Shown here piece by piece: positions 1 through 64,000 of a stretch of 64,000 nucleotides of DNA. The stretch is from a virus. The notes below the pieces were generated by a model, which ran no database searches, was not told where the DNA came from, and was given only the letters and a program-made list of their open reading frames with translations. The DNA lies in the IMG/VR virus record IMGVR_UViG_3300028597_000007. One strand, 5' to 3'. Both the position numbers and the translations under genes were made by a program. Position 1 is the first letter of the stretch, and the number at the start of each line of letters is the position of its first letter.

Positions 1-1
1 G

Positions 2-229
2 GTCATCACCGCCCTGGGCATCCTGGCTTCCGAAGTCGATGCCAGCGACTACGCTGCCCCGACCGACGACACCACCCCAGGTATGATCACCCTGACTCCG
101 AAGGCCAGCTCCGTGCTGTACGTCGGTGATGAAGTGGTCATCGAGCTGACCCTGCCGGCTGAAGCAGAGCCTACCCTGGCTGAAACCTTCACCGTGACCG
201 ACCTGAACGGCTTCGATGCTGCTCAGTAA
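2..229 (+). CDS. 3' end of virion structural paralog-family protein (partial)
   Basis: Own translation from nt 2 ends ...TLAETFTVTDLNGFDAAQ*, the same terminal motif as 277-1014; followed by a hairpin. Confidence 0.7.
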   Translation, partial: VITALGILASEVDASDYAAPTDDTTPGMITLTPKASSVLYVGDEVVIELTLPAEAEPTLAETFTVTDLNGFDAAQ

Positions 230-235
230 GTGACA

Positions 236-276
236 ACATAAGCCCCCGGCCTCCACGTAGGGCCGGGGGCTTATGC
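236..276. terminator. GCATA/TATGC-family hairpin between convergent genes
   Basis: cataagcccccggcc-tccacgtag-ggccgggggcttatg inverted repeat. Confidence 0.8.
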
Positions 277-1014
277 TCATGCAGGGGTAAACCCATTGAG
301 GTCAGTGTTGGTAAACGCCTCTGCCAAAGACAGAAGTGGCACCGCCTCGAAGCCATTGAGGTCAGTATTAGTGAACTCGCTGGCCAGAGTTGGCATGGAT
401 CCGAAGGTTACCGTGCCTGGGTAGAACAGGTAGCTATCTGGATTAGATACCAGCATCAGTGTGGTTGCAGTCAACTTCGATTTGGTCATGTCGAAATCAG
501 ATGCGTCCACCAGCAGACTACGGCTACGCAGGTCAGCAATTACATCTGCCAGACTGGAGTAGTTTGCAGCATTGAGCTTAAGCGTTGCCAGCGCGCCGAT
601 GGAACGACGCCCGTAGGTCAGTGTGTGGCTAACTCTGGTTGGTGCATCGAAGCCTGGGGTCAGGTCCAACTGAGTCTTACCTGTCTCGTTGACCTTGCGG
701 GGCTTGGACAACGAGTACAGCTGCCACGGGATGGTGGCGCTGGCTTTCGACTGAATCAATTTCTTGACGCCGTCGATTGGAGTAATATCCAACGGTAGGG
801 TGATCGACCCATCGGACATCTGGATGACCATCATGCGCAGGCCAGCCAACTCTACCTGTGCAGGTGTCTTTTGGATGACCGATGCACTGAGGCGACTGAC
901 CTCGGTGGAACCAGGCGCCTTTTCAATCACGATACCTTGCAGCGAGAACAGGTCAACCGCTGGGAGTTCCTTCTCCACAACGACGCCCTGAAGGCTAAAG
1001 AGATCAGTTTCCAT
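277..1014 (-). CDS. virion structural / tail-associated protein with N- and C-terminal short repeats
   Basis: DLFSLQGxVxEK x2, LAxxFTNTDLNGF x2, central family motif LTYGRRSI. Confidence 0.65.
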   Translation of the reverse strand: METDLFSLQGVVVEKELPAVDLFSLQGIVIEKAPGSTEVSRLSASVIQKTPAQVELAGLRMMVIQMSDGSITLPLDITPIDGVKKLIQSKASATIPWQLYSLSKPRKVNETGKTQLDLTPGFDAPTRVSHTLTYGRRSIGALATLKLNAANYSSLADVIADLRSRSLLVDASDFDMTKSKLTATTLMLVSNPDSYLFYPGTVTFGSMPTLASEFTNTDLNGFEAVPLLSLAEAFTNTDLNGFTPA

Positions 1015-1037
1015 GTTGTGTAACCTCGTCTAGAAAC

Positions 1038-2075
1038 TTAGCGATCCGCGACCTTCAGGGAGATCTCCAGACCATCCATTGCAGTGGCTGCAGTCTGCTC
1101 AGCTGCCGAACGCGAACTGACCCCCATGAGAAGGTTTGGCAGCACTGGCAGCACCGGTGGCTGGATGGCCGTCACTTCCTTGGTGCTAGGACCACGCTTA
1201 TGTGTAACCTTGAGGTCGCCTGGCTGACCGACGGTATAGTTGGACTTGGCCACTACAAAAGTGCCGAGCACTGGAGTGTCGTTGGGGAGGACGTAGCCAT
1301 CAGCCTTGGTCATCTTAAGTTCGGGGGGCACCGAACCAGCAGCGCCCTTGACGCGAGTGCCGGAGTCAGTGGCGTAGTCCTTGCGGGTCAGTACGTCAGT
1401 AAGGGCATCCACATTGAAGCCTTGACTGGACACCATCTTCAGCGGAACACTGGAGATATCCACGGGACCCGTGCGGGTATTAATCCCGTCATCACCGGCA
1501 TCGTAGATGATCAGCACGTCGGTATGCATGAAGTATGCCACGCTACCCAGGCCGAAGTAGAAATCAGCACCATTGTTCCGCAGGGTGGTCAGGTTGGTAC
1601 CTTGGTAGAGGTTAGGCCAGGTGGCGTTCAGCTTGTTGTCGATCCACAGCTCGACCGTACCGGTCTCGCGATTAATCACAAGCTCTGCGTAGAACTCAGC
1701 CACGCCTGCTGGAACGTTGTAGATGAAGTTGGTGCCAATCAATCGGAACACCGGGAAGGCACTGACGATGCCGGCTTGCGGGACCTGAGCACGGAAACGC
1801 GCGCCGATGACAATGGTCGAATTACCGACCGCAATACCCAAACTACTGGTGAGAGGACCAACCACTCGGTGACCGGCGTTGTAGGGTGCCAACCAGGATT
1901 TGCCGTTGGCCACTTCCACGTTGATGATGTCGGTTTTACCAACCATGGTTGCGCCAGTGGTGATCAACGCGTAGACACCTGGGCAGGCCCCGTATGGTTT
2001 CGGGTCTTGGGTGTTGTAGTTCACCCCCGCGGCAAGGCCCAGGCCCTTGAAGTTTTCAGCTAGAACGATGGCCAT
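1038..2075 (-). CDS. virion protein, lectin/ConA-like beta-sandwich paralog
   Basis: YAELVINRETGTVELWIDN, paralogous to 2076-3104 and 4556-5677. Confidence 0.6.
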   Translation of the reverse strand: MAIVLAENFKGLGLAAGVNYNTQDPKPYGACPGVYALITTGATMVGKTDIINVEVANGKSWLAPYNAGHRVVGPLTSSLGIAVGNSTIVIGARFRAQVPQAGIVSAFPVFRLIGTNFIYNVPAGVAEFYAELVINRETGTVELWIDNKLNATWPNLYQGTNLTTLRNNGADFYFGLGSVAYFMHTDVLIIYDAGDDGINTRTGPVDISSVPLKMVSSQGFNVDALTDVLTRKDYATDSGTRVKGAAGSVPPELKMTKADGYVLPNDTPVLGTFVVAKSNYTVGQPGDLKVTHKRGPSTKEVTAIQPPVLPVLPNLLMGVSSRSAAEQTAATAMDGLEISLKVADR

Positions 2076-3104
2076 TTACGCCTCCACGAACTTGAGCTTG
2101 TGAGTGATGTCGTTCAGCGACCGAGTAGTCGAAGCCGTACGAGCAGCCAGCGGGGCGATGAAGTTCAATCGATCCGCGCTGCGCGTGGTCAGGTCTACTG
2201 CCTGATCGGTGGTGGTTACCGCATCGAGCTTGCGCTCAAGGGTTGCCGTCACAGTCTGACTGCCGGTACGCTGAGCACCTACAAAAATACCGGCTGCCAG
2301 TTGGCGACTAACATCGATGCCGGTCAGGTCGAGGCTGAAGTTGACCTCTGCCGCTGCTGCGTTGGCCTTGGCGACGGTACCTTTGGTCAGAGGCTGGCCT
2401 TGGGTATTGACGATGCGGGTATTGACAATTGTTTCCAGTTCTGCCGCTGTCTTGTCGAAGCCGCTGACAGACGATACCTTGACCGGTACGGAGCTGATTT
2501 TGACCGGACCCAGTCGTGCGCTTGGGTAAACACCGTCGTTCCAAGCGATGTAAGCGTCGCTCGTAAACAGTGCGCGGGCATCGTTGTAGTTGCGGGCAGC
2601 TATGCCCAATGTGAAGCCAGCAGTGGTAAGGTTGGCACTGGTGCCACCACTGATGTTGGCGATGACCCCAACCGATACGCCGTCAATGTATCCAGTGACG
2701 GTACCCTGATCGCGATCGATCTCCACCTCAAGGTAGCAGTCGGTCGGCGGAACCTGTGCCGAGTTGGCGACCGACTGGAACAGGTAAAGCTTACCGCCAC
2801 CGATGTTCAGATAAAGTGGGGCAGTGTTGACGTCTCCCAGGTGCTTAACCAACCCAGTGAAGCGGCAACCGAAGTAGATCTTCTTCACCGCAGTTGGGAC
2901 GATGAAGTTTGGCAGCATGGTCCAACCATGTTGGCCCGAGGTGCCCCGGTTCAGGGAGGCCATCTTACCCTTTTGGGTGACGGTTTCTGGTGGGGCACTG
3001 CCAAAGGCGGTGTCGAACGCACCGAACTTGTTGAGACCCAGTGCAGGGAACTCCAGGCCGCTAACCCCCATGTGGTGAACGGCCATCGCAAATTGAAGAC
3101 TCAT
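2076..3104 (-). CDS. virion protein, lectin/ConA-like beta-sandwich paralog
   Basis: YLEVEIDRDQGTVTGYIDG; start moved to MSLQF behind an aaggag RBS. Confidence 0.6.
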   Translation of the reverse strand: MSLQFAMAVHHMGVSGLEFPALGLNKFGAFDTAFGSAPPETVTQKGKMASLNRGTSGQHGWTMLPNFIVPTAVKKIYFGCRFTGLVKHLGDVNTAPLYLNIGGGKLYLFQSVANSAQVPPTDCYLEVEIDRDQGTVTGYIDGVSVGVIANISGGTSANLTTAGFTLGIAARNYNDARALFTSDAYIAWNDGVYPSARLGPVKISSVPVKVSSVSGFDKTAAELETIVNTRIVNTQGQPLTKGTVAKANAAAAEVNFSLDLTGIDVSRQLAAGIFVGAQRTGSQTVTATLERKLDAVTTTDQAVDLTTRSADRLNFIAPLAARTASTTRSLNDITHKLKFVEA

Positions 3105-3114
3105 GGCTATCTCC

Positions 3115-3609
3115 TTAGATGTAACCAATGTCGGAGTTGGTAAACAGAGTGGACGTCAGTGGTTTGCGCCCAACTGTCAACGTACACGAGCCCTTGTAGA
3201 ACGGGGAGCCGGACTTGGCACGCAAGGTAATTGTGAAGTTGGCCAACGAACCCTGGGCCACCACTGGATCATCTTCCAGATCGAAGGTGGTGAACAGGAT
3301 ACCTGTGTGTCGCTCCAGTTGCTTGAGCACCTTGTGGACCGTGGTGTCCTCTGGGAAGAGGGTACCCTTGTTCAACAGGAGGGTCTCAAGGTCCTTGAGT
3401 TGTCGGCGGTTGTAGTAAAAGGTTTTGGTCAACGTGCCAGTGCCAGCAGCATCCGGGTAGGTGACCACCATCTGGACTTCGCGCTTGGTACCGAAGCCGG
3501 TGGAAGGAACAACCTGATCCTGCAAGGTAACCTTGGTAGGGTCAAGCGTTCTTCCAACCAGATTCGAAATCAAAGTCACGAAGCCTGCCTTGGAGAAGGG
3601 GGCAAGCAT
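3115..3609 (-). CDS. virion structural paralog (N-domain only)
   Basis: family motif TKTFYYNRRQL; gaggtga RBS. Confidence 0.65.
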   Translation of the reverse strand: MLAPFSKAGFVTLISNLVGRTLDPTKVTLQDQVVPSTGFGTKREVQMVVTYPDAAGTGTLTKTFYYNRRQLKDLETLLLNKGTLFPEDTTVHKVLKQLERHTGILFTTFDLEDDPVVAQGSLANFTITLRAKSGSPFYKGSCTLTVGRKPLTSTLFTNSDIGYI

Positions 3610-3617
3610 GCGTCACC

Positions 3618-4544
3618 TCAGCGGTTGTACTGGAAAATGAAAGGTTCAGTGAACCACGGGCTGGCAACCGAGGTGGTCACCACAAGTGCCCTGTCGAAGC
3701 GCCCAGTCTGATCACATTGGGGGTAAGCGGCATTGGGCAGGTCGATCAACTTGCCACGGGTGGAGCGAAGGCCGCCTTTGACCGTCGCCGCCTGACCTGG
3801 AACAAACCCACTGTGGCCACCCAGCGCGTTGGCAGTGTTGGCCAAAACGTCTGCGAAGGCGGCCGAGATGTTTACGTCGGTCGCCGAGAACGTGTTCAGA
3901 TCAGTGCGCAGAGATGTGAAGTCCAAGCCCTGGGTGAGGAGAGGATACAGCTGGGTCTCTGTTGGCCAGTCAAGACCAACCAATTCCCAGTCACGCGCCG
4001 AAGGTACAATGACACCCATGTTGACCTGAGACCCAGGCTCGAAGAACACCGAGCTGGCAGACGCCTTGAAGTAGGTATCGCCAGACTGATTCAGTGCCTC
4101 ATCCACGATCTCCGAGCGAGCAACCTTGGTACCAAACTTGGCGTTGAATGCGTCGAGCATGTCGCCTGTGGTAAGTGCCCCTGGAACAAACTTGAATGTA
4201 TCCAGGTTCCGACCATAGGCGAGATCATCGATGGGGTAGCGTGTATACGCCAGGTTCACCGAACCGCGGAATCCAGAGGACGGCTTCACACTGAGCTGGA
4301 TCTCGGCATTGAAGCGACCAGCTACCTTGGTGATCGGAGTTCCCAGGTCAAAGTCCGACAAGGCCAAGGTGACGTTGTGGTTCGCCTTGATCGAGTTGGC
4401 AATGTGCTGTTTGTAGTCGAGGGTGAAGCCGGCCGCTGACCGCGCAGAGACCAAGGCGTACGCCGACACAGAGTCGACAGAGATCACCTTGTTCTGCGTA
4501 GTCAGCGCGTAGGCAGACACCTGGTCAACCTTGATCGTTCCCAT
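3618..4544 (-). CDS. virion structural paralog with N-terminal VDxVSAYAL repeats
   Basis: FRGSVNLAYTRYPI motif, C-terminal FIFQYN. Confidence 0.65.
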   Translation of the reverse strand: MGTIKVDQVSAYALTTQNKVISVDSVSAYALVSARSAAGFTLDYKQHIANSIKANHNVTLALSDFDLGTPITKVAGRFNAEIQLSVKPSSGFRGSVNLAYTRYPIDDLAYGRNLDTFKFVPGALTTGDMLDAFNAKFGTKVARSEIVDEALNQSGDTYFKASASSVFFEPGSQVNMGVIVPSARDWELVGLDWPTETQLYPLLTQGLDFTSLRTDLNTFSATDVNISAAFADVLANTANALGGHSGFVPGQAATVKGGLRSTRGKLIDLPNAAYPQCDQTGRFDRALVVTTSVASPWFTEPFIFQYNR

Positions 4545-4555
4545 GTGTAACTCCT

Positions 4556-5677
4556 TTAGCTACTCGCTTTGAGGCGGAGCTTGTAGCTATCGACGTCAGC
4601 CTTGGTCCCCGGAGTACCAGTCCACTGACGCAAGAACGCCGCTTTGGCGAAGTTGCTCAGCAAAGGGGTCTTAGTGTAGTCGAAGGTTTGGGTGAAGGTG
4701 AATTGCTTGGTCGACTCCACGGTTGCCCCACGCATTGCGATGGCATCCAGGGAACTGGCACCTGCGGTGCCAATGGCGTCCAACTGCATGTTGATCGCAT
4801 TTACGCGGTCGTTCGCTGCGAGGCCTGCGGTGGAGAAACTGATCAGACCCTTGGGGTCGGCCTCATCCACGTTCACAAACGTCATAGCGGCTGCCGCAGG
4901 TACCGAGATGGGGCTTGTCTGGGTATCGTTGAGGGAATCCACCAGAGTAGAACCAGCCACGTTAACAGACCAACCGGCATCAACGCTGGCCACAGGCAGA
5001 CGTTTGACGATCTGTGAACCCAAGCGATCAGTGGGATCACCGTCTTCGATCAGGGCCAGGTAGACATCGCGGTGGTCAACTGCACAGCTGCCGTTACCGT
5101 AGTCGGAGGATTGACCAGAGTGTCCGAAGGTGAAGGCCTTGACCTTGCCGTAGGCGGTGATCGCTGCGGCGACATCCACTGTTCTGACAACCAAACCATC
5201 ACGAACGAGTTTGACCTTGCCGTTGACGCGGTCAAACACCGCTTCCCAATAGTGCATCAAGCCGAGGGTGATCGAGTTCCAGTCGGTGAACTGACAAACG
5301 CGGGTAACCGTGTCGTTCTCATGCAAGACGCCGATAGTCATGTTCGAGGACAGCATGTTGCTGTAGGCGCGCAAGACTTGGCGAACGCCCATGGTCAGCT
5401 TGGAAGTGGCGTCCTTGAGCCCTGGCTGGATATCATCAAACGGAATAGCCAGCATACCGTTGAACGGGTTAGGGTACGTGGCAGTGCCGCAGTTCGTTCT
5501 GATCCAGGCGCCCTCATCAGGATTGGGTACCTGCTTGGAGTAGGCGCAACTCGCATAGCTACCGATAGCGTTCTGGCGGAATTGTAGACGGGTACTGGCC
5601 AGGGTGGCGCCGTTGGCTGGAGCAGCAATGTTGCCAGGCGGCACGTTATCGAACCCGAAGAAATCGAGAATCTTCAT
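4556..5677 (-). CDS. virion protein, lectin/ConA-like beta-sandwich paralog
   Basis: YWEAVFDRVNGKVKLVRDG. Confidence 0.6.
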   Translation of the reverse strand: MKILDFFGFDNVPPGNIAAPANGATLASTRLQFRQNAIGSYASCAYSKQVPNPDEGAWIRTNCGTATYPNPFNGMLAIPFDDIQPGLKDATSKLTMGVRQVLRAYSNMLSSNMTIGVLHENDTVTRVCQFTDWNSITLGLMHYWEAVFDRVNGKVKLVRDGLVVRTVDVAAAITAYGKVKAFTFGHSGQSSDYGNGSCAVDHRDVYLALIEDGDPTDRLGSQIVKRLPVASVDAGWSVNVAGSTLVDSLNDTQTSPISVPAAAAMTFVNVDEADPKGLISFSTAGLAANDRVNAINMQLDAIGTAGASSLDAIAMRGATVESTKQFTFTQTFDYTKTPLLSNFAKAAFLRQWTGTPGTKADVDSYKLRLKASS

Positions 5678-5686
5678 GTCGCCCCC

Positions 5687-6022
5687 TTATTCGGTAACTG
5701 GATCGTTAAACTGCAGATACAGACGACGAGCACCGTCGGCATTTGGACGCAGTCGTACACCCACGGCGTACTTAAAGCCTGGGTGAGTGGGGAGGTCTTC
5801 GTGGTTGTTGCCGACGTAAATAACCTCGGCCTCATCCAGCGTGTAGTTACCATCGCCAGTGGCCACCCAGTTACCCTTACCTTCTTCGGTAGGGTCCATC
5901 TCACCCAGCATGGCGGCAAAGGAAGTAGCGCAATCCTCGGACAACGGACCCAAGGAAACCGCCAGCAGGTATTCTGCAGACTGGGTGAAGTCTGCGCGGA
6001 AGAAGTTGTGCAGTGTGTTCAT
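5687..6022 (-). CDS. stand-alone C-terminal domain of virion paralog family
   Basis: MNTLHNF...YLQFNDP matches the C-half of 7463-8344; ATG lies 1 nt after the upstream stop. Confidence 0.6.
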   Translation of the reverse strand: MNTLHNFFRADFTQSAEYLLAVSLGPLSEDCATSFAAMLGEMDPTEEGKGNWVATGDGNYTLDEAEVIYVGNNHEDLPTHPGFKYAVGVRLRPNADGARRLYLQFNDPVTE

Positions 6023-6023
6023 A

Positions 6024-6521
6024 TCAGGCCCAATCGAAGTAGGGTTGAGTGATGGCCGTGTTGATGTGGGGCAAACGACCAGTCTTGTATTGCCAGCTAC
6101 CTTTCCAGAGGATGCAGGTAGACTTGGCCACGAGTGGGATGGTGTAGGTGCCATCACCATTGTCCACGACGTCCCCGTTTTCTAAGTCGTCCTGGTCGAA
6201 CAACACACCCAGCATTTTGAGCAAGTAGGGGAAACAGTCGTAGACCTTGGTGGCCGCGGACATGGTCACCGATGGGTTCGCCGGAGCATTGAGCTTGAGC
6301 GTCTCCAGACTGTTGCGGTTGTACCGGAAGGTGCGGTTACCCGTGTAGTTCACATTACCTGTGACCGCCGTCAACTTGATCTTGGTGTTGTAACCGTCTG
6401 GGTCGTTGGCCAATGCAACCGGGGGACTGAACAACCAGTCGGCCAGCGTGCCTGGGATCAGTGTGTGTGCCGCCTGCAGTTGAATGAGCAGGCTCATTTT
6501 GGAACCTTGTTTAAAGTCCAT
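6024..6521 (-). CDS. stand-alone N-terminal domain of virion paralog family
   Basis: NTKIKLTA...YTGNRTFRYNRNSL; aggtga RBS. Confidence 0.65.
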   Translation of the reverse strand: MDFKQGSKMSLLIQLQAAHTLIPGTLADWLFSPPVALANDPDGYNTKIKLTAVTGNVNYTGNRTFRYNRNSLETLKLNAPANPSVTMSAATKVYDCFPYLLKMLGVLFDQDDLENGDVVDNGDGTYTIPLVAKSTCILWKGSWQYKTGRLPHINTAITQPYFDWA

Positions 6522-6528
6522 AATTCAC

Positions 6529-7410
6529 CTAGCCCTTGTAATGCAGGAAGAAACGACCAGCGAACCAACCGCCGGCAACAGGAGGCGTAACCACGGCAAC
6601 GTGGGTGTAGTCCACCGAGTTAGCCTCTGGGACGTTAACGTTGGGCAGGGCGTAGCGAATGATCCTGCACCCCGCCATCCCGTTCTCAACGCTGGCAACA
6701 CCGTCAAAGTCTAGTGGTCGGCCAGACACGGCAGCCATGTAAGTTACCAGCTCGCGCAGCGCGGCGGTATTTGCCATGATGGTCAGTGCCGTGAAGGTGT
6801 TCAGCAAGTCCTTAAACTTGGTGAAGTCAGTCCCGTAGGTCATGAAGTCTGCCAAGTTGGTTTGACTACCGCCTGGTGCAGCACCAGACACCAGTGCAAC
6901 CACTGCCGGGGTAGCCTCGGGTACTTGTTCAGACACCGGCTTTTTGCTGGCCAGTCGGTTAACGTTGAGTTGCCCAATCCAGGCAGGGTTGTTACCCATT
7001 AGGACCAAGCCCCTCAGGGCCGGGGCCGCACCGATGACGGTTGTACTGAAGTCGGCTGGAACAAAGGCAGTGCCGTATTTCTGGTTCACCCAACGACAAA
7101 CAGCCTCAACCTTGATGTTGTTGCCAGACAGATCGGCTGGGTACGCATAGTCGTCAAGCTGTGGCACGCCCTGAGCGAACATGGTCAGCGGTGCAAGCCG
7201 GCGATACGTCAGAGTTGAGGCACCCATGTAGAAGCCGCCATCGACGGCCATCACGGGGATCTGGGTGTTACGGATACCCTGACCAGTAATCGCAACTGGA
7301 GTACCCAGCTTGCAGTTATCTGGAGAGACGGGCACCTTTAGGTCAGGGTTATCCCGGTTGATCAGGTCATAGACCAACTGGGAGGATTCTTTTCGATAGT
7401 CGATGTCCAT
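6529..7410 (-). CDS. virion structural paralog (phiKZ gp131-135-like family)
   Basis: LVYDLINRDN, YMGASTLTYRRL, C-terminal GRFFLHY. Confidence 0.7.
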   Translation of the reverse strand: MDIDYRKESSQLVYDLINRDNPDLKVPVSPDNCKLGTPVAITGQGIRNTQIPVMAVDGGFYMGASTLTYRRLAPLTMFAQGVPQLDDYAYPADLSGNNIKVEAVCRWVNQKYGTAFVPADFSTTVIGAAPALRGLVLMGNNPAWIGQLNVNRLASKKPVSEQVPEATPAVVALVSGAAPGGSQTNLADFMTYGTDFTKFKDLLNTFTALTIMANTAALRELVTYMAAVSGRPLDFDGVASVENGMAGCRIIRYALPNVNVPEANSVDYTHVAVVTPPVAGGWFAGRFFLHYKG

Positions 7411-7434
7411 CTTTTCATCCCAAGTTTGGAGAAG

Positions 7435-7461
7435 GGCCGGGGGCTACCCGGCCACTATGCC
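7435..7461. terminator. hairpin with TATGCC flank
   Basis: ggccggg-ggcta-cccggcc-actatgcc. Confidence 0.6.
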
Positions 7462-7462
7462 G

Positions 7463-8344
7463 TCAGTCAGCCGAGTTAGGGTTGTCAGGGTCGTTGAAGT
7501 GCAGGTAGAAGCGACCAGTAGGTACGGTCACGTCAGCACGCAGTTCCAAGCACATGACGTACTTGTACGACTGGTTGGTCGGGAAGACCATGGAGTTCAG
7601 ACCGCAGAAGATAACCTTGGCACCTGCCACCGACCACGACTTGCTGGAGCCGTCGGAGTTCCACAGCGTGGCACCTGGACCTTTGTCGAGAGCCTTGAGC
7701 ATCACTACCAGACGATCTGCCTGGGCCTGGGTCAGGGTGCCTTCCACCATGGCCAACAACTCGTCGCGATAAGCGGTGAGGTTGAGTGGGTAGGTGTACA
7801 GCAGTGCCGAGGTCTGGGTGGTCGGGTCAGTTACCGGGTAGTTCAGACCATTGAGCGCTTTGACAGTCAGCTGGTCGGCCAGGTTGGCGCCGCCTTCAAT
7901 AACGTCGAAGGTCAGTTGATCCAACCACAATGGCGAGGTCGCCTTGGCCTTGAGAGTAACTGTACCCACGCCATCTACCAGGGTGAGTGGCTCGTCGACG
8001 ATGTCCTGCTTGCCGATTACCAGACCGAAGTAGTACAGGATGTTCGGCAGCAGATCATGGGTGGTAACCGGCTTGTAGCACTTCAGGGTACGGGTCGGCT
8101 TGAAGGCAGCGAAGTCGCTCAGCTTCAAGCGGTCGTACTTGATGGTTGCCTTACCTTCGAATCCAGCGCCCGCAGCAGCGGTCACTTTCATGTAGGTGTT
8201 CTTGGTGGTAGTACCTTCCATCCAGGTACCTGCAATCGGCGCAGGGGACGACCACAGCAAGTTCGTCAACGTGAACATGGTGGTACTGTTCGCCGTGTTC
8301 AGGTAGTTGAGGAGGGCCTGATTGGAATCAATGAAAACAGACAT
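7463..8344 (-). CDS. virion structural paralog
   Basis: FEGKATIKYDRL, LNGLNYP, GRFYLHFND. Confidence 0.7.
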   Translation of the reverse strand: MSVFIDSNQALLNYLNTANSTTMFTLTNLLWSSPAPIAGTWMEGTTTKNTYMKVTAAAGAGFEGKATIKYDRLKLSDFAAFKPTRTLKCYKPVTTHDLLPNILYYFGLVIGKQDIVDEPLTLVDGVGTVTLKAKATSPLWLDQLTFDVIEGGANLADQLTVKALNGLNYPVTDPTTQTSALLYTYPLNLTAYRDELLAMVEGTLTQAQADRLVVMLKALDKGPGATLWNSDGSSKSWSVAGAKVIFCGLNSMVFPTNQSYKYVMCLELRADVTVPTGRFYLHFNDPDNPNSAD

Positions 8345-8356
8345 GACTGTCTCCTC

Positions 8357-9268
8357 TTAGATGTTGAAGTACAGTGGGACGAACGCTTTGATAAGCGGAT
8401 GCGTGCGCAGGTCCATCGGGATGGCGTACGCGAAGCCCGGCTTGACGAAGTGCGTGCGCAGTGCGTTGGTCGCACCGGCCGGCAGAGCGACCGGGACACC
8501 AAAGCTTGCGCTGGCGTTGCCCAGACCCATTGGGTTGGTGTCGACGTTGTACGGACTGAGGTTGAGGTTGAGACCCGTCTTGCCGTTGATCCAGTTCAGC
8601 AGCCCCTGGTTGCCCGTGGAGTTGATGACGCCCAGGTTCGTCGATGCCGTCCAAGCGTTGTTGAGCGCCCACTCGGTGCAATCCAGACCAGCCAGCAGGA
8701 AGCGACCGTCGTATTTGCGATCCGGGATGGCGATGAAGTCGTTGCCATCGGGCCACACGGCGCCTGCGAGTTCCTGCACGGTCAGGATGTCTAGGCCGAT
8801 CTGTTGCAGGCCACGGTTCCACTTGACAGAAACGCTGCCGGTGTAAGCATAGTTGTCTGCGTTTGCAGTCCAAGTGCGGACGATGCCATCCTGCACTGCA
8901 GCCCAGGCAGAACCAGTGATCTTGGCATCTTCAAGATTGATACCGTACATCTGGTTGATGATGTCGATGGCCGCAGCCTTGGTCATGGTGCCGCCATCAT
9001 TCACCCAACGGGTAAACTGCACGGTTTGGCCACGGAACAGGTCACCCAGCACCCGGCGATGGTACTGTACCTCGACCATGCCGCGGTACTTGGACGAGTC
9101 CTTGGCAGTGATCTTGATGGAAGTGTTCAGCTTGCCGACTGGAGTGGCCAGTGCGGTGGGCGGACCATAGAGGAAATTGTCCGCATCGATTGGCCAAGGC
9201 ATGTTCGGGTTATCGGCATTGATTTGCGCGATCACCTCGTTGAAGTTTGTACCTTTGAAAATTGGCAT
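8357..9268 (-). CDS. virion structural paralog
   Basis: YRGMVEVQYHRRVL, C-terminal PLYFN. Confidence 0.7.
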   Translation of the reverse strand: MPIFKGTNFNEVIAQINADNPNMPWPIDADNFLYGPPTALATPVGKLNTSIKITAKDSSKYRGMVEVQYHRRVLGDLFRGQTVQFTRWVNDGGTMTKAAAIDIINQMYGINLEDAKITGSAWAAVQDGIVRTWTANADNYAYTGSVSVKWNRGLQQIGLDILTVQELAGAVWPDGNDFIAIPDRKYDGRFLLAGLDCTEWALNNAWTASTNLGVINSTGNQGLLNWINGKTGLNLNLSPYNVDTNPMGLGNASASFGVPVALPAGATNALRTHFVKPGFAYAIPMDLRTHPLIKAFVPLYFNI

Positions 9269-9278
9269 GGGCGTTTAC

Positions 9279-10052
9279 CTAGGCTGGATTGTAGTGGAAG
9301 TACAGGGCGCCGGCGAGTTGGCCGCTCGTAACAGCTGTCTGGATAAAGACGCGCTGGAAGGCAGGGTTGGCATCCGGCACGTCAGCCGTTGCACGATCCA
9401 CGACCTTGCCCTTGAGGAAGTCAGGGATGCCCATTCGACGACAAACCGATTGAACCAGAGCCCAGTCAGTGTAGTCGCCTTTGGCATTGGGCTTGAGCGC
9501 GGCCTGGATACCCGAGAAGTCCGCGCCCCACGTCCACATACGGGCCGACTGCTTGTTGAGGACAGTGTTGGGGTGCTTGTAGATATCCAGATCAGCATTG
9601 CCAATCACCGAGTCCAGCCACGATGGGCCAAACGAAAGTGCGGCGGTGATACTACCGAACCATTGCAGGGAGTTCTCCTCGATGGCCATCGTCAGTTCAG
9701 TGGATTCGCCATCAGCCAGGACAGGTGGCTCGAAAGCTACAAAGTCTTCTGGGTTGATTTGAATCTTGAACAGGTTGATGAGGGCCTGAGTCAGCGCATC
9801 TCGGTTCAACTCGGTCAACGAGCGGAACGCAAAGTCAGGCGCATACTCTGCAATGTCCATGCGGTTGTAATACACATCGACTTCACCGTAGTAGCCGCGT
9901 CCAGGAATGCCGGAGATGGTCACCAAAGTGTTTCGATCGTTTTCCGTAGTCGGCTGGGGGACCGAGAACGCAAGGCGCTTATCCGTAAACTCCTTGGGTG
10001 GATTGAACATGTCGTTGAGGACAATGATCATCCGTTCACTGTTAGTGTTCAT
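9279..10052 (-). CDS. virion structural paralog
   Basis: YYGEVDVYYNRMDI, GALYFHYN. Confidence 0.7.
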   Translation of the reverse strand: MNTNSERMIIVLNDMFNPPKEFTDKRLAFSVPQPTTENDRNTLVTISGIPGRGYYGEVDVYYNRMDIAEYAPDFAFRSLTELNRDALTQALINLFKIQINPEDFVAFEPPVLADGESTELTMAIEENSLQWFGSITAALSFGPSWLDSVIGNADLDIYKHPNTVLNKQSARMWTWGADFSGIQAALKPNAKGDYTDWALVQSVCRRMGIPDFLKGKVVDRATADVPDANPAFQRVFIQTAVTSGQLAGALYFHYNPA

Positions 10053-10063
10053 GACACCCCTCC

Positions 10064-10906
10064 TCAGGCCTGGATGACAGGCTCGTCGAAGTGGAGAGTC
10101 AGATCACCCGTCAAGCCGATGCTGTAGGTGTCGCTCAGACGCACCTTGATGAAGAAGTCGTACTTGGTGTTGGAGATGTCCGGGTTATCCCGGCAAAGAC
10201 CAACAGCGGTCACCTCAGCGCCTTGTAGACTGTATCGCCCACTACCGGTCAGCAGCCATGGGTCGTTAGTCTGGAAAGCCAGTACATCGCGGATGATCGA
10301 CAACTGGTCGGTGCCGACCACAATGTCCTTCAACTGATTGTAGGACGTCGACATGTTGCGCCAGTACGAATAGATCTGGGCATAAGGTCGAGTGGTGGTT
10401 GGCGATGGATAGTTCAGGCCATTGAGGCGGGTGTTCTTCAGGTAGTCGCCCAGGATCAGGCCACCTGTACGAGTACCCACCATGGTCGAGCCAATCCACG
10501 CCAAACTGGTTGGGACGGCGTCCAGTTGGATCGGGGTACCTACAACCTTTTCTTCCGTGGTGAGGTCACGAACAACAATGTCCTCGGCGGTAAAGACCGT
10601 GCCGAAGCGTTTGTTCATGGCATCGATGATATCCTTGGTGGTGTTGAGTTCCTTCACTGGAACAATCAACTCGACTTGGGTAGCCAGGTCGGACAAGGGG
10701 TTACGGTGATAGCGGAGGGTCATTTCGCCAGCGTAAGCCGACTGCTGGTTCTTCGCCGTGATTTTGATGGACGTATTGAGCAGCCCCACCGCCGGAGTTA
10801 CCTCGGCAGGAGCAGACCAGACGTACTCGGCGACAACCAGGTCGAGTTTGTTCAGGCGGTTGATCGAATCCACCATCACATCCATCGAGGGTTTGTAAAG
10901 CGCCAT
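10064..10906 (-). CDS. virion structural paralog
   Basis: YAGEMTLRYHRNPL, LNGLNYP, GDLTLHFD. Confidence 0.7.
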   Translation of the reverse strand: MALYKPSMDVMVDSINRLNKLDLVVAEYVWSAPAEVTPAVGLLNTSIKITAKNQQSAYAGEMTLRYHRNPLSDLATQVELIVPVKELNTTKDIIDAMNKRFGTVFTAEDIVVRDLTTEEKVVGTPIQLDAVPTSLAWIGSTMVGTRTGGLILGDYLKNTRLNGLNYPSPTTTRPYAQIYSYWRNMSTSYNQLKDIVVGTDQLSIIRDVLAFQTNDPWLLTGSGRYSLQGAEVTAVGLCRDNPDISNTKYDFFIKVRLSDTYSIGLTGDLTLHFDEPVIQA

Positions 10907-10918
10907 AGACTTGCCCTT

Positions 10919-11755
10919 TTAGGAAATGACGTTGTAATGGAAGTAGGCCTTGCCTGCATAAGGCAAAACCTGACCGATAGGTTGCTTGTCCTCGATCACC
11001 TGAATAAGGACACGGTCGTAATCCTTGTTGGCCTCGGGCACCTCCGACGTTGGGTAGTCGTACACCGGGTTCCAGTAGCCTTGCGGCCAGTTGGAGAAAC
11101 CGAAGCCAGCCATCAGCGCACGCATCCCGTTCGGGTTGTTCAGGATGGCGGCGTACGGGTGCCTACGAATGGCGTCGTAATGCTCGGACCAATCGCGCGA
11201 ATAAGTGAACAGCGTGATCGGTGTCTTCGCCAGCGTGGTTGTCTTTTGGCCGGGGTGCAGGTGCACATCCAAGTCAGAGATCTGGATAGCCTCCGACAAC
11301 TGGATGCGACGCCGAGTAAACTGGACACTGAACTTACCAATGTAGGACAGTGAGGTGGTTAAGGCGATGAGAGGGATGTTGACTTCCTCGTTCTCGCCGA
11401 GCCAGCTGTAGTCAACCTGGTCGAAGTCGTCCGCATCCAACTGGAGCCCAAGCTCCTGGCTGATATAAGGGAGCATCGAGTGCAGGTTACCGTTACTCAA
11501 CCCCGTGATACGCGGACGATATTCGCCGAAGGCACTGGTCAGGTCCATCCGTTCATATTGAACAGGGACCATGCCCTCGTACGCAGAATCGGGCACGGGG
11601 ATGACGGTGCTAGTCACCAGGGTCGGAAGGGGCCCCTGGACAAACTTAGGCGTGGTGAAGATTACATCGTCCGGGTTCAACGGGGAGGGAAGAACGTTCT
11701 GTTGATTGATAAGATCAACCAAAACGTCCTTGCCCTTTCCAGGGACAAGGATCAT
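10919..11755 (-). CDS. virion structural paralog
   Basis: YEGMVPVQYERMDL, GKAYFHYN; start at MILVPG behind an aggaga RBS. Confidence 0.7.
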   Translation of the reverse strand: MILVPGKGKDVLVDLINQQNVLPSPLNPDDVIFTTPKFVQGPLPTLVTSTVIPVPDSAYEGMVPVQYERMDLTSAFGEYRPRITGLSNGNLHSMLPYISQELGLQLDADDFDQVDYSWLGENEEVNIPLIALTTSLSYIGKFSVQFTRRRIQLSEAIQISDLDVHLHPGQKTTTLAKTPITLFTYSRDWSEHYDAIRRHPYAAILNNPNGMRALMAGFGFSNWPQGYWNPVYDYPTSEVPEANKDYDRVLIQVIEDKQPIGQVLPYAGKAYFHYNVIS

Positions 11756-11851
11756 TTTTCTCTCCTGAAACCGTGGTCTGAAGGGAAGGAATGCGTGCGG
11801 TGGGCAAAACATTCACATAGGATTAGACCATAGTAAAATAATGGATGGGCG

Positions 11852-11882
11852 GCATAAAAGCGAGTGGCCTCACGGCCACTCA
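11852..11882. terminator. hairpin with GCATA flank
   Basis: gcataaaagc-gagtggcc-tcac-ggccactc. Confidence 0.6.
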
Positions 11883-11909
11883 CTCTCAGCCACTCAGGGT
11901 TGCTTGGCC

Positions 11910-12461
11910 TTAGGCGGCCGGCGCTACCGGGTAGTTCAGACCGCTCAGGGTGGTTACGGTGATGACCTGGGCCAGTGGGATGTCCTCGGACTGCAGGGTC
12001 AGAGTGAGCGATTCCAAGAACACGTAGGAGTCGGCATGAGCCGGGATCTGAATGGTCTTGGTTTCGTTCGGGGTACCTGCCCAGGAACCGATGTCGCCAT
12101 CGACGTAGTCCTTGTCGGTCAGGTTGATACCCAGAGCAGTGTTGATCTCTGGGATCAGATCCTTGTACTTCTCGGCGTCGCCGATCGGAAGGATCAGGTC
12201 ACCCTGGATACCGGCGGCGGCGATGAAGCCGTCGAGGGCCAGGCGGTTGTAGGTCACGGTAACGGCACCGGTATAACCGGAATCCGGCAGGGCGGTCACT
12301 TCCAATGTGGTGTTGGCAACCGGGTTTTGACCGGCTGCTGCAACGGGTACGCCCAGGCCCATCACCGCGCTGGAGATGGTCTTGCCAGGGTTATCGTAGT
12401 TGATGAGGTCGAAGATGATCTCTTCGGGAGCCTTTTTGAAATCACTGACATGTCCAGCCAT
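11910..12461 (-). CDS. virion structural paralog (N-domain only)
   Basis: YTGAVTVTYNRLAL, LSGLNYP. Confidence 0.7.
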   Translation of the reverse strand: MAGHVSDFKKAPEEIIFDLINYDNPGKTISSAVMGLGVPVAAAGQNPVANTTLEVTALPDSGYTGAVTVTYNRLALDGFIAAAGIQGDLILPIGDAEKYKDLIPEINTALGINLTDKDYVDGDIGSWAGTPNETKTIQIPAHADSYVFLESLTLTLQSEDIPLAQVITVTTLSGLNYPVAPAA

Positions 12462-12514
12462 GTGGCACCTGTGCTCGCGATGTGTGTGGTTGGGGTTTAT
12501 AAGGGCCTAAGTAA

Positions 12515-12545
12515 AAGACCACATACCATAGTAAGGTTATAGATA
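12515..12545 (-). promoter_or_regulatory. possible late (nvRNAP-type, TATG) promoter for the structural operon
   Basis: minus strand ctatggtatgtgg in AT-rich divergent gap; similar TATG sites at 11816-11819 and 17169-17172; phiKZ late promoters have a TATG core. Confidence 0.3.
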
Positions 12546-12562
12546 ACGTTAGGAGCACAAAA

Positions 12563-13231
12563 ATGCAGGGGCTATTTGTAACGCTGGAGGCCACAGAGGG
12601 GGCTGGGAAGGGTACCTCTCGCGGGTTCCTCGACGACTGCTTTAAAGCGGCTGGGAGAACCACTACGCTGACTCGTGAACCAGGTGGCACGCCACTGGCG
12701 GAACGAATTCGGGAGCTACTGCTAGCTCCCAGTGACGAGACCATGTGTACCAATACTGAGCTATTGCTCATGTTTGGTTCTCGCATGCAGCATGTGGAGA
12801 AGGTCATTCTCCCACGGATGGCCAAAGGCTCTGTGGTGCTCTGTGAGCGGTTCACGGACAGCACCTATGCGTATCAGCACTATGCGCGGGGATTGTCTAA
12901 GGAGTTTATTGACGGCCTTGTGGCACTATTCAATCCACCGGTACCTGACTACACCTTTATTCTGGACATTGATCCAGAGATCGGCATGCGTCGGGCAAGT
13001 GCTCGTGGGCAACTGGACCGCATTGAACAGGAGAAGATGGACTTCTTCCACAGGGCCCGTAACGGTTTTCTGACACGAGCCAAGGAAGATACTTCAGGAC
13101 GTTTCCGAATTGTGGACGCCACTCCACCGATTCCAGAAGTACGCAAGCAGTATCTTGACCACCTGTTGAATGACAACTTAATTACACCAGAGGCAGCGGC
13201 CCTGGTAAGGGAGAAGTACGATGTCGCATGA
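12563..13231 (+). CDS. tmk: thymidylate kinase
   Basis: EATEGAGKGT P-loop, TREPGGT, ERFTDSTYAYQ. Confidence 0.95.
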   Translation: MQGLFVTLEATEGAGKGTSRGFLDDCFKAAGRTTTLTREPGGTPLAERIRELLLAPSDETMCTNTELLLMFGSRMQHVEKVILPRMAKGSVVLCERFTDSTYAYQHYARGLSKEFIDGLVALFNPPVPDYTFILDIDPEIGMRRASARGQLDRIEQEKMDFFHRARNGFLTRAKEDTSGRFRIVDATPPIPEVRKQYLDHLLNDNLITPEAAALVREKYDVA

Positions 13232-14558
13232 AGGCAATGAAAAGCTGAACGAAATCCTGGGTGGTCTGCTGACCAGTTATCAAGGTCTGCAAGCTATGGC
13301 AGATGTACAGCGTGATGAGTTCATGGCGGAGATCACCGACGAAACCGGCAAGATCGACCTGGTCAAACTGACCGCCCGTACCGATCGCCTTCGAGCCGAA
13401 CGATCAGCGCAAGAGCAACAAAAACACCCCTACGAACTGAACCCGGTGGACTTTGTCAACAACCCGACCCATCGTGCGGATATTCTCGCAGGGCTTGAAG
13501 GGTTCCTGAAACTGGACTACACGCAGGGGCATGATCCGGTGGCTGAAAATCCAGCCGAAGCAGCCAAGTCCTGGATTCGTCAGGTTCTCGCTTGGGCTAC
13601 TTGCAGCAAGGGCTACCAGGAGCAGATCGAAAGCTTCACCTCCAGCACTGAAGAAACCAACATTGCCGAGAAACTCGGTCGTGGGTTGGTCAAGCCGGAG
13701 GTAACCTACGATGACGATGTCAACATCATCAAGCGTGTCCAAGAGGTGCTCGACGCAGCTCTGGAAGGTAACGATTACCACGAACTCAAGAATGCGGCTG
13801 AAACTGCTCGCGAGTTTGTAAAGGACGTTCTCGTCATGGTCACCAGTGTCCGACATAACACGAAGCCCGTGCTGGACCTGAAGAAGATCGTTGAGATCAT
13901 GCGTGATTGGGTTGAGGCAGAAAGCCTGGCTAGCCATGTGAAGTTCGACATGGCCAACATGATCGAGTCCCTGGACAAGATCATTGCTCAGCACATTGGT
14001 GAAGACGTTCCAGTCGCCGTCGATGCCCAGGTGACCACCGAGTCGCGCACGGTTCACTCGCTTGGCGCAGTAATGTCGGCGGCCAATGACCACCCGCTGG
14101 ATATCGACCAGACAGCACTGAAAGAAGTGGCACTGTGGCTGAACTCGATCGTTGCCAACAACCCAGGCTTCCACAACCTAGGTAAGGAAGGTTACATCAT
14201 TGTACCTAGCTCCAACAATCTACCAGGCAATGTTGTCGACTCCGTTCGTGGTTACCTGATCTCCTATGGTCAAGGCGAGCACATGGCATCGGAACTGCGC
14301 TCTCAGGCAGCGGTGCGTGGTGACCTGTCCATCAACCACATGCCTGAATGGTTTGCCACTACCTGGGGCCATACCTCCAAGGGCGGCTTTGCTGCGCTGA
14401 TGTACCACACCATGACCCAAGTGGCGGCTCAGGAAAAACCGAAGACGGTCCACATCAGCAGCGCTGAGTTGGGCAAGTTGGAAGAAGCCATCCGCAACGA
14501 TCAACCCTTCGCTCTCGTTGACTACATCAAGAGCGCCACCAAGAGCGACGTGAAATGA
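13221..14558 (+). CDS. hypothetical protein (445 aa, helical/acidic)
   Basis: long ORF overlapping both neighbours by a few nt. Confidence 0.75.
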   Translation: MSHEGNEKLNEILGGLLTSYQGLQAMADVQRDEFMAEITDETGKIDLVKLTARTDRLRAERSAQEQQKHPYELNPVDFVNNPTHRADILAGLEGFLKLDYTQGHDPVAENPAEAAKSWIRQVLAWATCSKGYQEQIESFTSSTEETNIAEKLGRGLVKPEVTYDDDVNIIKRVQEVLDAALEGNDYHELKNAAETAREFVKDVLVMVTSVRHNTKPVLDLKKIVEIMRDWVEAESLASHVKFDMANMIESLDKIIAQHIGEDVPVAVDAQVTTESRTVHSLGAVMSAANDHPLDIDQTALKEVALWLNSIVANNPGFHNLGKEGYIIVPSSNNLPGNVVDSVRGYLISYGQGEHMASELRSQAAVRGDLSINHMPEWFATTWGHTSKGGFAALMYHTMTQVAAQEKPKTVHISSAELGKLEEAIRNDQPFALVDYIKSATKSDVK

Positions 14559-15250
14559 CCGAACGTAAAATCTGCTGCATCCTCGCCATCAACAAGAAAG
14601 GCGTGATCGGCCACAATGGTAAGTTGCCGTGGCATCTACCAGACGACCTGGCGCGTTTTAAGCGCATCGTGTCGGGCAACACCATGGTCATCGGCCTGCG
14701 CACCCACGAGTCCATTCAGGAGTTTCGCGGGGCGGCCGTGCGCACCCATGACCGAAAGGTCAAGGAAGCCTGGGATAACTTCGATAAGGTCAAAGTAGAG
14801 ATCATTGCTGCTGGCCACTCGGAAGCCAAGCAGAAGCGCCTGATTCAACAGGCACAGTTCCGCTGCGACCAATCCTTGGGGCTGATCGATCCGGTGTACT
14901 TCCCGCACTCGCTACCCAACCGCTTGACCATCGTGGTTTCGACCACCATGGTGGAGCCTAGCAGCAACCCCAACATTCGCGTAGCGCGCTCCCCCGAAGA
15001 AGCGATCGCCATTTGGCAGCGCGAGGGCAAGGGCAATCTGTACGTGGCTGGCGGCGCCAAGCTGTACGAGGCGTTCTGGGACAAGATGGAACTGCTGCAC
15101 CTGACCATCGTCGAAAACGAAGTTGATGGTGACACCAAGTTCCCGTTCGAACTCCAGGGCGCCGAGTGGCGGCAGTTAGCCAAACAGACCATGCGCGACG
15201 ACAAGGAAAACATCACCCACGTATTCCACGTGCTGGCCAAGAAGGTGTAA
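14555..15250 (+). CDS. folA: dihydrofolate reductase with large insertion
   Basis: VIGHNGKLPWHLPDDLARFK, LPNR, YVAGGAKLY, GDTKFP. Confidence 0.9.
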   Translation: MTERKICCILAINKKGVIGHNGKLPWHLPDDLARFKRIVSGNTMVIGLRTHESIQEFRGAAVRTHDRKVKEAWDNFDKVKVEIIAAGHSEAKQKRLIQQAQFRCDQSLGLIDPVYFPHSLPNRLTIVVSTTMVEPSSNPNIRVARSPEEAIAIWQREGKGNLYVAGGAKLYEAFWDKMELLHLTIVENEVDGDTKFPFELQGAEWRQLAKQTMRDDKENITHVFHVLAKKV

Positions 15251-15252
15251 CA

Positions 15253-15627
15253 ATGAAGCTATGGACAATCCAGCTCGGGCAGTGGCGAGTGGCTAAGGAA
15301 AGAAATATCCCCATGGTCAACACCACGGTGATGTCTGGGTTGTCCTGGCTTGCACCGACCTGGGAGATGGTAAAAGGCCACAAGGCACGTGTAATTAGTG
15401 ACGCCGAATACATCGTGCAATACGTTCCAATGATGGTGCTGTCGCAACACATTAATCGAGAAGAGTGGCTGTCTCTTGTCCGAATGGAAGAGGTAGCCGT
15501 TGCCTGCTATTGTAAAGTTGGCGACTTCTGTCACCGCAAACTCTTGATTGAGATATTCAAAGAGTTCTGCGAACAAGAGGGCATTGAGTTTACCTACATG
15601 GGTGAACTTACAAAGGGGGCATCATGA
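15253..15627 (+). CDS. DUF488-like protein
   Basis: LAPTWEM...VAVACYCKVGDFCHRKLL. Confidence 0.55.
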   Translation: MKLWTIQLGQWRVAKERNIPMVNTTVMSGLSWLAPTWEMVKGHKARVISDAEYIVQYVPMMVLSQHINREEWLSLVRMEEVAVACYCKVGDFCHRKLLIEIFKEFCEQEGIEFTYMGELTKGAS

Positions 15628-16175
15628 GCAACCACTACGCTTATCAAACGCACAAGCTTTATCGCGGGCTTGTGTGTGACATTGTTCACTCTCTGCGTGA
15701 GGGTGAATGGGAATGCGAGAAGGAGTTGATGGATGCGATGCACCCCATTCCTTCTGGTGTATCGGATCTGTGCATTCACTTTGCGGTAACCAAATTTGGT
15801 GCCCTTGAGCTGATTGCTACTAGTGCCGATGACACCGTAGCCCGTTGGCTCCTGGATGCGGCCTGCACCCATATCGACATCAGCCGCAATTCCATCATGT
15901 CCATTGGCCGACTGCAGAACACGTTCGAGCGCTTCTGGGACACATACATCTCCAAGTGTACTCGCATTGACATGCATCATAAACGCCGCGGGGCACATGC
16001 GCCGATCATGAACAGTCGTGTCTACTTTGCCGACCAAGTAATCAAGTCATGGCTGAACAATGGTTGCATTGACATTGTTGTCCAGCCTGGCGAGATCCGT
16101 ATCGGCAATCAAGCCTACCACACCAACCGGTCGTGGCGTCGTAACGTGCGGGAGCTGATGGGACAGGATGTGTGA
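15624..16175 (+). CDS. hypothetical protein
   Basis: coupled ORF (ATGA overlap). Confidence 0.65.
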   Translation: MSNHYAYQTHKLYRGLVCDIVHSLREGEWECEKELMDAMHPIPSGVSDLCIHFAVTKFGALELIATSADDTVARWLLDAACTHIDISRNSIMSIGRLQNTFERFWDTYISKCTRIDMHHKRRGAHAPIMNSRVYFADQVIKSWLNNGCIDIVVQPGEIRIGNQAYHTNRSWRRNVRELMGQDV

Positions 16176-16596
16176 GATGACACCTATCAACTCTGTGCTG
16201 GAAGAGCTGGTCAACGATGTTGGTCTGGCTCTGGGTATGGAATGGCGCTACAAGTATCAACCGCACTATGAAGATCCGTCCTCTGGTTTGGAGATCGAGT
16301 TGTCTGTCTATGGCATCCTGATTCACCATCACCACAAGAACGCTACTCCAGAAGTTGTGGCGTATGGCATTTCCGATAAGCGTCACCCCGTGGACTGGGA
16401 AGTGTTGAAGGCAGGGCTTGTCTTCTTCTATCGACTGATCGGCCAGCATGTGCTGCCCCCAGTGGTTACCCAGCAACCATGTGGACTTACCAAGTTTGCC
16501 GTGGGGATGACCAAGGCAGTGCTGCAAGGTGTTCAAGACCAGCGGGTGGTTGTGATGTCGTTTAAGGATGGCGTCAATGATGTGAAGTTGCGATAA
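16168..16596 (+). CDS. hypothetical protein
   Basis: coupled ORF ending at a hairpin. Confidence 0.65.
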   Translation: MCEMTPINSVLEELVNDVGLALGMEWRYKYQPHYEDPSSGLEIELSVYGILIHHHHKNATPEVVAYGISDKRHPVDWEVLKAGLVFFYRLIGQHVLPPVVTQQPCGLTKFAVGMTKAVLQGVQDQRVVVMSFKDGVNDVKLR

Positions 16597-16597
16597 G

Positions 16598-16639
16598 GGC
16601 ATACTCTCCGCCCCCGTAGGAGCGGAGAGCACTTATGCC
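16598..16639. terminator. GCATA/TATGC-family hairpin between convergent genes
   Basis: ggcata-ctctccgc...gcggagag-cacttatgcc. Confidence 0.8.
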
Positions 16640-17148
16640 GGCAGTGGGTAATTCAGACCGCCCAACTGGCGGACTTGGATGATCTCGGACAGGTCGATCA
16701 GTTGGGGTCTGAGGACTTCTGTCAGGATCTCTCCTTTGTAGTACATGGAATCAGGCGATGCACGGACGGCGATGATTGCCTCATTGTCCTCCCAAGTGAT
16801 CGGGTCGTCAATAAGATCTGCTTCTGTGACGTTCATTCCGTAGTTGATCTGTAGGGCTGGGATCAGATCATGAACGGAGTCGGCACGAGTCTGCAAGGAC
16901 AGGTGTTCGATGCCGAGGTAAGTGGAGAAGATCCACTCAAGGTCAATCTTGTCGAAAGTGGCTACCACGCTGCCGGTGTACTTCTTGGGGATCAACGAGG
17001 TGATGGTGACTGCCGTGTCTCCTACACGCTCTGGGTCATCATTGACCCGTGGTTCGCCGACGTGTAGGTCGGCGTAAGGGATACTGAACTTACTCGCCTC
17101 AAAGACGATATCGAGCAATATCTCCTTATGTGGTTTTAGCGTCGGCAT
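16633..17148 (-). CDS. virion structural paralog (N-domain only), isolated copy
   Basis: YTGSVVATFDKIDL, LGGLNYP; aggagg RBS before MPTLK. Confidence 0.7.
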   Translation of the reverse strand: MPTLKPHKEILLDIVFEASKFSIPYADLHVGEPRVNDDPERVGDTAVTITSLIPKKYTGSVVATFDKIDLEWIFSTYLGIEHLSLQTRADSVHDLIPALQINYGMNVTEADLIDDPITWEDNEAIIAVRASPDSMYYKGEILTEVLRPQLIDLSEIIQVRQLGGLNYPLPA

Positions 17149-17233
17149 GGCGACCTCCTGAGTGTGTGCATACCATTCTTCAACCACCACGCTCTGGAGA
17201 CAATCTATCAGACCTCACATACGGAGCAATACC

Positions 17234-17884
17234 ATGGCTTTCCTTTCTGACAACTCCATTACCCGACGCTGCCTTATCCCCGACACCAACTTCGTCGGTG
17301 AAACCACCAAGTGGCTACCCGGCATGATCGAGCCGTTCTACGCACAATCGGTCAAATCAGAAATGCGCGAAGTGGGCGATGTGCGCATTCCAGTTGACGT
17401 GTTCTCGTATGGTCTGTCCAGCTACGGCTACGACGTGCGGTTGGCCGATGGTCTGGAGATCTTCACCAACATCAACAATGTCAGCGGCGACGCCAAGCGA
17501 CCAGATAAGGGTAACAAGGTCAAGGCCGAGATCCTGACCGACGAATGGGGCGGTCGCTTTGCATGGTTGCCTGCCGGTGGCTTCATGTTGGGCCACACCG
17601 TGGAATACTTCCGCATCCCACGCGACATCATTGTCATCTGCCTGGGCAAGTCCAGCTACGCCCGCGAAGGCATCATCGTCAACGTGACCCCACTGGAACC
17701 GGAATGGGAAGGTCAGGTGGTCATCGAGATCTCTAACACCTCGGGTGTGCCGCAGAAGATCTACGTCGACGAGGGCATCAGCCAGTTCCTGTTCGGTCTG
17801 GGTGACGAAGTTTGCTCCGTGTCCTACAAGGATCGTGGCGGCAAGTATCAGGGCCAACTCGGTATCACTCACGCAAAGGTGTAA
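17234..17884 (+). CDS. dcd: dCTP deaminase
   Basis: [41 protein letters not shown]. Confidence 0.95.
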
Positions 17885-17886
17885 TT

Positions 17887-18129
17887 ATGGCAGGGTTTGA
17901 AATGTCCAGACTGCAACTTAGCGAAGGGCGTGCAAATGCTCTGACCATTGGTATTGGTGACGACAAGGTCGACGTGGTCCTTACCGATGTTACCCCGCCC
18001 GACATCGAAGAGCGCATTCGCAAGCGCTTCGAGCAGAAGGGAGGTACTGCGGCAGAGCTTGCTCTCTGGATGCAGGGCTGTAACTGGGGGTTGACCATGC
18101 GTAAGAAGACACTGTCTCTGGGGGTTTGA
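17887..18129 (+). CDS. hypothetical protein
   Basis: short ORF packed between genes. Confidence 0.55.
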   Translation: MAGFEMSRLQLSEGRANALTIGIGDDKVDVVLTDVTPPDIEERIRKRFEQKGGTAAELALWMQGCNWGLTMRKKTLSLGV

Positions 18130-18130
18130 A

Positions 18131-18637
18131 ATGCGTGCTGAAGATCCGTGGTTGGTTTGTCGTTATTCCCCGATGCAGATTGATGGAGCGATCTACTTCG
18201 TTACTGCTGTGAGTCTGCCGGCTGGTCAGTTGCGTCGTGACAAGATGCCGCAGCTTGTGACCTACGTTGATCCCCGCACTGGTGTTGAGTACACTCGCAC
18301 CAAAGAAGACTTCATGACTCGCGCCCACTATGCGGACTTGGACCAGGTTCAGGAGATTCTGGACTTCCTCAAGCCGCATCATTATCGAGCTGTGCAGATC
18401 TCGTCTGGTCACTCTGGTGTCATTCCGATCACCATGGTCATGAAGTCCTACCCCGATGCCCGCGGCCAATGTCTGACCTTCAACGATCGTGAGCTGATCA
18501 AGAAGTTCAGCGCAAACCTCGACCCACATGCCTGCTTCAATTCTATTGTGGTTGGGGCGCGGTTGTTGGAAGAGCATTCGGCCACTCGTTTTGTTCGCCT
18601 TGCCCGTATTCTGGGCGGCACTATTTGGAGCGTTTGA
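18131..18637 (+). CDS. hypothetical protein
   Basis: ORF packing. Confidence 0.6.
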   Translation: MRAEDPWLVCRYSPMQIDGAIYFVTAVSLPAGQLRRDKMPQLVTYVDPRTGVEYTRTKEDFMTRAHYADLDQVQEILDFLKPHHYRAVQISSGHSGVIPITMVMKSYPDARGQCLTFNDRELIKKFSANLDPHACFNSIVVGARLLEEHSATRFVRLARILGGTIWSV

Positions 18638-18638
18638 A

Positions 18639-18896
18639 ATGGTAATGCGTCAATGGCCAGCCAAGGTCAACTTCTCTATCACCTATCTGGTGGCCAATGG
18701 TCCTGAGGGTGTAGATGAAGGTGGTGAGTTTGCTACCGAGCATCTGACCGTCAATGTGGAAGCCCTGTGTGCTGACCATGCTCTGCGCAAGATCAAGGAT
18801 GAGTTCCTGAAGATCCATCCAGGTGCGGCCTTCAAGTTTGGCCCCGTGCTCTGGTATCCGGCAGAGCAGATTGGTAAGGTTGCATTAACCTTCTAA
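18639..18896 (+). CDS. hypothetical protein
   Basis: ORF packing. Confidence 0.6.
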   Translation: MVMRQWPAKVNFSITYLVANGPEGVDEGGEFATEHLTVNVEALCADHALRKIKDEFLKIHPGAAFKFGPVLWYPAEQIGKVALTF

Positions 18897-18939
18897 GGGC
18901 CTTGCTAGATGTATTAGCAGGAATTATAAGGATCGCACG

Positions 18940-19224
18940 ATGCGAACACTGATCGTGGGAGGGTTTGGAATGGCTCTGGCGAGGGCGCTTTTGCGCGAGG
19001 TCGCCATGCCTGTGGTTGAGTGCGATGCCGTGAGCGGCGTCGACTTCGACTATGAGGCCGACTATGAGCCTGGTTCCAAGTTCTCCCGACCATGTGCGGG
19101 GCTGTGTCGACCGGTACCTGCGCGCCTTCAACCGTACCGCACTGTAAAGGACAGTGTATGGACAGCTGGGGTCGCGCACAGTCCGAGAAGACCTTTTGAA
19201 CTCAAGGGTGTAACGCCGGCATAG
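18940..19224 (+). CDS. small hypothetical protein abutting the putative ncRNA
   Basis: aagga RBS; its TAG stop lies inside the 5' closing strand of the element. Confidence 0.5.
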   Translation: MRTLIVGGFGMALARALLREVAMPVVECDAVSGVDFDYEADYEPGSKFSRPCAGLCRPVPARLQPYRTVKDSVWTAGVAHSPRRPFELKGVTPA

Positions 19225-19829
19225 CCCACTATCAAATCCGGCCCATAAGTGAAATAGGAGCATCCCACGAACTACTGGCTTTACTGGTTAGCATTGCTAA
19301 TCGGGTCAGTGGTCGCAATACCAGTTGTGCTCACGCGGAACACTACCGTTCTCTTGCCTTGGACCGTTGGGGTCGGGCTTGTGGAAACGTGTACCGGGTG
19401 TGCGAGGCTGGTATGGAAAAGTGTGTTGGCTGGGATTGGCAAATCGCCTAATCCAAACCTGAATACTTTCCAAGCGACTGCCTGACAAACTCACAGGCCG
19501 CATTGCCGAAAGCAGGGGGTTTAAATGGACCCCATTAAGAGACCTCCGGTTTTCTCTTGTATATCTGCACAGATGTTCTGCTCGTGTAGCCTTGGGTTAA
19601 ACTGAGTTCCCACGGACTCAGCCCTTGAGCGCACCCAGACCTAGGTAGTGACCCCCCGGCGGTACCCCCAGTCCAAGTAAGGCCAACACGTCCCCGTGGG
19701 GGATACGTGAAGAGCTGCTTCCTTGACTCTCTAGCACCACCAGCAGGCTGACGGCTGGTTGGTTTCACTGAGAGCTTGTGTGGCCTTGAGTCCGGTAGGG
19801 TACTCGTCGGGTACACGTTTACTTATGCC
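19218..19829 (+). ncRNA. large structured ncRNA with RNase P RNA-like topology
   Basis: no credible ORF over ~700 nt; 11-bp long-range helix 19385-95/19810-20; terminal stem ggcatag/ttatgcc; many local hairpins; blocks colinear with recalled rnpB motifs. Confidence 0.6.
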
Positions 19830-19853
19830 CTTGGCCCGTTTAAACCAAATCTC

Positions 19854-19875
19854 AGACCTGAATTATCACTCTGAA
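19854..19875 (+). promoter_or_regulatory. phage promoter-like motif ARAMCTRRAYYATY-N4-TGA
   Basis: agacctgaattatcactctgaa. Confidence 0.6.
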
Positions 19876-19933
19876 TGACCGTCAGTAATGATTGGTTTTT
19901 CTTATTGTCCAATACCTACAAGGAATTAGTTTC

Positions 19934-20422
19934 ATGACTGTACGTTCCATCGACGAGCATCTGAATAACACAGCGCTCGAACGCATCCGCACTACCTTCG
20001 ATGCCCTGGTGGAAAACATGGGGGTTGACATCGAAGCCCTGCAATCTGGAAGCCTGCCGTACTTCCACATCCCCGAAGACCTCATCAAGCCAAACATCGT
20101 CAAGCACGCTGAGGGCGAGCTTGCTTATGGCCTCGATGAGAATGGCATTGAGCACATCGCCGTGTTCAACGTCATGGGTTGGGCCATCTTTGGCCGTAAC
20201 GGTGAGTTCACCCTGCCTGACGGTGTGGCTGAACAGGACCCGCTGGACGTTGTAGCCATCGACGAGCGCTACGACTACTGGTACGATCTGCTGAGCGAAT
20301 ACGTTCGTGCAGTGGACATGCCAGACAAAATCGACGACCCCTACGACGACGAGATCAATGTCGAAGCGGGCTTCGGTGACGCCGACGAAGACGGCGAACC
20401 AATCGATCCTAACGACGAATAA
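19934..20422 (+). CDS. acidic hypothetical protein
   Basis: aggaa RBS, directly downstream of the motif. Confidence 0.7.
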   Translation: MTVRSIDEHLNNTALERIRTTFDALVENMGVDIEALQSGSLPYFHIPEDLIKPNIVKHAEGELAYGLDENGIEHIAVFNVMGWAIFGRNGEFTLPDGVAEQDPLDVVAIDERYDYWYDLLSEYVRAVDMPDKIDDPYDDEINVEAGFGDADEDGEPIDPNDE

Positions 20423-20483
20423 GTCGCTTAGCCTCGATCCATCCTTTTAGATATTTTACCCATTTACTGGGGGAGTTGTAACT

Positions 20484-20939
20484 ATGCCAGCTTTTCGTTT
20501 GAGTGACCGTCGCCTCTTCATTCCAGAGGTAGGGATCATTCCGTACATTCGGTATCTGCGTTTGACCAAGAACGGTAACCGGCAATATCTCGTTGTCAAG
20601 GGCAAGCAAGTTACGCACTATTTCGGCATCTACAACGACAACGGTTTGGAGCCACTGAAGTTGGCGTTGGAGACACTGCAACAGGAGCACGGGGTTATTC
20701 GCACGGGCAATGCCTTGCGTAAGCGTGAGCGTCGCGATAAACAAAATCCAACGGGGATGGTGGGAGTCTACAAGAAGGCAGGCTTCTATCCGTACCACGT
20801 AACCTGTCCATACGAAACCAAAGAGGATGTACGCAGTCTAGCCACTGCATACTTGGTTCGTCAACAGGCGGAAGCAGAGTATGAGCGTAAGAACGTTCTT
20901 ACTCCAGGTCAGGTGCTGGCACAAGCATCAGGTCTGTAA
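20484..20939 (+). CDS. AP2-like DNA-binding domain protein
   Basis: RRDKQNPTGMVGVY resembles the AP2 domain start of HNH-AP2 proteins. Confidence 0.4.
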   Translation: MPAFRLSDRRLFIPEVGIIPYIRYLRLTKNGNRQYLVVKGKQVTHYFGIYNDNGLEPLKLALETLQQEHGVIRTGNALRKRERRDKQNPTGMVGVYKKAGFYPYHVTCPYETKEDVRSLATAYLVRQQAEAEYERKNVLTPGQVLAQASGL

Positions 20940-21001
20940 CACTTCCACTATCGGACAACTCAGTCGGCACAGATCGGCCTGGTTGTCCTAAGGAGCAATG
21001 A

Positions 21002-21553
21002 ATGCTTCAAGAACCCATTATTCGAAACGGGATCACCTTAGATCCCAGCATGGATGGTATCACGCACATAAACGTGTATACCGGGGGAAACACAGTTGTC
21101 GGCAGGGAGGCTAGTAACCTGTACGACAGAACACCAACTGACAACCCTAGACTGATCCTTGTCAAGGGGCCTTACTCGGCAGAGCTAAAGCCCATTGGTT
21201 ATTTCAAGACCCTTGAAGGATTTTGGTGGTGGTTGTCAACGGGTATGACCGATGACTATTTTAGGACGTGTAATGGATTTGAAGCGCGTAAGCGTGGATC
21301 ATCGTTGCCGAAGGTGACCCTTGAGTCGTTCAAGCATGAAATCAAATATGCGATAGCACTCAAGTACAAGACATATCCTGAAATCTTGGCTCGGTTACTG
21401 AACTCAACCCTCCCATTGGCTCACTACTACGTGTACGGCAAGCGTTGCCCTAACCCATTGGTTAGAACCGCTGACCGCAGCATGTGGGTGATCAGGTTCC
21501 TTGAAGAGATTCGAGAGAGCCGAGGGGAGGTAATAGACACTATTCTGACGTGA
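21002..21553 (+). CDS. NADAR-like protein
   Basis: THINVYTGGNTVVGREASNL...FKTLEGFWWWL...GFEARKRG...LKYKTYP. Confidence 0.5.
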   Translation: MLQEPIIRNGITLDPSMDGITHINVYTGGNTVVGREASNLYDRTPTDNPRLILVKGPYSAELKPIGYFKTLEGFWWWLSTGMTDDYFRTCNGFEARKRGSSLPKVTLESFKHEIKYAIALKYKTYPEILARLLNSTLPLAHYYVYGKRCPNPLVRTADRSMWVIRFLEEIRESRGEVIDTILT

Positions 21554-21593
21554 CGACGCTGAGCCTTATCGCCTGCGTCGACGGAGAGAGCAA

Positions 21594-22457
21594 ATGACTG
21601 AACCAAAACCAGTTATCCTACTCAACATCGCCGAGACGGTTCCGGTTCTCGAAGGGTTGAATCTGTACGCCATCGAAGCGGGTAACACCGACGCTAAAAA
21701 GATGGATGATCACGAAAGCTGCTTCCGCTTCTACGTGACCGCTACCAACACCAAAACCGGTGAGCGCACCAAAGAGCGTTTCGCCCTGCACGGCCGACTG
21801 CAGTCCCGCAAGGGCGTCGGCATTGACCACAAGTTCGTGGTCGACAAGATCGTCACCACGGTCAAGGAGTATCTGGCCAAAAGTGACATGATGATAACCG
21901 ACGACCTGCCGATGGGTCCAACCATGACCCAGGCCATCTGGCGTCACACCTTCGGCTCTGGCTACCGCGTTGCCGACTTCGCCAACGGCGTGGGCGTGTT
22001 CGCCCAGCCAATCGAAACCAACTTCCAGATCCTGGACGGCGACATTGAAGCCCTGGATGCAATGGACGGGAACTTCACCCTGGCCGTTGCCTCCGATTCC
22101 CTGGTGAAGTTCTACCTGGGCGAAGAACCGCCGGTATGGGGTTACAAGCACGAAGAGCGCACCGCATGGCGCCCTCACAAGAAGAAAGTCACTCCGGGCA
22201 TCATCTCGGCGTGCCTGGAACACTTCGTGGAGCACGCAGACCCAGGCCACAAAGAACTGCAAGCTTTCCCAAGCGATCGGTTCGAAGACCTGAAGTCCTA
22301 CGTGCTGAGCAAACGCGCCGTGAAAGAAGACGTGATCGATGCGGCACCGGAACCTGTCCAGGTTGAGCAACAGCCGGTTGATCTGTCGGCGCCTGAGAAA
22401 CCTGGCCTGCTCAAAAGACTTGCCAGCACCATCGGTATGGGTGCAGCCCAAGGGTAA
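21594..22457 (+). CDS. hypothetical protein
   Basis: strong codon bias, ggagag RBS. Confidence 0.75.
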   Translation: MTEPKPVILLNIAETVPVLEGLNLYAIEAGNTDAKKMDDHESCFRFYVTATNTKTGERTKERFALHGRLQSRKGVGIDHKFVVDKIVTTVKEYLAKSDMMITDDLPMGPTMTQAIWRHTFGSGYRVADFANGVGVFAQPIETNFQILDGDIEALDAMDGNFTLAVASDSLVKFYLGEEPPVWGYKHEERTAWRPHKKKVTPGIISACLEHFVEHADPGHKELQAFPSDRFEDLKSYVLSKRAVKEDVIDAAPEPVQVEQQPVDLSAPEKPGLLKRLASTIGMGAAQG

Positions 22458-22528
22458 CAGTTGAGTTTGGGGGGAGGAATCCCCCCTTACCACTGTTAAT
22501 TTTTTGTAGCTCGGCCAGGACCTTTACC

Positions 22529-23095
22529 ATGGACAAGTCGTTTTACACCAAGGTAACGGGGGACACGATCACCGCAGGGCGCTTCACTTTGGCCACCTTG
22601 CGTTTAACTCACCGACTAGGGTTAAGACGACTGTTCTCTTTCGTCTATCGCCACTTCACGGAAGAGGGTAAGCGTTGGAAAAGGATGTTGGCACTCAGTG
22701 CCATTGCGGAAACGGCGATCATGGAACGTGTAGGTTCTAATGATACGCTTAGGCGATTTGATCGGAAAATGGAAGAACACGTTGAGGTTGCAGCTGACCG
22801 TAAAACGTGGTGGGTCTTATTCGAGGTCTTTAACGATGTCGAGATGACCTACATGGTGCAGGACTTCTTAAGTCACAATCGTCGGGAAGATTTCCAGGCA
22901 TTTGGTAGAACCTGTACCGCAATCGCCAGACAAGTTCTGAACGTCTCCGTTGTGTCAGATTCTCAAGGAGCTGTTCTCAGGGAACCGGATTTTATCCGCG
23001 TCGTAGCGATACAACAACTAGCCGCATGCTTTGCCTCTTTCCCGTCTTTGCGCAGGACAGAGGAGCAGATCCGTCACCACATCCGGGCGTATTGA
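22529..23095 (+). CDS. hypothetical protein
   Basis: agga RBS. Confidence 0.6.
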   Translation: MDKSFYTKVTGDTITAGRFTLATLRLTHRLGLRRLFSFVYRHFTEEGKRWKRMLALSAIAETAIMERVGSNDTLRRFDRKMEEHVEVAADRKTWWVLFEVFNDVEMTYMVQDFLSHNRREDFQAFGRTCTAIARQVLNVSVVSDSQGAVLREPDFIRVVAIQQLAACFASFPSLRRTEEQIRHHIRAY

Positions 23096-23162
23096 TCTGT
23101 CAATTTTGGGAGGTATCTATTGAGGTACCTCCCTCCTTTGCTTTATGACCCCAGGAGCAGAA

Positions 23163-23852
23163 ATGGAAAACAAAGAAGTTCAAGTCCGACTGATGGTGTT
23201 GTCCACCGATCACGAGGATATGGAAGGTTACGAGAAGGCATTGCGTACTCTCTTCGAAGAGAACGTGGTGTCGATCAACTATTTCGATTGGGCCGTCAAA
23301 CACCCGCGCCCGCCAGTTGATCTGGGTCGCGATGGTCGCCGGGAGTTCGGCGAAAGCAACCGCGATCCGAACGCTTTCACGGTGCGCCTGGGTATACCGG
23401 CAACCATGGCAGCCAACCTGTCCGTGTTCCAGGAGCAACTGACCAACACCACCCTGCGCCGTGACCAGTTCGACCAGGACAAACGCAAGTCCTTCACCCT
23501 GGCCCTGTACGAGGTGATACCAGACGACAGTGTTGCCGAACTGTCCATCGGCCGCATTAAGGTTATCTCCAACTGCTTCTTCCCAGAGATCGGCATCGGG
23601 TTTGGCCAAGTGCAGGAGCCACGATTGGAAGTGGAGCGCGAGCGCCATCACGACCAGCCATCGCAATGGAAGACCAAACCTGTCAAGAGCAGTGGACCAG
23701 TGGCAGAAGAAGGCCGTACCCATTTCGAAGTGGCTGGCCGTGAACTGATCGCCAATGACAAGGCGCGCGAGGCAGTCTTCAATCACGCGTTCGGCAATCA
23801 CGCCAAAGCCGTGAACAAGAAGAACTTGGGCAAGGTCGCAGTCAAGAAGTAA
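23163..23852 (+). CDS. hypothetical protein
   Basis: aggag RBS, followed by hairpin 23860-23881. Confidence 0.7.
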   Translation: MENKEVQVRLMVLSTDHEDMEGYEKALRTLFEENVVSINYFDWAVKHPRPPVDLGRDGRREFGESNRDPNAFTVRLGIPATMAANLSVFQEQLTNTTLRRDQFDQDKRKSFTLALYEVIPDDSVAELSIGRIKVISNCFFPEIGIGFGQVQEPRLEVERERHHDQPSQWKTKPVKSSGPVAEEGRTHFEVAGRELIANDKAREAVFNHAFGNHAKAVNKKNLGKVAVKK

Positions 23853-23920
23853 CCGCCTGCCTCCTCCCTACGGGGAGGAGGTTTATGGTCTAGGATTTTC
23901 TTTTGTTTCAACTGATTTAC

Positions 23921-23942
23921 AAACCTAAATTATCGACTTGAC
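23921..23942 (+). promoter_or_regulatory. phage promoter-like motif
   Basis: aaacctaaattatcgacttgac. Confidence 0.6.
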
Positions 23943-23962
23943 TAACCGAAGGAATTCATGTG

Positions 23963-24427
23963 ATGCCGGAATATCGTCGCTTTCGTACCTCGCTTTGCCG
24001 TCGTCTGTTCTCGGGTTACTACGCCTGGTATCTGGAGAACCGCGAAACGTTGGAAAAGATCCATCTGGTTGTTGACTACAGTCAGATGATCGATGTGCCG
24101 TTCTTGGAGTCATACGCAACCAAGACACTGCACCCGCTGTACAACACCGAAATCCATCAAGTGATCCTCAACCTGTCGCCGGAAGCTATCCGTGGCTTTG
24201 GCGATACCGAGTATGGGATCTACTTCGATGCGCGCTTCGGCGGCGTAGATCAACATGTCGTCGTTCCTTGGGCGGCATTCATGCAGGCGTTTGTACTTGA
24301 CGAGAATAACACGGGCCAAGCGCCCATGGGCTTCTCTGGCTTCCCTCCCTATGAGTACGAGGCTGTAAAGGATGAACCAACTCCACCAACCCCAATCGGA
24401 AGACCATCTCTCTCCGTCGTCAAGTAG
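23963..24427 (+). CDS. sspB: ClpXP adaptor SspB homolog
   Basis: VILNLSPEAIRG, FDARFGG...VVPWAA, C-terminal XB-like GRPSLSVVK. Confidence 0.8.
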   Translation: MPEYRRFRTSLCRRLFSGYYAWYLENRETLEKIHLVVDYSQMIDVPFLESYATKTLHPLYNTEIHQVILNLSPEAIRGFGDTEYGIYFDARFGGVDQHVVVPWAAFMQAFVLDENNTGQAPMGFSGFPPYEYEAVKDEPTPPTPIGRPSLSVVK

Positions 24428-24514
24428 AGAGCCTTGGTTATGCGCACTTGTCCTGGTCGTAAGCCTGGGCATTTGCGGTCTATCAGTTATCTCCTTTCTC
24501 CACTAGGAATCGTC

Positions 24515-25885
24515 ATGAACAAATTGCAAGCAACCATCCGTAACCTGCTGGAAAACGGCGTGGAGCGCTCCGATCGTACTGGGGTCGGCACCCTGGCACA
24601 GTTCGGCCATATTGACCGCTGGGACCTCGAAGCAGGTCATCCACATGAGAATGCGAAGTTCACCCCGTTCAAGATCAACGTGGCTGAGTTGATCTGGATC
24701 ATCTCGGGCTCTACTCGCCTGAAGTTCCTCAAGGAACACAAGTGCCATGTGTGGGATGAATGGGTCAAGCCTGGCACTGAAGTGTGGGGACGTGAGTATA
24801 CCTACAAGGAGCGCCTGGAGATCTTCAAGCGTAAGTGCGAAGAAGGCAAGATCCAGAAAGAGGCCGTCGATCAGTACGTCGACATTTGGATGGAGATGCA
24901 TCCGAATGCGGTGATGGATGTTGAAGCCCATGAGCTGATGCTTGAGAACTTCAACATCCACACCCATGAACTACTCGACGGTGAACTGGGTCCTGTGTAC
25001 GGTCAGCAGTGGCGCAGCATCGTCGATACTCGTCGCGTTACCTTGAGTGAGGTTGAAGGCTACGTCAAACGCGGCTACCGCTTTGTCGGTGTACTGAAAG
25101 AGTCTGGCAACTCCCAGCACACTCCTGGACGTGGACGGCGTGGTCGAGGCCGCCGCATGATACGCACCGGTACTCGGATCAAGAGCAGTGCCAAGGTAGC
25201 CATCGTTGAGCGCAAGATCGATCAGCTGCAGAACGTCATCGACCAGCTCATCAACAAACCAGACGATCGCGGTATTATCGTCAACGCCTGGCATGTGCCT
25301 GATCTGGACCAGATGGCCCTGCGCCCTTGTCACACCCTGTTCCAGTTCGACACTGAGCGTCGTCCATGGGACGAGGTGCTGAGCGACATCACTGAGTCCG
25401 AACACTGGGACGAGTGGGATGAGCGCATTCAGGGCAAGTCCTCCCTCAAGAAAGAGGCGGAAGACTGGATCGAGGCCCGCAATGGCCGTGGGTTCCGTTC
25501 GCCGGACTTCTACGAATTCATCTACGAGTTTGCAGAGTCCAAACGTGTCCCCACTCGCAAACTGAGCTGCCTGCTCTACATGCGTTCGAACGACAGCTTC
25601 CTCGGGCGTCCATTCAACATCACCCAGTACGCTTTGCTGACCCGCATGGTGGCCCAGGTGGTGAACATGCATCCAGGCGAATTCGTTCTGGTCAACGGCA
25701 ACCTACACCTCTACAAGAACCACATCGAAGCGGCGAAGACCCTGCTGGAACAGAAGGGCGATCGTCCTCTGCCATGGGTCAACATCAACCCAGATGTCAA
25801 GCGTATCGAGGACTTCAAGGTTGAAGACTTCGAACTCATCAACTATGACCATGGGCCGAAGATCGGCGCACCGGTGGCAGTATGA
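24515..25885 (+). CDS. thyA: thymidylate synthase with insertions
   Basis: DRTGVGT, ELIWIISG, GPVYGQQWR, MALRPCH, YMRSND, PFNITQY, GNLHLYKNH. Confidence 0.95.
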   Translation: MNKLQATIRNLLENGVERSDRTGVGTLAQFGHIDRWDLEAGHPHENAKFTPFKINVAELIWIISGSTRLKFLKEHKCHVWDEWVKPGTEVWGREYTYKERLEIFKRKCEEGKIQKEAVDQYVDIWMEMHPNAVMDVEAHELMLENFNIHTHELLDGELGPVYGQQWRSIVDTRRVTLSEVEGYVKRGYRFVGVLKESGNSQHTPGRGRRGRGRRMIRTGTRIKSSAKVAIVERKIDQLQNVIDQLINKPDDRGIIVNAWHVPDLDQMALRPCHTLFQFDTERRPWDEVLSDITESEHWDEWDERIQGKSSLKKEAEDWIEARNGRGFRSPDFYEFIYEFAESKRVPTRKLSCLLYMRSNDSFLGRPFNITQYALLTRMVAQVVNMHPGEFVLVNGNLHLYKNHIEAAKTLLEQKGDRPLPWVNINPDVKRIEDFKVEDFELINYDHGPKIGAPVAV

Positions 25886-26199
25886 CTTGCGACATTGCGG
25901 TCTACGATGGTCGTGGTCTGAGTGAGGAGACAGACGGTAAGGGGTATCCTGTCCACCTGTTTGCATTCTCTTCGCAGGGCTATGGCTTTCTTGTTCACAC
26001 GGGTCTCTACCAGATCCCCCGTATCCTGACCCCCGATGGCCTGCGTGGTATCTACTTGAACGAACATCGCGTACAGGTGGCGGAGGCTCTCAGGAAGTAC
26101 AAGGGCATCGCTGGTTTTGACCTGCCCCGTCCCGATGAGTTGTTTGCAGCTATCTCAAGACATCAGTTCTTGGTTGACCTGCAAATCGGTTATCGGTAA
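25882..26199 (+). CDS. hypothetical protein
   Basis: ATGA-type overlap with thyA. Confidence 0.6.
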   Translation: MTCDIAVYDGRGLSEETDGKGYPVHLFAFSSQGYGFLVHTGLYQIPRILTPDGLRGIYLNEHRVQVAEALRKYKGIAGFDLPRPDELFAAISRHQFLVDLQIGYR

Positions 26200-26202
26200 A
26201 CC

Positions 26203-26239
26203 GCATACGGCCAGGGGGATGACCCCTGGCCTTTATGAC
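26203..26239. terminator. GCATA/TATG-family hairpin
   Basis: gcatac-ggccagggg-gatga-cccctggcc-tttatg. Confidence 0.75.
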
Positions 26240-26253
26240 ACTAGGAGAATTAC

Positions 26254-26988
26254 ATGATCATTCCACGCACGCAGGTTATACCCCTCACTGAACCAGTTGG
26301 GTGTATCACCCCCTATCAGTCTTGGTTGTTGTCAAGTAGGCAGACCATTTCTGGTAAGACCGTGATCAAGAAAATACTGGACGGTTTCATTGTTGGTGAT
26401 GCCGAACTTGACCCGCGACCGAAGCTTCTACTTTGCTTCTCTACCCAAACCAACAACCTTGAAATCGACGGACCCAAAGACTGCAAAATCGAAACGGTTC
26501 ATGTGACCGAGGACCTGATGCAGCTCAAAGTCTTGGCAGCGCAAATTATCTTTGAATTCGAGCGCGTCAACAGGGAAGGTTACCGGGTAGTTGGGTTAGT
26601 GCTGGACGAGCTGGTTACCAACGAGTATGTGGAGAGCATTGTGCAGCGGACCGAGCAACTGATAGGGGAGGTAGCCGAGCGTGATCGCCCTGAGATCGAG
26701 CGTAATACTTGGTCGCCGATCAACGCGTTCTATCGCTATCTGCGCGGTACCTTCTGCAAGTGGGGTTACTGCTTAATTGTTCATCACCCACTCGACAAGC
26801 GTCTGAACGACGTGGCGTATGAAGATGTACTTCCACCTGGATGGTACAACGGAACGCGTACCCTGGCTCAGGAGTTCGACGCCGAAGCAATGGTGTATCT
26901 ATCTGGTCCTGACGAGTACACCGCCCTACGCGGTAAGCTGCGCCACGTCGAGGTCGACTTCACCGAGGAAGTGAGGGTTAAACTGTGA
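26254..26988 (+). CDS. hypothetical protein
   Basis: aggaga RBS; VVGLVLDEL is only weakly Walker-B-like. Confidence 0.65.
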   Translation: MIIPRTQVIPLTEPVGCITPYQSWLLSSRQTISGKTVIKKILDGFIVGDAELDPRPKLLLCFSTQTNNLEIDGPKDCKIETVHVTEDLMQLKVLAAQIIFEFERVNREGYRVVGLVLDELVTNEYVESIVQRTEQLIGEVAERDRPEIERNTWSPINAFYRYLRGTFCKWGYCLIVHHPLDKRLNDVAYEDVLPPGWYNGTRTLAQEFDAEAMVYLSGPDEYTALRGKLRHVEVDFTEEVRVKL

Positions 26989-27236
26989 GCGGCTATGCAT
27001 ATCTGTTGTTCACAACCACAATGGTGTTAGGTGGTCACGGCAATAGTGCCAACACCGCTGTCGCCTCCAATGCCACCCACGTGGAATCCAAGGCCGACTG
27101 CATGCAGGGCGTCAAAGACTTCATTGGCCAAAGCAACTTCAAGCTTATGGGCAATGAAGGTTCGTCTCAGATAGAGGTGGCCGGACGTACCATTGTCAAG
27201 ATGGCTACCTGTTCAATTAGCGAAGGGGATTCGTAA
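26985..27236 (+). CDS. small hypothetical protein
   Basis: GTG overlap, hydrophobic N-terminus. Confidence 0.5.
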   Translation: MSGYAYLLFTTTMVLGGHGNSANTAVASNATHVESKADCMQGVKDFIGQSNFKLMGNEGSSQIEVAGRTIVKMATCSISEGDS

Positions 27237-27691
27237 TGGAACTTGCAGAAAAGATTCGCCGCATTCAGACCGAGCTGGGCAAGCCTTGTTCTGTCAATCA
27301 ATGCGGTCCTGGTGTCATCATCCCAGAAGATCCATTGCAGGATCTGGGTGACACCGTTCTGATCCATGTATTGGTTGACGCCAATGCGCTGGATATCCAA
27401 GACGGTAAGCACGAAGACTTCGCCTGGGAGCAGGCGTACTTCACTGTGTTCAACCGCCCGTCGTTCAACGATGACCCTATCGAAGTTCAGGCCAAGTCGA
27501 TCTTCGACAACTGGACCAAGAAAGGCTTCGCCAAGAACGCACATTCGCCACATCCGGTAGAGCAGGCACTGCACTATCTCAACCTGGTGATAATGGCTCC
27601 AGGCTCCTATGGGGCCAAGAGCTGCTTCGAACGTGCCAAGGTTCTGATCCTGGCTCACTGCTCTGTCGGCCAAGGCGCTAAAGAAGCTTAA
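27236..27691 (+). CDS. hypothetical protein
   Basis: coupled ORF. Confidence 0.65.
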   Translation: MELAEKIRRIQTELGKPCSVNQCGPGVIIPEDPLQDLGDTVLIHVLVDANALDIQDGKHEDFAWEQAYFTVFNRPSFNDDPIEVQAKSIFDNWTKKGFAKNAHSPHPVEQALHYLNLVIMAPGSYGAKSCFERAKVLILAHCSVGQGAKEA

Positions 27692-27754
27692 GCTGTATTT
27701 CTCAATCGGGCTGGGCAATCTCCCAGCCCGCATTTGACTATCAAGGAAAACATC

Positions 27755-28633
27755 ATGACCGTAGTTGCTACCCAGAATAACCCAACCTCCGAGAAGTCCG
27801 TAAAGGTAGATATCGACCGCGGTAAACAGGTATTCAGTGCGGCTGACCTGTACAAGCAAGGCGACAATCGCTTTACCGGCGATGTGTTGCCGAATGCCGG
27901 GGATCGGGTATTTGTTCCTTGGTTCGAAGACGGCTACCACATGCTTGTTACTTCCGTAGACTACAAGACACTCAATTGGGTCCATGAGCAAGTTAACGGC
28001 GACGCCTGGAGCGCATGGTCTGCAGACCTGGAGCGCGATCAGCAGAACAAGGCCGGCGGCATTCACATGGACGAACTGACCATGGGTGCAGGACTTGTCC
28101 ACGTTCAGGTTGAGGAAAAGCCAGAAGACGACAAGGGACTCGCAGCCAAGGCCAAGCTAGCCGCTCGTACGGCTGCCCGTAAGACTGCTCAATTGATCCG
28201 CTGGTCTATCTGGGTGGCTATCTCGCTTACCATCATCTGTGCGGCTCTGGTGGTCTCCTATGGCTACAAGACCATGGTGACTGGCCACCTGTCGGACGAG
28301 CGCCCTTGTGCCATCGACTTTGGTGGCGACATGGTGGTGGGCGGTAAGCGTACCTTCAACTACCCATTCAAAGAGATCTATGGCTTCCGCATGGTGGACA
28401 CCAGCAAGATCTCTGAGCGCACCGTGGTAGATGTACGCGGCGATGCCATGACCATCGTTGGTCTCAAAGGCAAGCAACTCCTGCAATCAGAAGATTGGTC
28501 GATCAATGTGGGCGCAGGAGAGCGCGGTATCCAGATCCTCAAGGATGCCGATGTCTACACCTTCGTCGTGAATACTGGCAAGGGTCAGCCACGCGTTCGC
28601 ACCATCACCCATGACGCTATGTGCAAAGGCTAA
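27755..28633 (+). CDS. single-pass membrane protein
   Basis: WSIWVAISLTIICAALVVSYGY hydrophobic segment. Confidence 0.65.
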   Translation: MTVVATQNNPTSEKSVKVDIDRGKQVFSAADLYKQGDNRFTGDVLPNAGDRVFVPWFEDGYHMLVTSVDYKTLNWVHEQVNGDAWSAWSADLERDQQNKAGGIHMDELTMGAGLVHVQVEEKPEDDKGLAAKAKLAARTAARKTAQLIRWSIWVAISLTIICAALVVSYGYKTMVTGHLSDERPCAIDFGGDMVVGGKRTFNYPFKEIYGFRMVDTSKISERTVVDVRGDAMTIVGLKGKQLLQSEDWSINVGAGERGIQILKDADVYTFVVNTGKGQPRVRTITHDAMCKG

Positions 28634-28647
28634 TACACGAGGGAGTC

Positions 28648-29148
28648 ATGTTCGAGACAAAAGCTGAGGGTAGCAGTTACTCCTCCACTTCTACCCGTGC
28701 AGTAAAGGAAGTGGACAAGGGTTGTTTTGTGCTGGAGCATGTCAGCACAGGCAAAGTCATTGTGGGTGTCTCTGATCATGTAACGGATGAGGTGAACCAA
28801 AACCTCAACCAACTGTACGGCGAGACCCACAAGAACAAACACATGAACGAGGTCTGCAAACGAGACCCAGAGTTGCGAGTTCATGTTTATCCAACCAAGA
28901 CTGCCGCGGCGGCTGAGAAGATCGCCAAAGAGATCAAAGGCAGCGTGGAGCCAGCGTATCTTTTTCTAGGGGATAACCTAACGAGGAAGAAACCATGCCC
29001 AGCAAAAGCGAAAAGCAAGCCCGCACAATGCGAGCCGCAGCCCACGACAAAGAGTTCGCGGACAAAGTCGGAATCCCCCAAGACGTTGCCAGAGAGTACG
29101 TCGAAGCCGATCGCAAAGAGCGGGACAAAAAAGAAGGCAAGTAAGTGA
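28648..29148 (+). CDS. degenerate GIY-YIG-like protein with basic tail
   Basis: GCFVLEHVSTGKVIVGVS resembles GIY-x-YIG. Confidence 0.45.
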   Translation: MFETKAEGSSYSSTSTRAVKEVDKGCFVLEHVSTGKVIVGVSDHVTDEVNQNLNQLYGETHKNKHMNEVCKRDPELRVHVYPTKTAAAAEKIAKEIKGSVEPAYLFLGDNLTRKKPCPAKAKSKPAQCEPQPTTKSSRTKSESPKTLPESTSKPIAKSGTKKKASK

Positions 29149-29195
29149 CTGGCGCCGGGGCAACCCGGCGTCTCTCTATGATCGTTGGAGATGTG

Positions 29196-29522
29196 ATGAG
29201 AAACAATAAGTTCGATTTGACCGGGTGGCACAAGCTGGGTATCTACTTCGGCCTGTTCCTGATCATCGTCGGTGGGCTGATGTACCTGCCGGACCTGGCC
29301 CATTACCAGATCAACAAGGCACACTTTGCCAAAACCAAAGGCAGTGCCGTCTGGCTCGAACACGACAACAACATGCGTCGTACCCAGTATTACGGAGAGT
29401 GTCGCCAGATGCCCAAGTTGGTGGGCGATGCTCCAGAGACTTGTGCAGGTGAAGCCTTCAGCCTTTTCCCAGATAGGAACTGGAAACTGGTTGCCGAAGA
29501 GAACATGAAGAAGGGGCTGTGA
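29196..29522 (+). CDS. small membrane protein
   Basis: LGIYFGLFLIIVGGLMYL. Confidence 0.6.
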   Translation: MRNNKFDLTGWHKLGIYFGLFLIIVGGLMYLPDLAHYQINKAHFAKTKGSAVWLEHDNNMRRTQYYGECRQMPKLVGDAPETCAGEAFSLFPDRNWKLVAEENMKKGL

Positions 29523-29523
29523 A

Positions 29524-30747
29524 ATGCAATTCGAATCTAAAGATGGCAAAATCCGTTTCGACGCTATTCGCATCAACCATGTGGCGTTTAGCGGTCAGGC
29601 GTTTACAGGCGCTCCGTTCGAGGGTGATGACGGCGATGGCTGGATTCATGGCGCGATCTCGGCTGGCCTGGTATCGATGGTGTCTGGTGACGCTACCGAG
29701 CACGCGGTATGGGCTGTTAACGTGGGTAATGGTGAGGCTGTGTTGGCGTCTCCGGGCGACTACGTGGTCAAACAGGTGGGTGCCGAAGCCCTTTACGTCT
29801 GCCTGGGTCCTCTATGGGAACTTCTCACGCAACCGGTACAGACCATCCAAGACGTCTGCGATGCGCTCCATGCGAAAGTAGACGCCAAGGTCGAAGCAAC
29901 GGCCAAGGAGCATCGGTCAGGGTTTGATGTGTCTGCCTGGTGTGACTACGTTGAAGAATGTCTGGGTAAGCCGGACGTTGCCTTCGACGTCGATTGGCAG
30001 CTGTTGTTCAATGAACTGCACAATGACATCGGTGAGGCCGAAACGATCACCCTGCCTCCACGGGCTTTCCGCCTGTATGGTGTCCTGACCCACATGGTCA
30101 ACCATCGAATGGAACCGGACGACCGTTACTTCCGTAACGCTGCCATGTGGGCAGAGATCATCCAAGATGCCCGTGCGAAGGGTGACCTGTTCTTGGAGCG
30201 GGTGTTGAAAGATCGGGTTGATGTTGGTGAGGATCAGGAATTGATCACTGTAGCACCTAAGCCTCGTCCTGCCACCCCAGAAGAGATCGGCCACCCTAAC
30301 CCAGTGGAAGGCCGTACCTATGGCATGGCTCTGGAATCGGCGATTCCTGTTCTGGATCAGGACAACAACCTCGTTGGCACTGCTCACGTTGGTGAGGAGA
30401 TCCAGATGAGCGCCAAGGAAGTTCTGGCAGTCAAGTCCACAGATGCACCAACCGACTACGACTCGCGCATGAACGCCTGGTGTGATCGGGTTCACCGCGA
30501 GTACCTGAACCTTCACCCCAACGTGCTGCGCCCCTGGGTGGGTTTGGCCGAAGAGGTTGAGGTTATCATGGCTGGGCGTGAGGTGGCCAGTCTACCACGA
30601 CCATGGTTGGTCGCCTACGGCACCGTACACGCTATGGCGAAGCAGTATGAGCTGTTGAAGCCAGGCCCTGACGAACTGGAGTCCCTGATGGTTAGCAAAA
30701 ACATCGGCGCTACTCTGGCCAATCAGCTGTTAGGTTCGGTCGAGTAA
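29524..30747 (+). CDS. hypothetical protein (407 aa)
   Basis: long ORF followed by a hairpin. Confidence 0.75.
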   Translation: MQFESKDGKIRFDAIRINHVAFSGQAFTGAPFEGDDGDGWIHGAISAGLVSMVSGDATEHAVWAVNVGNGEAVLASPGDYVVKQVGAEALYVCLGPLWELLTQPVQTIQDVCDALHAKVDAKVEATAKEHRSGFDVSAWCDYVEECLGKPDVAFDVDWQLLFNELHNDIGEAETITLPPRAFRLYGVLTHMVNHRMEPDDRYFRNAAMWAEIIQDARAKGDLFLERVLKDRVDVGEDQELITVAPKPRPATPEEIGHPNPVEGRTYGMALESAIPVLDQDNNLVGTAHVGEEIQMSAKEVLAVKSTDAPTDYDSRMNAWCDRVHREYLNLHPNVLRPWVGLAEEVEVIMAGREVASLPRPWLVAYGTVHAMAKQYELLKPGPDELESLMVSKNIGATLANQLLGSVE

Positions 30748-30750
30748 CAA

Positions 30751-30789
30751 GCATAACTCCCGCCCCCTCCAAGGGGCGGGAGCCTATGT
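30751..30789. terminator. GCATA/TATG-family hairpin
   Basis: gcataa-ctcccgcccc-ctccaa-ggggcgggag-cctatg. Confidence 0.8.
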
Positions 30790-30841
30790 CGTCAACTGTA
30801 AATTTTTGCCCTAATGGTAAAACTGTTTTGGGAAATGTGTT

Positions 30842-31729
30842 ATGAATCTCGTAGCATTGAAGGCAGCCAAGAACGATCTGGTTGCATCGGTCTTTACCAA
30901 CATCATGGCCAACTGGGCAAAGGAGCCTGGCCTGGTCACATGGAAGAAGAACTTGGAAGTGGCCTACCACCACACCAAGCGTCAAGGCACTACCATCGGC
31001 CTGTTCAGCAACCTTGCTGGCAAACTGGGTGGTAAGGTTGATGACCTGCCTTTCTTCCAGATTCAGGCTGAGAGGCTTCCATTTAAGCTCATTAACGTCG
31101 AAGGGTGGAAGGTCAACTTCGGTATCAATGAGTATCTCGGGACGCGTTACAACGAAGTAGCGGCGCTCCTAGTACCGTTCATGACTTACGCGACAGTTCT
31201 TTACCACAACAAGAACAACCTGATCTGGAACATCGAGGTCGGGGACTGGACAAAACGCGAGCCTTTGGTGATTACCTTCGCCACACCTCAGTCTCTGGTC
31301 AAGCTGGCGTTGTGGGGCCACATCCTGGTGAGTGACGCCACGCTGATTGGCGCGCACACCCCACTGCCAATACCGTTACAAGTACCGGACTTTGACGAAG
31401 CACAGCTTAAGGTGTTCGACAAGTATTCGGATGAGCGCATTATCCACGAGCTGATGCGTAACCGTCACGGTAAACCGATCTTCTGGGGACCTGCGCATGC
31501 TGAACGCATTGTGGGCACCTACGACAACGCTCGACTGGAGAACGGCTACATCACCGTAGACGCCTCGCTGATCGATCCCACCGAATGGCACAGCCTGGAG
31601 ATGGGGGTGGTTATTATCCCGCGTCAACGTTACGATACTAAACGTAGTGGGCGCAAATATACCAAGCGCTACATCACCCCGCACACAGAACTGGAAGTCA
31701 GACTTCTGGTCACGATAACCAAGGAATAG
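30842..31729 (+). CDS. hypothetical protein
   Basis: ORF track. Confidence 0.7.
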   Translation: MNLVALKAAKNDLVASVFTNIMANWAKEPGLVTWKKNLEVAYHHTKRQGTTIGLFSNLAGKLGGKVDDLPFFQIQAERLPFKLINVEGWKVNFGINEYLGTRYNEVAALLVPFMTYATVLYHNKNNLIWNIEVGDWTKREPLVITFATPQSLVKLALWGHILVSDATLIGAHTPLPIPLQVPDFDEAQLKVFDKYSDERIIHELMRNRHGKPIFWGPAHAERIVGTYDNARLENGYITVDASLIDPTEWHSLEMGVVIIPRQRYDTKRSGRKYTKRYITPHTELEVRLLVTITKE

Positions 31730-31732
31730 ATC

Positions 31733-32239
31733 ATGCTCTACATTTACGGGGAAGCACACTTTCAACCGGAGTCGGTCAAGTTTATCCACGCCGAAATCGA
31801 ACGTATCCGTCCACAAGTTCTGATCCACGAGCTACTTAACGACGCGGTACTGTCGGCCACCGATGTCAAAATCCAACTGAGCCACTGCGATGGTAAGGAC
31901 TGGTGTGACCCACGTGTCAACATCGACGTGTTCCGCTTGGCCAGTCGGTTGAAGATCCCTGTATTTGGGTGTGACCTGTCGCAGACTGAGCTGGACAGTC
32001 TACGGGATCTCTCGCTGGCCAAACAATTTGCTCGGCGCGAGAAACGAATGCTGGAAGTGATGCGGGTTGTCCCCAACTCCCGTTTCGCTCGTGTTGTTTG
32101 CGTGGTGGGTGACATCCACCTGCGCAGTAAGTCAAGTAAAGAACTAGGCGATGCATCCTGCATTGTCAAGGCCATCAACAATCGTTCTCTTAAGGCAGAC
32201 GTAGTCCGCTGCCGGGAAGAATGGAGAGAAGCAGAATGA
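31733..32239 (+). CDS. ChaN/TraB/EreA-superfamily-like protein
   Basis: IYGEAH...IHEL...GCD...REKRM...VVGDIHL pattern. Confidence 0.45.
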   Translation: MLYIYGEAHFQPESVKFIHAEIERIRPQVLIHELLNDAVLSATDVKIQLSHCDGKDWCDPRVNIDVFRLASRLKIPVFGCDLSQTELDSLRDLSLAKQFARREKRMLEVMRVVPNSRFARVVCVVGDIHLRSKSSKELGDASCIVKAINNRSLKADVVRCREEWREAE

Positions 32240-32718
32240 CAAAGCAATATCGAATCCCCCTACGCATCGGCACTTTCTTTACCACTTTTCAATCGGAGGG
32301 TCAGGTTGTGGCTGACCTGATTGAAAGTGACTGGAGGGAACTCTACATGTTCCCCCTGTTCCTTGGCAATGAGCGTTACAAGCCCAAGCCTGAGAACCTC
32401 CACCCGCAGGCCATGACTGCTGACACGCTGGTCGTTCCATGTGACGACCCGCAACCTCTGCGCCCGATGCCTGTAAAGGTCGGGCAGGTTACCGGCTTCT
32501 TCATGTCGGCAAGTGATGGACCCTACATGGAGTTTGAGGCCACTTCTGACGAGGTGGACTTCGACAACCAGAACTGGGAAGCCCATGTGGAATTCACTCC
32601 TCGGCTCAACAATCCCCGCGACTGTGTCACCCGCGTTCGTCTCAGTCAGTTGGGGGGTGGTGACGAAGTCCATGGCCTGCATCGTGACATGATGGAGGGG
32701 CAGGATGAACCTGCGTAA
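32236..32718 (+). CDS. hypothetical protein
   Basis: coupled ORF. Confidence 0.6.
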   Translation: MTKQYRIPLRIGTFFTTFQSEGQVVADLIESDWRELYMFPLFLGNERYKPKPENLHPQAMTADTLVVPCDDPQPLRPMPVKVGQVTGFFMSASDGPYMEFEATSDEVDFDNQNWEAHVEFTPRLNNPRDCVTRVRLSQLGGGDEVHGLHRDMMEGQDEPA

Positions 32719-33010
32719 GTGGTGGGGTATGCGTCGGGCTAAGAAGCACTTCGCATACATTCGCACGCTCTGGATTGAGCAGCTTCGCGTTGACATTCAG
32801 CCTTACGGCATTGGTATCACCGGCAACCTTAAAGTCTACTGTGGGTTCTGTCATTGTACCGAGTGTCGCTGTGGGGATTACCGCAACGACAAGCTAGCCA
32901 AGGTGCGGGCAGAACTGCGCCGTATTCATGAACTACATCACAACGATGTCAAGAACACACTTGACGTCATTGAGAAACTGGAGAGAGATTGCGATGAACG
33001 TGTTTCATGA
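32705..33010 (+). CDS. small Cys-rich protein
   Basis: CGFCHCTECRCG. Confidence 0.55.
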   Translation: MNLRKWWGMRRAKKHFAYIRTLWIEQLRVDIQPYGIGITGNLKVYCGFCHCTECRCGDYRNDKLAKVRAELRRIHELHHNDVKNTLDVIEKLERDCDERVS

Positions 33011-33269
33011 AATGCTTAAGAGCATTCGTCGTTGGCGCCTGATTAAGCGCCTGGAGGCCGAGCACGAGAAGAGTCGTGCAGAGTTCCTCAAGCGTATCCA
33101 GGACGAAGGCTACACGCTGCTGGATGATTCCCAGGTGGTGTGCGACCAGTGCATGTCCAACTGCGGTCAATGTGGCTCCAGCATCCGCATGCATACTCTG
33201 ACCAAGGAGTACGACACGCTCAATGCCTGTCACCAGATCACGTTGGAATCGTTCAAGAGGCACGCGTAA
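32994..33269 (+). CDS. small Cys-rich protein
   Basis: CDQCMSNCGQCG. Confidence 0.55.
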   Translation: MNVFHEMLKSIRRWRLIKRLEAEHEKSRAEFLKRIQDEGYTLLDDSQVVCDQCMSNCGQCGSSIRMHTLTKEYDTLNACHQITLESFKRHA

Positions 33270-33628
33270 TGGCCAGGGTAAATTTGTCTGTTTTCGACAG
33301 GACAGTGGATCGCACAACCAAGGCCTACGTGTACTACTCGAAGCTACGCGACATCAGGGAGAGACGCATCAAGGTTCTGGTGAGCAAGTACCAAAAGATT
33401 CGCCGCATCAAAGAGGTGGTTCGCCGGTTTGGCCTGACCATTGTCGATGGGTCGGTTGAGTTAGTGCCTGGTGTGGAATACAACGCTAGTGCGCCAGCAG
33501 TTGCCCGCAGCTTGAATGCAATGAACACCCGTAGTGGGTACATGCATCACTGCTTTGACAAGGCAAATATTCGCTCCACTATGTTGGCCAATCTGGTACT
33601 TAACCTCATCGAAAGGCGCACCCAATGA
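33269..33628 (+). CDS. basic hypothetical protein
   Basis: TAATG coupling. Confidence 0.55.
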   Translation: MARVNLSVFDRTVDRTTKAYVYYSKLRDIRERRIKVLVSKYQKIRRIKEVVRRFGLTIVDGSVELVPGVEYNASAPAVARSLNAMNTRSGYMHHCFDKANIRSTMLANLVLNLIERRTQ

Positions 33629-33840
33629 AGTTGCTTAAATACATCTACCACTGGCTCAAGCTTGGGGTAGAGTACCGCAGGGAGATGGACCGTATCCGGG
33701 AACGGTACGAGTGCGATGACTGCTACAGCGATTGTGGTCAGTGTGGCATTGGCACCGGTATGATGACCAGACCGCGGGCAGAGGCTAAGCGCGCACTGCA
33801 GGTTGGTCGTGCAGTGCTTTTTGAAACCTACTGGAGGTAG
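33625..33840 (+). CDS. small Cys-rich protein
   Basis: CDDCYSDCGQCG. Confidence 0.55.
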   Translation: MKLLKYIYHWLKLGVEYRREMDRIRERYECDDCYSDCGQCGIGTGMMTRPRAEAKRALQVGRAVLFETYWR

Positions 33841-33844
33841 TGCC

Positions 33845-34429
33845 ATGCCTAAAACTTACGCCGGAGTGGGGTCAAGGGATACCCCACAAGACATGCTGGA
33901 CCTGATGTATCGCATGGCCAAAGTGTTGTGTGACCTTGGATGGGTTGGTAACTCTGGCGAGGCTCCTGGTGCCGATTGGTATTTCCATGAAGGTGCCAGG
34001 GCTAGTAAGAATTATGGCCCTGGTATGTTCAATGCCATCATTCCGTGGAATGGATTCAAGACACAGAACCAGGTCAAGGTGTATGAGAAGCCTGGTAACA
34101 ACATCTACGTCATGGACAATTACCGCCGCAAGCGGGCAAGGGTATTGGGCATCGGGGCACGTGGGACATTACGTGGCCTAGATACACCGGGTAAGATTGA
34201 CCTACATGCACGCAACGCAATGCAGGTGCTTGGCATGGATCTTTGTACTCCAATCAAGTTCCTGGTCTGCTGGGCGAAACCAGTGGGCAAAGAAGGCAAG
34301 GTATCTGGCGGAACCAACACAGCAGTTGCGTTGGCACTGCACTTTGGTATCGATGTAATCAATCTAGCTACACCTCAAGGTTTGGGCAGGGCCCTGGCAT
34401 TCCTTGAGGAACATGAGGAAGCAGCATGA
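33845..34429 (+). CDS. SLOG-family (DprA/Smf-like) nucleotide-binding protein
   Basis: YAGVGSRDTP...SGEAPGAD...GGTNTAV. Confidence 0.65.
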   Translation: MPKTYAGVGSRDTPQDMLDLMYRMAKVLCDLGWVGNSGEAPGADWYFHEGARASKNYGPGMFNAIIPWNGFKTQNQVKVYEKPGNNIYVMDNYRRKRARVLGIGARGTLRGLDTPGKIDLHARNAMQVLGMDLCTPIKFLVCWAKPVGKEGKVSGGTNTAVALALHFGIDVINLATPQGLGRALAFLEEHEEAA

Positions 34430-35037
34430 GCACTCAAAAGTTCCAACGTTTTGATCACATCAAGATTGCCGAAGATCTTGGTTCAGCGATGTCCCACTTC
34501 AAGTCTGGAGTGGAAGCCATCGTGTTGTACAGCTACAAGGAAAAGTACGGTGGGCGTCATCACGCCCACCAGTATTGTCTCTACTTCAAAGGTGGTGGTC
34601 AGTCTGCCTGGTACAACGAGAACCAGCTCACCCTCATCGCATCCGGTCAGGAAGCCCTTTACAACGACTGGAACACCCAAGCGGAAGAAAGAAAGAAGCG
34701 GCACAGTGATCTGGAATGGATCTTCTCTCCAAAGCACATGACCGCGGACTTCTCTCTGTCTGGCGACTCGGCCCAAGCCATTGCCGACCTGATGGATGCT
34801 GGTAGTCTCTGGGGATCTCGTGGGGAAGGTTGGACGTGGTACGATAACTACCAGGCCGTAGCCAGATTCGCTCTCCCGTACATCGTTGCGGGCGACAAGG
34901 ATGGCTTCATGGCCGCCGTTGAGAAGGTCAAGGAAAGCATCGCAGCGGCAAGGGCTGGACACAAACCCGAGCCATGCACTCCACCGTATCACCCACAACC
35001 CCCTGAACCTGAGCCGAAGCCTCAGGACAAGGATTAA
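34426..35037 (+). CDS. hypothetical protein
   Basis: coupled ORF. Confidence 0.65.
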   Translation: MSTQKFQRFDHIKIAEDLGSAMSHFKSGVEAIVLYSYKEKYGGRHHAHQYCLYFKGGGQSAWYNENQLTLIASGQEALYNDWNTQAEERKKRHSDLEWIFSPKHMTADFSLSGDSAQAIADLMDAGSLWGSRGEGWTWYDNYQAVARFALPYIVAGDKDGFMAAVEKVKESIAAARAGHKPEPCTPPYHPQPPEPEPKPQDKD

Positions 35038-35039
35038 CA

Positions 35040-35381
35040 ATGGCTAAGAAAGGCTTTGTGATACATCGCACGGTCATTCTGGAATACGACCGGAATGACC
35101 TGGATGCCGAAGAACGCATCAATGACTTTGTTCATGACGGTATCCATCACATCGAATGGGAGGGTGACTTGCAAGATCCTTACATTCGGTCGAAGAAAGT
35201 TGTGTGTTATCTGCGCAGCTTCATGTTTAGCGACGGGTTCCTGTACGCATCCGTCATCCCCCGTGCGGGAGAGAAGACCTTGCCGGAAGGCTGGCCACTC
35301 ACCCATGACTTTAAAGTGATGAAGAGCCCTAGTGGTGGCATCACCAAAATTGTTCTGGTTAAGAAAGAGGACGAGGCGTGA
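35040..35381 (+). CDS. hypothetical protein
   Basis: coupled ORF. Confidence 0.55.
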   Translation: MAKKGFVIHRTVILEYDRNDLDAEERINDFVHDGIHHIEWEGDLQDPYIRSKKVVCYLRSFMFSDGFLYASVIPRAGEKTLPEGWPLTHDFKVMKSPSGGITKIVLVKKEDEA

Positions 35382-35989
35382 CTACAGCAGTTTTCGATGG
35401 TAAGTATCTGGCGGCCGATACCCGTGTTACTTCCAGAATGCCGGAGATGGATCGTTGCTGTCCGTCCTGCGACAAAGAGATCAACAAGACCTACGGCGTT
35501 GTCAGGAAGTTGGCAGTACCGCCTTCTGGCAAGGCGATGTTCCGTGGGCAGAAGACTGTAGCGTGGGCCGGTGCAGGCATGCTTAAAACCATGAAAGCAT
35601 TCAGCCGGGCAATGGACAAGAACATGCCACTGGAAGACGTACACAACGTCATCAAGATGGCGGGTGGCAGCCTGGACTGCAGCATTCTGGTTGTTACCGA
35701 AGAAAGCTGCTGGCAGATCGAGGTGCGTGACACCCTGACAGTTACCGAAGTCAAAGAGTTCCCAGTGGCCATTGGCTCTGGTTTACCTGCTGCGCTGTTT
35801 GCCTGCAAGTACCTGAACATGACTGCGTTCGGTGCGGTGGGCGCTGCCTCGCTGAGTGATCCATCAACCGGCGGGGCTATCCATTACGTGGACTGTCGCC
35901 CAGAGAACGGCGAAGTTCCCCGTATGCAATCTGACACCTGGTCTGACCAGGAAATGCGTGACCACCTCAAGGAGATGCAACATGTCTGA
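35378..35989 (+). CDS. HslV/proteasome-beta-like Ntn threonine peptidase
   Basis: N-terminal (M)TT, LAADTRVT, AIGSG, DPSTGG. Confidence 0.7.
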   Translation: MTTAVFDGKYLAADTRVTSRMPEMDRCCPSCDKEINKTYGVVRKLAVPPSGKAMFRGQKTVAWAGAGMLKTMKAFSRAMDKNMPLEDVHNVIKMAGGSLDCSILVVTEESCWQIEVRDTLTVTEVKEFPVAIGSGLPAALFACKYLNMTAFGAVGAASLSDPSTGGAIHYVDCRPENGEVPRMQSDTWSDQEMRDHLKEMQHV

Positions 35990-36815
35990 AGCCCAAAAGG
36001 ATTTCGTCCTTGTCCCGAACTACGACGACGGCAAGTATTTCCGTCTGACCGATGGCAACCACATCGTTGACGACCACGGTAATATCTTCATGAACAACGT
36101 GCGGATATTCCATCTCAATTACGAGAGTCCGTGGACCAACGTCTACTATCCGGCCAGCCCATCCGCGTTGGACGCGATCTACAGCTGGTGTAACCGCGGG
36201 GTAGACGGGCTCTTCTTCGCGGAGTACGGCAACCCACAATTACCAGAAGAGCACAGCGAGAAACTCAAGCGTCTGATGACGCTGGACGATAGTCGTTGTG
36301 TAGCGCGGTTCTCCAAGACCCGTGTGGTGAATGAGCTGAACGGACAGCATGTAGCCCCAGGTGCCTGGGTAGTGGCTGACGTTGTTTTCCCAGCACTCGC
36401 CCAGGGCAGTGACGGCTATCTCATCGCATACATGAAAGCGGGTGGTCCATTCCGATTCTCGCAGCGCTCCACTGCAGAAAGTCGGTACGGTTACGAGAGC
36501 AAGAGGCACATGCTCATCAACACCCTGGCCACGTTTGACATCATCACCAAGGAGATGGATGACAAGGACATCGCCGAAGAAGCTCGGATCAAGGCCGAGC
36601 GGGCAGAGCGCAATGAGCGCGAATCGGCTGAGTGCGGTGCCTCCGAGCTGATCGAGGAGCCGGCGGATGAGGCTGATCCCAACCCAAAGGCCGAACTGCA
36701 TCCGAAGACCCAGGCACTGATGCGTCGCGCGCTACCTGCCGGTTACGATGAGAAAGCTCCTTGCGATGTCGACACCAGCAAGGAAGCGTACCTCGAAAAG
36801 CCCGCCTCCGAATAA
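35982..36815 (+). CDS. hypothetical protein
   Basis: aggag RBS. Confidence 0.7.
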   Translation: MSEAQKDFVLVPNYDDGKYFRLTDGNHIVDDHGNIFMNNVRIFHLNYESPWTNVYYPASPSALDAIYSWCNRGVDGLFFAEYGNPQLPEEHSEKLKRLMTLDDSRCVARFSKTRVVNELNGQHVAPGAWVVADVVFPALAQGSDGYLIAYMKAGGPFRFSQRSTAESRYGYESKRHMLINTLATFDIITKEMDDKDIAEEARIKAERAERNERESAECGASELIEEPADEADPNPKAELHPKTQALMRRALPAGYDEKAPCDVDTSKEAYLEKPASE

Positions 36816-36824
36816 CCGAATCTG

Positions 36825-36846
36825 AAACCTAGATCATTGAAGTGAA
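36825..36846 (+). promoter_or_regulatory. phage promoter-like motif
   Basis: aaacctagatcattgaagtgaa. Confidence 0.55.
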
Positions 36847-36891
36847 GACCTATACCAAGTCTTCACTTCTTTCACACAAGGGAACTTAACT

Positions 36892-38715
36892 GTGTCTGAA
36901 ACTAACGTTGTTCGCAAACTGACTCTGGTCAATGCGATTGTCGGTCTGGTAAAAGCTACCGGCAACTTCAACCATTTCCTGGCTACCCCGCAAGGTACCA
37001 CGGCCATGGTCGATCACCTCAACGATACCCGCAAGTGGTGGCCCGACTACTCCACCTACTTCACCGATGCGCGTATCCGCATTCTGCTGGCGGTCTACGT
37101 GGCCAAGCGTTACTACCCAGAGCTGGCCGACGAGTACAAGGACAAATTGGGTAGTCAGCGCGTAGCTGGTGATGTGCTCAAATCCTGCCTGGCTCGCATG
37201 GGTGCCGACGTTACTGACGAGGCCGCGATTCCGCCGAACGTCAAGGATGTCTGGAATACCCAGGACTACTGGGACAAGGCCTGTAAGTTTGCCGATACCA
37301 TCCAGAACAAACGCAACGAAGCCTACAACCTGGAAGTCGAGCGCAAGAAGAACCCAGGTCACTTCAAGGTGGCCGGCAAATGGGTTCCTTATGGCTCCGT
37401 GTTCACCGACGGCCAGGGCCAGGAGATGGTTGTCATCAACCACACCGTGTTGCCTAAGGCGCTGGTGGAGTCTCGTGGCCAGGGCTTCGAAAACAGCCTG
37501 GCCGTTATGCCTCTGGAAAAGGCGCAGCCGGCGATCAACCGTATCAACGAGCTGGGCGGTAGCATGTTCGCTGCTATCTGTCGTGTGGGCTTCGCCGAGA
37601 TCGAGCAGTTGGTTGCCGAGTGCGGTGAGATCGATGTGCGCGACGTGGCAATGAAGCGGGACTATCTCGCTGATCCAGGTTCCGCTGGCGACATTGCAGC
37701 CGGTTTCACCGAGATTCGTCAGGTAGCCATGCTCGAAGAACTCACCGACGAACAGCTGGACGCCGTCAAGCCTGGTTGGGCTCTGGCTGAAGGTAAAACT
37801 CGCCGCGAGTCATTCGAATTGTTGTTCGAACCGCGCGGTGCGACTCTTCAATGGGTTGCTCAGGCAAAGCCAGAAATCCAAATGTGTGTTTCCAGCGGCG
37901 TTCTGCGGGTCAAGGATGTGGCGGGTGCCAAGCTGGTCATGGTTTTGCCTGAAGGTTTCTACGACGGGTGCACCAAGCTTGACAACGGCATCGATCGCAT
38001 CCTCGAAGAGATGGATGAGAATGCCGTTGTCGTACAGCACGCCAAAGACGCGATGATGATCGAGCGTGGTGGCGAGTGGTACACCAACTACGCCCACGAC
38101 CCAAAGGTACCTGCAGCTGATCGGGCCAAAGGCGGCTGGTTGGACCCATGGGACATCAACAACCCATACCGCGAAAATGCGCCAATGTTCGTGACCTGGG
38201 CTGAAGTTCACCTGCTCGACTCCAAGGAAGAAACCAGGGCGCGCTGCCAGCGCCACTGGCACGAATCCTCGATCGATGACGGTGAACTTCGCCCAGCGGT
38301 CGACGGTCGTTTCCCGCAGTTCGGTCAGTACGTCATCATTCGCCCAGAATCACCTGAGAAGTACAAGGCGATCTGTGACCGCCTGCGCCCTATCCGTCGG
38401 GCCATGGCTATGCTGAGCAAACCGGCTGATCCGTACTGGCCGAAAGAGCAGCAGCTCAAGCACTGGGTTGATCTGGGCTTTACTGAGGGCGAAGCATTGG
38501 ACCTACATCTGCGTTCCCGCTTGCTGCGCGGGGTCAACAAGCTGTTCAACGACCTGGGCTGGGACGAAGACAAGGTTGCAGAAGCGACCGGCTACGCCAA
38601 GCACGCGGTGGCAGACCTGCGCAAGGGCTACATCGAAATGTTCGAACTGGAAGAGCTGACTGAGTTGGATAAGAAGGTCCGTCAGTTGGTTGAAGAAAAC
38701 AAACAAGGGGAGTAA
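36892..38715 (+). CDS. 607-aa protein with possible C-terminal XRE-type HTH
   Basis: LFNDLGWDEDKVAEATGYAKHAVADLRKG. Confidence 0.7.
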   Translation: MSETNVVRKLTLVNAIVGLVKATGNFNHFLATPQGTTAMVDHLNDTRKWWPDYSTYFTDARIRILLAVYVAKRYYPELADEYKDKLGSQRVAGDVLKSCLARMGADVTDEAAIPPNVKDVWNTQDYWDKACKFADTIQNKRNEAYNLEVERKKNPGHFKVAGKWVPYGSVFTDGQGQEMVVINHTVLPKALVESRGQGFENSLAVMPLEKAQPAINRINELGGSMFAAICRVGFAEIEQLVAECGEIDVRDVAMKRDYLADPGSAGDIAAGFTEIRQVAMLEELTDEQLDAVKPGWALAEGKTRRESFELLFEPRGATLQWVAQAKPEIQMCVSSGVLRVKDVAGAKLVMVLPEGFYDGCTKLDNGIDRILEEMDENAVVVQHAKDAMMIERGGEWYTNYAHDPKVPAADRAKGGWLDPWDINNPYRENAPMFVTWAEVHLLDSKEETRARCQRHWHESSIDDGELRPAVDGRFPQFGQYVIIRPESPEKYKAICDRLRPIRRAMAMLSKPADPYWPKEQQLKHWVDLGFTEGEALDLHLRSRLLRGVNKLFNDLGWDEDKVAEATGYAKHAVADLRKGYIEMFELEELTELDKKVRQLVEENKQGE

Positions 38716-38718
38716 GCA

Positions 38719-39408
38719 GTGTCAAAGGCAAAGAAGTTCTTTGCGGAGGCAGCCGTGCAAGCGGCTGCTGCTAAAAAGGCCAAGGAAGAAGCAGAGATCG
38801 CTGAAGCCAAGCGCATCGCTGCAGAGGAGCGTGAAGCATGGCGGGAGAAGACCCGTCAAGACCCACTCAGCACGCTGGACACTTTGTTGATTCTGGCGTT
38901 GATGGAAAAGTTCCACGGCCAGGTCGGTATCACTGGCAAACCCAAGCGGTTCCTGGAAAAGGTGTGGGATCTTAAGGACCGGGTAAAGGTGGCTGTCGTG
39001 GCTACCGTGCTCGACCCGATCTATCGCGCACCTTTCCCGTTCAAGGTACTCACCCAGATGACCGAGCACTACGTCACTCTGGACGAGACCACGCAACAAT
39101 TTGTGGAAGATGGCTATCAGGGCCTGCTGATCCACGAAGGACTTATCTACCCGGTCAAGCTGTACGCCGAAGATAAGGAAGCGCATACCTGGGGCAAGGA
39201 AAACGAAGTCCAGTTGATGCGCATGGCCGCACATGTTGCATGTGCGGCTTTCGACATCCCCACCATTCAGTGTCACGTACTGTTCTTCATGCAATCTGGA
39301 TTCTCACATCGCATGGGCTCGGTAGGACACCGCGCGGTGGATATCAAGGAGGCCTTCCCTGATCAGGACGAGGCCAATGTAGTCAAGACTATTCGAGTGG
39401 TTGGATAA
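38719..39408 (+). CDS. hypothetical protein
   Basis: GTG start behind ggggag. Confidence 0.7.
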   Translation: MSKAKKFFAEAAVQAAAAKKAKEEAEIAEAKRIAAEEREAWREKTRQDPLSTLDTLLILALMEKFHGQVGITGKPKRFLEKVWDLKDRVKVAVVATVLDPIYRAPFPFKVLTQMTEHYVTLDETTQQFVEDGYQGLLIHEGLIYPVKLYAEDKEAHTWGKENEVQLMRMAAHVACAAFDIPTIQCHVLFFMQSGFSHRMGSVGHRAVDIKEAFPDQDEANVVKTIRVVG

Positions 39409-39842
39409 TGGCAAAAATCATCTGTGCGTTTCATGGTACCGGACGTGTTCGGCTGTTCCACCATCTGCGCCAGAAGAAGGGCATGGACGTGGTGCTGGTT
39501 GGTGCTGGTTTCACCGACGCTGCATCGCTTCTTTGTGAGTACGGCAATGCCGATGTCATTATTGCTCCGGCAACTCCAGAACTGGTCGATAGCCTCGATC
39601 TGATCTGCGAGGACTTTGATCTGGTATACCCAGACCCTATGCTTTCGCCCAGTATGTTTACCACGGCAATGGCATTGGACGGCATGCAGTTGCAACAGAT
39701 CCACCGCGCCATCCACAACTGGCGTACGGATCTGCAAAAGCTACAAACGTTCCGCGATACCAATGTAAATCACATCGTTCTCGACGAGGGTCAAACCTTG
39801 CTCGACACCCATGGGATCAATAAAGATGAACAACGTAGTTGA
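39408..39842 (+). CDS. hypothetical protein
   Basis: TAATG coupling. Confidence 0.6.
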   Translation: MAKIICAFHGTGRVRLFHHLRQKKGMDVVLVGAGFTDAASLLCEYGNADVIIAPATPELVDSLDLICEDFDLVYPDPMLSPSMFTTAMALDGMQLQQIHRAIHNWRTDLQKLQTFRDTNVNHIVLDEGQTLLDTHGINKDEQRS

Positions 39843-40482
39843 AATACGCGAAGGGGTGCTTCACCAACAAGCGCGCCACTCGCCAAGCAAGTTGAAGGGG
39901 TTCTATCGGGCCCTTTGCAGAAGTCACGCAGCTGCCCGTGATGGCGGCTGGTCCTCGGCAGCCATGCTGTCTGCATCCATCGTGAATGAGATGCTGACCA
40001 AAGGCAGTCGATTGTGGTGGGACCTGATTGATCTGGAGTTCGGATCTCTCGCGTCTCCCGATAGTACGCGTGACGAGATTGGTTTCCGCACGCAAGCAGG
40101 CTGGGTATGCACAGGCACGCCTAGTCAGCCATTCATGATTGTCATGGCCATTCAACAACAGAATGGAATCCGTCCTGACATCACACAGAACCTGTTCCCC
40201 GAGGAGGTGGACGCCAGGTTGGCTGAAATGCTATCTGACCGGGATTTCCCGTCGGGTGGCCTGGAGCCCATGATCTCGAATCTGGGCACTGCCGCATTGT
40301 CGGCGAACCTGAAGGTAGAATCTCTGGAGGATAAGAACTCCTACATTCTGCTCAAGCTGCAAGATCCAAACGAACACGGCGGGTACACCAAATACACTGT
40401 ACACGTCTATCCCGATGCTCTGCTCAAAGACATCGATCTCATTAAAGCATCTCTTGCTACTCAGGAAGGAACCAAGCAATGA
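39826..40482 (+). CDS. hypothetical protein
   Basis: coupled ORF. Confidence 0.6.
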   Translation: MNNVVEIREGVLHQQARHSPSKLKGFYRALCRSHAAARDGGWSSAAMLSASIVNEMLTKGSRLWWDLIDLEFGSLASPDSTRDEIGFRTQAGWVCTGTPSQPFMIVMAIQQQNGIRPDITQNLFPEEVDARLAEMLSDRDFPSGGLEPMISNLGTAALSANLKVESLEDKNSYILLKLQDPNEHGGYTKYTVHVYPDALLKDIDLIKASLATQEGTKQ

Positions 40483-40763
40483 TCAGCGTCAACCAACTGC
40501 AGGCTGAAATTCGTGAAGTCGAAGGTGTGGATGTAGTTGTCCACTCCGCCAAGCCTGGTGAGTTGTTCGAGTCTTACAAAACCAAATGGCCAAAAGGTCT
40601 GTCCAACGAGCGCACCCTGTCGGCGTTCAAGCGTCGCCTTGAGCACTGCCTGCGTGGGCACAGCTACGGCATTCTGAAAGCCGATGGCAACAAGACTCAA
40701 GGCGCTGGCAACATCTACATGTCCACCATTCGTGGTGTGGAAGTAGAGAAGGCCGAGGCATAA
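40479..40763 (+). CDS. small protein, probable paralog of 48060-48353
   Basis: shared pattern, see findings. Confidence 0.6.
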   Translation: MISVNQLQAEIREVEGVDVVVHSAKPGELFESYKTKWPKGLSNERTLSAFKRRLEHCLRGHSYGILKADGNKTQGAGNIYMSTIRGVEVEKAEA

Positions 40764-40804
40764 AGGCCCTGCCCCCTGCCTTCGGGCAGGGGGCTAGCCT
40801 ATGC
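40757..40804. terminator. GCATA/TATGC-family hairpin with T-tract
   Basis: gccccctgcc-ttcg-ggcagggggc then tatgctttttctttttg. Confidence 0.8.
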
Positions 40805-40831
40805 TTTTTCTTTTTGTTTCAACCAATATTC

Positions 40832-40853
40832 AAACCTGAATTATCCCTTTGAA
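40832..40853 (+). promoter_or_regulatory. phage promoter-like motif
   Basis: aaacctgaattatccctttgaa. Confidence 0.6.
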
Positions 40854-40878
40854 TCTAACCCGCGTAATGGAGTTACAC

Positions 40879-41160
40879 ATGTTCAAGTTTATCGTCGTAG
40901 CAGTTCTCGGGATGGTCTCTCAGGGCGCTATGGCTACGAGTCAATTGCAGCAAGAGCAACCTGATCCAATCGTCAAGATGATCCAAGCCGCCAAGGATCA
41001 AGGCCTCGCTGTAGCCCAGTGTCGCTATGGGCTGTGTCGCGATACAGAAGACGGTGATTATGTAGTCATCGACGGCTACGACAAGGACGGCTATTACGCC
41101 TATGATCCTTCCGTGGCCACCCCATCAGACGGCTTTGATTCAAACATGGTTGAAAACTAA
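40879..41160 (+). CDS. small secreted protein
   Basis: signal-peptide-like MFKFIVVAVLGMVSQGAMA. Confidence 0.6.
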   Translation: MFKFIVVAVLGMVSQGAMATSQLQQEQPDPIVKMIQAAKDQGLAVAQCRYGLCRDTEDGDYVVIDGYDKDGYYAYDPSVATPSDGFDSNMVEN

Positions 41161-41174
41161 ACCATCTAGGTGAG
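41153..41174 (+). promoter_or_regulatory. phage promoter-like motif (variant)
   Basis: aaaactaaaccatctaggtgag. Confidence 0.45.
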
Positions 41175-41213
41175 CCGTTGTTGCATTAAACTACTTCTCC
41201 AGAGAACGACAAA

Positions 41214-42254
41214 ATGGAAGCAAGTGTATTCAAGCGCCGCTTGAAAGGCACCCAACGGATGTACCGTGAGGAATCATCTGCTTGGATGGAAATGGGCATG
41301 GACAACATTGCCCGAACGGATGTCCTGCGACTGTTGGGCGTCACTGAAGATGGCAGCGACATTGTGCGAGCGATGCGTGGTCAGTTCGATAACGTCCTGC
41401 ATCACTATCAGAAGTATGGGCGCCATTACCTACCGTGGACCAAGCCTGAGCTTAATCCATACTTCGGTTGGTTGTTGACCCTGTGCTACATCGTTATTAC
41501 CCGCGCGCGCATGCATCCTCGGGCACTGCCACCGTTCCTGGTAAAGGTCACTCGTGACCCGCACCTGGTTATGCGAGTGTCGTACAAGATCCTCAACTTC
41601 ATCCACGACCATACACAGTGGAGCCGAGGTGAGGAGTGGGTACAGGGGCTGTTGCAAGACATGAACATGCCATACAACCCTATCGGCGTCTGGCGCGAAT
41701 CGGACGACATTCTCGCGGTAGCCAACCTCATTGGTTGCCGTAAGTGGGAAAAGCTCGGCGTTGGCAGTATCTGGCGGCTACAGGACTTCTACGAGAAGAA
41801 CCCTGACCCTCAGATCGATGCATTCTCCCTGGACCCTGAGATTGGTGGGGTGTTGCCGGAGGATGAGCGTGAAGAGTTCTTGATGGCTTACGCGTTCAAT
41901 GCGATCTCTGCCGAGACTCGTCGCCCGCTGTACCTGACCATGCCTTTCTCTGTGGACATGCAACTCAACATCATGCGTGCGGTGTTGATCACTAACAAGT
42001 GCATTACGCTGGAAGGCCTTATCATGCCGGACACCGATGAGCTGATCCAAGAGCTTATCCGGTACATGCAAGTCATGCGCACCGAACCCATCCCGCAGCC
42101 TCGTGCCGTGGAGTTAAGCAAGCGCATGTATGAGCGCTTTGGGTTCAACCTTCTGACAGACCAGAACGATATGGAGCAAATGCGGATCTTCCAAGTTTGC
42201 TCTATCTTCGCACTCTGCCTTGCCCCAGAAGGCGAGTCCAACCTGCTTAACTGA
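41214..42254 (+). CDS. hypothetical protein
   Basis: 346-aa ORF. Confidence 0.7.
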   Translation: MEASVFKRRLKGTQRMYREESSAWMEMGMDNIARTDVLRLLGVTEDGSDIVRAMRGQFDNVLHHYQKYGRHYLPWTKPELNPYFGWLLTLCYIVITRARMHPRALPPFLVKVTRDPHLVMRVSYKILNFIHDHTQWSRGEEWVQGLLQDMNMPYNPIGVWRESDDILAVANLIGCRKWEKLGVGSIWRLQDFYEKNPDPQIDAFSLDPEIGGVLPEDEREEFLMAYAFNAISAETRRPLYLTMPFSVDMQLNIMRAVLITNKCITLEGLIMPDTDELIQELIRYMQVMRTEPIPQPRAVELSKRMYERFGFNLLTDQNDMEQMRIFQVCSIFALCLAPEGESNLLN

Positions 42255-42266
42255 AGGAGCAACCCC

Positions 42267-42692
42267 ATGGCAAACGTACATCTCGGCCAGCCGCCTAGTC
42301 CTGAAACCCTCCTAGCTGGTGGGTCCATTGACGTGGCAATTGTGGAAACTGGAGTGGAGCAGGTAGCCTTACTGCATCGACGTCCTCCGACGATGAACGA
42401 AACACTGCAAATCCATGCAACCATGGCTGATCATCGCGTATCCCATACGCAGTGCCCGTTTTCAGTTGTCGTGATCGAACCTGCATCCTACGCCAACCTT
42501 TTGGCTTATGGTGTGATTGACACTGAATACAACATTAGCTCGGACACGGGCTACTTGGTGTTCATCGAGAACCTGAACGAACCGACGAAGTTCGAAAGGC
42601 TTCTACCCAACGATGAGCGGGTACTTAACCACATAGGAGTGGTCAGGCACTCTGTGTCTGGCCGAACAGACAATGGCAAAAAAGAAGACTGA
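42267..42692 (+). CDS. hypothetical protein
   Basis: aaggag RBS. Confidence 0.6.
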   Translation: MANVHLGQPPSPETLLAGGSIDVAIVETGVEQVALLHRRPPTMNETLQIHATMADHRVSHTQCPFSVVVIEPASYANLLAYGVIDTEYNISSDTGYLVFIENLNEPTKFERLLPNDERVLNHIGVVRHSVSGRTDNGKKED

Positions 42693-43185
42693 AATCTTCT
42701 ACACTTCCTGCATGGGGCAGGGTAGTGCTGAGTTCTCCTTGGTCGAGGGTTTCTTCGGCCGAGGAGTTTATGTGGGCAGGCGGAAGTTGGCTGATGAGAA
42801 TCAGTTGGCTCTCTACCATGAACAACTCAAAGCGGCACACATGACCATCCCCAGTGGCACTGTCTATGTCACGGTCATGGAGCCTTTCCGCATGGGTGAC
42901 CTTATCAACAACGGCAGTGTACTGGCGAAGGAATTGTTCCTCGCCATGCAGAGCCATCTGGAAGCGGACTACCACAAACGTAAGCCGGTACCCAGCGCCA
43001 ATATCTGTTACGTGGGGAAGGACTTTGCTGGTCGCCTGGACAAAGTCCGTCCTCTACTCAATGGGTTTGATCGAGCGATTATTCGTGAGGGCATTGCGGA
43101 CACGCTGCTCGACAACCTGCCTGTGAATGCTCGTCATGTGTTCAACCGCTACGAGCTTCAACAACTAAGGGACATAAGGGGTTAA
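42673..43185 (+). CDS. hypothetical protein
   Basis: ORF packing. Confidence 0.6.
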   Translation: MAKKKTEIFYTSCMGQGSAEFSLVEGFFGRGVYVGRRKLADENQLALYHEQLKAAHMTIPSGTVYVTVMEPFRMGDLINNGSVLAKELFLAMQSHLEADYHKRKPVPSANICYVGKDFAGRLDKVRPLLNGFDRAIIREGIADTLLDNLPVNARHVFNRYELQQLRDIRG

Positions 43186-43187
43186 GT

Positions 43188-44354
43188 GTGAAACAAGCCG
43201 AATACCTGAGTACCGTTCTGGGACCCAAGTACAAACTGACCACATTCGAAGTTGACACCATGGCGGCAGCCTTGGCGGAAATCTACCGCACTGGTTTCCG
43301 CATGAAACTGGACGGCGCTCCATTGCTGTGGGACTTCGATACCTTTACCGATGACGAGATCTACGAGGTGGTTCGTCAAGGTATCAACTACTGGGGCCTG
43401 CTGTCGCGCCTGGGTCACACCGCCGACCCAGTAGGCGTCTTCCATACCCTGCGCATGTTCATGACCAAGGGCGATGCACCGAGCGACCTGCGCAAGGTTG
43501 CCATGGTGCTACTGACCGAGTGGTCTGAAGGCGTGGTTTTGGAAGAGCGTTCTCGCCAGATCGCCCCGCAAGAATCCGACGAAGCGCCAGTGCGTAAGCG
43601 CCTGTCTGACCTGGCCATGGGCATGGAGGTCGAACACGAGGGCTGGCTGGCCACTGGCAAGTACCCGCTGCAGGTGCCCAACGAAAACGGCGTCGGTAGC
43701 GAGACCACCATCATCGACCTGGACCAGCCCTTCGACGAAGAGAAGCTGCCTGCTGCCCTGAGCATTGCTCGTCTGATGCGCGCCGCCTGGAACGCAGAGA
43801 AGGGCATCGTTGAACCAATGCGCGTCGAGGCCATGGTCGAGCTGCTGGCTGGCCTGTTCCATGCCGAGCGCGTCATGTTCGAGCAGAAGATCAACGAAGC
43901 GCAAAGCAGTCGCAGTGAAGCCAGCAGTCTCTGGCCGAAACACGAGGGTCACTGGATCTTTGATCAGCAGGTATCTGTTCTGCAACCTGGCTTGAAGATG
44001 GCCCACGACCACCCGAACCGCATGGAAGTGGAAGCCGCCGTCAACCGCGCTGCTCGCTTTGCGGTATCTCGTGCCAGTGGCATGGGTACCAGCCGCATCT
44101 TCAACATCGAAGGCTTCGTCCACAACGTGGCTCTCGGTCTGTTGGGCGATGGTCAGGATGGTGAGAACTTCGACATCGGCGAGATGTTCGGCCGTTCCGA
44201 GGTTCACCTCCCCTGCACTCGCCAGCACGTCGATGATGTCGGAACTACCCTGCCACAAGTCGGCGATCAACTCAACGCCGTAGCACAAGAAGCAAATGCT
44301 CCAGCGCGTAAACCACGTACGCGTAAACCTGCTGTACAACCAACCGCCAAGTAA
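43188..44354 (+). CDS. hypothetical protein
   Basis: 388-aa ORF followed by hairpin 44363-44395. Confidence 0.75.
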   Translation: MKQAEYLSTVLGPKYKLTTFEVDTMAAALAEIYRTGFRMKLDGAPLLWDFDTFTDDEIYEVVRQGINYWGLLSRLGHTADPVGVFHTLRMFMTKGDAPSDLRKVAMVLLTEWSEGVVLEERSRQIAPQESDEAPVRKRLSDLAMGMEVEHEGWLATGKYPLQVPNENGVGSETTIIDLDQPFDEEKLPAALSIARLMRAAWNAEKGIVEPMRVEAMVELLAGLFHAERVMFEQKINEAQSSRSEASSLWPKHEGHWIFDQQVSVLQPGLKMAHDHPNRMEVEAAVNRAARFAVSRASGMGTSRIFNIEGFVHNVALGLLGDGQDGENFDIGEMFGRSEVHLPCTRQHVDDVGTTLPQVGDQLNAVAQEANAPARKPRTRKPAVQPTAK

Positions 44355-44408
44355 ATGCGTCTGGCCTGCTCCCTCACGGGAGTGGGCCTTATGCCATCGG
44401 AGAGAATC

Positions 44409-45707
44409 ATGGATCGTCCAGAAGCATTTCAAACCAACATCATCACTGGTCTGTACCTGTTCCAGATGCTGTATCGCCAACAGCTCAACGACCACCCAGA
44501 CCTTGACAATGGTATCGAACTGGCCCTGTCCAGTGATATCGATACGTCCGATCAAAAGGACATTGACAACGTCGCCATTCACACACTGGACATGGCGCGC
44601 ACTCAGCTGGGCCTGCAACAGATCCTGCGCCTGACCACCGGATTGTTCAACATGTCCGTTCTCAAAGTCCTGGCCGAGCAGATCGTGGAGCACGAACAGG
44701 AGATCAATTGGGACGCAGTGGGTGACAACATCCCAGTGTTGGCCGATCTCTACCACCTGAACGGCATGTTCCGTCCTTACCTCGACTGCGATCTGGGACG
44801 CGTTCGCGGTGACAGTGTTCGTAAGGCCATGATGGAATTGCCTAAGCTGCTGGATTCGGTGGTGTGGGGTGGCTACTTCTCCACCAACTCCGACTACACT
44901 TACATGCTGGTGTGGAAGGAACACTTCCCCACCTGGACTGGTTTGCAAAAGACACTGCAGGAGGCCGGTTGTCACCCGCGTGATGATGACCACAACTCCA
45001 ATGCAGTAGAGAACCTCATGAACGGCGACACTGCCGTCTTCGAGGCTTTCTGTTATCTCCACAGCCTCACCGTCGACCAAGCTCGGCATTGGGAAGACAT
45101 GGTTGTTGGTTGGGGTCACACTGACCGCAAGGGCTCCGTTGATCGGGCTATCCGCATCAAGACCCCAGAGTCAATTGATCTGCTCATGGCAGGTGCACTG
45201 TCGGCAGGCTTCCCCGTTCACGACCGTGAAGCCGAGTCCCCATACGCTGACCTGATCATGCAGATCAATGGGTTCATCAATTTCATTGAACGCCAACGGG
45301 TCAACTTGATGATCGAAGGCCTAGCGCCGATCCTTTACATGGAACTGACCAACGCAGACACCTCGCGTTACAAGTCCCAGAAGTGGCGCGGGGTACCAGT
45401 CAGTCCAGGCCACTTGGCGACTATGAACTACCTGGACGATAACGTTGATGTGGATCTGATCCCCATTCTCAAACTGCGTGCCTCCAAGTACGCCAACCGC
45501 AATACCAGCAACAACTACACCGTCAGCCTTCACGGCGAAAACTATACCGGGGAGCCTAGTTCCGAGGAAGAGTTCTTCCGCGAAGGCGGTGAGATCGCAG
45601 CACGTCGTAGTAACCGGCGCCCGTCGGCCAACCGCGTGATCTACCTGGTTGACCAACTCTGTGAAATCATCCACAACGACTTCACTCGTCTGGGTTACTT
45701 CAGCTAA
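44409..45707 (+). CDS. hypothetical protein
   Basis: ggagag RBS before MDRPE. Confidence 0.75.
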   Translation: MDRPEAFQTNIITGLYLFQMLYRQQLNDHPDLDNGIELALSSDIDTSDQKDIDNVAIHTLDMARTQLGLQQILRLTTGLFNMSVLKVLAEQIVEHEQEINWDAVGDNIPVLADLYHLNGMFRPYLDCDLGRVRGDSVRKAMMELPKLLDSVVWGGYFSTNSDYTYMLVWKEHFPTWTGLQKTLQEAGCHPRDDDHNSNAVENLMNGDTAVFEAFCYLHSLTVDQARHWEDMVVGWGHTDRKGSVDRAIRIKTPESIDLLMAGALSAGFPVHDREAESPYADLIMQINGFINFIERQRVNLMIEGLAPILYMELTNADTSRYKSQKWRGVPVSPGHLATMNYLDDNVDVDLIPILKLRASKYANRNTSNNYTVSLHGENYTGEPSSEEEFFREGGEIAARRSNRRPSANRVIYLVDQLCEIIHNDFTRLGYFS

Positions 45708-45708
45708 C

Positions 45709-45742
45709 GGCATAGCCTCCCCTGCCTTGCGGCAGGGGAGGC
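45709..45742. terminator. GCATA-family hairpin between convergent genes
   Basis: ggcata-gcctcccctgcc-ttgc-ggcaggggaggc. Confidence 0.8.
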
Positions 45743-45747
45743 CACTG

Positions 45748-46065
45748 TCACGCGTTTTCTTTTTGTTCCGGGGCGTAATAGATCGCCATCAACACACGGC
45801 CTTCCTGCCCCTGGCACTGGACGTCAGGGATACGTTCGGCAGTGTAGCCAGTGGATACATGCAGACCCATCTTGGCGTGTTCGGATGAGCAAGAGATAAC
45901 CATGGCTTCCTTAAGCGCACCTGGCTTCTTGTTGTCCAGGTGGCAGGTTACCCGGTACAGGCTGTTTGGACGCTTGGGCTTGGCCGGAGGTGTGTTAAAA
46001 TCTGGATGGCATTCCACTTCTGAGTTTTCCTTGGACTTCTGACGGGGGTGTTGGTACGGGTGCAT
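45748..46065 (-). CDS. hypothetical protein
   Basis: TAATG coupling on minus strand. Confidence 0.5.
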   Translation of the reverse strand: MHPYQHPRQKSKENSEVECHPDFNTPPAKPKRPNSLYRVTCHLDNKKPGALKEAMVISCSSEHAKMGLHVSTGYTAERIPDVQCQGQEGRVLMAIYYAPEQKENA

Positions 46066-46307
46066 TAGTGCTTCTCCAACTTTGCCTTGACCAACGTCAA
46101 GTGTTCACAACGAGCGGTCAACGCGTACCCGCCACCATCGTAACGGTGGTCGAAGGAAACAACGGATGGATAGCTGGTTGGGTATCCGCAGCAGTGGTCA
46201 ACATCAGTTGCCCCTTTCAGGTAATGTCTGGTGGCCTGCTTAAACCCGGCTTGGGTGCGGACCACGTAGACAGACCCGAAGATGTGTTCAAAGTTTGGAT
46301 GGCTCAT
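46065..46307 (-). CDS. hypothetical protein
   Basis: aaggagg RBS. Confidence 0.6.
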   Translation of the reverse strand: MSHPNFEHIFGSVYVVRTQAGFKQATRHYLKGATDVDHCCGYPTSYPSVVSFDHRYDGGGYALTARCEHLTLVKAKLEKH

Positions 46308-46316
46308 GGTGCCTCC

Positions 46317-46961
46317 TTAGCAGAGCTGTATGCTATCTCGCTTAAGTTCCATTGGTGCCCGTGGCTCGATACCGGAACATGGCTGACCGGTCAGATCGGC
46401 AAAGAACTGAGGATACGCTTTGTGCTTGATGTCTTCCAGAACAGCTCGGGCCATCCCGCCGGAATGACCAACCGAATAGACCAGGCTGATCACCGATGGG
46501 AACTCAGACGGAAGGGAACTTTGAACCACGTCGCTCACATTGGCCCAATTGCCGAAGCCCAGCTCTTCCACAGCGTGGTCGATCGCGTTCATTACTGCGT
46601 CTGGCGAGAGTACGATGTAGGTCGAGTCAACCACCTGCAGGAAGCCATCTTTCCAGTTGCGGATGGGGGCAACCACTGGTGTTGGCTGATATTCCAATTC
46701 AGCCAGACGGTTGTCGCCATGTGCATTCGGGTTGGTCTCCCGCAGAACGAACACGGTGTTGTTGAGATTAGGGCGATTCATCTCCAGATCGCTACCTACC
46801 AGGTTACGCTCTTCAGCGAGGTCGCGACTGACTACCTGGACTGTGGGACCGTATGCTGCTTTGAGTCCCTGTTCGATACTTGCAAGCACATGGCTCTTGC
46901 CAGTGCCGACTTCGCCTTCTACTGTGATTTCAAGAACCTTGGTTTGCATTGCATTCTCCAA
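46317..46961 (-). CDS. protein with small N-terminal P-loop-like domain
   Basis: ITVEGEVGTGKS. Confidence 0.6.
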   Translation of the reverse strand: MENAMQTKVLEITVEGEVGTGKSHVLASIEQGLKAAYGPTVQVVSRDLAEERNLVGSDLEMNRPNLNNTVFVLRETNPNAHGDNRLAELEYQPTPVVAPIRNWKDGFLQVVDSTYIVLSPDAVMNAIDHAVEELGFGNWANVSDVVQSSLPSEFPSVISLVYSVGHSGGMARAVLEDIKHKAYPQFFADLTGQPCSGIEPRAPMELKRDSIQLC

Positions 46962-47515
46962 CGTGTTTAGAAAGTAGCTAGACTATCTTTCCTCCCCTTG
47001 TCATTTGAAGTGCTGCATAAAAGCCAGCCTGATGGCTGACTGGACTTGATGGATTATTTCTGAACAGATGTTTTATACATTGTGAATACTACTACTACTA
47101 CAAAAGGGCTTCGCCCCCCTGGGGCGCATTCTCCGGTTGGCGGCCTCCTGCGGAGTCCTACCTAGGACGAAGCGCTCTTTACCAGCCATCTCCATTCCTT
47201 TCAGTCATTACAATGTCTAGTAACGCTGCTTCTACAATATCCTGCTCATTACAATATACACGCCCCTGTGGGGCTAAAATTAAAATAGTTTTTCTTTCTC
47301 TTTTCTCTCTTTGCTTTTGGGTTCCCTTAAGGGGAACTTTGGTTGGTATCCTTAGCTTGAGGCTTCGCCTAAACAAAGCTTGTAAACGCGCGGGGGCGCG
47401 GCTGGGCTAGCGTGTGTGCGGGGGCGTCAGCGCGCCCTCGATTGAACTTTCCTTCAGAACTAAATCATCTTGGTGAAGCGCTGTTCGAAAAAGAAATTTT
47501 CCGGGAGAACCCCTC
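46962..47515. other. non-coding, hairpin- and repeat-rich region at a strand divergence (candidate origin or ncRNA)
   Basis: (TAC)5, TACAAT x3, pyrimidine tract, several short GC hairpins. Confidence 0.45.
47456..47477 (+). promoter_or_regulatory. phage promoter-like motif
   Basis: agaactaaatcatcttggtgaa. Confidence 0.55.
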
Positions 47516-47986
47516 ATGGGACGCGTGATCAAGGTTCATGGATTTGACTCACCTCGTGTGGGTCGCATGGCAGACATGATGTTGCTACGGTGGAAGGAAG
47601 CTTTCCTTGTTGCTATGCCGGGAACGACTGTCTGGGAATACCTGGACGCGCTCCCAGCAGATAACCTGGAGATGGACTTCACTCCGAAGTTGTTTACACG
47701 GTTCACGCCGGGGATTGAATATCCCCAGTATTGGATCAGCGACTTCTACCACACCGTTTACTGGGACAGTCTGATTCTGGTTGGTCTGCACCCAGGTATC
47801 ATCTTTGCCGTACCCAACGATCCGGTGGTTCAGCGTTACGTGTTGCTTGGACAAGCAGCGCTGATGCAGCACTATCCTGATTGGTTCGCACGCTTTGGCC
47901 AGACTGGCTGGGCGAGTAATGCGGAATGGGTGAAAGCAGAAGTAGAAGAAGTGCCTCAGGTTAACTGGGTGCACCACACGTATTGA
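47516..47986 (+). CDS. hypothetical protein
   Basis: ggaga RBS. Confidence 0.65.
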   Translation: MGRVIKVHGFDSPRVGRMADMMLLRWKEAFLVAMPGTTVWEYLDALPADNLEMDFTPKLFTRFTPGIEYPQYWISDFYHTVYWDSLILVGLHPGIIFAVPNDPVVQRYVLLGQAALMQHYPDWFARFGQTGWASNAEWVKAEVEEVPQVNWVHHTY

Positions 47987-48059
47987 AACCGAGTAGTCTG
48001 CTAGGTAGCCCCTAGTGGACTTACTCACTTATGCCCTTTGGGCACCTTTAGGAGTTGTA

Positions 48060-48353
48060 ATGAAACCATCTAAGAAAATCACCATCGCTGAACTGGTCGA
48101 GGAGATCTGGGTTCGCGATAAGGTTCGGGTCGTGATTCACAAGGACCCAGAGTTCATCTGCCGCAACTATCGCTTCTCGCGAGCGCTGCACGGCAACCAC
48201 ACCATCGCTCACCTGAAAGATCGGGTACAGCGTCGGTTGGGCAAGTCTTTCAAGATCGTGCCAAGCTTCACGATCGTCCTGGGTAATGGGTCGATCAATC
48301 CACGGTCGGACATGCACCTGCGCACTGCGCGCAAGTCCTACAAGCGTGGGTAG
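48060..48353 (+). CDS. small basic protein, probable paralog of 40479-40763
   Basis: aggag RBS; shared pattern. Confidence 0.6.
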   Translation: MKPSKKITIAELVEEIWVRDKVRVVIHKDPEFICRNYRFSRALHGNHTIAHLKDRVQRRLGKSFKIVPSFTIVLGNGSINPRSDMHLRTARKSYKRG

Positions 48354-48432
48354 TCAGTATATTTGGAGAGCACTTTTAGAGGCGCTCCAAGATTACCGCA
48401 AAGAAAAATCAACTGATTCAAGGAATTCGAAC

Positions 48433-49224
48433 GTGACCATTGGTACCGACCCAAACGCAGCACGCGAAGCAAAACAACAATCCAAGCAGCACTCCCAGGA
48501 GCGCATGCGCGTCATTCAGATCATGGCGCCCAAGTCCTACGAATTCGACCACGAGTTCCGTACGGGCTTTGAGTTGGAGGTTGGCTTCTCCAACCGAAAC
48601 GTAGGCGAGCAGCCTATCGTGCGTTTCGAAAGCGTTGACGCAGCCTTCAAGGAACTGCCTGCACAGATCTGCCGTCAGGATTTGATGCCTAACCTGGGCA
48701 AGCCGTTCTTCTTTGTTCGCCAGGTTGAGCAGACCGGCAGCGATACCCGCAACCACCACCCGTACCTGCCAGAGGTTGAAACCTTTGTACCTGCAGGCAT
48801 GGCGGCGATCTACCGCAACATGTACGACACCTTCAAGTACCAGCCATGCATCATCCCACGCGATGGCGCTACCCCACAATCCACGGTGATGGACGTCATG
48901 GCGCTGGAGGTGTTCCACAATCGCACCAACATTGACTGGCTGTTCTCCCCAGATGTGAAGGCTGACGAGTTGGCCAAACGTTTGGGCTTCAATGGCGGTC
49001 AGAAAGATCCAGCTTACCAAGGCGAGTGGTCTGGTATCCTGGATAGCGTGGAACGTGCACTACGCAGCCGTCATCCACGTGATAGCTCGCGGTCCATGAT
49101 GCATCGTGCTAGCGACTGCGTCAACTACATGTACAGCGAGCACCTGCTCCCAGCAGACCCGCACGTACGCCAGCTCCTCCGCCTGCCAATTTCTACCCTG
49201 CGTAACTACGTGGAAGGTTTCTGA
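48433..49224 (+). CDS. hypothetical protein
   Basis: aagga RBS then GTG. Confidence 0.7.
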   Translation: MTIGTDPNAAREAKQQSKQHSQERMRVIQIMAPKSYEFDHEFRTGFELEVGFSNRNVGEQPIVRFESVDAAFKELPAQICRQDLMPNLGKPFFFVRQVEQTGSDTRNHHPYLPEVETFVPAGMAAIYRNMYDTFKYQPCIIPRDGATPQSTVMDVMALEVFHNRTNIDWLFSPDVKADELAKRLGFNGGQKDPAYQGEWSGILDSVERALRSRHPRDSSRSMMHRASDCVNYMYSEHLLPADPHVRQLLRLPISTLRNYVEGF

Positions 49225-49225
49225 C

Positions 49226-49495
49226 ATGAACGATCGTTTCAACAAAGACTTCGCTGATATCTTTGGCGACTTCACCAAGCAAGCCACCCTCGATCCCATG
49301 GCCTCCGCTCGCAACTGCATCGCGCCACGCGGCATGATGATGACGGGTGCGAAGTCCTACCCAGGTTCGGTTGGTGCTCGTCAGCCAGTGCCTGGCGTGC
49401 ATGGTGGTATGGTTCGTGGCCAAGAGCCACTGATCGTCAAAAGCGGCCACACCTCGATCACCCGCTTGGCTCTGCGGCATAAAGGCCAGCCGTAA
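49226..49495 (+). CDS. small hypothetical protein
   Basis: coupled ORF. Confidence 0.5.
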   Translation: MNDRFNKDFADIFGDFTKQATLDPMASARNCIAPRGMMMTGAKSYPGSVGARQPVPGVHGGMVRGQEPLIVKSGHTSITRLALRHKGQP

Positions 49496-49510
49496 GGCCG
49501 GCCCCAGTGC

Positions 49511-50332
49511 TCAAAGCAGTCCACCCACAATGGACTGAATGTGATCCAAATGCGAAAGCGGATCGGAGAGGATAGCTACCTTCTCCCACTTCTTCATCTG
49601 CTCTTCGTAGAGTTCGTTGGCATCGGAATAGCTGTCAACGATCTCCTTGAAGCGGCCAATGGACATACCGCCTGCGATCTGCGCCTCATCCATGGGGATG
49701 ACAATGTTGTTGTAGATGTACGCTTTAACGGCGAACTCGCACAACTTCTTGAAATGGCGCCAGGCTGCAGGTGGAATGTGGGACAGGGTGCTGTCGTTCT
49801 CCAGCTGGCAATCCAGATACATGGTACCTGCCAGGCGCAGAGGCGATCGTATGAGGATCATGTTGTCGCCGATGATCTGAAGATTGCTGTCAGACATCAG
49901 CGGCATGGCTTCACGCGATTGCTTCACGGCACGCATGGAGTCAACCAGGCTACTCGCTGCACCAAACTGCATCGAGACCGAACCGCCCAAGGCACCTGTC
50001 GGCGTACCGGTTACCATTGCATAGACTGCAGTGATCGACCGGTTGTTGGTACGGTTCTTTGGAATGGTGATTACCAGGCTCCAGTCGTCTTGTTGCTCTT
50101 GCACCAGGCCAACCAAGGAGACCAGCTCACGCTGACCCGAGATGAGGTTGATGCCGGGCAACACACGGCCTTCAATCACCTTGTCGCGGATCACGTGATC
50201 AATGCTGACCACGGGAGCGTTACGGCGTCCCCACGTCTCTCGGCGGATCAGGTCATTCTGAAAAGCTTCGCGAAGAATGGGCATCGGAATCAGATGCTTC
50301 AGTTCGTTAAGTGTATGCTGAATGGCGTTCAT
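49511..50332 (-). CDS. conserved-looking hypothetical protein divergent from PhuZ
   Basis: 273-aa ORF in the position typical of phiKZ-like core genes. Confidence 0.7.
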   Translation of the reverse strand: MNAIQHTLNELKHLIPMPILREAFQNDLIRRETWGRRNAPVVSIDHVIRDKVIEGRVLPGINLISGQRELVSLVGLVQEQQDDWSLVITIPKNRTNNRSITAVYAMVTGTPTGALGGSVSMQFGAASSLVDSMRAVKQSREAMPLMSDSNLQIIGDNMILIRSPLRLAGTMYLDCQLENDSTLSHIPPAAWRHFKKLCEFAVKAYIYNNIVIPMDEAQIAGGMSIGRFKEIVDSYSDANELYEEQMKKWEKVAILSDPLSHLDHIQSIVGGLL

Positions 50333-50414
50333 GATTTAAACTCGCAATGACCATTAGGTATTTATTAGCTAATACATGTTGATGAATGCCACATTTCCCC
50401 TAAGGAGCAATACC

Positions 50415-51467
50415 GTGACTCGTAAAGTAAACATTCTGGCTTGCGGCGGCTTTGGCCAAAACATGATGCTGGCTCTGTCCACTCGCCCCCTCTTCGAATC
50501 GATCAAGGACTCCCTGAACCTGGTCGCGTTCGACACCTCCGAGTCCAACCTCAAGCGCTTCGCTGGCTCCGCCATCGAGAAGCAGGTCAAGAAGGTGCTG
50601 GTCGAAAAGGCCGACGGCTCCGGCAAGCGTCGCGCTGAAAACCACGAAGCCATCACCGCCGTTGCCACCGACTTCGTCAACGACAACGGTGTCGAAAACG
50701 GCCTGGTCATCATCGTGTCCTCGGCCTCCGGTGGTTCGGGTTCGAAGTTCGCTGACGACCTGCACGAACTGCTGGCCAAGCGCGGCCATCGCGTGATCTC
50801 CATGATCCTGGGTACCGACGAGGACTCCGAGGCTCTGGGCAACACCGTCAAGACCATCAAAACCTACCGCCACAAGGCGAGCCTGTCCGACAAGAACTTC
50901 GCCATGTTCTACGGCCAGAACCGCTTCCCGGTCGAAGGCGAGGAAGGCAAGACCTACATCGACGAGGCGCGTGCCGACGAGCTGTTCGTGACCAACCTGG
51001 AAGACATCATCATGATCGGCCATCCAGGCAACGACACCCTGGACACCATGGACCAGCTGCGCTTCCTGAACTACCGCACCGACGCTGAAGGCGGCCTGAA
51101 GGGCCAGGGTCAGCTGCGCTTCCTGTCGCTGATTTCCCGTGGCGAGAAGGAAGACTTCCCGGACGATGAAGATGCCCCGGTATCGGCGCTGTCCCTGCTG
51201 TCCAAGCGTGGCGTTACCCCGCAGTTCCCAACCGGTACCGGCTACTCCACTCGTGGTTACCTGTCCGATGGTCTGACCTTCACCCACGACACCGTGGAAG
51301 TCCAGTACCAGCTGTTCTCCGGCCGTACCGGCAAGCTGGCCAACCAGCTGGCCAAGCAGCAGAAGCTGTACGACGATATCCAAGCCAAGCAGGCCCAGGC
51401 CAGCTCTGGCGACGAGATCAAGCGCAGCGAGCGTGATGAGCTGAGCGAATCTGGCAGCTTCCTGTAA
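50415..51467 (+). CDS. phuZ: phage tubulin PhuZ/TubZ
   Basis: ILACGGFGQN, SASGGSGS tubulin signature, acidic/hydrophobic C-terminal tail; aaggag RBS before GTG. Confidence 0.92.
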   Translation: MTRKVNILACGGFGQNMMLALSTRPLFESIKDSLNLVAFDTSESNLKRFAGSAIEKQVKKVLVEKADGSGKRRAENHEAITAVATDFVNDNGVENGLVIIVSSASGGSGSKFADDLHELLAKRGHRVISMILGTDEDSEALGNTVKTIKTYRHKASLSDKNFAMFYGQNRFPVEGEEGKTYIDEARADELFVTNLEDIIMIGHPGNDTLDTMDQLRFLNYRTDAEGGLKGQGQLRFLSLISRGEKEDFPDDEDAPVSALSLLSKRGVTPQFPTGTGYSTRGYLSDGLTFTHDTVEVQYQLFSGRTGKLANQLAKQQKLYDDIQAKQAQASSGDEIKRSERDELSESGSFL

Positions 51468-51474
51468 TACCCGC

Positions 51475-51523
51475 GCATGGGGCTGGCCTTCGGGCCAGCC
51501 TTTATGCCCCATCTTTTTTTTTT
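51475..51523 (+). terminator. GCAT/TATGC hairpin with T10 tract
   Basis: ggctggcc-ttcg-ggccagcc-tttatgcc...tttttttttt. Confidence 0.85.
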
Positions 51524-51554
51524 GTTAAACTAAACAAGGGGATGTAATGTATTG

Positions 51555-51654
51555 AGGTCTCTGCAGATACGGTCAGGTGTCTGCCCCGGTTGTCACGGTC
51601 CGGGTTGATTTCAGGCATGACTCCATCGCCTCCCTTCGGGGAGGTTTTTTTTTT
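51555..51654 (+). ncRNA. candidate small RNA ending in an intrinsic terminator
   Basis: two hairpins, a single-stranded linker, then cctccc-ttcg-gggagg-T10; no ORF upstream of this second terminator. Confidence 0.4.
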
Positions 51655-51670
51655 GCCCTAATTTCGAAGG

Positions 51671-52048
51671 ATGCCCCAAATGTCCTATATTCTCAGCAGC
51701 AAAGCCAACACCATTTTCAACCTGCGTTCGCTCATTACCGCCCCCATGATCCAGTCCCAAGTGCTGGTCAGTGTCTACCCGGATGGCAGGGTCCAGGCAG
51801 TGCTGTCCTATCAGGGCATCGTGGTTGAGCAGCCGGACGAGCGCCAGGACACCGACGAAACCCTGTACGCTGACGACATCCGTCAGCAGTACGCACAATT
51901 CGATGTTATCCAGGACGGCCTGCTGGACGTCGGGGTGGGCAACACCCATCGCATTGCCATCACCGAACACTCCCTGGAAAACGAGATGTTCGCATTCATC
52001 CCCATGACCATCCAGCCAAGTACCCACTTCGACGCCGGTGAAGAGTGA
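51671..52048 (+). CDS. hypothetical protein
   Basis: ORF packing. Confidence 0.65.
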   Translation: MPQMSYILSSKANTIFNLRSLITAPMIQSQVLVSVYPDGRVQAVLSYQGIVVEQPDERQDTDETLYADDIRQQYAQFDVIQDGLLDVGVGNTHRIAITEHSLENEMFAFIPMTIQPSTHFDAGEE

Positions 52049-52404
52049 TGGAGCCGCGCCTCGTCTATGGCCGTGACGAACACGGCAATGAGGTGACGCC
52101 ACTTGGCGTAGACTTCAAGCAGCAGTTCACGCTGGGTCAATTGGTTCTGGCCAGTCACGTACCTGAGACGATGATGTTCAAGGTGCGTGCCGATGGCAAA
52201 CCAGGCCACATGCTGCAGTACCAAGGCACTTGGCCTCTGCGCCGTCACAATGCCCAAGAGCCTGGCATCATCAACAACTACGCTCACTTCACCCCGTACA
52301 TTCGTAAGGGGCCTGGGGTGTGGGTACTGGACAACAACGGTCAGGTCTCGGTACCGCTCAGTAAAGAAGAGCTGCTGAGCCTTTACCAGTTCTATCAACT
52401 GTAA
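52045..52404 (+). CDS. hypothetical protein
   Basis: coupled ORF. Confidence 0.6.
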   Translation: MMEPRLVYGRDEHGNEVTPLGVDFKQQFTLGQLVLASHVPETMMFKVRADGKPGHMLQYQGTWPLRRHNAQEPGIINNYAHFTPYIRKGPGVWVLDNNGQVSVPLSKEELLSLYQFYQL

Positions 52405-52413
52405 GGAGACGAT

Positions 52414-52836
52414 ATGTTCAAGTTCGATCCGAGTGGCATCGTCGGGGTCAATTCTCACTTCGGTGTAATCCTCACCCCGTGTGTGTTTGTCGAAAACGCC
52501 ATCAATGGTAAAGAGGGTTACGACGTTACTCCGATGACCCCTGGCACCAACACCTCAACGATGTGGATGACCAAGGACCAGGCAGTCGACTGCACTGCAG
52601 TGATCGAAGAGCCCAACCTCCGCTTGATCCCGCATGAAGAACGCGCCATTCATGCCGAGCTGGCTGTCCATCGGCAGCGCATCCGCGAATTGAACGCCGA
52701 GGTTGCGAACCGCCACCCGCACTACAAGGCCAACGGCACCACCGACGTCCATGCGGTCAGTTTCCTGAACCCACAGATCGAGCTGCTTGAAAAGCTGGTT
52801 ACTCTCCTCGAAGAGAAGCTCGCGCACATCGACTGA
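52414..52836 (+). CDS. hypothetical protein
   Basis: aaggag RBS. Confidence 0.65.
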   Translation: MFKFDPSGIVGVNSHFGVILTPCVFVENAINGKEGYDVTPMTPGTNTSTMWMTKDQAVDCTAVIEEPNLRLIPHEERAIHAELAVHRQRIRELNAEVANRHPHYKANGTTDVHAVSFLNPQIELLEKLVTLLEEKLAHID

Positions 52837-52975
52837 CTGCGTAATACTATGCAAACCTACGTTTGCTACGGACGCGGTTAGTAGTGCCCAGAGCCGAGCA
52901 GTCTTTCCGATAGCCGAATGGCTGGGTCAACCGCTAAGCCAAAGCCCTGCCCTTCGGGGCAGGGCACTTATGCCC

Positions 52976-53203
52976 ATGGAGACCCCAATGCCTGGAGTAT
53001 TTCGTTGCGTCAGCTGTAACCACGTCGACCTCATGGACGTTCGCTATCCCCACGGCGAAGACATGGATGTAGACCTGCGCCCCATTCCCCTCATCTGTAC
53101 CCAGTGTGCTGGGCTCCCCTGGCACAACCGAATGGTCTATGAAGTGTACAACCCAGAACTTCATGACGTGGTGAATAAACCTTCTTCAAATACAACGGGT
53201 TAA
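52976..53203 (+). CDS. small zinc-ribbon protein
   Basis: CVSC...CTQC. Confidence 0.5.
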   Translation: METPMPGVFRCVSCNHVDLMDVRYPHGEDMDVDLRPIPLICTQCAGLPWHNRMVYEVYNPELHDVVNKPSSNTTG

Positions 53204-53333
53204 CCGGATCTATTGGTAAGACTCCTGCCGCTTTGCTCCTGTGCGGTTTAAGGTCTACCTGGACGAGCGCCCATCACTCTTTGGGGGAGTGGCTGTGAAC
53301 AGCTTGTCGGAAGGAAGTCGTTGTGTGTGGACT

Positions 53334-53372
53334 GCATACCCTCCGCCCTCGGAAGGGGCGGAGGGCTTATGC
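53334..53372. terminator. GCATA/TATGC-family hairpin
   Basis: gcata-ccctccgccc...gggcggaggg-cttatgc. Confidence 0.8.
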
Positions 53373-53504
53373 TGCTAGAAGGCTTCTGTAAAGCGCTATG
53401 AGAAGGATTTATAGTAGAACGGTATCACGCTATGGTTTAGGACATATAAGGCAACATAGAGCATTCTAGGCCCTTTCTGGATAGGTGCGATACGAGCCTT
53501 TTTG

Positions 53505-53526
53505 AAACCTAAATTATCAAGATGAA
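53505..53526 (+). promoter_or_regulatory. phage promoter-like motif
   Basis: aaacctaaattatcaagatgaa. Confidence 0.6.
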
Positions 53527-53546
53527 TTGGTCCTGGATATTCGTCT

Positions 53547-53888
53547 ATGAAGTTAACACCAATCCCCCAAGACCATACCACGTTCTTGTTCCACGTATCT
53601 GAGTATGAGCAGGACCTACTCCATGTCAACTGTGACATCGCCATGGAAGAGTATCTCGCTTGGCTCCTCGTGGATCTCGGGCTACCTGTCCTCACCCCAC
53701 CTTGGTGGACAGCGCCCGATCTTCCCTTTGAAGCACAGGTGACTCGTGATTTCCATATGAAGGAAATCTACAAGACGCTAACGGAAATGCTTTATGAAAA
53801 TGGATGGACAGGGGAAGAGGAACTGCTGGTGTGCGTCCAAGGTCGGGCTTATTGCTCGATCAGTTTTCTCAAGGAGCGTGCTGGATGA
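53547..53888 (+). CDS. acidic protein, divergent paralog array member
   Basis: TFLFHVSEYEQDL. Confidence 0.6.
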   Translation: MKLTPIPQDHTTFLFHVSEYEQDLLHVNCDIAMEEYLAWLLVDLGLPVLTPPWWTAPDLPFEAQVTRDFHMKEIYKTLTEMLYENGWTGEEELLVCVQGRAYCSISFLKERAG

Positions 53889-54460
53889 AATTCGTATTTG
53901 ACCTGGGCGAACAACTGGCTGAACTCCCTAAGCTGATACCTCAGGGTGGCTTCACCGAATCACTGGGTTTGAATCTGCTGGAGCCAAAGCACTGGCTTGA
54001 GTTTGTTCACACGGATGCCAAAGGTATTCTGCGTGAGAAGATTCTGGGCACCAACAACGACCGCGTACAAAACATGTTGGCCATTCTGCTCAAGGTGGCC
54101 AATGATGGCGGGGACGATGATCAGATCAAGTTCTTCGTCCGCGCAGTGCAAGAGTCCCACGAGCCACCGACCATTCCTGACCGTGGCGAAGATGGGGACA
54201 TCTATCCAAAGGACAGTCCAGAGCGCCGGTACCTGGAAGCGTTGGACGATCTGCTGGACGATATCTATTACGACATCGGCACGGAGCTTCATGAGTTCGT
54301 GTCTTCGTTCTACAACCGTGGTGATTTGTGGACGGTGGATGTCACACCGCACACCAAACACATGATCTTCAACTTCTGTTGCCAGCGCCATGTAGTTGAA
54401 GCCTCCGTTGTAGCTTCCGGGGGCAGCATGCATGACTTTGTGTACCACCTGATCGGATAA
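53885..54460 (+). CDS. acidic protein, paralog array member
   Basis: MKFVFDLGEQLAEL. Confidence 0.65.
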   Translation: MKFVFDLGEQLAELPKLIPQGGFTESLGLNLLEPKHWLEFVHTDAKGILREKILGTNNDRVQNMLAILLKVANDGGDDDQIKFFVRAVQESHEPPTIPDRGEDGDIYPKDSPERRYLEALDDLLDDIYYDIGTELHEFVSSFYNRGDLWTVDVTPHTKHMIFNFCCQRHVVEASVVASGGSMHDFVYHLIG

Positions 54461-54463
54461 CGC

Positions 54464-54952
54464 ATGAAGCAGTCATTCCATCCAGGGCCAATAGAGCCCA
54501 ACCCAGACTTCAAGATCGTCATCAATCTTGGAGAGATCATAGGTGCCTTCGACTATGACCTGGGAGACGATCGGTTTGCTACCATCGCTTCCCAGTTCAC
54601 TGGCGATACGTCGGGCTACTTGTGTCGCGGCATGATCCATTGCCTCCTGGGTATACCTGGAGGACTGTCGATCTCGGAAGCCGCTCGGTTCTTCCCCATT
54701 AACCTGCAACCATCTGCCACGATATTCCTGGAACACTTCTGGAATGCATTGGCAGCGGACATCGCCCGCATGGAAGGAATGATCAGGCAACAAAACCCTG
54801 GTCGTTCCTTCGACGCGAACCAAGTACCAACCCCAATGGTCAATGGTTACCACACCTTGACCATCTGGTACCACTGGTCTCTGGCCACACAACAACTGGA
54901 GGAACCTCTTGACTACGACGGGACTGACGAGCCCGAGGGTCGAGGGTTCTAG
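54464..54952 (+). CDS. paralog array member
   Basis: KIVINLGEIIGAF. Confidence 0.65.
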   Translation: MKQSFHPGPIEPNPDFKIVINLGEIIGAFDYDLGDDRFATIASQFTGDTSGYLCRGMIHCLLGIPGGLSISEAARFFPINLQPSATIFLEHFWNALAADIARMEGMIRQQNPGRSFDANQVPTPMVNGYHTLTIWYHWSLATQQLEEPLDYDGTDEPEGRGF

Positions 54953-54960
54953 GAGATGCG

Positions 54961-55398
54961 ATGAAAGCAGTCGTACACTGGGACCTGTCTGAAATGATTG
55001 GGGAGGCGGACTTCGCGTTCAAGCAACACTCCCCTTTCGTGGATGGGCACGATGAAATAATCAGGGACACGCCGGTAGAGTGGAAACATCTGCTGGCTGA
55101 CCTTGCTGCGATTGCATTGCGTGACCAAGCAGCTGGCACAGACGCGCTGGCTGACTTTGTCGAGAGCAACATCGGTCGCAACTACGAGTTCTTGGGATTG
55201 TTCTTCAAGTCCCAGGCTCGACGCTGGTATAAAGAGATGACGTGGTTCACCGACTTCACTGCCCGTGATTTCGATTGGTACGTTATCGATGACGTTACAC
55301 AACTCACCCCCATGATGCTGAGAGTGGCTATCCATGGCGGGTACTATTATGAGAACCCTGACGCATGTTTGGACATTACCGAGTATCCATTGATCTAG
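54961..55398 (+). CDS. paralog array member
   Basis: VVHWDLSEMIGEA. Confidence 0.65.
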   Translation: MKAVVHWDLSEMIGEADFAFKQHSPFVDGHDEIIRDTPVEWKHLLADLAAIALRDQAAGTDALADFVESNIGRNYEFLGLFFKSQARRWYKEMTWFTDFTARDFDWYVIDDVTQLTPMMLRVAIHGGYYYENPDACLDITEYPLI

Positions 55399-55940
55399 AA
55401 GAATCCATTGGAGAGATCGGCCTACTGCTGTCAGCGGTAACAGGCAACAAATTCAGCACCGAAATGACCACAATGGCATGCACACACTACAAGCACATGG
55501 CGCTTGTGTGTGCGTGTGCATTTATGATGTCGCCTGTTTCGCTGAGCTTGGCTGATCGTCACCGGGTGGTACAAGTACGCAACTCCATGGCTGAGAACAT
55601 TCAATCGGTTTATCCGATGTTCCAGCAAGAGGAATCCCGATGGGGCTATCAGGAGACCATGACCGTAGTGACTGAGTTGGCTTTCAACTTCGTCAACACG
55701 ATCCTGTTCTTCTATCCGCAACTTAAAGTAGCCCTGGGTCTGCCCCACTTGTATACATTCACACCTATCCAGATCGGAACACCTGAGAACTACTTGCCAG
55801 ATCCTCGGCAGATGGGTACCCCCCACGAGCAGAGAATGGCAGAGGCGTTCCCAGTGATCCGTGAAAGGAAGGACCCGGCCAACAGGTTGTCATTCACTCT
55901 TTGGGTGAGGCCTGGACCTAACCAAAGGCTACTGACCTAA
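55365..55940 (+). CDS. paralog array member
   Basis: RVSIDLEESIGEI. Confidence 0.65.
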   Translation: MFGHYRVSIDLEESIGEIGLLLSAVTGNKFSTEMTTMACTHYKHMALVCACAFMMSPVSLSLADRHRVVQVRNSMAENIQSVYPMFQQEESRWGYQETMTVVTELAFNFVNTILFFYPQLKVALGLPHLYTFTPIQIGTPENYLPDPRQMGTPHEQRMAEAFPVIRERKDPANRLSFTLWVRPGPNQRLLT

Positions 55941-56383
55941 TGAACCCGTATTGGAAGACCATCATGATCCTGCGATTATCCAGAGAAGATCATTTCTTCG
56001 ATCTGGGATTGGAGATTGGCAACATCGATGGTTACTGCACGGCGATCCTTGAACTTGTCTTAGAGGCAATTGCAATGGAACGCTTCAACACGCAGTACAT
56101 CCATACAGGTGCTCGTAGCGACTACTCGGTGCCGTGGAAGATTCAATTCCCCGGCACTGGTGCAGTTGAGTACCTGCAAAACTACGAACGCATCCTGTCA
56201 CGTTTTGTGTACATGACAGGCGGTAAGTTTGACACCGAGCGAATCATTGATGACCTGATGACGGTCTATGAATGGGTCGCCGATCCGATTGATCAAGAGT
56301 TCCCCGACTGGTCGATGCAGGCACCGGCCAAGATTGAGTTCACGCTGACTCCGGGGAGCTTTCAATTTGAGATAAGCAAATGA
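55940..56383 (+). CDS. possible paralog array member
   Basis: ILRLSREDHFFDL (weak match). Confidence 0.6.
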   Translation: MNPYWKTIMILRLSREDHFFDLGLEIGNIDGYCTAILELVLEAIAMERFNTQYIHTGARSDYSVPWKIQFPGTGAVEYLQNYERILSRFVYMTGGKFDTERIIDDLMTVYEWVADPIDQEFPDWSMQAPAKIEFTLTPGSFQFEISK

Positions 56384-56808
56384 TGCGTAAAAAGAGAGTA
56401 TTGGTCATCGACCTCACTGAGGAGGTTAATGACTACGTGGGAGATTTGCCTGAGGAGTCTTGGGGACTGGACTCCGAGACTTCCGAATACGGAGGACCCG
56501 ACGAGCTGGCAATCAGTGCAGCCTGTGGGTTCTTTGGTTACATCGATCCCAACTCGCCTAATCATGACGAGGAAGAGGAATTCGAGGACATGGACAAGGC
56601 CATCGGGCATAGCTGCACGCTAGAGCCCAATGATCAATTTTGGTTTGATGTGCACCATAATCTGAATCTGTTCAAGCCGCAGCTGCTCGCGAATGGATTG
56701 TTCTACGCGACAGACATAAGCTTCAGTAACAAGCGACTGGTCATTGAAGTGTCCAACGAAATGGATATGGCGAAACATCATGATAGAATCCAACCCCCCA
56801 GAAGCTGA
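56380..56808 (+). CDS. paralog array member
   Basis: VLVIDLTEEVNDY. Confidence 0.65.
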   Translation: MMRKKRVLVIDLTEEVNDYVGDLPEESWGLDSETSEYGGPDELAISAACGFFGYIDPNSPNHDEEEEFEDMDKAIGHSCTLEPNDQFWFDVHHNLNLFKPQLLANGLFYATDISFSNKRLVIEVSNEMDMAKHHDRIQPPRS

Positions 56809-57256
56809 TGAGCAATCAGCCAGAGACCCGAACAAGAAGGCATGGCAACACGAGTGCCCCCTTGAAATCGAGGTTGACCAGACCGCAGCTGTTGTAATTG
56901 TCGAGTCAGAGGTGCTGGCCGGCATCTATGACATGCTGCGTCGTAAGCGTTTTCGAATGGGTGTTCCTATGGACGCCCCGCAAAGCGCATGGCTACACAA
57001 GGTCTCCCAGGCGGTGGGTATCTGCCTCAATGACTACCACATGGAGCGTTTCTACGACGCTAACTGTTTGGCCATTGGCACCTTGCTCATGAATGAGTTG
57101 ATGGACGACCTCCGTGAAAGCATGACTTGGGTAGCCAACGTGTACTGGGAGGACGTTATCGGCTTCTCCGTAATCAGTGGCACCACAAAGGTGATGCTAC
57201 ACTTCTCTCAAGAGGATCTTGACAATGGCGGTATCATTGCGCAGCTTGGCGCCTAA
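56780..57256 (+). CDS. possible paralog array member
   Basis: VVIVESEVLAGIYD (weak match). Confidence 0.6.
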   Translation: MIESNPPEADEQSARDPNKKAWQHECPLEIEVDQTAAVVIVESEVLAGIYDMLRRKRFRMGVPMDAPQSAWLHKVSQAVGICLNDYHMERFYDANCLAIGTLLMNELMDDLRESMTWVANVYWEDVIGFSVISGTTKVMLHFSQEDLDNGGIIAQLGA

Positions 57257-57638
57257 TACCAAGATCAACCTCGTTGCCAGAATGCAAATCCAAGGACGTA
57301 CCACGTTCACGGGCTACACATTCCAGGGCGAGGTTCCAATGGCGGTTGCCGGCATGTTTGCCGGTGACCTGCGCGCTTTGGTGGCCCAGACCAAGGCGTA
57401 CTTCCGCAGTGGTTCTTCGGCCGACGAGAACAAGATCAACTACATCTTGCTCAAGCAGTCGGAGTCCACCCCGGTGTTCGTAATCCCTGAGCCACTGATC
57501 GAGTTGACCTCGGTGCAAGTGGCCGGGTCTACCGTGTACGACGTGGTGGTTCGTGATGGCATTACCGAGCAGGAGTTGCAGAACATCCTGTCCGGTAACG
57601 GTCTCAAGGACTTCTCTGTCACCGCACGACAGGTGTAG
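57225..57638 (+). CDS. conserved-looking small beta-rich protein of the phiKZ-like core region
   Basis: NYILLKQ...VFVIPEPLI...ELQNILSGNG. Confidence 0.65.
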   Translation: MAVSLRSLAPNTKINLVARMQIQGRTTFTGYTFQGEVPMAVAGMFAGDLRALVAQTKAYFRSGSSADENKINYILLKQSESTPVFVIPEPLIELTSVQVAGSTVYDVVVRDGITEQELQNILSGNGLKDFSVTARQV

Positions 57639-57640
57639 CC

Positions 57641-57997
57641 ATGTCCACCTACTCCGGCGTAGACGGGCTACTGCGGATAGCCCCCGGCCAACCTTTGGAT
57701 CTCACTCCGTGCCTGGAAGAGATTCACAAGGTTGGTCGGGACTACCGGGTCTTCTTTAAGGTTGGCTCTATCGAACTGGAGGATGATACCTACAGCGTCG
57801 AACAGTCGACCCAACACGTGATGTCCAGCGTGGGTGGAACCAGTGAGTCGTTTAGCTTTGAAGTAGACGACGAAGCGACACCTACGATCCGCAGCGTAGA
57901 TTTTGCGCTGGGTACCAAGAACGACCTCTACCTCTCGGCATGTGATGCGAGGGTGAGGTCGATCATCTTGGAAGATATGTACATCCTCGCCCCCTAA
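57641..57997 (+). CDS. hypothetical protein
   Basis: ORF packing. Confidence 0.6.
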   Translation: MSTYSGVDGLLRIAPGQPLDLTPCLEEIHKVGRDYRVFFKVGSIELEDDTYSVEQSTQHVMSSVGGTSESFSFEVDDEATPTIRSVDFALGTKNDLYLSACDARVRSIILEDMYILAP

Positions 57998-58025
57998 TTT
58001 TTTTGTCTCAAAACAGGTGCCCAGC

Positions 58026-58649
58026 ATGGCTCGCGACGTAAAACTCAATCAGCGAATGCTCATGATGCTCGAATCGTTGGACAACGAGGACGCATCCGGC
58101 AAAGCTACCCAAGAAGTCGAACACGTTTTCTACGGCAAGATCGCCGACGCCAACCAGTTGGCTGAACTGGCCAAGCAGCCGTACGTGACCAAGTTCTTGC
58201 AGGAGCAATCCCAGTGCAAGATCCTGATCAAGTCTGCTGCTGACAACCCGCCGACCCTGCGCGTGCGCCGCATCAACCGCGAGTCCTGCGTGATCACCCG
58301 TAAGGTGTTCGTGCCTGGCCAAGCTGGCATGATGGAAGACACCAAGGAATGCGGTGAAGCGCTGTACGACTTCCTCTCCCAGACCTTCGGCGAAGCGATG
58401 ACCAAAATGCGCTACGTCATCCAGCCAGAAGGTCAGAAGAAGTTGGAACTCGACGTGTTCCTCGACCGTCACGGTAATGCCTTGGGCTACGCCAAGTTCG
58501 ACTTCGAAGTGGAAAGCGCCGATGAGGCCTGTCCGCAACTGCCGCTCACCCTGACCGACCTGAAACACGTTGACCCGTACAAAGGTTCCGACGTAGATCG
58601 CGCCGCCCTGCGCGAGTTCATGCAGATGATGACTTACAAGACCATGTAA
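58026..58649 (+). CDS. CYTH / triphosphate-tunnel metalloenzyme-like protein
   Basis: QEVEH (ExExK-like), LRVRR, KMRY, LELDVF, DFEVE. Confidence 0.7.
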   Translation: MARDVKLNQRMLMMLESLDNEDASGKATQEVEHVFYGKIADANQLAELAKQPYVTKFLQEQSQCKILIKSAADNPPTLRVRRINRESCVITRKVFVPGQAGMMEDTKECGEALYDFLSQTFGEAMTKMRYVIQPEGQKKLELDVFLDRHGNALGYAKFDFEVESADEACPQLPLTLTDLKHVDPYKGSDVDRAALREFMQMMTYKTM

Positions 58650-58739
58650 GTTGGTGGCCAGCCTTCGGGCTGGTCGCTATGCCGTCGTTTAGAATGAGCT
58701 GGGGACATTAAGTAGTCCCGCACACATAAGACATTTCCC

Positions 58740-59165
58740 ATGGACACACATTTCATTGGTAAAGTGGCGCTCGATGAGGTAATCGCTGACTTCCGTGATT
58801 ACCTGATTACCGAACGCGGCTTCAAAGAGTTGGCAGATGCTCTCCCCAACGAGTATCTGGCCCAAGAGTTTGAGTACATTGCAAAGGGTACAGTGAACCG
58901 TCACTACCTCAACATGCACGAACACCTGGAGCGCACCCGCGAGATCTTTACGTCGTTCAGTGATGAGACCGCCGCAGAAGCAGAAGACCTCGCCGACGAG
59001 ATGTACATCCTTCTACGCGATGAGTTTGGTCCAGGGTTCAGCAAAACCAAGGCAGTATACACGGTCAGTCGCGTCAACGACAATCTGTGCATTAATCTGT
59101 TAGCCTCTGGCGAAGCAGTCCACTACGGGATTGATCTTAAATCCCTTGCAGAACAGGTCTCCTGA
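58740..59165 (+). CDS. acidic protein, paralog array-like
   Basis: GKVALDEVIADFRDY. Confidence 0.65.
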   Translation: MDTHFIGKVALDEVIADFRDYLITERGFKELADALPNEYLAQEFEYIAKGTVNRHYLNMHEHLERTREIFTSFSDETAAEAEDLADEMYILLRDEFGPGFSKTKAVYTVSRVNDNLCINLLASGEAVHYGIDLKSLAEQVS

Positions 59166-61510
59166 TGGAACACTTCCTGCTGTCACCCGAGCAGTACCAG
59201 CGGGACCTGAACGTGGTCCGCACCTACATGCACGACAATGCCTTCTTCCTGACGAAGATGCGTGGCCGTGACTACGAGTACAACGTTGAGTGGATTCGCA
59301 AGACCATTGGTCGTGATGGTAAGTTCCCCATCAAGAACCCGCTCGTCACCATCATCGACAAGGATAAGAATGGTGACCGCTTCATCCGTAAGGTAGGTTA
59401 TCTCAACTACCTCAAGAACATCGTTGCCAAAGACCTCATCTGCGCCCCTTCCATGACCACCTATGTGCGTCCAGAAGTGCGCAAGTCCATGATGGGGGTT
59501 TACATCAACGGCAACATGGACCTGCGTAACGGTGCTAAGGCTGAGGCTCTCGAAGCTAAGCTGATGGCTTCCTCGTATGGTGGTAAGGTAGCCGAGCTGC
59601 TGGAGCAACCCCAAACTCCAGCTCGTGACGCAGCCCTGGCCGACTACGAACTCAAACAGGCCCAAGAGAAGAACAAGGCCGGTATTAAGAACAACGAACA
59701 GACCTCGCACAAGATCTTCAACAACGGGATCTCGGGCATGCAGACCATCGGGTCTACTCCGTTCGTTCTGGTATCCGCCCACTCCTCCCTGACATCTGGC
59801 TGTCGCTCCGCCGTGTCATACGGCAACGCCGCCATTGAACGTTTCGTTGCAGGTAGCCGTCACTACTGGTCGCCTGAAGTTGTGATTGCGCAGATACTTT
59901 CTATTTGCCGCAATACCAACTACGACAAACTGAAGAAGGTCATCGAGAAGTACAACCTGTACATCCCGACCCAGGAAGACATCATCGCCGCCATTCGTTA
60001 CTCGACCAGCCTGTATTGGTCACACGAGGAATCGATGGAAGAGATCGGTGAACTGGTTCAGACCCTGGACGGGTACGAGCGCGCTGCGTTCCTTTACACG
60101 GGTGACATGTATCACCTGCGTAAGTACAACGATGCGTTCATGAATGGTTTCCTGACCGAACTGGAAACAGTCGGCGGCGCCGATCACCCTGATCCAATCG
60201 CCGGTATCAAGAAGGTTAAAGGTGACCACAAGGCACTGGCTCTGATTCTGTGCTCTGAGGTAACTGCCGGTAAGTCGATCAAGGATATGATCGATAAGCA
60301 GGACCTGCAAGCGCTGGGCATGGTCTGCAATACCCATGCCAACATCATGGCTACCTTGGATAAGTACCATGACCTGATTGAGATCCTTTGGACTTCGCTC
60401 AACGTTCCGCCAAACATCAGCCGTACTCGTGACATTCGTCGCCGTTCGGTTGTAGGTTCCGACACTGACTCCTGTCTGTTCACTGTGCGCGAGTGGGTCA
60501 AGTGGAAGAACGGCGAAGCCTCGTTCAACAAACCATGCCAGGCTACTTGGCACTCGGTTGTGTTCTTGGCTTGCCAGGTTGTAACCCACACCCTCGCCTG
60601 TCTGTCTGCTGGCATGGGCGTGCGTGGTGAAGACGTCCTTAAGCTGGCAATGAAGAACGAATACGCCTTCTCGGCATTCGGCCTTACCAACATCGCCAAG
60701 CACTACGTTGCATCGATGATCGCTCAAGAAGGTGGCGTTTATACCAAAGCCGACTTGGAGATCAAAGGCGTTCAGTACAAGGACTCCAACTCCCCGCCAG
60801 AAATCATCGAAGAGGACAACGCGTATATCGAATCCGTCATGGATCAGATCTACGCAACTGGTCACTTTGAGATGATGCCAATCTTGAAGTCTATGGCGCA
60901 GACTGAAAAGAATGTGACTGAGTCCATCAAGAAGGGTGACACCAAGTACCTGAAGTCGGCTTACGTGCGTCCTAAGGAAGACTACAAAAAGCCAATGTCG
61001 TCAAACTACTTCCACTACCTTCTGTGGGAGAAAGCGTTCTCGCACAAGTACGGGGCCACGCCATCACTCCCGTACCGTGCTGTGAAAATCTCTGTTGATC
61101 TGCCGAACAAGACCGCCATCAAGAAGTGGGTCGACGGCATTGAAGACGACACCATGAGAAACGCTTTGTATGAGCTGTATGTGTACGGAGATGGTGGTGG
61201 TGCCGATGATGATGAGTTGGCGCCGGGTGAGATCAGTGCCAAGGAAGCGGACAGCGAGGAAACCACCGAGCAGCCCGAGGAAGCACCAAAGAGCAAAGAT
61301 GCTCCGATGAAGCCCAAGGTCAAGATCACATCGTTCCTGATGCCTCTGGACCTCGTGCAGTTGAACGGTATCCCAGAAGAGATTCTTCGGGTAGCAGACG
61401 TACGTCGTCAGACTTACTCGACGGTATCGCCCTTCTACCTGTGTGCTGAAACTCTGGGTTTGCCAATGATCAACGCCAACCTCACCACCCTCTTGTCAGA
61501 CATGCTCTAA
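59165..61510 (+). CDS. family-B DNA polymerase, polymerase subunit of split phiKZ-type enzyme
   Basis: KIFNNGISG (motif B), GSDTDSCLF (motif C), AMKNE, IKGV; no exonuclease or motif A region visible. Confidence 0.85.
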   Translation: MEHFLLSPEQYQRDLNVVRTYMHDNAFFLTKMRGRDYEYNVEWIRKTIGRDGKFPIKNPLVTIIDKDKNGDRFIRKVGYLNYLKNIVAKDLICAPSMTTYVRPEVRKSMMGVYINGNMDLRNGAKAEALEAKLMASSYGGKVAELLEQPQTPARDAALADYELKQAQEKNKAGIKNNEQTSHKIFNNGISGMQTIGSTPFVLVSAHSSLTSGCRSAVSYGNAAIERFVAGSRHYWSPEVVIAQILSICRNTNYDKLKKVIEKYNLYIPTQEDIIAAIRYSTSLYWSHEESMEEIGELVQTLDGYERAAFLYTGDMYHLRKYNDAFMNGFLTELETVGGADHPDPIAGIKKVKGDHKALALILCSEVTAGKSIKDMIDKQDLQALGMVCNTHANIMATLDKYHDLIEILWTSLNVPPNISRTRDIRRRSVVGSDTDSCLFTVREWVKWKNGEASFNKPCQATWHSVVFLACQVVTHTLACLSAGMGVRGEDVLKLAMKNEYAFSAFGLTNIAKHYVASMIAQEGGVYTKADLEIKGVQYKDSNSPPEIIEEDNAYIESVMDQIYATGHFEMMPILKSMAQTEKNVTESIKKGDTKYLKSAYVRPKEDYKKPMSSNYFHYLLWEKAFSHKYGATPSLPYRAVKISVDLPNKTAIKKWVDGIEDDTMRNALYELYVYGDGGGADDDELAPGEISAKEADSEETTEQPEEAPKSKDAPMKPKVKITSFLMPLDLVQLNGIPEEILRVADVRRQTYSTVSPFYLCAETLGLPMINANLTTLLSDML

Positions 61511-61523
61511 ATAACCCGGACTG

Positions 61524-61545
61524 AAACCTAGACTATCCATGTGAA
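61524..61545 (+). promoter_or_regulatory. phage promoter-like motif
   Basis: aaacctagactatccatgtgaa. Confidence 0.6.
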
Positions 61546-61596
61546 CTGTCTGGGTGATAAGTCCGGGCAATTCATTTGACGAGATAGGAGCATCTC

Positions 61597-61872
61597 ATGA
61601 AAGGTTATTTCCATTTCCGTGGAATCCGTTCTTTGACTTTAGGGCAGTCATTGGACGGGGAGCGTAACCCCAAGTTCGACGTAGTGCTGGAACCTGGTGC
61701 TGAAATCTTCGATGCTGCTACAGTTGTCGATGGGGAACCATCCGAGTATCTGTACGTGTTCGGTGACGTCAGGCATCATGCCTACCTTTACGACGAGAAA
61801 GAAAACGATAAGGATGCCTACCGCGAAGTTATCCGGCAATGGCAAGCCTTCAAAGAAAAGGAGTGTGTATAG
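61597..61872 (+). CDS. hypothetical protein
   Basis: aggag RBS. Confidence 0.6.
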   Translation: MKGYFHFRGIRSLTLGQSLDGERNPKFDVVLEPGAEIFDAATVVDGEPSEYLYVFGDVRHHAYLYDEKENDKDAYREVIRQWQAFKEKECV

Positions 61873-62076
61873 TTGAATCCGATAGAGGCGATTGCCTTCA
61901 TCATGGCCTTAGTCATCGAAGCTGGTAAAAAGCTCTGCATGGTTCTGGGCATCTTGCTGTACGTTTGCTTTGCAGTTTATCAGCCGTTGGCTGCACTGAT
62001 CTGCATCGTTGTCTTCTTTGCCGCCAAACCCCATGTGGTGAAGTGGTATCGTAAACGGCGGCAAGAAGAATGTTGA
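61873..62076 (+). CDS. small membrane protein
   Basis: two hydrophobic segments and a basic C-terminus. Confidence 0.55.
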   Translation: MNPIEAIAFIMALVIEAGKKLCMVLGILLYVCFAVYQPLAALICIVVFFAAKPHVVKWYRKRRQEEC

Positions 62077-62171
62077 AGTGGGCGACTCGAATCGCGATGG
62101 CCATATTGGTGATCGAGTTGATTATCGTGGTTCCTCCGGCTTTATACTGGTGGGCCACGATTCTGCTTTGA
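62070..62171 (+). CDS. 33-aa membrane peptide (not in ORF track)
   Basis: MLKWATRIAMAILVIELIIVVPPALYWWATILL*, overlapping the upstream stop region. Confidence 0.4.
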   Translation: MLKWATRIAMAILVIELIIVVPPALYWWATILL

Positions 62172-62172
62172 C

Positions 62173-62215
62173 GGCATACTGCCCCTGCCTTCTGGCAGGG
62201 GCAGCGCTTTATGCC
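62173..62215. terminator. GCATA/TATGC-family hairpin between convergent genes
   Basis: ggcata-ctgcccctgcc-ttct-ggcaggggcag-cgctttatgcc. Confidence 0.8.
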
Positions 62216-63303
62216 ATTGCTTGAGTAAGTAGTGCATCCAGCTTCAAGGTTACGTCCTGAAGCGTGCGGCGGTCCAATGCAGAGGACATGCCATTCGCTC
62301 CAGTGACGCGACCAATGATTCGGCGGATGTCATTGATGGGATACATCTTCGAATGGTTCGGTTCTACTCGCCCCAATGCCCAAAGGTAGCGGAGCAAGTT
62401 GTAACGACCCAGTACCAACGCCCAAGTCACTTGAGCAGTTGGAGCATACTGACCAACCGAAGTCGCTCGCCCCAGAGTACCAACCAGGGGAACAGGCAGG
62501 GTACCAATGAGCTTCTCAAAGGTCGTCTGTTTGGAGAGCATTATTTTGGTAAAGGTCTCGAAGATCTTCTGACCAGATGCCGTTCGATCGATGTAACTTT
62601 TCGAAAGGCGGACTGGAACATTGTTGACGGGCAGACCTTCTGCAATGGCGCAGCAGCGGTTCATGATGGCGATAGCGTACTGGCTGAATTTCAGACGGGG
62701 CAATACGTGCATCGCCACATACATCTGCGGGGTACGCTTGTACTTCTCCTCGCTGGCCAGCTGCTCCCGCATCCAGAGGGTGTACTGCAACATCAACAGC
62801 CCAAGGTCAATCTCGATAACATCCAACCCTAGCCCGATGAGGTCTTCGCTTTCAGCGTTGTTCCCCAGGGTAAGGTTGGTGGAGTCATGACTCAGGAACC
62901 GGATGGGATTCATGTCCCAGTAAGGCGTCGACCGCGTGACACCACGGCGGAACGGCGACTCACCGATCAGGTAGACTGTCTTGTTGCCAGAGTCACCAAT
63001 GTGAATGCGCCCTGCGTTCGATTGCGACGTGAACCCAAAGGTCATGGCGATCTCATTTGCGAGATAACCCGACCTGCGATAAATGTCTTCAACTGTGCGC
63101 GAAAGGTCGTAGCCCACTTTCTGGGCAAGGGTGGTAAGCATGCTGACCATCCAATGATCAGCGGGTACGTCAGACACATCCGTGGCCCTCCATTTAAGGT
63201 AGGCTTGGATGTCCTGCGTGTAGTTCTCGATGAACTGCCTGGATGCTCCCACAGGCGAGACTTCAACGTCTTCTGGTAGCGATCCGCCGGTGAGATCAAA
63301 CAT
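62209..63303 (-). CDS. conserved-looking protein between DNA polymerase and ChmA
   Basis: ~365-aa ORF in phiKZ-like synteny position; start at MFDLT. Confidence 0.7.
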   Translation of the reverse strand: MFDLTGGSLPEDVEVSPVGASRQFIENYTQDIQAYLKWRATDVSDVPADHWMVSMLTTLAQKVGYDLSRTVEDIYRRSGYLANEIAMTFGFTSQSNAGRIHIGDSGNKTVYLIGESPFRRGVTRSTPYWDMNPIRFLSHDSTNLTLGNNAESEDLIGLGLDVIEIDLGLLMLQYTLWMREQLASEEKYKRTPQMYVAMHVLPRLKFSQYAIAIMNRCCAIAEGLPVNNVPVRLSKSYIDRTASGQKIFETFTKIMLSKQTTFEKLIGTLPVPLVGTLGRATSVGQYAPTAQVTWALVLGRYNLLRYLWALGRVEPNHSKMYPINDIRRIIGRVTGANGMSSALDRRTLQDVTLKLDALLTQAMA

Positions 63304-63465
63304 TGGGGGAATCCTTTTGGGCGGTGTGTGAGGGGTCAAAAGATAGACCAGCGTGTTAAACTCACACAGGTGTTCCTATGGTATAGCTAGAAAGCTCTCC
63401 GCACTGAAAGGTGCATTAACCCTTTGCCGCCGGTTTAGAATAATGGCATGAAATAAACTCTTCTC

Positions 63466-63487
63466 AGAACTGAATTATCATTGTGAA
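63466..63487 (+). promoter_or_regulatory. phage promoter-like motif upstream of putative chmA
   Basis: agaactgaattatcattgtgaa. Confidence 0.65.
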
Positions 63488-63542
63488 TCGTTCTGGGGAT
63501 TGATGATTCATGGCCACCTAAATCCCTCTAAGGAGACGGATA

Positions 63543-64000
63543 ATGTCCGTTGAAAAGAAGCAAAGCGCATCGGGTGGTAACATCATGGCAGAAGCCTTTA
63601 AAAGGGCCGGCCTTGACACCCAAGCGCAAGTGGAGCCTGCGACGTCTGCAGCGAAGCCCGCTGTGGATATCCAGGAACCTGCAGTACGACAACAGCCAGC
63701 CCAGCAACGCGAAGCTATTGTCGATCAATCTATTAACGTTAATAAGGACAGCATCACCATGAGCAACACTGATCAATACACCCAAGGTCGCCGCGACGCA
63801 AAATCGTTCAACACCCTGAACGACCTGGGCGCTCGTCGCCTGCGTCCTCTGTCGCGCTCTGCCGGCTCCGTCCGTGCCAAAGAGCTGCAGACTGCAATCG
63901 AGAAAGAACTGAAGGCCGGTCTGAAGGCTGACGGTGTTTCCGAATGGGCCGTGCAGATCATGGACGCCGCCCAGCTGAACCTGCCGACTTCGTCGGTTGT
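63543..64000 (+). CDS. chmA: chimallin (nuclear shell protein) N-terminus, partial
   Basis: Own translation: low-complexity N-terminus then NTLNDLGARRLRPLSRSAGSVRAKELQTAIEKEL...QIMDAAQLNLPTSSV, resembling recalled ChmA N-terminal segments; aaggag RBS; expected synteny after DNA polymerase. Confidence 0.7.
   Translation, partial: MSVEKKQSASGGNIMAEAFKRAGLDTQAQVEPATSAAKPAVDIQEPAVRQQPAQQREAIVDQSINVNKDSITMSNTDQYTQGRRDAKSFNTLNDLGARRLRPLSRSAGSVRAKELQTAIEKELKAGLKADGVSEWAVQIMDAAQLNLPTSSV

Follow-up and report, generated by a model that had tools for sequence, protein, structure and literature searches.

The 64,000-nt stretch of viral DNA analyzed here (the window) contains, upstream of a gene for a 162-aa protein (19934-20419), a long gap that raises the question of whether it specifies an RNA, a protein or both. 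A sequence-only reading had seen no credible ORF in the gap and had proposed that 19218-19829 encodes a large structured RNA with the ancestry and architecture of RNase P RNA. The window belongs to a 140,672-bp IMG/VR record with a CheckV completeness of 51%. A divergent family B DNA polymerase encoded in the record (PF20286, E 1.6e-207) is of the type typical of phiKZ-like jumbo phages, and the closest cultured phages (Burkholderia FLC9, Xanthomonas Xoo-sp14 and Pseudomonas PA1C-like) are only ~34% identical to it. The same DNA is contained in several soil metagenomes; in wastewater, sludge and bioreactor runs small shares of the sampled words of the record were present. Elsewhere in the window (24434-25885), an ORF of 483 aa for thymidylate synthase aligns with its Pfam model of 266 positions in two stretches apart from each other, which points to a large insertion or a fusion.

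Syntenic copies of the locus were reached through the downstream 162-aa gene. Close loci were L004 and L006 from IMG/VR, L007-L012 from Logan and ENA and L013 from JGI; the distant loci L014/L015, L016, L017 and L018 were reached with a profile of the 162-aa protein. The phages that carry these loci are phiKZ-like, uncultured jumbo phages of soil and wastewater; they fall into about nine lineages and belong to a clade whose members are probably nucleus-forming. At every locus (L004, L006-L018) a gene-free gap of 460-1000 nt was found upstream of a homologous gene for 148-166 aa. No related loci were found with the upstream 168-aa protein, and cultured phages yielded no relatives when the locus or the L017 RNA was compared with them by blastn, or the downstream protein by tblastn. 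Contigs from four wastewater runs labelled as RNA, but possibly DNA, contain relatives of parts of the locus; such contigs say nothing about transcription, transcript ends or strand. A further unsampled lineage is represented by short contigs of the RNA-Seq-labelled wastewater libraries X20-X23, which match window positions 19474-19688 and carry substitutions and 1-nt indels in 19508-19622.

The pairings on which the RNase P proposal was built do occur in the window: GGCATAG/TTATGCC ('P1'), CTACCG/CGGTAG ('P2'), AAACGTGTACC/GGTACACGTTT ('P4') and TTGGCTGGG/CCCAGTCCAA ('P5/7') were all found at their positions, and a few short strings appear to resemble parts of E. coli rnpB. Covariance models gave no RNase P signal. 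Neither RNase P nor any other family was detected in the window with Rfam 15 at the gathering score or in 19000-20000 at E≤10, and the five distant homologous loci gave no RNase P and nothing relevant at E≤5. The sole Rfam matches were at chance level, far under the cut-offs, to unrelated eukaryotic or CRISPR models. RF00010 found nothing in the whole 140-kb record at E≤10, and the same model was positive in 11 of 14 control genomes. The P4-strand motifs CR-I and CR-V of E. coli M1 RNA had no match within three mismatches inside 19200-19850. ARAGORN detected no tRNA or tmRNA in the window, so that no substrate genes for RNase P lie nearby. Rfam 15 models of large and phage non-coding RNAs and of introns (GOLLD, ROOL, OLE, HEARO, group I/II, 6S) also gave no match. 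On these results every Rfam family was rejected as a match, including those of tmRNA, tRNA and introns.

A structured RNA is nevertheless present. The + strand of 19218-19829 folded with a z of -3.99, none of 20 shuffles being as good; the - strand gave -1.69. RNAalifold was applied to 19466-19845 aligned with its homologues (8 sequences) and produced a multi-branched consensus of at least ten helices. Standard pairs filled 95.3% of the cells of its 94 pairs, compared with 34-44% in slid controls, in which the partners were moved by 1-3 columns. Changes on both sides were observed for 24 pairs, compared with 0-4 in the controls. The + strand consensus had an energy of -65.5 kcal/mol, and that of the - strand -53.8 kcal/mol with 81 pairs. 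This weaker - strand consensus and the many conserved or invariant G-U pairs together favour the + strand, on which, like the RNA, all the genes and a promoter-like motif lie.

Only ~19486-19835 is truly non-coding. Coding potential in the 3' domain was rejected for either strand, since no ORF is kept across lineages; indels in the non-coding stretch measure 38, 29 and 5 nt, none of which is divisible by three. The non-coding domain shares 72-79% of its nucleotides with L004 and L009, compared with 68-72% for the flanking genes. Judged from this comparison of sequences, 19474-19835 is a structured + strand RNA of about 360 nt that belongs to a family not yet described. The proposal of a large structured RNA at this place was thus borne out: it is conserved, lies on the + strand and its helices covary among relatives.

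The first part of the domain is module A (19474-19573). It includes a hairpin at 19474-19501 with the loop ACAAACUCA, a hairpin at 19516-19533, a variable covarying hairpin and the conserved sequence UGUAUAUCUGCACAGA. The top of the 19516-19533 hairpin, GGUUUAAAUGGACC (14 nt, 19518-19531), is invariant in every lineage, and its lower stem covaries (GGGG/CCCC, GAGG/CCUC, ACGG/CCGU). The covariance model R1, made from module A alone (99 positions), matched each relative once: L007 at 1e-18, L016 at 4e-14, L017 at 2e-7, L018 at 2e-5 and L014 at 6e-5. No second copy of the RNA was found by covariance model or motif, R1 giving a single match in the window and in the 140-kb record.

The 19516-19533 hairpin also displays a G-rich stretch, a 5-nt spacer and an AUG (GGGGGUUUAAAUGG), as well as the heptamer UUUAAAU. 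A micro-ORF beginning at this AUG, read by eye and 15-32 codons long in all lineages, does not encode a conserved peptide: the nucleotides conserved downstream of the AUG fall in different frames, and most of the changes are non-synonymous.

Further downstream, the hairpin CUGAGUUC-CCAC-GGACUCAG (19602-19621) has 8 pairs, 93.8% paired, three of them changed on both sides. It is followed by module B (19654-19812), in which a long helix (~19654-19676/~19785-19812) surrounds two hairpins. This helix is the best-supported element of the domain, with 21 pairs that are 92-100% paired, 8 of them changed on both sides. Its sequence differs in every lineage, as between the window, L004, L007 and L016. 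The same long-helix module appeared in single-sequence folds of L007, L014, L016, L017 and L018 (z -2.2 to -4.5). Within module B an optional 38-nt hairpin (~19677-19714) is absent from L004, L008 and L007, and a variable hairpin at 19727-19774 is reduced to 6 bp in L012 and is short in L007.

The fold kept by the relatives is not that of RNase P. The 11-bp 'P4' helix (19385-19395/19810-19820) is perfect in this phage only, three of its 11 pairs being broken in 5-6 of the 8 sequences; in L012, whose neighbouring protein is 99% identical, all three mismatches fall in the 3' strand. The 5' strand lies inside a coding ORF (19267-19485, described below). 'P1' shows no covariation, three of its pairs have uncompensated mismatches, and two of its bases are shared with a covarying 5' hairpin. 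The 3' strands assigned to 'P2' and 'P5/7' pair with each other as the two strands of the covarying long helix. Taken together, the four helices are 81% paired in the 8-sequence alignment (76-93% each), compared with 95% for the alternative structure, and a compensatory change was seen in 6 of their 33 pairs. The rnpB-like blocks 'aaggccaa...gctgctt' are confined to the 38-nt hairpin missing from L004, L008 and L007, and the 'gagcgcacc' block is replaced in L004, L006 and L008. The regions taken to correspond to CR-II/CR-III of the specificity domain are not present in all members of the locus. An RNase P-derived RNA with equivalents of P1-P4, P5/7 and P15-18, possibly repurposed, is therefore a reading to which we attach a near-negligible probability, the more so since the covariance models that worked on the controls were silent here, the P4 strands could not be recognized and tRNA genes are missing from the window. 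The complementarity of 19385-19395 and 19810-19820 could reflect an alternative pairing or a lineage-specific change. The window version of 'P4', UACAC..UUUACUUAUGCC, is closer to the distant L014 and L017 than to near relatives.

The claim that the gap holds no credible ORF was wrong. Ordinary-start ORFs within 19225-19933 are short, and none was called in any relative, but the + strand frame 19267-19485 (72 codons and a TGA) is open and shows a synonymous excess. This frame is open in 9 of 9 close sequences with a length of 64-72 codons. For close pairs pN/pS was 0.07-0.23 in this frame and 0.8-2.8 in the other two, and the synonymous excess between L004 and L009 was significant (Fisher p = 4e-5). 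Between the window and more distant lineages, pN/pS was only 0.5-0.76. The product has a hydrophobic N-terminal segment (Kyte-Doolittle 17-residue maximum 2.0-2.5) and a conserved C-terminal WKSVLAGIGK. In L007, the most divergent of the close sequences, the frame is kept, and so is WKSVL.(A)IGK, whose codons carry synonymous changes at the third position. For the most distant lineages ORFs were chosen after the fact, and these are not clearly hydrophobic; hydrophobicity was seen in the window clade only.

No canonical start codon opens this frame in the present phage. A Shine-Dalgarno sequence AGGAG (19256-19260), invariant in the 9 close sequences, sits 6 nt 5' of an invariant ACG, which was counted as the first codon. 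The window shares no ATG, GTG or TTG with its near twin L012 before codon 13. In L014 an ATG comes right after the ACG, and a gene of 59 aa is called at the same place; L007 has ATC at the codon following the ACG, and the L004 group has TTG two codons later. No Pfam family, Hok/Gef and other toxins included, was matched at E≤0.1 by the products of the window, L004 and L007; a collection of 5.8 billion proteins contained no relative of the product, and the neighbouring small ORFs tested belonged to no Pfam or PHROG family. From its substitution pattern, 19267-19485 is a small-protein gene that had been overlooked, and the 5' third of the supposed non-coding RNA is thus coding. A -1 frameshift at the UUUAAAU of the invariant hairpin was rejected, because this heptamer comes 34 nt after the end of the small ORF and the frame in which it would be slippery has no start.

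The small ORF also contributes to conserved RNA helices. Folding the alignment of 19200-19845 with RNAalifold (8 sequences) gave 153 pairs, 93.4% paired; 39 of these have a compensatory change, compared with 3-9 in slid controls. Within the ORF, compensating changes in the second strand of helices are synonymous, as in CCAG/CUGG to CCAA/UUGG. A long-range helix joins GUCAGUGGUCGC (19305-19316) to 19474-19486; it spans the stop codon, encloses most of the ORF and is an alternative to the local hairpin 19474-19501. Its 12 pairs are 94.8% paired and two are changed on both sides. In front of the ORF, a 5' hairpin (19215-19242) with the stem GCCGG/CCGGC and an 18-nt loop containing the invariant CCCACUAUCAAA has 5 pairs, 100% paired, with two changed on both sides (GCCGA/UCGGC in L004/L008; GUCGG/CCGAC in L007). 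A weakly supported candidate for a closing helix would pair UCAAGGGUGUAA (19202-19213) with 19823-19834. It has 12 pairs, 89.6% paired, one compensatory change of A-U to G-C (in L007) and two mismatched pairs in L004/L008. With this helix included, we infer limits of about 19200-19835 for the whole folded unit. The 5' leader of the window folded alone gave a z of +1.17 and is not unusually stable, so that sequestration of the ribosome-binding site is weakly supported.

Upstream lies another small gene (18940-19224, + strand; 94 codons, with a signal-peptide-like N-terminus), which belongs to the context rather than to the RNA. In L009-L012 its position is taken by a called gene of 84-93 aa. 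A 1-nt indel near 19188 (GAGAAGA in the window, GATGAAGA in relatives) changes its last codons and stop; the nucleotides are conserved, and the ORF of the relatives ends at a TGA equivalent to ~19198-19200. Just 5' of its ribosome-binding site we observed a conserved hairpin, GCUA/CUGCUA - GAUGUAU - UAGC/UAGCAG, at 18900-18925 of the window and 2990-3015 of L004; L017 has it too.

A small hydrophobic ORF with a poor start, helices spanning it and a candidate 5'-3' closing helix are what could be expected of a type I toxin module similar to hok, in which the mRNA for a toxic small protein is kept inert by 5'-3' fold-back until it is processed and an antisense RNA serves as antidote. Against this, the product matched neither Hok/Gef nor another toxin family, and the ORFs of distant lineages are non-hydrophobic. 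A simple scan with the sigma-70 consensus, which does not cover phage promoters, revealed no antisense promoter. Known type I toxin mRNAs have much smaller 3' domains, and the setting is a lytic jumbo phage. We consider such a module improbable.

At the other end, the RNA finishes with the tail UUAUGCCCUUGG (19823-19834), of which UUAUGCC is invariant in close relatives and is kept as UUAUGC in distant ones. The partner of this tail is ambiguous: 19202-13, 19643-46 and the 19218-24 strand of 'P1' all qualify. Directly 3' of the RNA, the motif AACCNNNNNTCARACCTNNANTA...TGAAT (19843-19880) opens the next transcription unit, and it follows the RNA at the same place in all relatives. Five copies are found on the + strand of the window (19843-19865, 23910-23932, 36814-36836, 40821-40843 and 61513-61535), compared with 0.17 expected, each ~50-90 nt before a gene start; one more is located elsewhere in the record. 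Intrinsic terminators directly precede two copies (23910 and 40821). The motif is probably a promoter class of this phage; if it is read in this way, the RNA sits where a transcript ends.

The invariant GGTTTAAATGGACC (19518-31) is almost an exact inverted copy of GGCCCGTTTAAACC (19833-46), with which the promoter-like motif starts; if one G-U is included, 13 of the 14 positions are complementary. A read-through RNA might form this pairing, or the RNA hairpin may resemble the promoter box. A mobile element bounded by two TTTAAA boxes was rejected: the right box belongs to the promoter-like motif of other genes, and no empty site was found among relatives. The inverted copies, the second of which lies within the repeated motif, might also be taken as part of an element acting at the DNA level, for example an origin of replication, a packaging site or a regulatory region whose inverted repeats bind protein. 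We hold this to be very improbable. The many conserved G-U pairs and G-U intermediates would be mismatches in DNA and on the other strand, nested compensating helices over 150-350 nt are not expected of sites in duplex DNA, and no AT-rich or skew feature was found.

Two readings remain in which the product is an RNA of a new family, and the probabilities that we attach to all readings overlap and are not intended to sum to one. The one that accounts best for the data, and which we put at about an even chance, is a composite + strand unit at the end of a transcription unit: a small hydrophobic protein gene placed in and before the new RNA family, whose transcript would work mainly in cis. Owing to the helices spanning the ORF and to the lack of a good start codon, the membrane protein would be translated at a low level or only conditionally. 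The long 3' helix, with a U-rich tail behind it, would serve to terminate the transcript and to stabilise it, and the invariant hairpin is predicted to be the docking site of a phage factor that exerts this control. Several lines of evidence point to this composite unit. The same gap precedes the homologous gene in L004 and L006-L018; the frame has a coding signature, and L014 has a gene called with an ATG there. Helices covary in the 3' domain and in the whole unit, with the + strand favoured, and distant members with the same long-helix module were found by the covariance model. The promoter-like motif follows directly, with a terminator at the equivalent place of two other copies, and the non-coding domain is conserved as much as the flanking genes. 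Other observations fit the composite unit less well: the leader is not stable alone, the closing helix has just one compensatory change, and the evidence for the protein is limited in distant lineages by the higher pN/pS and by ORFs that were selected post hoc and are not clearly hydrophobic. Moreover, a terminator or stability element would not have to be as elaborate as this 360-nt domain with its invariant nucleotides in loops and at unpaired positions; this favours a trans-acting or protein-bound function.

This last point leads to the other reading, in which 19474-19835 would stand by itself as a non-coding RNA of a new class that acts in trans and could be an RNP scaffold, a decoy or a ribozyme. 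It would derive from the end of the small-ORF transcript by processing or by termination, with the small gene as a neighbour or, as in dual-function RNAs, as a second function of the same RNA. The size and complexity of the multi-branched domain, with its ten or more helices, speak for it, as does a hairpin top that is invariant over all nine lineages while its surroundings change. Peripheral hairpins are gained and lost in the modular fashion typical of large non-coding RNAs, and the domain is as conserved as protein genes. Against it, there is no evidence for a separate promoter, a processing site or abundance, the RNA is present in a single copy per genome with no known partner, and the 19305-16/19474-86 helix ties the ORF to the start of the domain. 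We regard a free-standing RNA as possible but on the unlikely side. With similar reserve we put forward its boldest form: a large RNA class specific to the phiKZ-like clade (~360 nt, or 630 nt with the coding 5' part) that would act in trans with GGUUUAAAUGGACC as its recognition element and double as the mRNA of a membrane protein.

It is rare for bacteria or phages to have large RNAs with complex conserved folds, and such RNAs have repeatedly proved to be ribozymes or RNP cores. The giant phages in which this RNA occurs build their own transcription machinery, and control at the RNA level is almost unexplored in them. The locus illustrates that what looks like non-coding RNA can conceal a small gene lacking a normal start codon and that one sequence can be under coding and structural constraints at once. 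Showing that the likeness to RNase P is only apparent also removes a much bolder claim.

Comparison with known systems places the unit as follows. Bacterial RNase P RNA (RF00010/RF00011) is of similar length and has many helices, one of them joining distant parts, and a few rnpB-like strings occur in the phage RNA. The latter, however, has no covariance match and no conserved P4 strands, its helix topology is different and its rnpB-like strings lie in a dispensable hairpin. With hok/sok of plasmid R1 the phage unit shares a small hydrophobic ORF within a highly folded mRNA, a possible 5'-3' fold-back and poor initiation signals. It differs in matching no sequence family, in showing no antisense promoter in the sigma-70 scan, in having a 3' structured domain of ~350 nt instead of tens of nucleotides and in belonging to a virulent jumbo phage. 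Staphylococcus aureus RNAIII/hld and SgrS/SgrT offer a parallel in organization, one transcript providing a small protein and a large conserved structured domain, which here lies 3' of the ORF; no homology of sequence or structure connects them with the phage RNA, for which evidence of trans base-pairing or targets is lacking. The Rfam models of OLE, GOLLD, ROOL, HEARO and raiA do not match the phage RNA, and its family, unlike these, is known from only some nine lineages of a single phage clade and shares sequence with a coding ORF. It resembles them in exceeding 300 nt and in its covarying helices, invariant loop nucleotides and variable peripheral hairpins; some large RNAs of this kind are carried by phages, and OLE functions together with a small membrane protein.
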